A program made the position numbers and the translations under genes. A stretch of DNA of 62,425 bases, the filler included, from Rhabdomonas costata (lineage: Eukaryota), in assembly GCA_019059605.1 (NCBI GenBank). It is 38 parts of 38 records of this genome, joined end to end, with 100 filler letters (N's around TTAATTAATTAA, not from the genome) between each part and the next. Parts side by side here need not be neighbours in the genome. Positions count along the whole stretch, not along the records: positions 57,573 to 59,123 come from JAHMHO010013238.1; 37 more parts are not named here. The stretch is one strand, 5' to 3'. Under the pieces are notes generated by a model, which worked only from the letters and a program-made list of their open reading frames with translations, had not been told where the DNA came from and did not search any database. Shown here one piece after another: positions 1 through 62,425 of the stretch; within the stretch, counting starts at the first letter, position 1, and each line of letters begins with the position of its first letter.

Positions 1-227
1 GGGGGTTGGTTTGCTAGATAGCTGGTCTAACTTTTGACAAAGTCCTATGGGCCGTTTTCACTGTGATGAGGACTTTCGCCAGTGTTGCCAATTCTTTGTG
101 ATGACGCAAGGTGGCTCTTTTGCTTGGTTGTTTCGTGCTTCTGGAAAGGCGGTGGGGAGTTTATGGTCAGCTTTAATGAAGACAATGCCTGCTGGTCACA
201 CGAACTGCCGGTCACTCATTTGTGCAG

Positions 228-1510
228 ATCCTTTTGGAGACCACGACCCTGGACCCTAAGCAGCGCGAGTGCACTCACTGTATCAGCTGCAGTGGGAGCG
301 CGCTGCTGTACCTGATCAACGACCTGCTGGATGTATGCCTGCCCATCCAAGTTTTCGTCCTCTCTTCCGAAGCGCCTGGCTAAGACCCTTCAAAAGCATC
401 TAAACTCGAGTACTTTTCCTTTGCAGTTTTATTTCTCGCACCCACAGATGCAGTTTTGGACGCTGATGACTTTCTATGCTAAATGACGCGGCACTCTTAG
501 GAATTGGTTTGGCCCGGCTTGTTCCTATGCCAATATAACCCAGTTCTCGAAGATTCAGAGCGGGATGCTCGAGCTGGACTTCCGGCCGTTTGTCTTGCAC
601 GAGTGCATCGACCGCACGCTGGAGATTGTGCAGATGAAGGCGGAGGCAAAGGATCTGGAGCTCGTGTCATGGGTCAGCTCAGCAGTGCCGCGGGTGATGG
701 TTGGGGATGCGGAGCGTTTGCGGCAGATCCTTTTGAACCTGCTGAGCAACGCCATCAAGGTTCCTCTTGGTGCACACATGATGAGCAAATGTGGGAAGCC
801 TGTGTTTCAAAGAAACTGGCCCACCACCCTCCTCGTCAGCCGCACATTTGTGCTGAACGTTACTGCTCTGTGCGTGTCCATTTCTCGCTCTCTTTTGGCG
901 TGGCTGAGCTCCGAAGACAAGATGGGGCCTTTCGGGAGGGTCCAGTTGTCCCGGAATTTATTTTTAGTCTTTTATTTGTTGTTTTGTTAGTTTACGACCC
1001 GCGGGAGAGTCACCTTGCGATGTGGACTCTGCCTCAACGGCAGCGGGCTACTGTTTGAGGTGCAGGACACGGGCATTGGGCTATCCCCGGAAGCGATGAC
1101 GAGGCTGTTCCAACCCTTTGTACAAGCAGGTGGGTTTCTCTGTGTTTCCAGCTGGCAGCTGGGATGCGTATGCACACACACGCACAGCATTGCGGAGGCA
1201 CCGACACAAAGTGTGTCGTCTTGTGGTAACCAATATGATTGGCAACTGTGTCTGTGGTTAGGTCAGGACACTTTCCTTTCACCCACCAATTTGGTTTCAA
1301 GCTCAATGCAGATTCCACCATCGCCCGCCGGTTTGGAGGCACAGGCTTGGGCCTAGTCATCTCGAGGAAGCTGGCGTTGCTGATGGGCGGGGAGCTCAAC
1401 GTCAGCAGCGAAGGGGAGGGCCGGGGCTGTCTCTTTGCGCTCACCCTGCCACGCTGCGAGGCCTCCGCGGCACACCTCGCGGAGCTCCGCGCCATGGCCG
1501 CCACGCCGCG
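228..1510 (+). CDS. Sensor histidine kinase (HisKA + HATPase_c), partial, 4 exons
   Basis: Exons 228-332, 544-759, 991-1129 and 1312-~1510 join in frame over GT-AG introns. Product: LLYLINDLLD|FSKIQSG, GDAERLRQILLNLLSNAIK|FT (N box), VQDTGIG (G1), LFQPFVQAD (F box), RRFGGTGLGLVIS (G2). Wording matches hybrid-type kinases. Confidence 0.95.
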
Positions 1511-1552
1511 GTTGGTGACGGCTCATTTCACCCCCCACGGCCCCACCAAAAA

Positions 1553-1652
1553 NNNNNNNNNNNNNNNNNNNNNNNNNNNNNNNNNNNNNNNNNNNNTTAA
1601 TTAATTAANNNNNNNNNNNNNNNNNNNNNNNNNNNNNNNNNNNNNNNNNNNN
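1553..1652. other. Artificial contig linker N44-TTAATTAATTAA-N44 (first of 37)
   Basis: Identical 100-bp spacer with stops in all six frames recurs at 3206, 4858, 6511, 8163, 9816, 11468, 13119, 14771 and so on to 60775, splitting the window into 38 contigs of about 1.55 kb. Confidence 0.99.
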
Positions 1653-3305
1653 GGGGTGGTGTCCCGCAAATGCTCGTTGATTGCAATAAAATGCTATCTC
1701 CAGAGCCCTTCTGCCACAGTGGTGCCACGGGTGGTCACCGGCTCTCCGGTTTCTGGAGCCTGTCCCGTGGGTTCCCTCTTCGCTCGGGTGTGGCCGGTTG
1801 TATTGGTTGGGACAGGTCTGCTACTGATCATGCTGTCCGCTGTGCTGTCACTGCCCCCTGGATGTACACGCTGCCTGCTTGTTCCCTTTCTTGAGGTCGA
1901 TGAGTGCTGCTCTGTCTGACGCCATCCGGTAACTTTCTCCTTGGGCGCGGCGACGTGCATGAACCGGTGTGTGCGTGTGTGCGCGCACACACACACGTGC
2001 ACTCACTAAAGATGAACCATTCCTCAAAGACACACTGAACTCTTTCCCTGTCTCTGTGGGATGCCCTAATCCCTCCTTGATTCTCCTTCTTGGGTTCTCC
2101 TATCCCAACTATCCCAGCTTTGAAAGTTGGCATTCTCGTGGGACGGAATGACCCGCCCATGGTGGGCTTCTGAAGGGTGAACTTCGGCTGGAAGGCTCAG
2201 TCAAAAGAACAAAATCCTCGCCTAAAGGCTGAATGTTACAGAGGTTGTTTTGTGTCATTGGTTGGTGGTGAGAGATAGAGACTCAGCACCGCAGCGACCA
2301 GGCGCAGGCACACCTTTAAAGCCGTAGCTCACGCTCAAGTGCAGCTCCGGGGCCCGGTACCACCTGTGTTTTTGAACCCCACGAGGACTGCGGTGTGGCT
2401 CTCGTTCCGGACCGCCCCCCTCCCCCCAAACAACTCCTACAATGAAGGGAACATGACAGAAATTGAGCAGACACTCTCAGGAGTCGTAGCCGACATCCCA
2501 CCCCGCAATTAGCAAACGACCACTGGAGAAAACATGAACCGTAACAATCGGGTTGATATAAAGCTCTCAAAACCCACTCCACAAACTTGATGATGGCGCA
2601 CTCCATCATTGCCTCATCGTGCTCTTCAATGCCTCGAGACATCCCAAAGTCACTGATCTATATGAAAAGGGGGTGGGTTAGAAGCAGACAGCAGAGGGAA
2701 AGCATTCTATTCCCCAAGAGCTCATCAAATCGTTGGGGTATGCCAGAGCCCTCTCCGGACATCCACACAGATGCACACAAATCGGCCCAGCTCTTGTTGG
2801 CAGGGAGGGGAAGGATAACATTTACCGCCGGTAACGGTTACCAAAGCAAACACATAACTGAAAAAAGGTGTATTTATGCTTGAAAACGGTTACGGTAAAT
2901 GTACCAGCACCCTCGAAATGACAAAATTAATTTTTATTGGTGAAGGAACTTCTGCATAATGAAGTTGAGTATTTTTGGGGAACACTTCAAACTTGATGCT
3001 GGTGAGCAGATTCGGGCGGAAAACATTGGTTCAGGGAGGCCAGTCCGCAGGTCGGCCGGAGTCTGGAGACCTTGGACGACTTTTCTATTCTAAAGTTCAA
3101 ACTTGTTACCACTGCTACCCTGGAAACCATTTTCCACCCCTCGCACCGTCAATTAGCACTCACGAATCACGTTTGAGGTGGGCTTTCAAGACTTACCACC
3201 CACCCNNNNNNNNNNNNNNNNNNNNNNNNNNNNNNNNNNNNNNNNNNNNTTAATTAATTAANNNNNNNNNNNNNNNNNNNNNNNNNNNNNNNNNNNNNNN
3301 NNNNN

Positions 3306-4857
3306 TTTGTTTTATCTGAACTTCCGCTGATTACTCGGGTGCCATCGGCAGCCACCGTGACGGAGTACACACCGCCAGTGTGTCCAGAAAAAGTTCTTTC
3401 CTCCTGGCCCGTCTCCATACTCCAGACCTTAATCGTGTGATCATCACTTCCGCTGATGACGTGCAGGCCATTTGGAGAAATGACCACTGACTGGACACCA
3501 CCAGTGTGTCCAGAAAAGGCCCTCTCCTCCACCCCCGTGCCCAAATTCCAGACCTTAATTGTCTTGTCCCAACTTCCGCTGATGACTCGGGTGCCATCTG
3601 GAGTAACGGTTAAGGCCCTAATGTAGTCAGCATGCGCAGCGAAAGATCTTTCTTCATTGCCTGTCTCCAGATTCCACACAATGATCCTCCTGTCCTCACC
3701 TCCGCTGACGATGCGGAGGCCATCGAGAGTCACTGCGACCGAGCGCACGGCGTCAGTGTGCCCATAAAGAGTTCTCTCCTCCTTTCCATTCATCAGATTC
3801 CATATCTTGATCGTAGCATCCCCACTACCACTGACAATGTGAGCGTCATCTGGAGTAACAGCAACGGAATGCGCACCACCACTGTGCCCTGCGAGGGTTC
3901 TTTCCTCCCTTCCAGTCCGCAAATTCCAAACCTTAACACTAGTGTCATCACTTCCGCTGACTACCCAAATGCCATTTGTAGCCACTTTCACCGTGCTCAC
4001 CGCTCCAGTGTGCCCTGAAAAAGCTCTTTCCTCCTTTCCCGTCTTCATGTTCCAAATCTTAATTGTGGTGTCCCAACTTCCGGTGACGATCCGAGTGCAA
4101 TCAGGAGTCATACACACAGAACTTACACCTCGACTGTGTCCAGCAAGAGCCCTCTCCTCCCTACCTGCCTCCAAGTTCCACAACTTAATTGTCATGTCCC
4201 AACTCCCACTGATGACGCGGGCGCCATCTGGAGTCAGGGACACTGTGTTCGCACCACCAGTGTGTCCCGCAAACGTTCTTTCCTCTCTTCCATTCCCCAA
4301 ATTCCAAACCTTGTTTGTTTTGTCCCAACTTGCACTGATGGCACGGGTGCCGCCTCGAGTCACCACCACAGAGCTCACCGCGCCAAGGTGTCCCTGAAGA
4401 GTTCTCTCCTCCGTGCCAGTCTCAAGACTCCACACCTTGATCGTATTATCCTCACTTCCACTGACAATACGGAGGTCATCTGGAGTCAAAGCGACCGATC
4501 TTACGGGGTTTGTGTGCCCAGAAAGTGCTCTTTCCTCCTTTCCAGTCTCCAGATTCCATACCTTAAGTGTTTTGTCCTCACTTCCGCTAACTACAAGGGT
4601 GCTATCAGAAGTTACAGTCACGCACAAAGCAGCACCAGTGTGCCCTGCAAGTTCTCGTTCCTCTTCACCTCGCACCAGATTCCAGACTTTAACCGTGCAG
4701 TCTTCGCTTCCACTCAGGATGCGGGTGCCATCGGCAGTCACGGCCAAACAATTCACAACACGTGAGTGCCCAGCAAGTGCTTTTTCCTCTTCCCCTGTGT
4801 CCAAATTCCACACCTTAATCGTGCAGTCAGAACTTCCGCTGACGATGCGGGTGCCAT
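3306..4857 (-). CDS. WD40-repeat protein fragment with highly uniform repeats, open at both contig ends
   Basis: 11 complete plus 2 partial 42-aa repeats, consensus GHxxxVxxVxxTPDGxRxxSGSxDxTIKVWNLxxGxEER. No introns or indels across 1552 bp. Confidence 0.95.
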
Positions 4858-5172
4858 NNNNNNNNNNNNNNNNNNNNNNNNNNNNNNNNNNNNNNNNNNN
4901 NTTAATTAATTAANNNNNNNNNNNNNNNNNNNNNNNNNNNNNNNNNNNNNNNNNNNNGTTGGTGGGGGACATTACGCGCCAAAGGAGAGCCAAAGCAGAG
5001 AGGGTGAAGGGTTGCAATTTGTCAGGAACGGGGTCGGTGGAAAATTGCACACTCCGGCAAATCTGGCTATCGGGCGCAGCAGGTGGTAGTTAAGAAGTAA
5101 AGGACGACAGGATACTGTACTTCAATCTCTAATGAGGCCCGTTACTTGTAGTTGTTTTGCGTGGGAACTCAG

Positions 5173-5888
5173 CCTTTGAGTTGGAGGAGGAGCCCAGCAA
5201 CAAGACCTTCTTCAGCGAGATTATCAGCAGCATCAGCGACTGCCGGTTCTGCGCCGACAGCCGCTACATCCTCTCCCGGGACTACCTTACCCTGAAGATT
5301 TGGGACCTCAACATGGAGCGGCGTCCTCTGAAGGCTCGCGGACCCTCTTCTTTCTTTTCAGAATGTGACTTCCTCTCTCGATGGAAACGGAAACGGAACT
5401 GCACACGGAAACGAAAACCACTCTAGCTGCACGAATTATGGACTTTTTATGAGGCAAACTACAACCATCTGCTCTTATGTCTTTCTATTGCTTTTGTTGA
5501 CGAGTTTGGTGGTATCTACAGCCATCGTTACCCCCCTCTCGAAGTGCTCCCCTTCCCTTCCCCGAATCTCTGTCCTGCGTGGGAAACAGCGTCGACAGCG
5601 GCCCGACCACGCTGCATGTCCGAATTTGCGCAGAAAACAGCAAATGCCTGTAAACGCTTGTGCCCAGTGCGTTGTTATCGGTTCATCGCCCCCCTATCGT
5701 TTGGATATTTTCATATCTTTCTGTTCCAGACGATCTTCCCGAACGGGAGGCTGGTTTGTCGCATCTCTTCATCTTTTTCGCTCCCAGGTGCTAAACATGC
5801 ACGAGGCACTGCGTGCTCGGCTATGCGACGTGTACGAGAACGACTGCATCTTTGACAAATTTGAGTGCCGGTGGTCCGGTGACAGCCG
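5173..5888 (+). CDS. PPP2R2: PP2A regulatory subunit B55 (PR55/CDC55 family), partial, 2 exons
   Basis: Exons 5173-5333 and 5788-5888 give [57 protein letters not shown], which are B55 signature motifs. The intron is GC-AG. Confidence 0.95.
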
Positions 5889-7995
5889 GTAGGCCTTGCG
5901 ATCCGCTCCCCCCCCCCCTTGAACAATGTTCAGGAAAAGGAGAGATTTGTGCACTTGTTAATTATCTGTCCTAAATCGTTTAATTTGAATTCGTTTGCCT
6001 TGTTGGCAAAATATGCTTCCTCGTATGGGGGGGGGCACTTAAGATTCATGGATTGAATGCAACACCACCCCAGCTTCTTCTGCACAAGGTCCCTTTCGGT
6101 CCTTGCTGTCGCTGTTTTTGTTTGCACACCTTTTTCAGTTGCCTTTTCCTCGTCCAAACTGTGAACATTGCTGTTGTTGTTGTTGTCTGACACGTGTAGT
6201 TCTGCCCTCTTCTTTCATCTTCCCTCTTTTTCGTATTCGTCCTCCCTCTCTCTTTGAAGTAATTTCCTTCCGTCAAGTCTCTCTGGCTCCTTTCCCCTCT
6301 TTGTCACCACGTCTCTCTCCGTCCTCTTCTTCTCTTCATCCCCTTGTTGAACCCTTTTCTTTTCCCAATCTTCGATCATTTTCCATCCTTCTTCCGTGTG
6401 AATATGCTTCTTGTGCCTCCACTTTCTTCCTCTTTGTGTGTCTTTGCATCCCTCCGCCGTCGCGTTGTTCGTTTTCCTCCTCTCTTTTTCTTCCCTTTCT
6501 TCTGCATTCTNNNNNNNNNNNNNNNNNNNNNNNNNNNNNNNNNNNNNNNNNNNNTTAATTAATTAANNNNNNNNNNNNNNNNNNNNNNNNNNNNNNNNNN
6601 NNNNNNNNNNTTCGTTTTGTTTTCAGTGACTGTGGCAACGCACAAAGCAGCGTGAGGGAGGGGCAAAGCAATAAGGCAAAGTGGAGGAGCAGACATGTGG
6701 AGGGGGGGGGAGGCGGCAAAAGCAGGTGGTGCTGAGGTGAGGTTGCTCGAAAGTGGCCACTGAAAACAAAACGAACCACGAAACTAGAAACTAGGAAGGA
6801 GGGCTGAGGCTTCCTTTACTCTCCAGAAAAGCAGATCGCTGGGCACCGAAGACAATCAAAGTCGAAGTGAATCGGGGTTTAGGAATGCGCAAAAGCTTGG
6901 GTTGCGGAGAGGCGACCCCACGACGCCCTACTCCTCTGGGAGAAGATTAACTCGCGGTCCCTCCCTTTTTCCCCCCGCACCTAAGCGTTTAGCGAGTTTA
7001 GGCATTGCCAACGATTCCGCCAATTCCCCTTTCATGTCGACTTCAGCAGCATCCAACACTCACAGGCTAATTTCCGTTTACAATCATCGTCTCAGATAAA
7101 AGGGAATGGGTCAGACTTGCGTGTTGCTGCCGGCAGTTGTGAACAGCCAACAATCCGATTAAAAGCATAAAGATCGTCCGGCCTGGCATACCATTCAGCG
7201 GCCTCTGCGCGGTGAGCCCCAGGCCAAACCCCTGCCGAGTCAGCGCCGCCACCGCACTGCCCGTGGTCCGCGAAGAGGGGGCCGGGCCCTCCTCCGTTGG
7301 TGGGGGCACGAGAGGCTCGGCGGACTTCAAAGAGAAGCACAGTCTAGGGCTCCCCAGGCTGTACTTCAGCTTCACCGAGAGCCTCGCCATGGCCCTGGCA
7401 GGGGCACAATCCCATCAATGAAGGCAGGCAGGCAGGCAGGCAGTCACACAGGCAGTCACACAGGCAGTGCGTTTTTGCAAGTGCTCCGAACTCCCCTCCA
7501 ACCCACACAACCCGGCAGGCATCAAAATGCGTGTATGATGGAGGGGGGGGGTAATTTGGCGCTTTTTAATTCTTTATATGACACTGTGATACTTTGCTTA
7601 ACTATGCTTGTGGTCGGACGATATCTCTCCCTGAATTGCGACACCATTCAAAAGGTCCCAAACAAAAATGCACTCTGAATCCGACAAATAGGGGTGGAGG
7701 CGGGTTTGCTTCTTCTCAGCCTGTTCTCTGTGCCATACTTTTGAGGTGACCTGGGCACATTACCCTTCAGGAAGAAATTATCCTCCTTATTATTTTCCTC
7801 CGTCTGTCAGAAACAACCGCTGCGCTAAGTTTACCACTGTCCGACATCTCACTCCTAAATGGCATGCAATGACCACATACTGGCAGATCCCCAGGCCCCG
7901 CTTTCCTACACAAGTGGGGTTAAAGTCACCAAACGGTTTTTTGTACTAATAAAGACTCAAAAGAGAGCGAAAACGGCCTTAATCTCCATTGCATT

Positions 7996-8160
7996 CTCTT
8001 TCCTTGACGTTAACATCTGAGTGTACACCTGTGTCTACTCCACTCCGAAACATTCCTTTCAACCGCGTCACACCAACCTCCGCAGCTCCCCCTCTTTCCT
8101 TGACGTTAACATCTGAGTGTACACCTGTGTCTACTCCACTCCGAAACATTCCTTTCAACC
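7996..8160 (+). repeat. Exact 69-bp direct duplication, period 96 bp
   Basis: CTCTTTCCTTGACGTTAACATCTGAG...CCTTTCAACC at 7996-8064 and 8092-8160, at the contig end. Confidence 0.9.
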
Positions 8161-8479
8161 ACNNNNNNNNNNNNNNNNNNNNNNNNNNNNNNNNNNNNNN
8201 NNNNNNTTAATTAATTAANNNNNNNNNNNNNNNNNNNNNNNNNNNNNNNNNNNNNNNNNNNNGGGTTTGGTGGATGCTGTCCCCATTTTCGGCTTTTGGC
8301 CTGTCCTTCTTCACCCGCGGATGACCTAGGGTTGGAATTGGTTGCCTCTTCTTTCTGGTCATCGCTGACCTTTGAGGAGAGCTGCTGGGGTAAATACCTC
8401 TCCCACCTTCCTTGCCGCTGCCACATCCCTCAGCCCCGAGTGTGTGTGTATGGGGAGGGGGGGGGTGGTTGCCACGCAC

Positions 8480-9552
8480 GATGAGCGCAAAACTGAGCAG
8501 CAGGAAAAGCGAGAGCGGTCTCTTGAACAACAGCCGGTCCCCCACGGCGACAAACAGCAAAGAGGCGTTCTTGATCACCCCCACCGAGGCTACCGAGGTG
8601 CTCTCCAGACTGCGACAAGGGGCAGGCATCACAACCCTCCGAGCAGGAAAGAGAGAGAGGAGGCCCTGCACAAGCGTGTACAGAGTGACAATGTTCTTCT
8701 GCTTGGCCGCGGACACAGGTGGGGCGACTTCTTTGCGAAGGGTGCCCCCCAGAACAAAATCGGGGTCGACGCACACATTGGCGTAGTTTTTTGGGGAGGA
8801 GGGCGGTGCACGTTCATAAATTTTCTGATATCTAAACCCATTTTGCAAAATGCATTTAGAGGTAATTGACACAGTTACGTAACTCCGTGCCCAAACAATA
8901 ACATCCCCAAACCCCCCGTAAAAGTGTCACATTCGGTCGTTTCGGACTGCAATGGAGCATTGCCCACACCATGGAACATCCCAACCCATCCGCCTGCTTG
9001 GGCCACAGCAAGGGCTGGCCTATCACCTAAAATCATGTGATAGTTGCCCCCCCCGTCAAAGCCCAGAAGCCCAGCAAAGACAATTCCAAACTTCCAAAAA
9101 TCTGCAAAATCTGAAAACTTTTAGCAGTGCTAAACGTTTAACGACCCCCCCCCCCAATACAATTGTTCCATCAGCACTTTGGTTTGACAAGCATCTTGAC
9201 AAGTGCTGTGCTCCTCTTTTGTTTTTCACTAGATGGGCGGAAAGCTGCTAAATGTTAAACGCAGTGCAAGAACAATTTGAAATATCGCAGTGCATGTGTG
9301 AGTGTGAGGGAGAGCAAACATCAATGCGCAACTGTTCGTGGCAAAGAAGTTAGGCGGAAAAAGAGGGGCCGACCCCTCCTTCCGGATGCATCCCGATCGG
9401 AAACAAAAAGACCTTGCCAGGGAAGTCACCCCCATCGCTGCAAAGAGGATGGCGACAGGAGACCACTTCACTGCGATTCTACGGCTGAATGCAGGGTAAT
9501 ACACCCACTTCTGGGACTTCGCCACCGCCAGGGCCAGGGCCACACTGACACT
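8480..9552 (-). CDS. Nucleotide-sugar transporter (GONST/Vrg4/SLC35D-like), partial, 2 exons
   Basis: Exons ~9552-9413 and 8609-8480 (GT-AG) give KWSPVAILFAAMGVTSLAS-LESTSVASVGVIKNASLLFVAVGDRLLF. This parallels the WxPVxxxF...SL...V...KN...AxGE pattern of GDP-mannose transporters. Confidence 0.75.
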
Positions 9553-10892
9553 CTGAGTTAATTAAAGAGAATGAGAGAGAGAGGGTGCAGGTCGGCTCGC
9601 TGTTCCTTCCCAGAACATGAGGTGAAGAAACAATGGTGCAAGGAGGACGATGTGCCAGCCCACTGTTCTTTCTGAGTGGCGTGCTGGATTGCTGGGCAAA
9701 GGGACCGATCTCTGCTGGTCAGCAGCCCCGGGCAAAAGTTTAGGCTACAGAATGCCAAAAAGGAAGTCCAAAAAGTGCGTCTGGGGCTCTAAAAACTATT
9801 GAAGTGCAAAATCGCNNNNNNNNNNNNNNNNNNNNNNNNNNNNNNNNNNNNNNNNNNNNTTAATTAATTAANNNNNNNNNNNNNNNNNNNNNNNNNNNNN
9901 NNNNNNNNNNNNNNNGAAGTTACCCACGTCCCCGCTCTCCAAACACAGCGAGTACCCTGAGTCGAGTCACAACGATGGGTGTTGCAGGGGGACTGCAGCG
10001 TGGTTCCATTGGCAAAGTGGCACGCGTATGCCGTGGTTGGGTCGGTGACAACAAATGTAGCAATGTAGAAGCCTGTGCCGCAGCTCGCAGAGCACGTCCC
10101 ATTGTAGAAAGACCCTCCACAAGCGGCTGTGTCCCACCCCCGACGATGAGAGGTGAGATGCTAAACGAGTACACTCCCAGTGCGCAAAGTGGCAAAACGC
10201 AAAACGTAAAACGCACAGCTAAATCAGCAGGGTCACCCATGCGCCAGTTTCTGGCTGACCACCGCCGCCCCGAAGTGTTTTGTAGTGTGCTGCCCTCAGT
10301 GCTGTCCACGCGTATGAGGCGCCGAAGCAGCCTAAATGCCCGGGGTTTCAGACGTGCAGAGCATCGAAGTCGTCCCCTTCAGTGTTATCAACGCTACAGT
10401 CTCGCAATCGCAACTGTTGACTGCGGAGGTGTTCAGTCCCCGTGGTGCCCGTGGGGAGCGAGCTCAATGGGATTTACCCAACCTGTGACCACAGCTGCCA
10501 CTGCGAGCCCGTTGCCGCAGAGTGCACAGCCATCGAAAGCGTGTGAGGTTGCTTGCTTGACGGCTCTCCGCAAGCAACCTCACACGCTCAAGCAAGGACT
10601 CTCCCCAACACACAGATAGCAGACGACAAAACTCTGGCCTCCACACCACCGGGCGTTTGGTGAGACATTGATACCCTAACAGGGACAAAAAGCAGCCTAG
10701 TCCTAGCCTAGTCCTCGCTCTGCCCACCTCTCCGTCCTTACGGTGCGACTCGATACTTGAATCAGCGCTACAGTCCTATTGCTTTGTTTCATCGTTTGCA
10801 CTGGCTTGCAGCCTTGCCGTCCTCCTTGCTGCAACCTCGAACGCTGGCACCCCGCGTGAACGGATATGCCCTCGTTACCGACAAAAACATAC

Positions 10893-11253
10893 CGGTGCAG
10901 GGCGTCTTCACCCATGCAGGAAGGGTCAGCCGGCACGCCCACGGGTTGTCACCCAGCTCCAGGCTGAGGTTGTTCCTAGCGAACACCCCAGACGTGTCAT
11001 TCCACACCACAAGCCCACTCAGCTGGTTCCGTAATAGGCTCAGCTTCTTCAGGTTCGGTGGAAGCCCAGACAGCACCACAGTGCCGATGAAGTGGTTCCC
11101 GCTGAGGTTCACCGCCACCGCCGCGAGGGGCAGTGCGGTGAGGTTGGGGGTGCCCGTGAAGGCGTTGTCCGTCAGCGAGAGCGTGTGCAGGCCCGCAGGG
11201 GCCTGGCTGAGGTCCACGGTGCCCGTGAAGCGGCAGCCCTGTAGCGTCAACTC
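10893..11253 (-). CDS. Extracellular-type LRR protein exon with LRRCT (NPWxC)
   Basis: Repeats GCRFTGTVDLSQAP, DNAFTGTPNLTALP and GNHFIGTVVLSGLPPNL end in GDNPWAC. Flanked by an AG acceptor and a GTATGT donor. Confidence 0.85.
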
Positions 11254-11899
11254 CTGTCCCGGGACGAAAAAACGTACCCACGACGTGCTTACATTGCTAT
11301 TCGAGAATTGCCGGAAAAAATGCACGCGCAGGCAACAGGTTCCCGCAAACAAAAACAAATTGCTTACTAATCCCATACAATATACCTTTTTGGGCAAGCA
11401 GTTACTTCCCCATGTATGGTGTACTTGTGGGTGCGTGTGGCCGGTGTCTTGGTGCTAAAAAACCACCNNNNNNNNNNNNNNNNNNNNNNNNNNNNNNNNN
11501 NNNNNNNNNNNTTAATTAATTAANNNNNNNNNNNNNNNNNNNNNNNNNNNNNNNNNNNNNNNNNNNNTGTGTTGGGCTTTTGCAGTGCTCCCCGATCTAT
11601 GCCCATGGGTGGAAGAGGCGCTGCCGTTCCATGTTTTCTTCATTTTTTTTCCCGACTTTTTCGCCCTATGGCATTTGTTGTTGTGGGAATGCGCGCTTTT
11701 TGAGAGAGCGTTGCTACCCCCAAGGGGTGAGCCCTTCTTACAGTTTTCGATCGCTTCCGCCCTTCAAGAATCATAACTTTGGGCAAAATTTTGGCTTGCG
11801 ATGACCTTTTTTACACTGCCTTTTTTTTTTGGAACCTAGATTCGCTTGCCCTGCCGCTGCTTGGTGCTGGCTTGGTGCTCTGGTGCTTTGGGTGCACAG

Positions 11900-13073
11900 G
11901 TGGTGCTGGTGATGGTGGCCGCGATGGTGCGGGGGCAGGCGGTGGCCGTGCTGGTGGTGTTCGGGGTGCTGTGTGCGGCCCGAGTTGTGCTGGCGTGGGT
12001 CCTAGTGGCCGACCCGAAGGCCATTCACGTCCACCGAGGCCCGTGCTACTTCTCCCCGCTTAACCGCTGGCTGCTGTTCTCCTATGTCGCCGTGTTCTAT
12101 GCCGTGCTGATATCCGCCCTGACCTATGGCTTGGAATGGTTATCATTTCTCCCACAACACCCCCCTGTGTCGCTCTGTTTTAGTTTGATGATGACAGCGG
12201 AGATGACCCTTCCAGGCTGTCGGTGGTGGACGATCTGCCCCCCCTCCCATCCCTCCTTCCCCACGGTGGTGAGTGCACAAGCAAAGGTAAAGACAACACA
12301 GGGCACACACGCACTTGGCTTAGCAGTTGCTCGTGCACTTGGCCCAGATCCCTCCCCTCAGAAAAACTCCGGGCCCCAGATGCGCGGTGCACGAAAGTCA
12401 AAAGCCTATATGTTTGGTGAGAAATCAAACGTCCTTTCTTCTGTTAATCTGTGGTTGTGTGTGTGTGTGTGTTTGTCGCGCCAAGGCGCAATGTATTTTT
12501 GACACCCCACTTCTGCTGTCTCCACCTTTGTGTGCTGCTTCCCTCCTGCTTAGGGACGTGTTGTGGCAGACCCTGGTGCTGGTGCTGGTGGGGTGGGCCG
12601 TCCTGGGCGCGGTGCTGTGGTACTCCGCCTACAACTACTTCCGTGGGGCCCAGGACGAGTTCACGAAGACCGCCACCACTCAGGCCTCGGTTCCTTTCCT
12701 TTTCTTGCAAGCGCACTACGAGACTGGAAAGGAGGAGACGAAAATTTTTTGTGAGTGCCGCTGTTCACAGAAGCTGTGTGCTGCTTTGTTGAAGAGAATA
12801 GGTAGTATGGCGGCTTAAAATCAAGGCATGCCCTTCCACCGCGAAGACGCTGAAGCTTTCTGCTCTGCTATCTTTATTTCCCCGGTTTTCTCTCTGCCTT
12901 TCCTTCTGTCTGTCGTTCTGTGGCTTTTGCTTTTCGCTTTTGGGTTGCAGGGCCACGACATGGAGCGGCCTGCCAGTACGGCGCTGGTTGCCGAAGGCAG
13001 CCTCGCCGGGGCTTGCGCGGAGATCTCTGCCACCTCCGCAGGACGGATGCCCACCGTGTCTCTTTTCGACCAG
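11900..13073 (+). CDS. Multi-pass membrane protein of unknown family, partial, about 3 exons
   Basis: GC-rich hydrophobic exons 11900-12138, 12554-~12683 and 12951-~13073, in frame at AG acceptors. Confidence 0.55.
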
Positions 13074-13467
13074 AGGTTGCAGTGCACCCAAAAGCGAAAA
13101 GCAAAAGCCACACAACAANNNNNNNNNNNNNNNNNNNNNNNNNNNNNNNNNNNNNNNNNNNNTTAATTAATTAANNNNNNNNNNNNNNNNNNNNNNNNNN
13201 NNNNNNNNNNNNNNNNNNTGTTGTTGTGTTCTGTTCTGTTCTAGTCCCAGGACTCAGCAAATGGGGTGATGCTTCCGGCCAAAGTCAGTGGTCCTCCCCC
13301 CCTCCCCCCCTTCCCTTTTAGGTGAGGTATGCAACCTGGCCTGGAGAGGATCTGGACGATCGCTGCAGTGCGAAAAAAGGGCTTTTCACTGGCTTCACTT
13401 GCAGCGATTCACGTGCCAGAAATCAACTTCAACTGACACGAGAATGTGCGGTTTCCATTCAGCTTAC

Positions 13468-14333
13468 CTGATTCGCTTCAGAGTGCCATCGGGCTCAAGG
13501 TAGCAAAGAGGACCAGGAGGGTTCCGCTTGCCCTGCTTGTCCTTCTGGGCCTGGCGGTCATCACGGCAGATCACAGTTGCGTAGATCTGGTCGTCCTTCC
13601 ACTTCCCCCCGGTGTTGTTAACGAACTGAATCGTGGTGAAGCGGTCTGGGTTCAGCGGAATCAGAGTGACCTTCTGGTCTCCCTTGGAGGAAGGAATCGT
13701 CACCGGAAACGCCTTGGAATACACCGGCTTCACGTCGGCTTTGGGCTGCTTTTCGCCTGAAGAGGAGGCAGACGTGCTGGAGGCTGAACCCGTAGAAGCA
13801 GTGGAAGGTGGAGCTGAGGCAGCAGTAGTTGGGACTTCAACTGGTGCCACCGCAAATGCCGGCATTGGGGCGGCAGCCAAGAAGGTGGGAAACCCGGGCA
13901 TTAACACGGTTGAAGGAGCTGGTTTCGCACGGGCTGGGACCGACGGATCCGAGGAGGCTCCAGAAGCTCCGTATTGGAATGAAGTTGCTGTGAAGTCCTG
14001 GTCGGACGGCCCAGGAAACCTCTGCTGTCCAATGGCCGGGGTATAAGCATAAAAACGGGCAGCTATCGTATCCCCGTCGGTGTAAGTGGAGGCTGGCTCG
14101 ACGTGGTAATACGTAAATGTTCCGTCTCCGTGATCCTCGAAGGTTCCGTGAAGCCCCGAGGCACCATCTTTGGCCACGTTAACCGCGTCGTTCTTCTTGG
14201 CAAACAGAAACACTTGCTCGCGAGGCCCTTCCAAACGAATGCTGAACTTCACCTCTCCGCCTGGAAGCTTTTCGATCACGGGCTCTCCGATGGCAGATAA
14301 TTTGGAAGGCGAGGCCGCCGCAGGCTTGGACAT
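13468..14333 (-). CDS. Putative beta-1,3-glucanase: CBM-like module, Ser/Ala/Pro linker and N-terminus of a GH64-like domain
   Basis: Single long exon from ATG at 14333 to an AG|GTAAGC donor. IQFVNNTGGKWKDDQIYATVIC...LCYLEPDGTL resembles the start of bacterial GH64. The N-terminal module contains GDGTFTY...GDTIAARFYAY...FPGP. Confidence 0.65.
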
Positions 14334-14987
14334 CTGTTGCGAGCACTTGTGGTGAAGAGAATCTGCAAAGAAAACAGAATCCCTGGGCTTCATATTTCCC
14401 TGGCTTGCCTCAAAAAGCCAAAAACTGGCTTTCCCAAACGCATTCCCACCTACTCGACAACCCATTTGACCCGGGGAATTCCAGGGTTCAGGCGCCCAGG
14501 TGGAGAGCAACATCTGGCTGGTCGATGCGACCAGCTCAGACCTTAGCGGAAATCGCAAGGTGCGAAGGAGGTGGTCACTTTAGCCGAGCCCAGACAGTCC
14601 CGAAATGGAAGCGGAATGCAAAGGCCGTAAGAAAGCGTTTAGTTCCCCAACGCGAACTTTACACCGAAGCGAAATTTTGACCCACCAGCCTCCAAGTGAG
14701 ACCCGGTATGTGATAGATACCCTCAATGAACCCAAAGGTAGCAAATACGCGAAGTGGAGGCCACCAAAACNNNNNNNNNNNNNNNNNNNNNNNNNNNNNN
14801 NNNNNNNNNNNNNNTTAATTAATTAANNNNNNNNNNNNNNNNNNNNNNNNNNNNNNNNNNNNNNNNNNNNTGTTGGTGGTGTGAATCGCGTCTGCTTGGG
14901 GCTTTTCTCTATCTTTCATCATTTTATCCAGTCGGTGTCATCGCGCGTGCTTTGGGTAATATTCTCGCTCCCAAGGATTCTGAAGTG

Positions 14988-15851
14988 ATGAACGGTGGAG
15001 GTGCCCCCGTGGGTGCCTGTCCAGACGTCGCCTTCATCCCCGCAGAGTTTCACTTCCAGGAGTCTTACTATCAGGAGCTCTGCTCTGGACTTGGCGTTGG
15101 CGTTCGCTTTAGTGGCCCAGCTAGGGGCAAGCTTCTGGTGGCTCGCAGAGCTTTTGACGCTGAAGAAGTGCTGTTCCGGGAAAGAAAGTGTGGTGTGGTT
15201 CCCTGTGCATGGTTTCCTGTTCGTTGTTCTTCTTTTTTCGCCTTGTTTTTGATCTCTTTTTTTATTCCATTCTCCCCTTTTGGGAGGCCTCGCTCGCTTT
15301 GCAGTCCTTGGCCACAGAATTTTCGCAAAACTACCCAAGAGCGACATCCTCGCCTCGGCCGCCCTCCCGCTCCGTGGGTTGGCTTTCACATATAAACTTA
15401 ACTTCTCTCGCTCTTACGCCAACTAGCCAGGAAAAACTTCCAATCGGGTAAAGTCAGCCCGCCGACATGGCTGGAAAAGTCACAGCATCCTAGTGTCACA
15501 CCCCAGTAAGCGAATTGTACGGGTCACTCCATGCACCGTCCCGGTTTTGCCTTTGTGTGTGATGTATTTCCGCCTCTGTCTCTCTTTGGTTTACTGTATG
15601 CCTTTATCCTTCGGTTTCATTTTTCTGCTTACTCTCTTTTTGTTGTTTCGTGCTGACGCATTGACTTGACATTGCATTATTGCATCATTAGGGTTGTTTT
15701 TTTTGTGGTATCAGTGGGCGCGCAGAACCTGGACGATAAGCTAGAGAAGGTCAGGGTCTGCGGCAGCTGCCTGTGCTCGCTGGAGAGCGTGCTGCGGAAC
15801 TGCCTACGAATGCGGGAGAAGCTGTCGACTCAGTTGGAGGATGCCGCCAAG
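14988..15851 (+). CDS. SET/MYND lysine methyltransferase (SMYD5-like), N-terminal part
   Basis: Exons ~14988-15192 and 15715-15851 give VRFSGPARGKLLVARRAFDAEEVLFRERKCVGAQ...VCGSCLCSLE, matching the split SET-N and MYND start. Confidence 0.75.
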
Positions 15852-16740
15852 GTGAGCCTGATTTGCGGTCCGCCTATATATATTCGGGTCGTTTTGGGGT
15901 ATCATCCAGCTTTTGCCTCCTTTATGATAGTTATGTTTCGGCATAGGCTAGCTCCGCCCGGATACTGAGAGTCTTTTTCCCTGTTTTTACTGTTTTTATG
16001 CCACTGGTCTCAAAAATGTAGCGTGCGCGGAGATGAGTGCAGGCCGTAGTTGAGGGTTTGGCCTGTGAGGCAAAACACGGCATGGAAACGAGCTTTGCGC
16101 GCCGAGGGCACGGGGATTTTTCGAAGTAAGTCCCCTGTCCTTTCAGATCTTTAGGCACACCGTGCAAGGCGAAGTTTCAGCCAAAACAGTCTTTTTGAAG
16201 GTTACATAGACGTGTTTCGGGTGCACGGCGTGCACCTTCAACGCCAAACATCAGGCGACACACTGACTGCCCTGATTTAGTACCGCTCAAGCCTGAACCT
16301 GCTCCGACAAAACTCTCAGTTTACGGTGGAGCATACTATATTTAAATGACATAACTACAGAATACGATAAGAACCGCTCAAAGCCAAGCCCTCCCCTGCA
16401 ACTCCCAAAACCCACACCAACCACNNNNNNNNNNNNNNNNNNNNNNNNNNNNNNNNNNNNNNNNNNNNTTAATTAATTAANNNNNNNNNNNNNNNNNNNN
16501 NNNNNNNNNNNNNNNNNNNNNNNNTTGGTGATCCAATGAGGATGGGTAGAAACGGGAAGAAAAAAAAGGCAAATACCTTGAACCAAAGTTGATTTCCGAG
16601 TTAAGAAAAAGGAAGAAGAACGAAGCGTTTCACGACATCGGCCGAGTGGAAACACTAGACAAAAATGAGAATTAGATCCGTTGCTCTCGTATACCGTAAA
16701 TGCAAAGTTCGTGGGCGAGGCTGCAGGGAGGGACGGAGAC

Positions 16741-17624
16741 CTCCTCAAGAGCTTCTGGGGAGCTCTGCGTGAAGAAGAGGTTCTTGCCCCGCATCTGCCG
16801 CACAATGCCCTCCAGGTCGGGCTCGAAGAAAGGCAGCTTCTCAGAATTCCATTCCTGCATGGGCGTAGGGAGGAGGGTCGTGGAAGTGGGAGATGGGGAC
16901 CAAATCATCTGCCAGTACTGCTGCGAAGAGCTTTCTTTGCCGACAGGGGGCAGTCACTGAACACCCGGTCACACGGCACAAGCTGAAAAAGCATCATAAA
17001 ATGTCGGTGTACAAAAGTACAGAATTGATAATGGTCATGTTGATACGAACGGAGCACGATGTAGATTACCCAATCAACCCCAGATAAAGACACAGATAAA
17101 GACACAGATAAAGACAGTAATGTTGGCATTTGTCTTTGTTCCAATTGGCTCGTTTGTGTTAGAATCTCTTCCTCAATCACTCTGAGTTTTCTTGATCAAC
17201 TGTGATCTGAAGACCCCCACTTGGGGACATGGGTATGTCCACTGCCGCTTAGGTTTCAGCAGCAGTAGACATTTCATTTTCTGAACCGCACCTTTCTGAC
17301 CGGCGAGCCCGCAAACGGGACTTGAAACACCGCACCCTGTTTCCCTGCAAATTTCCAGCAGGCTGCAGTTCCCACGTCGCAAACATTCGGCGTATATCTG
17401 CCCTGAATGGCACTGACGTTGAGAGAGAGTGAGTGAAGGGATTGAAAACCTTCCACTATGTGGTAGTGTGGTGGTTTGCACGCCTGAATGCGGGCGGGGC
17501 TCAAGAAGTCGGTCTCCATCACAGTGACCTTGATGTCGGGACACTGCTGGGCAAGCACGGCCATGGCCGGGCCTCCGACAAACCCAGCCCCGATGCACAC
17601 CACCTTCGTCCGAAACTCAGCCAT
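16741..17624 (-). CDS. UGDH: UDP-glucose 6-dehydrogenase, N-terminal part, 2 exons
   Basis: Exons 17624-17484 and 16854-16741 give CIGAGFVGGPAMAVLAQQCP...RIQ|EWNSEKLPFFEPDLEGIVRQMRGKNLFF. The intron is GC-AG. Confidence 0.93.
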
Positions 17625-19828
17625 CGCGTCGCACACAGCAAGCCTTCAAAAAACCCACTGGCGTGCTTGCCAAAGAAAAGTTTCAACAGCTTACCAACGT
17701 TCTTCCCAAAAAAAGCGAAGGCAGAAAAATTGCAGCGGCACAGACGGACCCTGGGCATCGCATTGACGTCTGCAATTCCAGCAAGGGACACAAAAAAAGA
17801 AGCTGAAGATCCTAGGCGATGTCCCTTGTTTGTTCTCTCACAACAGAGAAAAAAGCTCATGAAAAAGCGGAGATGGCACACCGTGTAGACGCAATCATCA
17901 CCCCCAAAAAGACGGTGTCTACCAGATATTGTGACTTCCGGTCCTAGAAACCCAGGACCTAGAAACAATCACACAGGTCTGAAAGGAAAGTTGTGTGGGC
18001 ACTGGGCACCGCTGCCACACAACCGATAGCCAACAATTGTCCATGATGCTCATCTTTCACGAATCCACAACAAAAANNNNNNNNNNNNNNNNNNNNNNNN
18101 NNNNNNNNNNNNNNNNNNNNTTAATTAATTAANNNNNNNNNNNNNNNNNNNNNNNNNNNNNNNNNNNNNNNNNNNNGGGTGTGGTTGTGATAATTAACTC
18201 TGCTGACCAAAGGAAGTTTGTTGGGTTAGTGGCAACAAAAAACTACATTTTTCTAATTTTATAATTTAAATTAAAAACGCTGAGGTAAGACATGATCACC
18301 AATTGTGTAGTGATGGTTATGGTGAAACGTTCTCCTTAAGTGCTCCTGTCTAATGCCTTGTTGTTATATTTGGATATTGGAGGACGAGTAGACTGGATAT
18401 GAAAGCTATGGATTAGACTTCCAATTTAAACACTTTTTTACATTATACTACCATACAAAAATACAAAATTCATGTCACTGAGGCACATGCACAAGAGTTA
18501 GTGAAACGTTCAGCATACAAAACAAATAATTTACAATAAGGAACGCGATAGAGATTTGCAGTGGAAACTAAGCGCAAAATGAACAAATTTAAAAGCACGA
18601 AGTACATGTAAATAATAGAAACAGTATTTAAATGTAAATGTTACAAATACGGCATTGGTAGATGGTTTAAAACGTCAGTGGAAGCGTTTGTGGTGGTGTG
18701 GGTCATATCAGATAAATGACTCGGTGGATTTGATGGAGGAGAATTTGTAGAATATGACAACATGCGCGTAATAGTCCTCCAGATCTCCACCTCAGCGATG
18801 AAGTGTTAATGTGATTGATTTGCGTGTGCACGGGTGCAATATGATGGCGCAGAATGTTTATACAACACTCCATCACGCACAGGATGCTTTACTCCAAAAT
18901 TTCCAAGTCTGCGTGCGTGCATGGGACTTGTGTGTTATACATTTGACTCATGTAGGATGCTTGCTGCGAATTTTGCTGAAGTGCCCTTTGCACATGTTGT
19001 ATGGCTTAATTAAAATCAGGTGGATAGTGGATGGTTAGGCAGCGAAGGTTGGAGAGTCTGAGAGTGGTTTTGTACATTTCCAGAAACACACACTATTCAA
19101 TCCGCTAAACAGAGTTCAAACTGTCCATCTGGATAGTTGTATGGTCTGTGTACCGATAATTCAACCCCTTTTTTTTTGCAACATACTGGTAGCAGTTAAA
19201 TGCACAAAAGCGGCCGTAACTCCGACCCCAAGTGCCAATATGGCATCATGGATGGTAATAGATTCGCTGAGCTCTTTGTAGATCAGTATCTGTTCAATGC
19301 ATGGCATCCAAACCAAACTGTGGACAGCTTCCAATCATGCAACCAGCAAATGCAACCAAATGATCACGCAATCGTCCGAGCAATCCCTTTAAAAATAAAC
19401 TTGATCAATTTGCCAAAAATTTCCCGAAAGTGAAAAAACGCAAAGATAGGATGACCCTTTGCAATCTCTGGTCGACTGGTTGGGCGGTCAAATTTGTCCT
19501 TTTGGGCGGCCAACTGATTCTCTTGTGGCGAAACGGCCTTTTCGGGTCGAAAGGTAGTGGTTGCGGGCGATACTTTGTAACGGTCGGTTCCGGGGCTCCT
19601 CCGCCCCTAATGGAGAAGGGAATAACGGTTCTTCTGATGTCAGAAACCGATTCTTCTCCACGACCAAGGATCACTCCTTGCCCGGAAACACGCACTCCCA
19701 CAACATACACTTTCACACACCCCCCACANNNNNNNNNNNNNNNNNNNNNNNNNNNNNNNNNNNNNNNNNNNNTTAATTAATTAANNNNNNNNNNNNNNNN
19801 NNNNNNNNNNNNNNNNNNNNNNNNNNNN

Positions 19829-21241
19829 GGGTGGTTGTACGAGGGACTCCTCCAGTACACGTCCAGGCACCGCCGAAGGACAAACCAGAGCTGTGGAGAA
19901 CCGACGAGCACACCTAGTCTTTAGCAAGAGGCCTTCAGCTCTAAACCCGCTGCGGTGGGTACGCATTGACCTGGGCATCACAGGGAGAGTATGTTACAAA
20001 AGGAAAAAGAGTAGAGGGGGAGGGGACGCCGATTCTGTCCCAGAACCCTCTTCCACTACCTCCCCACAGACACGTTTTTGCGGTATTAAATGCCGCCACG
20101 GCACTCCTTTGCTGCACCATAACTCCCCTCCCGGGCCTCTGTCGCGTGGCGAAACAAAAGTTTGCGAAGCAAACATTTCTTCAGGGGAGGTTGGACCGTG
20201 ATGGTGGTGATGCATCAGAAAATGCCCCCAAACCAGCGCGGAGCACCTCCTGGGGGCAATTCCACAATGCTCACCATTTGAAGTTCGGCAAACGCTGAGC
20301 ATCACGACGAGTGAAAATCGGATGTGCGCCGTTTTCCTTAATCCAAGAGAAAACGAGGAAACGCTTGCTGCACAACGGTATCAGGGGGGCGCTGATCACC
20401 ACACCTGCGTCCCGTAGGACGTAGCGTAGGGACTGTTTCGGGCCCGGGGAGGCGGGCTGCAGCTAGGGTAGCCCACGCTGGCGCTGGCGGCATCTTCGTG
20501 CTTCTCCAGCCCGTAGCTTCGGCTGGAAAGGGAGCCGCAGGAGGTGCTGCGGATCTCCACCTCCATCTCAAGACGCAGCCTGTGGCCCTCAAAGGTGGCC
20601 GCCAGGAGATCCCCACGCTCCCGATTGTGAGACACTCCTGCATGGCGCGCGGGAGGAGAGAAAGGTAAAGGGGGGAGCCGATGGGCCTCGACCTCCATAT
20701 GAAGGACGCGAGTATGGCCTCTTCTCGTCAACCTGCACAGCACAGCACGAAATTGTAGCTCATCCAATATCAAGCGAGATTGTCACAGAGATCGAATTGG
20801 CGGGGAGTCAGCAGGCAGTGCAGATTTTACTACTAAGTAAATGGAAACAAGGTATAAGGGAATCAATCATTCGATAGGAAACGCACATGTATGAATACAC
20901 CCAGAGTTGAAAATCCAGTAGAGGGAAAATTTGCGAGAAAAGAAGACCAAGGGGGAAGTGAATCAAGCTTGATTGGAGGGATTGGAGGGATTGGAGGGAT
21001 AGATAAATGGACAGGAGAGGGGAAGCATCGCGTGGAAGTTCCGAAGCTACGCACGCAAACCGCCGCCAATTTCCTCCAACATCCACGTGGCAGGGTTCAT
21101 CCCGGGCCTCAAAGGATGGATCCCAGGGATGGCCTCGAAGTACTCCTTCACGCACTCGGCGCCTGGGCCCACCGGTCCGAAGTAGATCTGCTTCCCCGAG
21201 TAGTGCAGCAGGAGAAGATAGTCAAAGATCGAAAAGAGATC
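19829..21241 (-). CDS. Full-size ABCG (PDR-type) transporter, NBD2-TMD2 region, 3 exons
   Basis: Exons 21241-21061, 20637-20405 and 19890-19829 give FDYLLLL...IYFGPVG...YFEAIPG...NPATWMLE, YATSYGTQ and YWRSPSYN. Confidence 0.92.
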
Positions 21242-21851
21242 CTGCAAAAAACCATGTTCACAGAAAAAAAGGAAACCTGAACCATTGGCATGTCTTAGCA
21301 CAAGAAACGGAGGCAACTGCACTTCCCAGTGCAATAAAGTGCTGAGCCAACACCCGCGGTACCGCGGTACCCCACAAACCNNNNNNNNNNNNNNNNNNNN
21401 NNNNNNNNNNNNNNNNNNNNNNNNTTAATTAATTAANNNNNNNNNNNNNNNNNNNNNNNNNNNNNNNNNNNNNNNNNNNNGGTGTTGGGTACTGCCGAGG
21501 GGGGTGGTGTACAGTATCATGACAAGAACTTACTTTTTTTAAAAATGCTTTTGACTGCTTCAAGTCCATCTCACACAATGAGAGCATACTGTAGTTGCTT
21601 GCATACCCTCCTCTGTTGAGTGGGTCGCCCAACTACCCCCATTACCCCCACTTGCACCCTCTTTCGCATGCTCATATTTGCAGATGCTCACTCTGCCGCC
21701 ATCCTGTGTTGTCCACTTCTCTTTGAATGCGACAGCGAAGGAAAGAAACGCCCCTTCCTTTTAAAACTTTGGGCAACCTCCGCAACCATTTTTTGGTGAA
21801 GTGCTTCCTCTCATTCCTCTTTTCTCTATCTATCTCTCCTTTCGGTTGCAG

Positions 21852-22572
21852 CGGTCACCCTGGACCTCGGCTGGAACAGACTGGGCAACACAGGCACGGC
21901 GAGTTTGGTCCGCATTCTGCAAACTCAGAGCCACAGCGTCCGCTCTTTAGACCTGTGGTCCAACGAGATCGGGCTGGAGGTACCCCCCCCCTGTTCCTGG
22001 CGATGTTGGGGGTTGGGGTTCGATGGCACACGACAGAAACCGACTGCAGACAACGCTCTTTGCTACTGTGCGAAGGTTCCTATTATGCTAAACGCGTCAT
22101 GTCCCCCCTCATGTTTTATGCCCTGTTTGCAAAAGGAAAGAGTCATTGCCGTGTTCCCTAAAATAAAAAGTTACCTCTTACGAGGGATTTCTTGACATGT
22201 TCTTTACCCAAGAATTAGTTAACAATTGCGCTGGACGGAGTAAACCACTAGTAAAAGATGCCCCCCCCCCACTTCTTTTTGTTGTTAAAAACCCCTGATA
22301 TCACTTATTATGACCGTTTTCAGGCCTTTCTTCTGATCTGCAAATTCCTCTCAAACGCGTTCGAACAAGCGGCTTTTAAGAAAGGGCGATGTCGTCAGCG
22401 AAACGAGCGTGAACGCAGCAGACGCTTTCAACTCCCACGGAATTGTTTGCTTTTTGTGTCAGTTTCTTGTGTGCTGCTGCCTCCCCCACTGGTCTTCATT
22501 GTGATTGCAGGGGGCTATGGCGCTGGCCCACCTGCTGCGGGGAAACTTCACCCTGACCTCCCTCAACCTTAG
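21852..22572 (+). CDS. RNI-like (NLRC3-type) LRR protein, 2 exons
   Basis: Exons 21852-21979 and 22511-22572 give LDLGWNRLGNTG...LDLWSNEIGLE|GAMALAHLLRGNFTLTSLNL, with about 28-29 aa periodicity. Confidence 0.85.
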
Positions 22573-23594
22573 GTGAGTGTGCCTTGTGTGTACGTATGCG
22601 CCGTCCTTGTGTTCCTTTGCGTTTTCATTTGAAGGAGGGCATGATGTCAGTGAGGTGCTCCGCCTTGGGACAGTGACCGCCTTGTGCGGGTTTCTGTATA
22701 ACTTCGCGTTCGGGATCTCCTGCATTCTTGCAGTGTTTACAAGCGGAGGTAGAGACCGCCATGGGTGGGCTCACCCCTTGCTTGTTTTTTGTGCTAATGT
22801 TCACCATGGTTCATCCAAGCTCGCCGTGATTGAGGGCCGGGGGTGTGGCCACTCAAGAGAGCTTGAAAAAAGTAAGAAAAGCCATCCCCCCCCGCTAAGG
22901 CCCAAAAACTGTGTTCCCAATCCCCTTTTTCTTTCTTCCTCTTTCCAGTGCGCCATTTTACCCTCCCACGTACAAGGACCGCACATATTGGATTTGTTTT
23001 CTTTTAATCCACTGTTTTCAGGAAAAACAAACNNNNNNNNNNNNNNNNNNNNNNNNNNNNNNNNNNNNNNNNNNNNTTAATTAATTAANNNNNNNNNNNN
23101 NNNNNNNNNNNNNNNNNNNNNNNNNNNNNNNNTGTTGTGTGGGGAGGAGGGCCACGGGATAAACCTGAGGAACTGTGGGGTACCTGGGTCCAGGGTACTT
23201 CGGATCCGTTCCCGTTCTAGGGAGGGCCTGCGATGGGAGCACATACAGGCCTTTCGGTTTAAGACGTTCGTGCACACTCCGGTGTGTATTGCCGAGAAGT
23301 TGGGAAAGGACTAGGGGAAGAGATGCAGAGGATAACAATTGTGTGGATTTAACAACTGGACGTTCTTTCTTTAGAGACGTGGTTCACAGGATGTGCTTGT
23401 TGACGTTGAATTGTTGTGCTGGGTGCATGTGGAGGGGTGCAGGAGGGGTGCCTCCAGCAGTTTTGGAAGAACTGGAGGATTTGCACTTTTTATGCAATCT
23501 TTCACATCAATGTCGCTCCCCGTGTGCTTTTCTTGGATGCGCTGCCAGAGTTCCATATACTTCATGCTTTCGCTCCTAAAAACGTGTTCTTCAG

Positions 23595-24362
23595 GTGTCG
23601 GATCAGATCTTTTGGAATTCTTTGCATTCTCCGGACGTCCTGGTGGTTGGCAGCGGAGTCTGGGGTGCTGCGCGACTTGGTGTGTGAGGCTTTGCTTATG
23701 GCGCGGAAATGGGCGCCCTGTTTGTATCTGGGTGGATCCCTCGTCTTCAGATGTTTTATTGACGACCCCATCTTGTCTTTTATTGCAGTCATGTGGAATT
23801 CGGCATTGCACGTGTTTCTTGCAGCTCTGAATTCACCGCTCAGAGCATTTGTGGGAAGATCTGTTTAGGGGAGGGGATGCCATTGAAATCGGTATGAAAC
23901 GTGCGCTTTGTGGTTCGTGTGTACTTGTGGTTTTTCCGCCACTGGGCTTGTTGTGTCTTAGGGACACCTTACCCTGGGCAGCTGGAGCCCCAGTTCGAGG
24001 CATTTCTGAGGGAGTTGCAGGTTCATTACCGTGGTCCCATTATTTGGGTAACCACAGGAAATGAAAAAGACCGTTACGCGGTGTGTGCCCGCCTTGGGAA
24101 GGCAGGAACGGCTTTTTCCCGTTCGTGCTACCTGTGCCCCTCGCTGTGATCGTTCGTTCCGCATGGGAGGTTGGGTCTTTACCGCACCATTGCTCGCGCC
24201 AGTGCTTGATGCTTTTGCCTTTTCAGTTTGGCAAGAGTAGTATGTTGCATAATTTCAGGTGAAGCTCATCCAGAAGGGCATGTCTATACATGTTCTGGAC
24301 CGAGCTTGGAGCGTCGCCCCACGTGGAAATGGGCGAGATCGCCCCGGAAAGATCCCTCAGTG
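23595..24362 (+). CDS. SGNH/PC-esterase-like protein fragment
   Basis: Exons 23595-23679, 23962-~24100 and 24259-24362 give PDVLVVGSGVW...GPIIWVTT...IHVLD, resembling PC-esterase family motifs. Catalytic residues were not seen. Confidence 0.45.
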
Positions 24363-27300
24363 GTATGTGCTGTCACCACAGTCCCCTAAGTCCGTGCTGC
24401 TAGCGCATTTCAGGCGTGTACAGTTGCGGCAGAGGTGGGGCATAATCGCTTCCTCATGATTTTGGGCAAGTGGTGGTTGGTCTGCTGTCAAATTCGTAAG
24501 ATCTTATGTTTGGCTGTAGCTACACTTATCAGGGGGAAGTTGGCCAGGGAGGTAGGGGTGGGATACGCAGGCAAGGACACCCAGCACTTTCCTACTGCGC
24601 TCTGCATTCCTCACAATTTAATATCATCGCAACTATTTTAAAAACGCAGGGTCAACAGAATGGGCCTTGTAGGACACAACAACNNNNNNNNNNNNNNNNN
24701 NNNNNNNNNNNNNNNNNNNNNNNNNNNTTAATTAATTAANNNNNNNNNNNNNNNNNNNNNNNNNNNNNNNNNNNNNNNNNNNNGACCGTGACGCTGCCGG
24801 GACGTGCTTCTAGGCGGGACCGTGACCTGGGGAACCTTTGCGTCCCCTTTTCGCGGCATGGCAGTTTTGACCATGTTGCTATAGCGTTTTTCTTTTTTCT
24901 TCAATTTCTACCCATCCATTTGACTGATCTCTGCTTCCTCTTCGCTCGTTGGTAGTTCTGGTCGCCCGCCATCGTTGGGCATATCACCGTTCATTACCGG
25001 TGCACGCGGGTACTGAAAGTCAGACTAGAGCCTGTGAATTTCCTGCCTGAACCCCAGTGAACCTTTGTTTAATTCGGCAAACTGACGTTTGAACCACGTC
25101 GAACGAGGGTTTCGCCTCCCACTTCAAATCCGTCTGTCGAAAAAAGGTGGGAGAGCGCGTGCCGTTCCACCCCGGCGTGGTGCTGCGGTACTCCGCTCCC
25201 GAGAAGGGGGTGCTGGTGGCGTGGCAGCCTGTCTCGGAATGCATAACTCCAGAGCAGGGGAACCGCCCAGAACTTCAGGTGTGACACTCGCATCCCATCC
25301 CCTGCTATGTCCTTCTTTGTATTGCCTTTGTAGATGCCCGTTTTTATGTTAAGCCTACGGACCGCGCATCCCCTGAGGTGAAGCATCAAGCAGAAGTAGA
25401 CCGACTTGGGCTCGTGTGTGGGTCACCGCAGTAATCCTGAGCGCGTTGGCACCATCCTTAACACCTTCCTTAACTTGAAAGGTACGGTGATCCGGTCTTC
25501 GGAGTGGGTATGGTTGCTCCTTTTGGAAGGAACCATTGGGTCCTGTTGGGAGCCATTCTTGTCATTTCGGGCATGTCTGCTCAGCTGCCAGCGGCACAGA
25601 GGATATTCTTCGCACACCTGCGCTTTTTTGCATTCATGCGCATTGGTTTCTTTTTTTCGCGTGCTTTAGGTTTTCGATGACAACAGTGAAATATGGAGAG
25701 GTTGGTGGAGAGAACTTGCTATATAACAAAGTTATTCTGACGAGTATCCGGCCCACCTCTCGTTTGGGGACACCTCCTGCGTTCACTGGGGCCTTCTTGC
25801 AAGAAAGCGAAAGGCTTTTGCAAGGTTCCCAGGTTTCGAACACAATCTAAATAATAGTATTGCTGGGTTACTGGGACTGAAAGAATGACTTTTCTCATGA
25901 GCCATCGGGCCTGGAGTGGTTTGCATTGGGTAGAGAAGAATAACGAGTTCCATCCTGTTGTCGTGGGTTCGCTTCTGGCTTGTAGGTGGTGGCGGCGGTT
26001 TCTCATGATTACGGTGAGGCCCACAACGCTGGAAACAGCAGCAGCAGCAGCAGCAGCAGCAGTCTGGAACTCGTTATTCTGNNNNNNNNNNNNNNNNNNN
26101 NNNNNNNNNNNNNNNNNNNNNNNNNTTAATTAATTAANNNNNNNNNNNNNNNNNNNNNNNNNNNNNNNNNNNNNNNNNNNNGGTTGGAGTGTTGGGCATT
26201 GCCAAGGGAGGGAATTTCGGGTTAGGGACATTACATCAAAAAAACGTGCAAGTTTGGGAAAGACCTGCGGTGATGGAGCCCTCAAGATTGTCTTTTGGTG
26301 CAACGTTTGACTATTTAACGACGATATCACGTACAATGTTATGCCGTATGACGTCGTTATACCTGCGTGACTCTTTCCCATGCTTACGGGCATCTGATGC
26401 ACGCCCCCCGCCGTAACGATGTGTATTCGCCACTGTTCGCAGGCGGGCGAAATCAACTCCTCCGGCGCGCCAGCAGTGGGGGACGCCCGTCTTGCTGAGG
26501 CACTGGTCTCTCACGGTCTCGTTGTGTGTGCCTGTCCGTGTGCAGGTCATCATCGTGTGTTCATCAGAAAAACCGGGGGGTTCGATTCACGTTGGCAATG
26601 TTTGCTTTACGGCTGGCTTCTGCTGCGGGTCTCTTTGTTTCAGGAGTGCTATGTTGCGGAAAAGAAAAATGGTGAGCAATGAAACATCGATGAGGCGATT
26701 TACAGAGGCCAGGAAAAAACGACAAGAGGAATCAGGTAAGGGGAAGAGCAGGAAGTATGTAGTTTATCAAGGAAAAGGTGACAGTGTCGGGAGGTCTGTA
26801 TGGGTGCCGTTGCATTTTAAATTTGTCCGAATGCTACGCTTGTGCGGGAATAAATCGAGGATGATATGTTTCGGGCTACCGCGAGATTGTCGTGAGCATG
26901 CACTTGAAGGATTGTTACTGTTTCTACTATTACTTTCTTTCGACCTTCGTCCTTTGGGGACCGATCCTTTAATGCCCCCCCCCCCGGTGGCAAATTCACG
27001 GCACGCCTTTTTTTATGGACTTGGTCGCAATTCATATCCGACCGCCGATTTTATCGGACACTCACCTTCGGAGGCGCTTTGACCCACGCATTGTTGGCTG
27101 AGTGCTGCGTTTCGCGCCAGTTTCGTTTTTTTTTCGGCTACCGCATTGGACCCACCCGCACGCAGACGACGCCCTGCGGGGGGCCTTCCATTCTTTGGGA
27201 GTGCACTCTCAGCGCGAACTACACCAGCTGTGGGAGCGTCCCCCCTCACCGCTGTTCTTCCCAATCTCACCAGCAACGGACCCACAACCAGGCTCTGACA

Positions 27301-28498
27301 GTTAACGTTCACCTCGTGACCATCTCCACGTTACCCAGTGTCAGGCTCCCGTTTGCATTTCACTGTACGACTCTTGGCCAGCTCTCCAATGGAACACGCA
27401 CTTCTGTGCCAACCTGCACCACATCATAATTACCACTGCTTGCCTTCAAAGTTAACATGATCCCCTGCCAGACCACTTCGTGTTCTGCACGAAGCTTTTT
27501 ACATGAGGTTGTGTGGGGTGAGCAGCCATCTTAAGAGAGCGAGGAGCGACAGAGTCCGACAAGAAACACATGCAGAATGTAGAACGGGCTTTTCTCTTTG
27601 TAACTTGGAAAGAATAGAACTGCGGTTGGTCATTCAAAGTTGATCAGTCCTCGCCGTTAAGCGGGTACATTGCGTGTTGGCGACCTCTTGCGTTAAAAAT
27701 GTAGCCTCTAATGTGTGGTGTGACCACCAAACCNNNNNNNNNNNNNNNNNNNNNNNNNNNNNNNNNNNNNNNNNNNNTTAATTAATTAANNNNNNNNNNN
27801 NNNNNNNNNNNNNNNNNNNNNNNNNNNNNNNNNTTTGTGTCCTCCATCCCACTCCGGGCTTAGACCCGCTTGGACGGACTTGATTACCTAACTCTGTCCT
27901 GCTGCCATCTGGACGTCACTTCTCTCCACTCTCCACTTGCACGGGCATCCCTTCGTGCCTTGTGGGCCCTCCGATTGCTTCCTCACTCCCTCTCTGGTCT
28001 CCCGCTTCTCGCTGTTCTCCCCTTCTCTCGTGCTGAACCGGGCTGCTCCTGTCCCACCGCTTGCTTTCCGCTCCTCGATGCTACTCGCCACTTCTTGGGG
28101 GCTTCTTTTCTCGCCTGATCCAGCTGCAGGACAAGCACTATTGATGATGAGCACCTCCCTCCACTTCCTCACACCACCAGGGTCACTTCATTCCACCGAA
28201 CACCCATGTTAGCAGTTGCTTCTTCTTTTTCTGAACACGCACCCCACCAACAGGCCCTTGGGAACCACTTTGCTACCTTGCCCCCCGCCCCTCTAACTAA
28301 CCAGCTATACTGGCCCCAATTTCCGCTTCTTTTGGGGCGAAGCAGATGCATGCGGGGGGGGGGGCAACTCGCCTAGACCAGAGATCCACAAAAACTGTGA
28401 AAACATCGTTGTCAAAATTCAACTGCTGTTGGACACCACCCCATTCCCGACCGTACGTGACCCACCCACGTACAAACAAAAAAACAGACACAGACAAT

Positions 28499-28499
28499 C

Positions 28500-28564
<65 letters not shown>

Positions 28565-28565
28565 G
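28499..28565 (+). repeat. (CAGA)n microsatellite, intronic
   Basis: Perfect tetranucleotide run just downstream of a minus-strand donor. Confidence 0.97.
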
Positions 28566-28572
28566 CCTTCAC

Positions 28573-28851
28573 CTGCGCGGCAGGAGTGACGCGGACCGCG
28601 GCCGGAGATGATGCCGACATAGGGGACGAGCACATCGAGCCGAACACCCCAGAGGTCCCGCCGGTAGTAGAAGGCGATGAGGAACCCGAGGAGGAGGCCC
28701 CTAGGGTCCCTGACCCCGGCCCAGGGGCCGCGCTGGCCCATCGCTGCGGAGCCGGAGCGGTGGGCATCACCAGCCCTCCTGCAGGATTCTCTCTGGCCCT
28801 CCGCAGGGCCTCACGAAGGTGCTGCCGGGTCAGGGCCCCCCGCACAGCAGC
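28573..28851 (-). CDS. Exon of an unknown Ser/Gly/Ala-rich protein
   Basis: GC-rich open frame bounded by a CAG acceptor and a CAG|GTGAAG donor. Confidence 0.5.
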
Positions 28852-31246
28852 CTGAAACTGCACGATGCCCAGGATAACCTGTGGAGGTTCACCACGGGCA
28901 GTGCCTCATAAAAAGTCATAGTGTAGTGGAGCCAGAGTCCGGCACTCCAGCACATGTATGTGGTTCCACCATATACAGCCGTGCTGGACGTGAGTGCGGT
29001 GTGTATGTGCGAATCTCTGCTGCCGCTCTCAATGAGAGGAAATGATGGTCCCGGTCCTTCGCTTTTGCTCTGTTCCCGCCACACAAAAAGCCGGCCTGGC
29101 TGACGGAAGCAGCCTTGCAGGTGACCAACACATGGGCAAGTGCACGGGATGCACAGATTGCGAACCAGGGCTCGGCAAGGTTCAAGCGCACCTCACCACA
29201 AGAAAACCAGCGTGAGCGCAATTGAGCACCACCCAGTATCTCTCAATATATCGAAAAAACTGATTAGTGTGACGTACGATGAGATCTCAGGATCAGCGAT
29301 ATTCGAAACTGCCCCCCCCCCTTCCCATGACGCGACGGACCAAACCCACTTACTCGCAAGCGCATCCCGATTAGGGATATAGGACANNNNNNNNNNNNNN
29401 NNNNNNNNNNNNNNNNNNNNNNNNNNNNNNTTAATTAATTAANNNNNNNNNNNNNNNNNNNNNNNNNNNNNNNNNNNNNNNNNNNNTTGTTTGTTTGAGT
29501 TACGGGAAGGCGATATGCGCATGACACGTGCGTGTAGAAATGCGTTTTTGGGCTATATTTGGAGGTTTGTGCGTCGGTCGTACAGCCATCCGAGCCTTCC
29601 GGAGTCAAGTTTGTTTCCTCTTTATCAATGTTTGTACCGGGGACACAGACCGACAGCCTCTGAAGCTCTTCAGTGTTGCTGTCATGTGCAGGTTTGTTTC
29701 GCTGAAGAAGTCCTTTTGTTTTCTTGTCTTCGCGCGCGCTTGCGTGTGTGGAAACTTGAAATCAATCACAAACTTCAGAACCTGTGATCGCCCTGTTCTT
29801 TGCTTAGCTTCCGTATCATCTCTTTCCGCGTACTCCGATGAACGTCACCCTCCGCGATGGCGTACGGGGCAACTCTCGTCCCGTGATTGCGCACTACTTT
29901 TCCGTGGACACCCCCAACGGCACCAAGGCGGACGTACTGCTACAGGCCGGGCTGTGGCTTCTGCGGCAGGGCCCTTCTCGCCGACACCCCGCGCCGCCTT
30001 CGCCTGCGTCCTCGCCTGACCACCGCCAGGATGAGGAGCCCAAAGTCTCCCACGACGACCTGGTTAGCCTGCGGTACTGTCAGGTCCAGCCGGCGCCGCA
30101 GGACCCGTGGTGCTGGTTGAGGAGATTCTCCCTTTTGTCCCATCACTCGGTGGGGGCACTACCCAGCAGAGAAGAGGACCTGCCGCGATAGCGACCTGAA
30201 ATTATGGGCTGCTGGCTTCAACGCGGATGCAGTTGCAGAAGCTGTCCTGAGCTCTGGAAGCGCATCAGGGAAGAATATCGCCCAACCTTCAAGGGCTTGG
30301 ATGGGCGGTGAGCGTCGGTGGAATGAGATGTATTGTATTGTATTGGATTGCAGCTGAGTCGCCATCGTGAGATGCCGCCTGATGCCGCCTTCCAGCCACC
30401 CGCACCCGGCGCACCACGTGGTCTTCCACAGTTCTCCAGGAGTCGCGTCGTGGCTCACGTGGAATGACCATCTCTCTCGTACATGTACACTCCACAGCAC
30501 CTTTCGGGACTACATGTTTTGGATGTCTTCGAGTTGTCTGCTAAATTACCGTGGTTGCAATCGAATAGTAGCTTCATACCGAGTATCCTACAAATTGACC
30601 GTGTGGACACACCGCTTAACGGCTTGACGGCTTGTTTTATGTGATGGTTGCTCTTTCGTTCACTAAAGCGCATGGCGCACGCTGGGAGAGAACAAAAGTG
30701 CAAAAAGGGACGTCACACAATTGTACAAAGCTCTGCGAGATGCGCGGCTGATTTCTATCCCCCAGTCCACTCGCAGGAACTGGTCACACTATCTCGCCCA
30801 CCTTGCAAAGTCGTGGTACGAGTCACCTGGGAGCTTCCCCTTTTTGCGATTTATCCTCGTAGTCCAGCAAGTTTGGTGTTCTTTTGTACGCCTCAAGTGG
30901 CAGACAATGGCCACAATGGCCAAGTGCGTGTCCCATTCTGTTTTTGCGCTTTGTGGTCTGGGAGTTTTTGTGAGGGGGGGGTGGTTGGAGTTAGGAATCA
31001 CGACACTCTGACAGCCAAACCCAAACACACCCACCACNNNNNNNNNNNNNNNNNNNNNNNNNNNNNNNNNNNNNNNNNNNNTTAATTAATTAANNNNNNN
31101 NNNNNNNNNNNNNNNNNNNNNNNNNNNNNNNNNNNNNGGGTTTGTTGTTTTACCAACCCGCCAACCGTTTAAAGACAAAGCGCTGCACCTATACCTCTAG
31201 GGGTAAATGGAAGAGCATGCAAAGCTTGGGGAAAGTAAACAAGGAC

Positions 31247-32490
31247 CATTCTCCAGCAGGCGTGGCAGAATATGAACCACTCCGGCTTGGTGTCCTCGTA
31301 AATCGCGGCGTGAGCGCCCACGGGGAGGTCTAGAGTGGCCAGACGGCTGCATAGCTGTCGAACTCTCTCATCGATCTCCGCATAGCTCCAGTACCGCGTT
31401 TCCCCAAACTGAAACTTTCGAACAACTCGAGTTTGCTGGCCCTCGGTAACTTCCTAAAAGCAGAAGAAATTATTGTTGAGTTCTCACCCCGCACTTCCCT
31501 TTCTTTGTGTTTGACGTTGGAGCCTTGAGTGTGTACGTGTGACGTGCGTCGACGGGGGGTACAAGGAGAAAATTAACCTGAAAAATTCTGACAGCCCTGT
31601 GATATCTTGACGCCCAGACATTTTTTCAGTTTGTCTTTGAGGAGAATGCTGACTTTTCCCTTGCTGGGCCTTGGCAGACAATGGGATAGAATTATTTGAA
31701 CCCGTCAAAGGCGAAGCCAGTCGGACGCGCGGCCAGAGCAGGGGGAGCTGGGGAGGCGGTTGAGCAATTATCGGAAAAATCAAATCACCGTCATGAATGT
31801 CCTGGTAGTCGTCGCAAAACCCCGAAGACCAGATGAAAAACGAAGGGTTGCAACCACAGACAAACCTCGCGGAACTCGTTCAGAAGAGTCCGCTTGGCCA
31901 TGCACTTCCGTGAGACAAACTGGCCGCAACTGGCGGTGAAGTAAGCCGCGAGAGTGGGCGCGTTTTGGGGAATGAGGGTGTCCAAGAGCAAGTTCTGCAT
32001 GCTCGGAGAGCGTCGAATGAATGGAAGGCGCTGCGAATAGAGACGGTGCGGTGCGCGGTGGCAGTGCGGATAAGGGTACAAGGCACGGGAGCGAAGTCGA
32101 ATGGAAGGTGTCAAATAATGGTTCGAATCGTTCAAATGTCAAAACTTGGCCAAGAACATTGGAACTAGCTAAGTCCTGATGCCCAAGGTCAACGAGTCGC
32201 CTTCTGTTTCATTCAGTTCGAACGGTCGCCAGGTGTTTCCGTTTGTTTCAAACTGTTCCATCTGTCGCAGAATTTTTCCGAAAACACCCTTGTAACTTCC
32301 GGTTGATATCCTGGTAAGTTGAAGAAACCTCCTCCCCCTCCATCCGGAACGTCGAAAAGAGGTATGCAGATGCATGCAGTCTCAAGACCTTGGTGCAGAC
32401 GGTGCTCCCAGGCATTTGTGGAGGCGAGGGTGCAACTGTTCCCCCGAGGCAACCGTCGCAACATGATGCGCAACTTGCGCAGCAGCCCAT
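31247..32490 (-). CDS. Long-chain fatty acyl-CoA synthetase, N-terminal part, 3 exons
   Basis: Exons 32490-32389, 32030-31866 and 31453-31247 give MGCCASC..., CMAKRTLL and YWSYAEIDERVRQLCSRLATLDL...AAIYEDTKPEWFIFCHACW, matching the ACSL/FAA N-terminal pattern. Confidence 0.85.
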
Positions 32491-33717
32491 TCCCGAAAAA
32501 AGGTCACACAACACACTGAAGAAAACACCCTCCACACAAAGAAGCGACAACCGACAACCGTCTCAGTCTGAGAACCGTAAAGTCGGGACAAGGTTGAAGC
32601 GCACGTGGCGGCAACATTCTCAATGGTGATTTATCGCCAGGTTCTGGAAGGGCACAACTCTTGCGTGCACCCTGTCCCCACAACAAACNNNNNNNNNNNN
32701 NNNNNNNNNNNNNNNNNNNNNNNNNNNNNNNNTTAATTAATTAANNNNNNNNNNNNNNNNNNNNNNNNNNNNNNNNNNNNNNNNNNNNGTGGGGTTTTCC
32801 CGCAAGTGCGAAGCATACGGCTAACATGGAAGTGAGAAGCATAAGGCAAACATGAGTGCAATATCGTGGCACTAGGCCCCGAAGCCCGAAGAGTTTAAGG
32901 TTCATAGTCTGAGGTTATTTCATACTCAGGCAAGTATACGCCTGTACGCTGTGTGCTTTGTACATTTGATAGAGATGTGACTGTCGTGGGACGGAACAGA
33001 GAGGAGTTTAGCCAACGCGAATGTCCATATTCCCGCAGAATGCAGCATCACATAGGCAAATATAAGAGTTTGGAAAACAAGAGTGGACAAGAGTGGGGAG
33101 ACGAAAAATGGTGGGGCATTGGTGGGAATAGTGAGGGAAGGGAGAGAAGAGGGAGAGAAGGAAGCAGGAAGCAGTATAGAAGTGGGCTGAGTGGTAGTGT
33201 GACTTGTGAGAGAGGTGCAAAAACTGAATGTGGGGAAAAAGCGGCAAAGGAGGTCAAAACGAGGGGAAGCAATACGTGCTTCAAGCATAATGGAAGTTTG
33301 AGAGTCCGTACGAAAGATTGACATAATGCAGGAGTGATATGAGGGAGTTAATGTGGTGCCTTGAGTTGGAAGTGAATGAGGCGAAGGCTTCTTGCAACGG
33401 GCAAAAGTAAGGGTAAGGATGGGGGGGGGACAAAGACAAGAAGATTAATCATATGCTCCGCGTGAGGTTAAGAGCGTGAGGACACATACCAACAAAAGTA
33501 AAGTGCCCCTTTTCCACTGTACGACAGCAAAAAAAAAAAAGGCTGTTCCTGTGCCACTTTCGCTCTATAAAGTCTCATGTACAACGAGCACACTTCTTGA
33601 CATTTGCGATGGTGCGGGCAATATAAATTCATAAACATGGCAATGGTGACAACCGGTTTTCTGCAGACTGGTCCACTTGTTCGTAAGAAGACTCTCCTGT
33701 TTTATCCAAGGACACAC

Positions 33718-33804
33718 CGAGCAGGTCACCACACCCCGGATGGAAAGGGCGTCGACGACAGCGGGCTCCAGTCCACACCGCTTTAGCTTTCGGACCGCTG
33801 CCAT
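33718..33804 (-). CDS. RAD51B: RAD51B-like first exon
   Basis: MAAVRKLKRCGLEPAVVDALSIRGVVTCS followed by a GT donor resembles the RAD51B N-terminus (KKLKRVGL...LTC). Only 29 aa are available. Confidence 0.5.
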
Positions 33805-34666
33805 ATCGAAGCTCGCTCTCCCACTCGTCCACCCGCCACCCGCAAAAGAAAATGCAACGTATCCGCAAGACAATAGTGGCGCAGACACATGCAGCGGAGC
33901 CCCGTTGAGTCTGATGTCTGCCCGGAGTGCAAAAATCTCTGCAGGTGACATGCAACTGAATTTGGCGGGGTCTTTCAAAGTCGTAACAATCACTCTGTCC
34001 AGCAACGAAACGAAGCGGAACAAACGTGGAACTTGGAACTTGGAGATCCCAACAGGCACCTGGCTAAGATGAATATAATGGAGCATTTTCAGGGCAAGTG
34101 ATCACCGGATCCAAAAAGAGAATCTTCAACCCTAGACAGGTTTCATTTTCCCCTTCTTTCGCAGAGCAGAAAAAGTGCACTTGCACGAGGAAACAACAGT
34201 AATGCCCATGTTCAGGGCCACTCAGAATGTAAACACCGTATAGCGGCCATGGCGTGAAAAAGAACATCGGTTACACGCCGAAGGTGTTGGAGCCGGAAGC
34301 GTGGGCAGCAGACCAACCGCAAACCCAAAAACAACACAANNNNNNNNNNNNNNNNNNNNNNNNNNNNNNNNNNNNNNNNNNNNTTAATTAATTAANNNNN
34401 NNNNNNNNNNNNNNNNNNNNNNNNNNNNNNNNNNNNNNNGTGTTGGTTGGGAAAACTGTGACAAAAACTTCTGAAGCCCGCTGGAATGGCAGCCGTGCAG
34501 TTCTTCATACTGCAACGAAACGCATGGAAGATCGTGACTCCTCGCTCCTTGCCATCTTCACAGCGTTCTTGCCGTACCTAACCCCGATAACACACTGCAG
34601 TGTTTTTCTTTGTGTCAAATAGGGTCAAATAGGGGCGCATAATTCCCACAATTCCCAGAGTGGTAC

Positions 34667-34911
34667 CAGCTCCATCTCGACGTCCAAGATGGTCAGCTTG
34701 GAGCTGACAATGTCGGACTTCACCTGGCGGCGGGCCTGCACGAACTCCGGAATCAGCACCGGCGCGGCCACCGCCCTGGGTTGGGAGGGCACCTCACTGG
34801 AGGAGAGCCGTGACTCCTCGGGGTCCTGTTGCCCAATCTGGTTCCAATACTCTATCAGCTGTTGCCGCCGGCGCTGCACGAACTCTGCAAGACCCGCCTC
34901 GTCCACGCCCT
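34667..34911 (-). CDS. Exon of an unknown helical protein
   Basis: GC3-rich frame (EFVQRRRQQLIEYWNQIG...ILDVEMEL) between AG and GT sites. Confidence 0.55.
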
Positions 34912-36829
34912 CTGCAATAAAACGTGAAAATATTTGCGAAACTGCAGTTCAAGCCAAATTTTCGCCCCAGGTCCATTTTGTCTTCATCATAGGAGGATTT
35001 CCGTCTACTTCAGCATCAGACACCAGCGGAGACAGGCACCCAGAAATCGGCTCGGAAGGAAAAAAGTCAAAATGGGGGAGAAAAGGGTCAAAAATGAAAA
35101 TTAAGTGCAAAAACATGCAAAAAAGAAAATAATGCTTTTGAAGCCAAAGATTTCGGAGGGGTCGAAAATGCAAAAAAAAAAAAATTAAAATTTGTAAACG
35201 TTGGTTGCACTTTTTCCCAGCCCTGTTAGGTTTATTTAAGATAAGCCCCCCCTCCTACGACAGACACTCTCCCTTTTTGTTTTTAATTTTAACACTGGAG
35301 CACTTGTCTGCAACAAAGCTGGCGATGACAAGGACAAGCCTGCTGCTGGGATGCGGACGAGCGTGACAACACGTTTAAAGGCAAAAGCCAGCGACGGAGC
35401 GGCCTCATGACGGACCCATGAAACTTGAGTCTGGTGGTTTCAAAGTCTCATTGGCGCTTGCTTTCTGAATTCCCCCCCCCCCAGTCCCAAGGCCCAAGAG
35501 GGAAAAGAGCGCAGCGGAGCGGCCTAAGATCCAGTGTAGTCTGCGGAGGTGGGGGGCGGCATTCTTGGTACAATTGAACTCAGGCGGCAAAAAGGAAAGT
35601 AAATAAAAACTCACCAAGCAAGCAAAATAAGAGATTGGAGACAACAGAGCAACAAGATACCTTGCTCGGCAAGCGCGAGCTTTGTCCATGTCTTCTCCAA
35701 GACAGGCCGAACCACACTAGCCATTACCAGAAGCACAAAACAACAGACAAGAGTGTTGCCGTGAAAAGCAGGGGTAGAGCGTGGACGAGTGTGAGAACAC
35801 AGGGTGGGCAACGAGTGAAGTTGCACCTTCCCACACAACCAACCTGAGCGAATTCCAAACAACACCAAAGATTACCTGCCTTTCAGAGCTGGCACAGGCC
35901 CACCCAGCGAGAAAATGGCTAAAACCGTCAAAATCGCAAAGCCGTTGAAAAATTCCAGGGGAGAAACCAGTGAATTGCAACAAAACAACNNNNNNNNNNN
36001 NNNNNNNNNNNNNNNNNNNNNNNNNNNNNNNNNTTAATTAATTAANNNNNNNNNNNNNNNNNNNNNNNNNNNNNNNNNNNNNNNNNNNNGGTGGTGGCTA
36101 GATCTTAAATGCACACACCGATCCGCAGCGGGTTGATGATGATGTGGCTGTCGGATAGGGGCGCCGGAAAGATGGCACTTTGCAGGAGACTCATGGGATG
36201 GGCAACACAGCGCAGGGGTCCGACTCGAGAAGGGAGGGGAGAGAGAGGCCTCCAATGCGTCAAACGCAACCCACACAGGCCAAGCCCCTGGCGCCCGAGC
36301 GGCGCCGCGGCAACCAAGCCACTCAGGCCAAACGAAAGCAAAGGGGGTTCCACCTAGCAGTCAGCAAAATCCTTAAATTAAAGGAAAGACAGGCGATGTG
36401 AACCAAAACCTTCCTGTATCAATACTGCAAATTTCGTAATTTCTTGTTTCGATTGTTCGACCGATTCCCGAGGATCAACACCATTTGTTTTTGGATGGCA
36501 AACGTCATGCAACAAGCACCACCCTTTCATCCGGAATCAGAAAGCACCATGATTCCAATGAAAATTTGAACAGACACACTTGCATGAAAAGTGCACAAGG
36601 AAAACATCGTTCACATCATTTTTAATTGTGCGTGTCAATTTTCACTTGCCATTTGAAAATCATCAAATATCCTCCACGAAACCTCTGGAAGAGACGACAA
36701 GAAGGCTGATCACGTTGGCCTTTAGGCCGCTGACGAACGTATGGGATCAAATCGGCGCAGAGACAATCATACAAATAAACAGGGACACCGCAGATCATCC
36801 CTTGTTCTTCCCAGGCCGAAGTGAACGAG

Positions 36830-37104
36830 CTATCCCCCTTCCTGCCCTTCCCTTGGGCACTGCTGGCAACCACAGTCAAACCCAAACTTCCGCAACAAGA
36901 CTGCCCGCCTGCGCCACCCACTGCTCTCCAGCCCCTGCGTAGGTGTGGGAGAGTTCCCACGGAGGTAGTCAATGGTGATGGCCTGCCCAGGCCGAAGGGC
37001 GTCTTTCGCCACCACCTCCACGGTACCCCGAGGCGAGAGCTGCAGCTCGGCACTGGGCTCACAGCTGTGGTTGATGAGGCTCACCCACGCGGTGAGAACT
37101 GCCC
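36830..37104 (-). CDS. SET-domain protein, terminal exon (SET-C and post-SET)
   Basis: SLINHSCEP...GQAITIDYL...RRAVLLRKFGFDCGCQQC, then stop. Confidence 0.9.
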
Positions 37105-37932
37105 CTGGTTTATTTTTGCCACTGAGCTCACGACTGAGGCCTCCCGAAACGCTCCGTGCCCTCTCTCATTCCCGGACCCTCGCTTATTCGGCCGCTAGTG
37201 ATGTCCCTCGCCCGTTCTGTCATAACTCAGCTTCTTGTCTCAAACATGGCTTCAGTGGGTTTCAGTTGTGCTACGGAGTGGCTTCAAGAGAAAAATTCTC
37301 GCTCCCAGCCCACGGGTAGGGGCAGGGCGTGAACGAGCGGGAGGAGGGCGAGGGGTGTCGTGTCCACAAATCCGTCGAAAATTGTCCGTCAAATGCGTGA
37401 GTGATGTGGAAAAGAGTAGTCGCGGCGGTGGTCGGGTCCCACCAGAGCCGGATCCTTGATGATTATACTCTCAACAAGGAGGAGGGTCCCCTGTTCGCCT
37501 CGTAGAGGCTGTGCGTTGGCACGCACACACACACACACACACACACTCTCTCTCTCTCTTTGGGTGAGGAATGTGGAAATGAGTGGTGGCGCAGGAGCTC
37601 GGGTCCGGTAGAGCCGGATCCTTGATGATGACCCTCTCTCNNNNNNNNNNNNNNNNNNNNNNNNNNNNNNNNNNNNNNNNNNNNTTAATTAATTAANNNN
37701 NNNNNNNNNNNNNNNNNNNNNNNNNNNNNNNNNNNNNNNNGCGAGTGAAAAAGACGGGCCAAGACAAAGGTAATCTTGAGATTGTGGGGGGTTTGTGGGA
37801 CCACTCGCTGCGAAGGGTCTTATGTGGGGATTGAAGACGATATGCGGTCCTACAGCGAATCAGACAGATAGTTTGCAGGGGAGGAGACGTGTGCGGAAAC
37901 GACATCTGAGTGACGTTCATCAGAGGTGAGGT

Positions 37933-37997
37933 GAGATGAGATGAGATGAGATGAGATGAGATGAGATGAGATGAGATGAGATGAGATGAGATGAGAT
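37933..37997 (+). repeat. (GAGAT)13 microsatellite
   Basis: Perfect pentamer run. Confidence 0.97.
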
Positions 37998-49865: not shown

Positions 49866-52800
49866 CTGGAGACGGTTCAGTGGACGGAGGCCAATCGTTG
49901 AGTGAACTTGAATGGCCCGCTTCACATTAATAGTAAAGGAGAGTGTTTTCAACCACACAAGAAACGCGTTTAACAGCAAAGCACGGAAGCAAACTGGGGA
50001 ACAGATTTCATCAAGTCAATTCATTCACGTTTTCATTTTTTTCTCCGCTTTTCCGCTATTAAGTCCGGAAAGGTCGCTTTTCGTAAACAGTTAATAAACG
50101 GATGATATGAGGCCCTGCACTGTAATTATGAGACCAAAGGCGAGTTTCCACTTCGTTCAGAGGTTGCAGGTTCATATCTTGCCAAAACCGGACACTACAA
50201 CAGTGTCGACCTTTATTCTTTCTTTTAGCTATGCTGCTTTGACAGCAATTGGGGAAGGGGAAGGGGAAGAGGCACAAGTCTGATTGCTGAGGGGAAAGCC
50301 GCAGCAGGCGCTTAGTCTTTCTTGTTCAGCGTGTCCGTCCTTTCTCCTTCAGGCCGGTATCCACCCGTGACCTTTGACGGCTTCTTTCCCCAGCGCAGCA
50401 GAGGGCTCCCACAACCCCAACGTATTTACAAAAACCCACACCCCTACCCAAAGCTACCCTTCGTCCCTGGGCAAATAGTGCGCCACGTGCCACGTGGAGA
50501 GTGACATACTTACTTGTGCCGTTCTTTTGACCGGTTCTACTATCCTTTTTTTGACGGGCTGAATGATGGGATTGGGCTCTAACGCAGAATGGAAAAAGAG
50601 TCCGCAAATTTGTTGAAATGGGGAAGTGACAGCGGACAGTGATTTGGGTTTCCCACAAACAGTAAAACAAACGCCTGGGACGAAATCCAACAGAAAAAAT
50701 GCATTCACTGGTCCAAAAATCTGTTTCCGACTGCCCCGTATCCGATTCAGTCAAAGAATCCATTGAAAGCCAGCTGGGAGGCACGGGTTCCTAAGTACAC
50801 CTCTCTGAAAGGCTTTCGGCTTGGCTGAACACACATTTACAGCAGCATGAAGGCACGGATTAGCATGANNNNNNNNNNNNNNNNNNNNNNNNNNNNNNNN
50901 NNNNNNNNNNNNTTAATTAATTAANNNNNNNNNNNNNNNNNNNNNNNNNNNNNNNNNNNNNNNNNNNNGTGGTGTGGGAGCAGAAGTACTTCAACCTTTA
51001 CTTTCCCATGCTTGTGAAGCTAAACCGAGAATCCCAGACCTCGGGTGTGACTCATTGCGAACGGTTTCCATCCCTTGCGCGAATTTGGGACATTTATCGG
51101 AATATGTGCTTTTTGCCTGATGGAAAAAGGCGAAAAGGATTTGGGAAGGGAAATGAAAGAAAAGGCCACAATGGGAAAGGTGGGAGCTTTTAAGAGAGAT
51201 TTTTTTTGGCGCAGCGGCGGGCTGCAGGTCTGCAGAGGGGAGGATCAAGTGTTCACAGTATTGTGTGTGTTTTGTGAATCCCTGATGAGGCGTTCATTTC
51301 AACTGGCCTTAAATGCCATGTGAAGTTGGGCTCGACCTTTGTGATATTGCTAGGCTGGAAGGTGGAGCTGGTTCTCCGGAATTCAGAGCATGCTTGCATA
51401 GTTACATAGAGCAAAGCCATTCGCTGCACCAGTTTCACGTCATCGGGAGATATGTACCAAAGGTCCTTCTCCCAAATCTCTGCCTTCCTGTCTGGTTCAG
51501 TGCGCTTCCAATTCTCTTCAGTACAAGCAGCAAAGCTCACCTGCGAACATGCGACGGCGTTTCCTCCCCCTATTCTATTTTCAGATACCTCTCTCTACGC
51601 CTTCTGCGCGCTTTCCCATCTGGTGCGGCACGCCAAGGAGTCGGTGATCCTGCCATTTGTTGATCAGGTTGGGACATAAATCCGTTTTCACCTTCTCCGC
51701 AGTCCACCTCACTCTGGTCTAGATATCCACGTGTAGTTGTACTTCTTCTTTGGATTTGGAATTGGAACAGCACTTGCTTTGTGGTGGTTGCTCTTTCGTC
51801 CTACCCGAAACAGAGAGCAAAAGAGGACATCTTCAGTAGAAACAAACCTGCACATGACAGCATTGAAGCAAAGCGTTACGTCCGGTCGGTTGGGACCTCG
51901 TGGTGCTAACCTGGATCTTGTTTGGACACTTCTGTGGTTATTCCTTCTCTTGTTATATGACCTGCAGCATGAGTGTAAGAACCTCTATCTGCGTGGCGTG
52001 TGCATTTTTACAGAAACTCCCGGAATTGCTCTTTACTGGCTCCATTGGGGAAAGCAGACCAAAGATATTCTGTATTGGAGATCTTTGTATCTGATCGGTT
52101 CAGACATGTTGCTTTCCTCCTCAGCTGATTCCCATCGTCACGGAGCTGCTATCGAAGCGGGACGGCCAGGATTCTGCCTCGGGTTTTTTTTGGTTTTATT
52201 GGGTCTGTTTGCCTGTTAGGTTGCCGATGAGCATCGCAAACTTATGCGATGCATTCACTGAACTTTTTCAAGAGTCCTATCCCCGTCTGCGCAGTCCCTC
52301 ATTTGAAACAAGGGCACACCCATAGTAAAAAAGTTCTCACATCTCTCACACCTCACATCTCACATCGACTGCTCCCGAATATTATTGAATGTGATAATAT
52401 GCTTCGCATTGCAGAGAAGGGTCCGCTGTACAGTTCCCTCCCTTGCAAATATGTAAAATTATGTCACCTATGAAACTTATTATTGAATTGGCGTCATGGG
52501 AAGTGAACAAAAACAACAANNNNNNNNNNNNNNNNNNNNNNNNNNNNNNNNNNNNNNNNNNNNTTAATTAATTAANNNNNNNNNNNNNNNNNNNNNNNNN
52601 NNNNNNNNNNNNNNNNNNNGGGGGGGCGGGGGCCGAATAGCCTTGCGACGGTTCAGGAATTCGGGTTTGATCGCAATGCCAACTAAAATCAGGATGGCGC
52701 CCCATCGTCGGAAGACCCAAAGGCCGGAACTTTCTCCGGGAAAACTCTGCCGAAACCCTTCTGGTGCTGGCACAGTGCCTCGCAAGCGGTCCGCCGCATG

Positions 52801-53445
52801 GCCGTGCCGTGCCACGGAAATTCTCAACTCCAGCCCCTGTAGAACCATCCACCAGAGGAAGTGCGGGAACGAAGCGCCTACACGACACTATTCAATCACA
52901 CAACACCCCTCATCATGTCATGCCTGCGCATCAACGGTGTTGGGCATCAACCATGCCACTCTTGACCACACCGAGACACGAACCGCCACCGCCCGCATAC
53001 CCATTCGCTGCCGGAGGGCGGCGTCCCTGACGCTCCCCGTCGCCGCGGCGCCTGTGCCTGGTACCGGTTCGCATCCCCCCTCACAGGGCCCCGCCCGCTA
53101 GGAGCGCACCTTTGGCCAACAGAAAGGTGAGGGGTGGAAGAGCGTAGCGGTGGAACGACGAACCATGTCATGCGTGTGGCCATACCCCTTTCACAAATCA
53201 TGGGTCTGAGCGTAGCGATAGAGCGGGCGTAGTAGAACATGAAATGCCACGCCGGTAGGAATACAAAGAGTCCTTAGAACATGAATACACCTGGTAGGAA
53301 ATACGCATACAACCCCACACAACTGACGACCCTCGACTCAGAACCCACCCAAAGAATTGACAGAGATAAACACACACAGAGCGTAACAGAATACAGAGCA
53401 TTACACAAGAAGCGCGACACGTCCATTACCACCAACCACCATCAG

Positions 53446-54166
53446 AGCATGAAACCATCAACCATATCAACAGCAAACACACCAAGCCCCTGAGAAGCAA
53501 TGACATCATGACACCCAACTCCGCTACAAACACTACGCTGAACCACTCAAAAGTGACATCGACACAACAGTACACAAGAAGCATTAACATCAGGACACAC
53601 AACACCGCTAACACACAAACCCTGCATCGCCTCAACCCTCAACCCACCAACCAACACCAGACGTCCAGACAACCACACACTAATCACAGAATGACACCAG
53701 CACCACGGAACCACAGCATGACCCTCAACCCAACACCAACACCCACCACCTTCCAACATCAGCCCAACAACCACACCACATCATACGCACAAACACAAGA
53801 GACAGAAACAAGGACACTGACACCCAACACCATGACCCTACGACACCAGCAACGCCCCAACCACAAACATCCAACGCCATACGCCTGCGCCCTAACGCTA
53901 TCACTACGACACAACGCACTAGACATGAACTCATCAACAATGACACCACAACACCTTACCATTACGCTACATCTAACACCTACCTACAGATAGAGACACA
54001 GACACAGACACAAACAAAGACAAAGAATGAGACGAAGAACACACACGCGCGAAGAACCCACAAGCCCACTACGAACAAAGCATGAAACCATCAACCATAT
54101 CAACAGCAAACACACCAAGCCCCTGAGAAGCAATGACATCATGACACCCAACTCCGCTACAAACAC
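53446..54166 (+). repeat. Exact 88-bp direct repeat (period 633 bp) in a C/A-skewed tract
   Basis: Copies at 53446-53533 and 54079-54166. Confidence 0.9.
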
Positions 54167-57100
54167 AACANNNNNNNNNNNNNNNNNNNNNNNNNNNNNN
54201 NNNNNNNNNNNNNNTTAATTAATTAANNNNNNNNNNNNNNNNNNNNNNNNNNNNNNNNNNNNNNNNNNNNCGTGATTGTGCAACGGCTTTCAGAGATTGG
54301 ATTGAATGCCACCGATCTCGGGGCATAACGAATACGAGGGGTGGGCTTCCGTGTGGTCGCTGCTGCCTTTGGTTCAGCCTCAGGGAGCGTGTTGGCTTCC
54401 ACGGGCGATTTAGGCGTGCTTTTCATCACGGCCTGAGTGTCGTTCCTTTTTTTTGTGGTTACATTGCGCCAGAAAAAAAATTAGATACCTTGTCTGGTTG
54501 GTGTTAATTTTAACTGTGCCTGTGCCTCTGTGATGGGAACATTACAGCTTCAAAATTTGAAATGATGACCTGGTGATCGTAATAATTTCCTGTGTGCAAC
54601 GGTTCATTTTCGATGCTATGTTCCCATAGGTCAGCCGCGTGCCAGGGTCGTTGGTTTTCCTTCCCATCGCGGAAGGCCACAACTTCCACACGGAGGCGAT
54701 CAACATGAGCCACGTAGTGACCCACCTCTCCTTCGGCAACCACCCCTTCGCCGGTATATTGTGACCCTTTCTTTAGCGATGCGAATGCAGGGTAGGCACA
54801 TGGTTCCTCTGGAGGAGTAATGTCGCCAGCTTTTGTCTCTATGTGGACGGGATGAGTGCGTTTCGGTTTCATGTGGTGCAGGGGGTCTATGAAAGACATG
54901 AATGTGCAATACTTTGATGGCACTTGGTTGTCAGTTGCCATCATGGGAAGTTCTTTTGTGACTCCCTTCTGTGGCTAGGGTAATTTTAGTATCCTCAATG
55001 GCATTTGGGAAGGCCGCTGTTATTTTTCGGATGAGTAAAATAGAAGACCAGCATTGTTGCGTGATGGCCCCGCATTATCAGCGCACTATTTACCCAACGG
55101 ACGCGCACACCCCGCACGCGCACGAGCACCTTCAGCATATCAGGGAAACCCACGCGAGCCAGGTGTCAACCGTGGCAGACTCCGAAACCGAAGAAGTCAA
55201 AGTGGCGATGAGTGGGCACCTCGTGGGAACCGAAGGCTCGGGAGGTGAGCTGCCTGTTGCTATCAATTAGCGACTCTTTCAGTTATCACGGATTACAAGA
55301 AGAGCGAGACATCAACTCCGGATCAGCCAGCGGCTCTTGCGCTCAACACAAGCACACATACACACACGACACGCGTGCGCACAGGCCGGAATATCCCCCG
55401 GAAGTACCGCGGAAACGTGCCGCAGGACTTGGGCGGGGTGTACGCGGACAAGAAGCAGGACTCCCAGCACGCCACCCTGTTCATTTCCCGCAGCGGCCAT
55501 ATTACCCACGAGCACTACATCAAGGCCCGTGTGCCCTGCCTGCGGGAGAGAAAGTGAGTGAGTGAGTGAGTGGGGCCAAACCTCCGCTTGCACCCTTCTC
55601 TGTCTCCGGTGATATTGGAGTTGGACGATCGAACTTTTGTTGGGCAGCTTTTGCAGCAGTAATCCAAATATCCAAATATCCGAACGTTCGGTGTTCCGTG
55701 TTTGGTTGGAGGTTGAATTTTTCCCCATTGCTGTAATTATTCTGCCATCGCTGTAGATAATTACAGTTTACTTGACCTATGGACGAACCACCCCCATGGC
55801 CGATCCCAAGTCAACCACCCCNNNNNNNNNNNNNNNNNNNNNNNNNNNNNNNNNNNNNNNNNNNNTTAATTAATTAANNNNNNNNNNNNNNNNNNNNNNN
55901 NNNNNNNNNNNNNNNNNNNNNTGTTGGTGTGGTGCGACAACCGCTCTGGAAGTCGGCGTCAAAAGTTGCACTATCCGCAGCGGCTTGCACAGCCTCCAGC
56001 GAGGGCAGCATATAGTTGCTGCAAAAAAACACCGTTGAGGCGCGCGGATAAAAACCAAGCTGACCAACAACTCAAGGAAAAAGTGCCACCACATAATTGC
56101 AACCAAAGTCACAGGAAACGATGGGTACTGGCGCCAAACCTTGAAAACAATGAAAACAAAAACACGAGGGACAAACACAGCGCACAAAAGGTGGTACGAA
56201 TCGGAAGGGAAACAAAATACGTACGACCGGGGGTGAGGTGGGTAGGGGTCAGCGCGGAGGAGATGATCGACAAAAGGAAGGGTCGAATAGACGGACACGG
56301 AGGAGGGGAGGGGCGATGGTGGCTTGTGTTGTTGTGGAACTAAAATTTCACATCGGTTGAGGTTCGTAAATGCTTTCCCATATGTTCCGTGAGTTTTCGA
56401 AGAGGAGGAGGAAGCACATACCCTCTTCTGTTGGGAATGGAAATGATTTGCAGTTCGTAAGTGGCAGCAGTAGCTCGAGGCACAAAGGCCACCGCATAGG
56501 GCGTCATCTGTGAGAAAAGGCGTTTATGCACGTATAACAAACAAACAAAAAAGCGCACGACTGGCATGATCCAAAGACACAAAGTCCAACACCAGAACAC
56601 GTCAAGCAGCACGAAACACGGGCCGAAAATGTGTGAGTAACATCCGTTCCCCTACTGCCATGCAAAGGTTGTGCTCAGAGAAGAGTGGGGATGGAGTACA
56701 GTCGTCCCCTGGCTATTGAGCTTAGTGTAAGGAACAAAATTGCCTTGTGGAAGTTGTGGTAGCTAAAATACCATTTATCAGCTGAAGTAATGCTCGCAAC
56801 ATCTCCAGTGTACCCCTCACCCTGGAAAGCGGACCCCGACTCGCAAAACGAGGGGATTTGTGCACGGCTCGCTACGGCTAGCCACTTAATAACTGAATAA
56901 CTGATCCAATCGAATGTGCTTTTGTGGTGCCCAACTTAACTTGTGCTGCTTCTCTGTATGCCAATCTCATTCTCCAATTTCGTTCTGTCTGGTATGTCCA
57001 AGATCCTGAGGTGAAAAGTCAAACACCAGGAACGTCAAACAGCACGATTCCAGCCTGAAATTTCGAAACCTGATATCCCTTCCCTAACCGCCGGGTTGGG

Positions 57101-57572
57101 TTGTATCCAGGGGCCATGTGTTATGCGTAGAAAGGGGGCGGGGAACAGCCGTTACTTCGCTTAGTGTGAGGAACGATACTGCCTCGTCGCTGTCGTGAAA
57201 GCTTTACATTATCATCAATCAGCTGAAGCGGAACTGCCCATGTCCCCTTACTTAGCTACTGATCCGATCGCCAGAAAATAAGCACACCTCCAAGACAGTT
57301 GCCACCTCGTCCCAGGTGTTGCAAAGAATCAAGCGACCCTGCCATGCCGTCGGCCAAGTGGGGTCGCTCAACAAGTCCCCGACTTGGATCCACGTTGGAC
57401 TGAACTTCAGCAGAGCTTGCTTCATCAGCAGAGTAAGGGCACTGCTTCTGCAAAGAAAAGTTCACAAACACCNNNNNNNNNNNNNNNNNNNNNNNNNNNN
57501 NNNNNNNNNNNNNNNNTTAATTAATTAANNNNNNNNNNNNNNNNNNNNNNNNNNNNNNNNNNNNNNNNNNNN

Positions 57573-58219
57573 GCTGTACTACAGTAAGGCAAAGCCATAT
57601 ATTTTTGTTGGTCATAGTTGATAGTCATTTCATTGTCGTTGTTAATGCTTTTAATTCTAATAATAAAATCGTCCTCAACTTTCGTAATTTTCAGAATCTC
57701 ATAAATATAGTTCGTAAATAACTCGCAAGATTTTCTCTTAAAGCATTGCCTACAAATTATTTTTTGCCCGACGTAATAGTCAAAAACGTAGTCTTTTCCA
57801 TTACAAGTATAAGTGTACTCAATATAATTATCTGGAACAGATATTAAGTTGTTTTGCACGTGTTGATTAATTTTACATGATCTTGAACGAAAATAGGATA
57901 TGTTTTTCTTTGTTGTTAGATCAGCCATTTTGTTTATAATCTTAAAGTTGTATTTTTTAAAAATATCGATAACATTCATATTCACATCGAAGATATCTTT
58001 CTTGAAACTTTTCAGTTTTTCTCTATCGGCTTCATTTTCTAATCTTTTATTAACTTGCAGTATTATTTGGTTTGGAAACATAAGGTTAATGCACATTATC
58101 AAATATTTGTCTTCGGTTAAGACGTTATTAAGAGCCATATTTATCGGCAAGTTCTGAATTGAATCACCGTTTGCATTAATTTTTTTGTCGGGGTGCAATT
58201 TTATAAATAGATAAATCAT
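57573..58219 (-). CDS. Virus-like SF1 (RecD/Pif1-like) helicase, C-terminal region, truncated
   Basis: AT-rich intronless ORF with YYVGQKIICR...LFTNYIYEI...MALPYCST running off the contig where motif V (TxHxxQG) is expected. Confidence 0.6.
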
Positions 58220-59123
58220 GATGTATAGCCCAAAACTATTATCCGCTATTCATCTATATATAGTAATCATCTATATATCTATTCATCTAGATATCTATCT
58301 ATATATATTACAAATACATAAAATAATTGAAGGTGAAATGATTGATTTTATAGCTGAGTATATTAAAAGTAGTTCATATAATATAAATGATCACAAATTC
58401 AGTAATAAAAATAAAAAAGAAAAAGATTCAAAAATTATTGAAACAAAAACAAAATATTCATATGATACTGAAGAAATTAAAAAACAACTGGATTGCTTAG
58501 ATTATACAAAATTTATTAAACGTGAAGATTGGTTATATTTTGGTTCAATTATTAAAAATATGGGACAAGATTATAAACTTTTTTGTGAATACTCACAAAA
58601 AATGATAAATCAAAATCATGATCCTTGTAAATGTGAATCAACGTTTAAAAGTCTAACAAAAAAGATTATTAATCCGCTTCTAAAGTTAAAACAACTATCG
58701 CAAAGTCATCAAATGGAAAGCATGGAGGGGGAAGTATGAAAGAAATCGTTGTTTATTTTAATTCTAGATATCAGAAGAGATCGAAGATTTATAAGAGGAT
58801 GTGAAACGCAAATGTAACAGAACGCTATTTATTTTCCAAAATGGATCAACTGAATACATTGCAATCAAAAAAGATTATGATTATGATAACATTGATACAA
58901 AAAGAAATGAATTAGCAAAAATTGAAGTATTTAACAAAAATTATAGGTTTTGTACACTATTTTATCGATATTTCGATATTTCATACTAAAGTTGTATGGA
59001 CAGATAATGATGAATTTTGTATAAATATATTTTATCATATTTTCATCAAATTATTAAAACTCCTTGGAATAAAACAAATATTTGTATGGTATTAAATGGT
59101 GATATGGGTTGTGGCAAATCATT
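58218..59123 (+). pseudogene. Decayed primase-helicase (PriCT-2 plus D5-like SF3 helicase)
   Basis: LDCLD...REDWLYFGSIIKN...LFCEYSQK is PriCT-2-like. After stops and frameshifts comes HTKVVW...LYKYILSYFHQIIKTPWNKTNICMVLNGDMGCGKS, with Walker A at 59098-59121. Confidence 0.75.
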
Positions 59124-59499
59124 NNNNNNNNNNNNNNNNNNNNNNNNNNNNNNNNNNNNNNNNNNNNTTAATTAATTAANNNNNNNNNNNNNNNNNNNNN
59201 NNNNNNNNNNNNNNNNNNNNNNNTGTTGGGGTTCGGTCGGACAAAACAACTGTTCTTTTTTTTTGGGGGGGGGGCAAGTCACACAAAAATGTGACTTTCG
59301 ACGTTTAATGGTATAAAAGTCGAAACGTTAACGTTGAGTGGTTGAAACGTTTAACACCCTTTGAACACTTTCACTTTTTTTTTTGCTGAATTACTACGTA
59401 AAGCGATCATGAAAGCAGTATATGATGTTTTTTTTTACTGAATTGATTATTTGGGGGTATGATGGGGGCATGTTGTGCGAGTGTAGGAAAAAGCCATAC

Positions 59500-60424
59500 C
59501 CTGAAGTTTCTGGGTCACCACAGCATCGATCTCTGCAAAGGAAGCCCGGGCTTTGACCTCCGAGGCGGCGATGTCAATTTGCACCTCCTGTCAAGTGGCA
59601 CACGCAGAGAAAAGGATTTTACTGGACGTGAATACGATAGCATGCAAACAAGACGATGCCCAGAGAGGAGCGATAGACGCCCTTGGCTGCACCGTCCAAG
59701 CACCACCAGAGGGGTGAGGATGGGGTTCTGACTGCAAACCTCAGGCAATCTAGTGAAAAAGCGTCCGCACTCTCTTATCTTGCTCCGTCGATACAACCCT
59801 TTCGATTAGGGGTTGAGGAAGAAGAAGCAAATCTTGGGATAGAAAAGACAGTCAGACGGTGAATTTGCGGCCATATATGCAGCTTTCTGAAGTGCGTGAA
59901 CGGTTTCGAGTTTCCACACACGCGAGCGCGAAGACAAGAAAACCAAAGGGGGACTTCTTCAGCGAAACAAACCATCGGATAGGGCCTGCATAAACGGGAC
60001 TTCACAGATGCACAACCCCTCTCCCACACACTTACTTTCTCACCCTTTCGTGACGAGGAACTTTCACTTGGGTCACCCGGATGTTCAACCCCAAACAACC
60101 CGAACAATATGTTACCGAAAGATTACATCCCGTGGTGTTGCGGGAGTACGCAATTACAAAACAGCGATGATCGGGTTGTAATCGGGTTTCGTGTGTGTCA
60201 TATGATGGACCCGATGGCCGCTGGGCCATAATGGTCCGTTCGCCACATGGTCCTTTTCTCTGCGTCCCTCGCGTGCGGCTCTACCTCCTTCAACTTCTTC
60301 ATCGCCGAGGCCACCAGCGAGGCCCGAGCCTCCCTCTCTGCCACGAGGGCCTTCCTCAGCTCGGAGAGCTCCGCCATGCACGCCCGCAGCTGCCTCGACA
60401 CCCCAGCACCCTCCTCAGCTGAGC
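59500..60424 (-). CDS. Coiled-coil protein, 2 exons
   Basis: Exons 60424-60285 and 59587-59500 join in frame: ELSELRKALVAEREAR...KKLKE|EVQIDIAASE. Confidence 0.55.
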
Positions 60425-61260
60425 CTGTGTTGTTAGTGTTTGTGTGTAGCACGGTAAACACCAGTATTGCCATTGGCTGCCACACCTGCAGGGACATCGT
60501 GGAGGCTCATGATGGCGGGGGGGGCACATAAATTACTTGGATATTGGCTTGCAAGGTGCTCTGGGTCGCCTGCTGGGGATGCGCTCACCTTCTCTATTCA
60601 GTAATCAGTCCTACACAGTGCAGTTTCGGGATGGTATTTTTCGAACAGGGGGAAAGGTATACTGCCCCCTGGTTGCCGATTTTCAGTTCGAAGTTTGGCA
60701 CCGTTCAACGGCATTTTGCGTTTAAGGGCACCAAACGATTAACGCCCCCCCCCAAAAGAAAACTGCAACAGCACNNNNNNNNNNNNNNNNNNNNNNNNNN
60801 NNNNNNNNNNNNNNNNNNTTAATTAATTAANNNNNNNNNNNNNNNNNNNNNNNNNNNNNNNNNNNNNNNNNNNNTGTTTTTCTACGCCACTTCAAAACGC
60901 GGGCAAAATCGTCCTCTGCGAGTATTGTATTACGTATAACACAGGTTTTCTAGCAATAAAAATAGGCAATAAAAAACATTTATGAAAGCTGCTTACCTGA
61001 CCCAGCTTTTTTTTTTGGTTGCGACAGTATCTCTTCACGCAACTACAAAAACGATTTGCCAATAATCCGCATTTCGGTCGATCGGATGAGCTGGGCACGT
61101 TTTCCGTGGTGCGTTTTCCGTGCCAAGTCCTTGAAATGAAACGAGGGTAGCACTGTGCCTGCAATTGGTTCATCCGCAAAATGGAGGATTCAGTCCATTT
61201 TTGACCAGAACACCCAATTCTCCCCTCCACTTTCCACCGTCTCCTTTTGGCCCAGAAGTT

Positions 61261-61899
61261 CTACTCAACGAGAAACTTCTCGAGATTCTCCCCTGTGGCC
61301 TTCTCCAGGATCCTCCGGGTCTCCAGAGCCTGCTGCTGTAGCTCGTCATCGTTCTCCACTTCCAGCAGCTCAAATAGGCTGGGAATGAAGTCTGCCGAGA
61401 TGCCCAACCCCACGCACGCGCCAACAAAGCCAAGCTCGTGAACACACACGGAGGCAAATGAGAAAAAGAGTGGGACCAAACAGGGGAAACACAATTGGAT
61501 CCACCCAAGGAAAAAAGCTGCGCCCATAGGTCTCCATTGACACGGTCCCGGTTTCATGCCTTTCCGGGAAGATCAGAATGTCGAAAAAAGGAGGAGTAGC
61601 TGTCGCGAGTAATTTTTCATTAAAGCACTGCATTGTCCGGGCTCAAAAATGCTCCTTCAACAGTGTGACTCTGAATCCTTAAGGACGGACGGACCTTAGG
61701 AGTCCCCAGAGAAGAAAAGGACATGTGTGAGTGTGAGTGGAGCGGGAAGGTGGTTCAGACCGGCCAAGAGAGCCTCCACAAACACAGTGCCCGACTTGTA
61801 GTACAACGTCGTCAGCAGCCGTAGTGCAGTCAACCTGGGTTTGTTGGACGCGGGAGACCAGGAGCAGAAGCGATGGAGACTGGACGAGAATTCGTTGAC
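61261..61899 (-). CDS. HEATR1: HEATR1/UTP10 C-terminus, last 2 exons
   Basis: Exons 61899-61761 and 61391-61261 give KPRLTALRLL...ALLADFIPSLFELLE...LEKATGENLEKFL-stop, matching the UTP10 tail (IPFLAELME...LGEPL). Confidence 0.82.
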
Positions 61900-62425
61900 C
61901 TGAGCTTCACGGCACAAAGTATGGCACGTGGCAGAGGGTATGCTGGCGAAGACTCATTTTCAAGAAGCATTTCCTGATTCCACACCCACACCTTGTACCC
62001 CCCGGGGGCGATCCTGTTATCGACCGTGTGCGCCGGAGGCAGGCCTTGGGACCGTGCACTGATGCGTCAAGAGAACTGTTGGGCGCTCAGCCCGTGGGGA
62101 TCGTGATGCCAGCTTGTATGCCGCGGGGCTCTTTGCCGCCCCCCCTCTCGCAAACGTAATAATGAATGCCCAATAATTTATATAATGCCCAATAATTAAA
62201 GTAATAGTGAAGACTACCAGTTCTCTTCTGACTCTCTCCGCGTAAGAGCCTATTCACTTACTGATCGTGCCGGGCGGCGCCCGCAACACAGGCCCTGAAG
62301 AAGAACAGGCGGGTGCATCAACCCGGGTTCAGATCAACATTGGGAGAAGCCACTCATACCTCCTCTCCCTCATTCCCACAGGGACGCACGTCTCTTCGCT
62401 ACTCCGCTCTCCACCCACCACACAC

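Follow-up and report, generated by a model that had tools for sequence, protein, structure and literature searches.

An AT-rich contig of the Rhabdomonas costata assembly bearing incomplete parts of two replication genes of Polinton-like virus type

JAHMHO010013238.1, a short contig in the genome assembly of Rhabdomonas costata (GCA_019059605.1), is best regarded as DNA of a Polinton-like virus (PLV) that bears incomplete parts of two replication genes and persists as a dead remnant, a reading to which we assign a probability of approximately 60%. A PLV-type origin of the contig is well supported, and decay of the element is likely. The sequence would belong to Preplasmiviricota, with parts of two alternative replication genes arranged head to head (Table 1). 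One of them, a Tlr1-like helicase gene (pPolB-S1H fusion), would retain nothing that precedes SF1 motif III, having lost the terminal-protein, vOTU, and palm regions and the half of the helicase domain with Walker A/B. The other, a putative primase-helicase gene of the PriCT-2 + SF3 (DUF5906/D5-type) architecture, would retain an intact start and then run into stops and frame changes before Walker A. In their present state, neither gene would be able to yield a working replication protein. Most likely, the contig represents a PLV copy that has been rearranged and is decaying, or the outcome of the insertion of one element into another or of recombination between two. Nuclear genomes of protists commonly harbor such PLV relics.

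Table 1. Features of the contig; positions are those of the whole window.
Feature	Position	Strand	Remarks
Whole contig JAHMHO010013238.1	57573-59123		1551 bp; free-standing, bounded by spacers on both sides
5'-truncated Tlr1-like helicase (pPolB-S1H) gene fragment	57573-58219	-	215 codons; continues beyond the contig end
AT-rich spacer between the divergent (head-to-head) genes	58220-58337	.	Direct repeats and TCTA
Intact 133-codon ORF, probable PriCT-2 (primase C-terminal 2) domain at residues ~47-107	58338-58739	+	Pfam/Atlas
Broken stretch from the PriCT-2 domain to the helicase P-loop	58740-59013	+	Stops in all three frames
Putative start of an SF3 (DUF5906/D5/VapE-type) helicase domain	59014-59121	+	Lacks its own ATG; cut by the contig end

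Setting and composition of the contig

The window, by which we mean the entire 62,425-nt stretch of DNA analyzed (filler included), comprises 38 separate contigs of 1298-1570 bp each that are chained by artificial spacers. The spacers flanking the contig of interest on both sides consist of N44 + TTAATTAATTAA + N44. The first-pass annotation had described this contig as far more AT-rich than the host exons, and the GC contents agree with that description (26.0% versus a mean of 51.9% in the other 37 contigs; sd 3.4, range 41.8-57.6%, z = -7.7). The AT-richness is uniform along the contig (19-31% GC per 150 nt), and no GC-rich flank was detected at either end by composition per 150 nt. As the contig contains no junction with GC-rich host DNA, we infer rather than observe its integration into the host genome; a free virus, or an element of a co-cultured organism, would look the same as this contig. 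No morphogenesis gene (double jelly-roll capsid, minor capsid, packaging ATPase, or protease) was found on the 1551 bp. A search of the window against Rfam returned no family, and a scan for bacterial promoters and terminators yielded results at the level of shuffled sequences.

A fragment of a Tlr1-like helicase gene

From its sequence, the minus-strand ORF was assigned to a Tlr1-like helicase (pPolB-S1H fusion), the replication protein that is a hallmark of PLVs. It covers the mid-part of the SF1 helicase domain, spanning from just before motif III to the PY..T just before motif V. What had initially been noted as an SF1-helicase-like ORF was strongly confirmed: 360 library proteins were matched by phmmer at E <= 1e-3, the best being P0001 with 56% identity (E 3.6e-41), and the ORF matched positions 932-1134 of 1286 in the HMM of a 24-member family with an E-value of 7.9e-69. 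In BLASTP, the ORF was aligned with residues 1026-1226 of P0013 (1387 aa) at 36% identity (E 3e-37). SF1 motif III, GD..Q..P, is kept at residues 18-25 of the ORF, and the family profile matches RecD in PDB (E 8.8e-12). None of 2000 shuffles gave a stop-free ORF of this kind. Several library matches of the ORF begin at motif III.

The helicase gene is truncated. The match to the family profile begins at position 932, exactly with the first residues of the ORF; ~930 N-terminal profile positions are missing and ~200 of ~1290 are present. Neither the TP, vOTU, and palm domains nor helicase motifs I-II are found on the contig. Since the pPolB palm and the N-terminal region expected in members of 1000-1400 aa are missing, the ORF is a gene fragment and not a complete member of the family. 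On the other side, the end of the contig falls inside the helicase domain and the C-terminus lies beyond it; P0001, the nearest relative, runs on into an HNH-like C-terminus. A six-frame search with the family HMM found no further piece of the family on the contig (next best E 0.33). The homology ends sharply at 58219, and the sequence beyond is unrelated, with no shifted continuation.

Related helicases and their loci

Tlr1-like helicases, in which pPolB is combined with S1H, occur in PLVs, Tlr1 elements, and transpovirons (Krupovic, Yutin & Koonin 2016, PMC5499653; PNAS 2024, PMC11161782). In the sections of these two papers that deal with them, they are described as proteins of 1000-1400 aa with a C-terminal S1H, an HNH domain in the PLV versions, and the loss of the first Asp of motif C. 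The full-length relatives found in this study are 1300-1480 aa. Their family consensus carries Walker A PGVGKTT, FDEI, TGD..QL.P, and TCHSVQG, together with the polymerase-like motifs D..KAYT and GIKTD and an HNH-like C-terminus (CxxC...H...N...CxxCN). Both this consensus and the gene neighbourhood of the relatives agree with the published description, and the HNH-like C-terminus of P0001 corresponds to the state in PLVs, not that in transpovirons, as given there (PMC5499653, PMC11161782).

The related loci comprised 32 metagenome loci and a single IMG/VR locus, the latter residing on the same contig as L014. They are located on AT-rich contigs of 4-16 kb with GC contents of 17.5-46.7%, mostly 19-34%. 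The ORF of ~310-360 aa downstream of the helicase gene was an rve integrase in all three loci tested (L006, L001, and L034), and an rve integrase is likewise reported to adjoin the helicase in Tlr1 (PMC5499653, PMC11161782). Other neighbours were an A32 ATPase and a VLTF3-like gene in L023, a papain-like cysteine protease (Peptidase_C1) in L006, and HNH_3 in both L002 and L008; no capsid gene was identified in these loci. The gene neighbourhood of the relatives is of PLV type, and together with the Tlr1-like helicase itself it substantiates the first-pass proposal of replication genes of PLV or virophage type. The accompanying idea of an undescribed lineage holds only insofar as the nearest relatives are metagenome fragments at 54-56% identity. 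Scans of IMG/VR with single proteins and patterns, for which both ORFs and the relatives P0006 and P0013 were used, gave no match, and the 8-member alignment alone found the IMG/VR locus (n = 1).

The helicase genes of the relatives were interrupted in 17 of the 33 metagenome-assembly loci, indicating that breaks are common in such data, whatever their cause. We rejected a recurrent natural split of the gene at motif III, as the breaks in the 33 loci are at varied positions and none was found at profile position ~932.

The PriCT-2 ORF and the broken stretch downstream

The PriCT-2-like segment, which had been pointed out in the first-pass annotation, is likely real. PriCT_2 was the top Pfam match of the plus-strand ORF (E 0.012, 16.4 bits) and also of P0164, its one relative (E 0.0022, 18.8 bits), both scores being below the cut-off of 22 bits. 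In the Atlas, 20 of the 30 matches of the ORF fell in PriCT_2 clusters, with a top score of 0.95 (196/256 features). P0164 shares 54% identity (E 3.4e-26) and the same starting Met with the ORF, and a stop-free ORF was obtained in none of 2000 shuffles. Word-indexed protein searches found no longer relatives, a profile of the ORF and P0164 had no meaningful match in PDB, and the AlphaFold model from the two-row alignment (pLDDT 43.5) was too poor for a fold search. An AEP primase domain usually precedes PriCT-2. On this contig, the ORF starts 46 residues ahead of the PriCT-2 domain, the sequence upstream is the spacer followed by the helicase fragment on the opposite strand, and an AEP/Prim-Pol domain is absent.

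Downstream of the ORF, the reading frame is broken. Over 58740-59123, there are 14, 7, and 3 stops in frames 0, 1, and 2, respectively, and two long open remnants, one in frame 1 (58795-58986, 64 codons) and the other in frame 2 (58916-59092, 59 codons); two open stretches of such length appeared in 1 of 5000 shuffles. No family or relative was found for these pieces, the 64-codon piece being covered by a word-indexed protein search as well. The Walker A motif GDMGCGKS is at 59098-59121 in frame 1, and no single continuous frame leads to it from the PriCT-2 ORF in frame 0; the frame changes three times or more within ~270 nt, which also contain in-frame stops. Because the frames of the two differ, reassignment of a stop codon could not join them and was rejected as the cause of the breaks. 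The 348 intact codons of the contig are without an in-frame stop.

The stretch leading into Walker A appears to be of SF3 (DUF5906-type) nature, for which the evidence is weak but consistent. In tblastn against phages, the 36-codon piece matched 32 records with a best E-value of 6e-3; at least 80% of the piece was covered in 30 of the 32, and 7 of the 15 listed were annotated as primase. It was aligned with residues 477-509 of a Prim-Pol/PriCT_2/DUF5906 phage protein (42% of 33 residues) and residues 460-494 of a RepB_primase/DUF5906 phage protein (40% of 35), both at the start of DUF5906. The Atlas leads were D5_N (0.82) and VapE-like (0.80), Pfam gave generic P-loop matches only (E > 0.1), and no piece of the contig had a significant match in PHROGs or NCBIfam. 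The SF3 assignment draws on 33-35 residues including the generic P-loop, and the contig contains only the first ~35 residues of the domain. Of the frameshifted SF3 Walker A claimed initially, the motif and its displacement from the frame of the PriCT-2 ORF stood, while the match to SF3 is short. The order from PriCT-2 to the SF3 Walker A is the same in phage primase-helicases of the Prim-Pol/PriCT_2/DUF5906 type (e.g., those of Rhizobium phage RHph_X2_30 and Pseudomonas phage Epa5) and the spacing is similar (~150 codons here versus ~205 in a phage protein), making a layout as one gene plausible. Identity to the phage proteins is 40-42% over the 33-35 residues leading into Walker A, and no similarity was detectable beyond the P-loop stretch. 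The contig differs from them in that AEP/Prim-Pol is lacking, with both the ORF and P0164 beginning at the PriCT-2 part, and in that the frame is broken and the remaining helicase lies beyond the contig end.

The contig might also be viewed as a bacteriophage or bacterial contaminant. In the databases, the 36-residue Walker A piece matched nothing but phage primases (34-42% identity), and most of the top Atlas PriCT_2 clusters are bacterial, but PHROGs contained no significant family, and the helicase family was found in a single locus among 185,579 prokaryote species (one genome each). That locus, on a MAG contig, likewise pairs the helicase with the integrase, and the contig itself looks like a PLV. 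Among 50,697 phage records, no match was found for the contig (blastn) or for the helicase ORF, the PriCT-2 ORF, or the 64-codon piece (tblastn), on which ground a phage origin was rejected. A bacterial or phage origin is thus not supported, and we give it hardly any weight.

Decay or a live element

The first-pass annotation had described a decayed module, and both genes proved incomplete: the helicase gene is devoid of ~930 N-terminal profile positions, and the frame of the PriCT-2/S3H gene is broken. The frame breaks and the joint at 58219 could be artefacts of assembly or sequencing. If so, the contig may derive from a live exogenous PLV, a virophage, a transpoviron-like element, or a giant-virus partner in the culture, with the truncation and the breaks being errors of a low-coverage assembly of short contigs. 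This possibility agrees with the contig being free-standing and AT-rich to both ends, with the conserved residues of the family retained in the intact parts, with the interruptions in the metagenome relatives, which may be partly assembly errors, and with one relative's contig (L001) being binned with a giant-virus MAG. On the other hand, at least three frame changes and in-frame stops concentrated in ~270 nt beside two clean ORFs make an odd error pattern, and the helicase homology gives way abruptly to unrelated sequence at 58219. We therefore consider a live element unlikely, albeit worth keeping in mind, and infer that the breaks are real. As the intact stretches of 215 and 133 codons keep conserved residues, any decay of the PLV remnant that we favor would be recent or uneven.

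The spacer and the pairing of two modules

In published descriptions, a PLV has either pPolB-S1H or AEP/PolA-S3H, the two being alternative modules of different PLVs (PMC11161782). No relative of the PriCT-2 ORF was detected in any of the 33 related PLV-like loci, and the pairing of the helicase with PriCT-2 is without precedent among those loci. The sole unusual point of the contig is the presence of two such modules on one 1.5-kb piece. An assembly chimera, in which an element with the Tlr1-like helicase and another with the PriCT-2-S3H primase-helicase were joined in the repeat-rich AT spacer, would agree with both the alternative nature of the modules and the absence of precedent, and the joint indeed adjoins low-complexity direct repeats at 58246-58294. 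Nevertheless, the two halves of the contig are equal in composition, and the repeats are of 16-17 nt, below usual assembly k-mers, and common to nothing else in the window. Moreover, a chimera leaves the broken S3H frame unexplained. A chimera is distinctly improbable, and the two halves presumably form one locus in vivo.

The head-to-head pairing may alternatively be real and belong to one element, from an undescribed PLV lineage in the course of exchanging its replication module, or it may mark a PLV terminus inserted in the replication gene of another PLV, although we hold this to be improbable. In the case of module exchange, an AEP-less PriCT-2-S3H gene would displace pPolB-S1H, and the C-terminal half of the helicase would survive with its own ATG at the break. 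In the case of nested insertion, the repeat-bearing spacer would be the end of one PLV lying within the replication gene of the other. As pPolB-S1H and primase-S3H are published as alternatives, a genuine joint of the two would directly document, on a small scale, that modules were exchanged or that one element was inserted in another; otherwise, the contig is an unremarkable viral remnant of a kind that is frequently encountered.

The spacer itself may serve both genes as a promoter or origin region, or it may be the end of an element or a joint formed by recombination. It contains three direct repeats (family D1), which were found nowhere else in the window. TCTA is a late promoter motif of virophage type (mavirus/CroV), and 6 of the 12 copies on the contig are within the spacer; the count of TCTA/TAGA, 7, compares with a mean of 1.5 in shuffles, and only 3 of 5000 shuffles reached that level. 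However, genes in the related loci showed no excess of TCTA upstream (3.4 versus 4.1 per kb), and we rejected it as a late promoter characteristic of the family, the six copies being part of a local repeat. The mimivirus early-promoter motif, AAAATTGA, had one match in the contig and two in the window, no more than expected by chance.

Comparison with other AT-rich viral DNA in protists

Many mimivirids are AT-rich, and a GC content of 26% would fit their genomes. The contig could accordingly be a fragment of a giant virus (Nucleocytoviricota) genome with captured pieces of PLV replication genes, in line with one Atlas PriCT_2 cluster being from Nucleocytoviricota (rank 15, score 0.91) and with the binning of L001 as a giant-virus MAG. 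No giant-virus marker was found on the contig, however, and the closest relatives of the helicase lie beside an rve integrase on contigs of 4-16 kb; we deem this origin very improbable.

The remnant of a PLV, which we prefer, resembles the PLVs endogenized in the dinoflagellate Oxyrrhis marina (OmPLV), which have ~25% GC within a genome of 58% GC and show fragmentation of copies, as well as genes that frameshifts and premature stop codons have divided (Haro et al. 2025, PMC12721341). Common to both are AT-rich viral DNA in the data of a GC-richer protist genome, fragmentation, and split genes. They differ in three respects, as far as the OmPLV genes are presented in the relevant part of that report (PMC12721341). 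The OmPLV fusion combines Helicase SF1 (Pif1-type, PF05970) with pPolB, whereas the helicase here is Tlr1-like and RecD-like; a primase-S3H is not listed there for OmPLV; and integration was demonstrated in OmPLV, whereas our contig is free-standing. If the contig is integrated, R. costata would be one more host among the protists carrying PLV relics. More AT-rich viral contigs are probably present elsewhere in the assembly; within the window, this contig was the only one of the 38 that matched the PLV-like loci.

Composition of the contig

The window is made up of 38 individual contigs, 1298-1570 bp in length, linked through N44 + TTAATTAATTAA + N44, and positions 57573-59123 correspond to exactly one of them (1551 bp). 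As the contigs are separate and artificially joined, their order in the window has no genomic meaning for the position of this contig. Its GC content is 26.0%, against a mean of 51.9% (sd 3.4, range 41.8-57.6%) in the other 37 contigs (z = -7.7). The AT-richness runs through the whole contig (19-31% GC per 150 nt), and a GC-rich end is absent. The features that the first-pass annotation had read here, namely AT-richness, a PriCT-2-like segment, the Walker A motif GDMGCGKS and an SF1 helicase-like ORF, are all present (see the table).

Among the neighbours, one contig is filled by an unbroken 502-codon ORF with WD40 repeats (3306-4813, minus strand), which shows the bulk of the assembly to be eukaryotic. 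The contig with the second-lowest GC content (18177-19728; 41.8%) climbs from 33% to 55% GC end to end, and no similarity was found between it and the loci resembling polinton-like viruses (PLVs) described below. No RNA family of Rfam was found in the window.

Features of the AT-rich contig
Feature	Position	Strand	Length	Remarks
Helicase fragment	58219 to 57573	-	215 codons	Runs off the contig edge; divergent from the PriCT-2 ORF
PriCT-2 ORF (domain likely)	58338-58739	+	133 codons	Intact; Pfam (below cut-off) and Atlas
Walker A end piece	59014-59121	+	36 codons	GDMGCGKS at 59098-59121; contig edge

The minus-strand ORF is a truncated Tlr1-like helicase

The helicase ORF was stop-free in none of 2000 shuffles, and its openness is not expected by chance at such a composition. 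An exhaustive HMMER search found 360 proteins at E <= 1e-3, of which 161 remain at E <= 1e-10 and two at E <= 1e-30; P0001 heads them with 56% identity (E 3.6e-41). Among the best 150 of the 360 relatives, many are 1178-1482 aa in length and were matched at approximately residues 820-1300; the matches lie at 966-1166 in P0003 (1319 aa) and at 1026-1226 in P0013 (1387 aa; BLASTP identity 36%, E 3e-37). When seven relatives were subjected to Pfam, the SF1 helicase families AAA_19, AAA_30, Viral_helicase1 and UvrD_C_2 were detected in five, some below cut-off, and the first ~880 residues had no match. A 25-sequence profile matched RecD (E 8.8e-12) and other SF1 enzymes in PDB. The family consensus bears the motifs PGVGKTT (Walker A), FDEI, TGD..QL.P and TCHSVQG, a C-terminal block CxxC...H...N...CxxCN weakly matching the HNH enzyme PacI (E 0.29), and D..KAYT and GIKTD in the N-terminal part.

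The Tlr1-like helicase of PLVs is described as a protein of 1000-1400 aa with a C-terminal SF1 helicase (S1H) of ~350 aa, an HNH endonuclease C-terminal to S1H, and an upstream palm domain of protein-primed PolB (pPolB), in which the first Asp of motif C is replaced (PMC5499653, PMC11161782). The latter source renames it the pPolB-S1H fusion, with the order TP-vOTU-palm-S1H (TP, terminal protein). The family of the minus-strand ORF is this published "Tlr1-like helicase," and the fragment is of PLV-type origin.

Against a 1286-position profile of 24 relatives, the ORF scores E 7.9e-69 over positions 932-1134, aligned from its first residues onward, and a six-frame search of the contig with the same profile found no second piece of the family (next best E 0.33). 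Approximately 930 profile positions are absent, since the match begins at 932 and nothing else in the contig matches; the loss takes in the entire N-terminal region together with the palm domain and helicase motifs I-II. The homology ends abruptly at 58219, and the remaining part retains near-invariant family residues including GD..Q..P. The gene is thus a fragment. Several library matches start at the same point as the ORF, and helicase genes are interrupted at varied positions in 17 of the 33 distinct related loci. A natural gene split at approximately position 932 was dropped, as none of the 33 loci breaks there, the 17 being interrupted elsewhere.

In some of the interrupted helicase genes (L004, L010, L017, L020, L026, L029, L030 and L031 among the loci), the frame runs on beyond a single stop; eight of the nine such stops checked were TAA/TAG, the other being TGA. 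The hosts could read TAA/TAG as a residue (L017 terminates in TGA); alternatively, the in-frame stops could reflect nonsense decay or assembly errors (L004 and L010 terminate in TAA).

Gene company of the helicase relatives

Searches with an eight-member alignment (8 of the 25 aligned rows) detected one locus in IMG/VR, whose contig is assigned to a giant-virus MAG, 32 in metagenomes, one of which is the same contig as the IMG/VR locus, and one among prokaryotes (one genome each for 185,579 species). Their GC contents are 17.5-46.7%, mostly 19-34%. The ORF of ~310-360 aa directly downstream of the helicase gene encodes an integrase of the rve family in all three loci tested (L006, L001 and L034). 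Elsewhere in the neighbourhood, L006 has a papain-like protease, L002 and L008 have HNH_3 homing endonucleases, and L008 has a RING protein as well. L023 carries a packaging ATPase of the A32 type (E 5.7e-12) and, just short of the cut-off, a protein resembling VLTF3 (E 5.9e-5). This gene neighbourhood is that of PLV/Tlr1-type elements, not of phages.

These loci bear on two rival origins. That the contig is a giant-virus fragment might be supposed from the sole IMG/VR relative (L001/L014, one contig of 5658 bp), which is filed under a giant-virus MAG; with nothing but the helicase and the rve integrase on it, that contig was judged likelier to be a small element (PLV/Tlr1-type or transpoviron-like) than a piece of a giant virus. 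As to phage or bacterial contamination, the one prokaryotic locus, L034, is a 15.9-kb contig (33.6% GC) in an Ignavibacteriaceae MAG bin; it encodes the Tlr1-like helicase in full alongside an rve integrase, and is probably a mis-binned PLV. Among 50,697 phage records, no match was found for the whole contig, the helicase ORF or the PriCT-2 ORF, and PHROGs yielded nothing significant. Among the four rival explanations considered in this study, contamination is the only one largely excluded.

The relative P0017 (283 aa; 54% identity to the helicase fragment), from an ENA contig of 1821 bp, begins with ~75 Pro/Arg/Gly/Ala-rich residues followed by AT-type helicase sequence, an arrangement that would be consistent with AT-rich viral DNA adjoining GC-rich sequence.

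A putative PriCT-2-SF3 helicase gene, broken as assembled

The plus-strand 133-codon ORF was likewise stop-free in none of 2000 shuffles, an openness not expected by chance. Its top Pfam family is PriCT_2 (E 0.012, 16.4 bits, below the cut-off of 22), and 20 of 30 Atlas matches were PriCT_2 clusters (top score 0.95, 196/256 features in common). The only relative found, P0164 from a 616-bp metagenome contig, shares the starting Met (54% identity, E 3.4e-26) and likewise has PriCT_2 as its top Pfam family, below cut-off (E 0.0022). Judged from these similarities, the ORF likely contains a PriCT-2 domain; the AEP primase domain is absent ahead of it.

Downstream (58740-59123, plus strand), the three frames contain 14, 7 and 3 stops, and leave open stretches of 64, 59 and 36 codons; a pair matching the 64 and 59 codons in length arose in one of 5000 shuffles. 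For the 36-codon end piece, Pfam gave generic P-loop matches only, and Atlas gave sub-threshold leads to a D5_N-bearing (0.82) and a VapE-like (0.80) cluster. In tblastn, it matched 32 phage records (best E 6e-3), 30 of which cover at least 80% of the piece; the 15 matches listed are annotated as primase (7), integrase (3), hypothetical (2) or nothing (3). The first phage gene examined encodes Prim-Pol (7-170), PriCT_2 (220-298) and DUF5906 (501-607), and aligned at residues 477-509 (14/33 identical); the second encodes RepB_primase and DUF5906 (485-593) with VapE-like, and aligned at residues 460-494 (40% of 35). In both phage proteins, the aligned residues lead into Walker A in the SF3 helicase (S3H) domain. 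PriCT-2 and Walker A are ~150 codons apart here versus ~205 in the Prim-Pol/PriCT_2/DUF5906 protein, a spacing that fits a single putative gene in the order PriCT-2, linker and S3H. Relatives of the linker pieces were searched for and none was detectable.

As the first-pass annotation had noted, stops and frameshifts are seen in the assembled sequence: Walker A lies in another frame than the PriCT-2 ORF (frame 1 against frame 0), no single frame spans the gene, and three or more shifts of frame or in-frame stops fall between ~58737 and ~59020. The reading frame of this second gene is broken as assembled. Stop-codon reassignment was ruled out as the cause, because the frames differ and 348 intact codons lack in-frame stops.

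Parts of two probable replication modules head to head

The earlier proposal of a decayed replication module from a PLV or virophage named the right virus family, which can now be sharpened to a fragment of a Tlr1-like helicase (pPolB-S1H) together with a putative PriCT-2-S3H gene whose frame is broken. The contig is probably a PLV-derived remnant with 54-56% identity to its nearest relatives, and belongs to a kind already known. The sole unusual point is the juxtaposition: the replication protein of a PLV is described as either pPolB-S1H or a primase/PolA-S3H fusion (PMC11161782), and parts of both alternatives lie head to head here. Relatives of the PriCT-2 ORF were found in none of the 33 distinct loci.

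The simplest reading would be a rearranged, decaying PLV copy; alternatively, the end of one element may have been inserted into, or recombined with, another. We infer that the breaks are real, the joint is present in vivo and the DNA is integrated. Remnants of this kind have ample precedent: the genome of Oxyrrhis marina (58% GC) is described as harbouring PLV copies of ~25% GC that are fragmented and contain frameshift-split genes (PMC12721341), and PLVs are described as expanding in protist genomes through repeated insertion (PMC12220804). The uniformly AT-rich contig would also be compatible with a live exogenous element, the breaks being assembly errors, and the junction of two modules with an assembly chimera.

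The 118-nt spacer between the two ORFs contains three direct repeats of 16-17 nt, each with TCTA (58246-58298), and six of the 12 TCTA in the contig, a count reached in three of 5000 shuffles. TCTA is the late promoter motif of mavirus and CroV. As the related loci show no excess of TCTA in front of their genes (3.4 vs 4.1 per kb), we rejected it as a promoter of the family. Possible roles of the spacer are a promoter or origin region serving both genes, the end of an element, or the joint left by a recombination.
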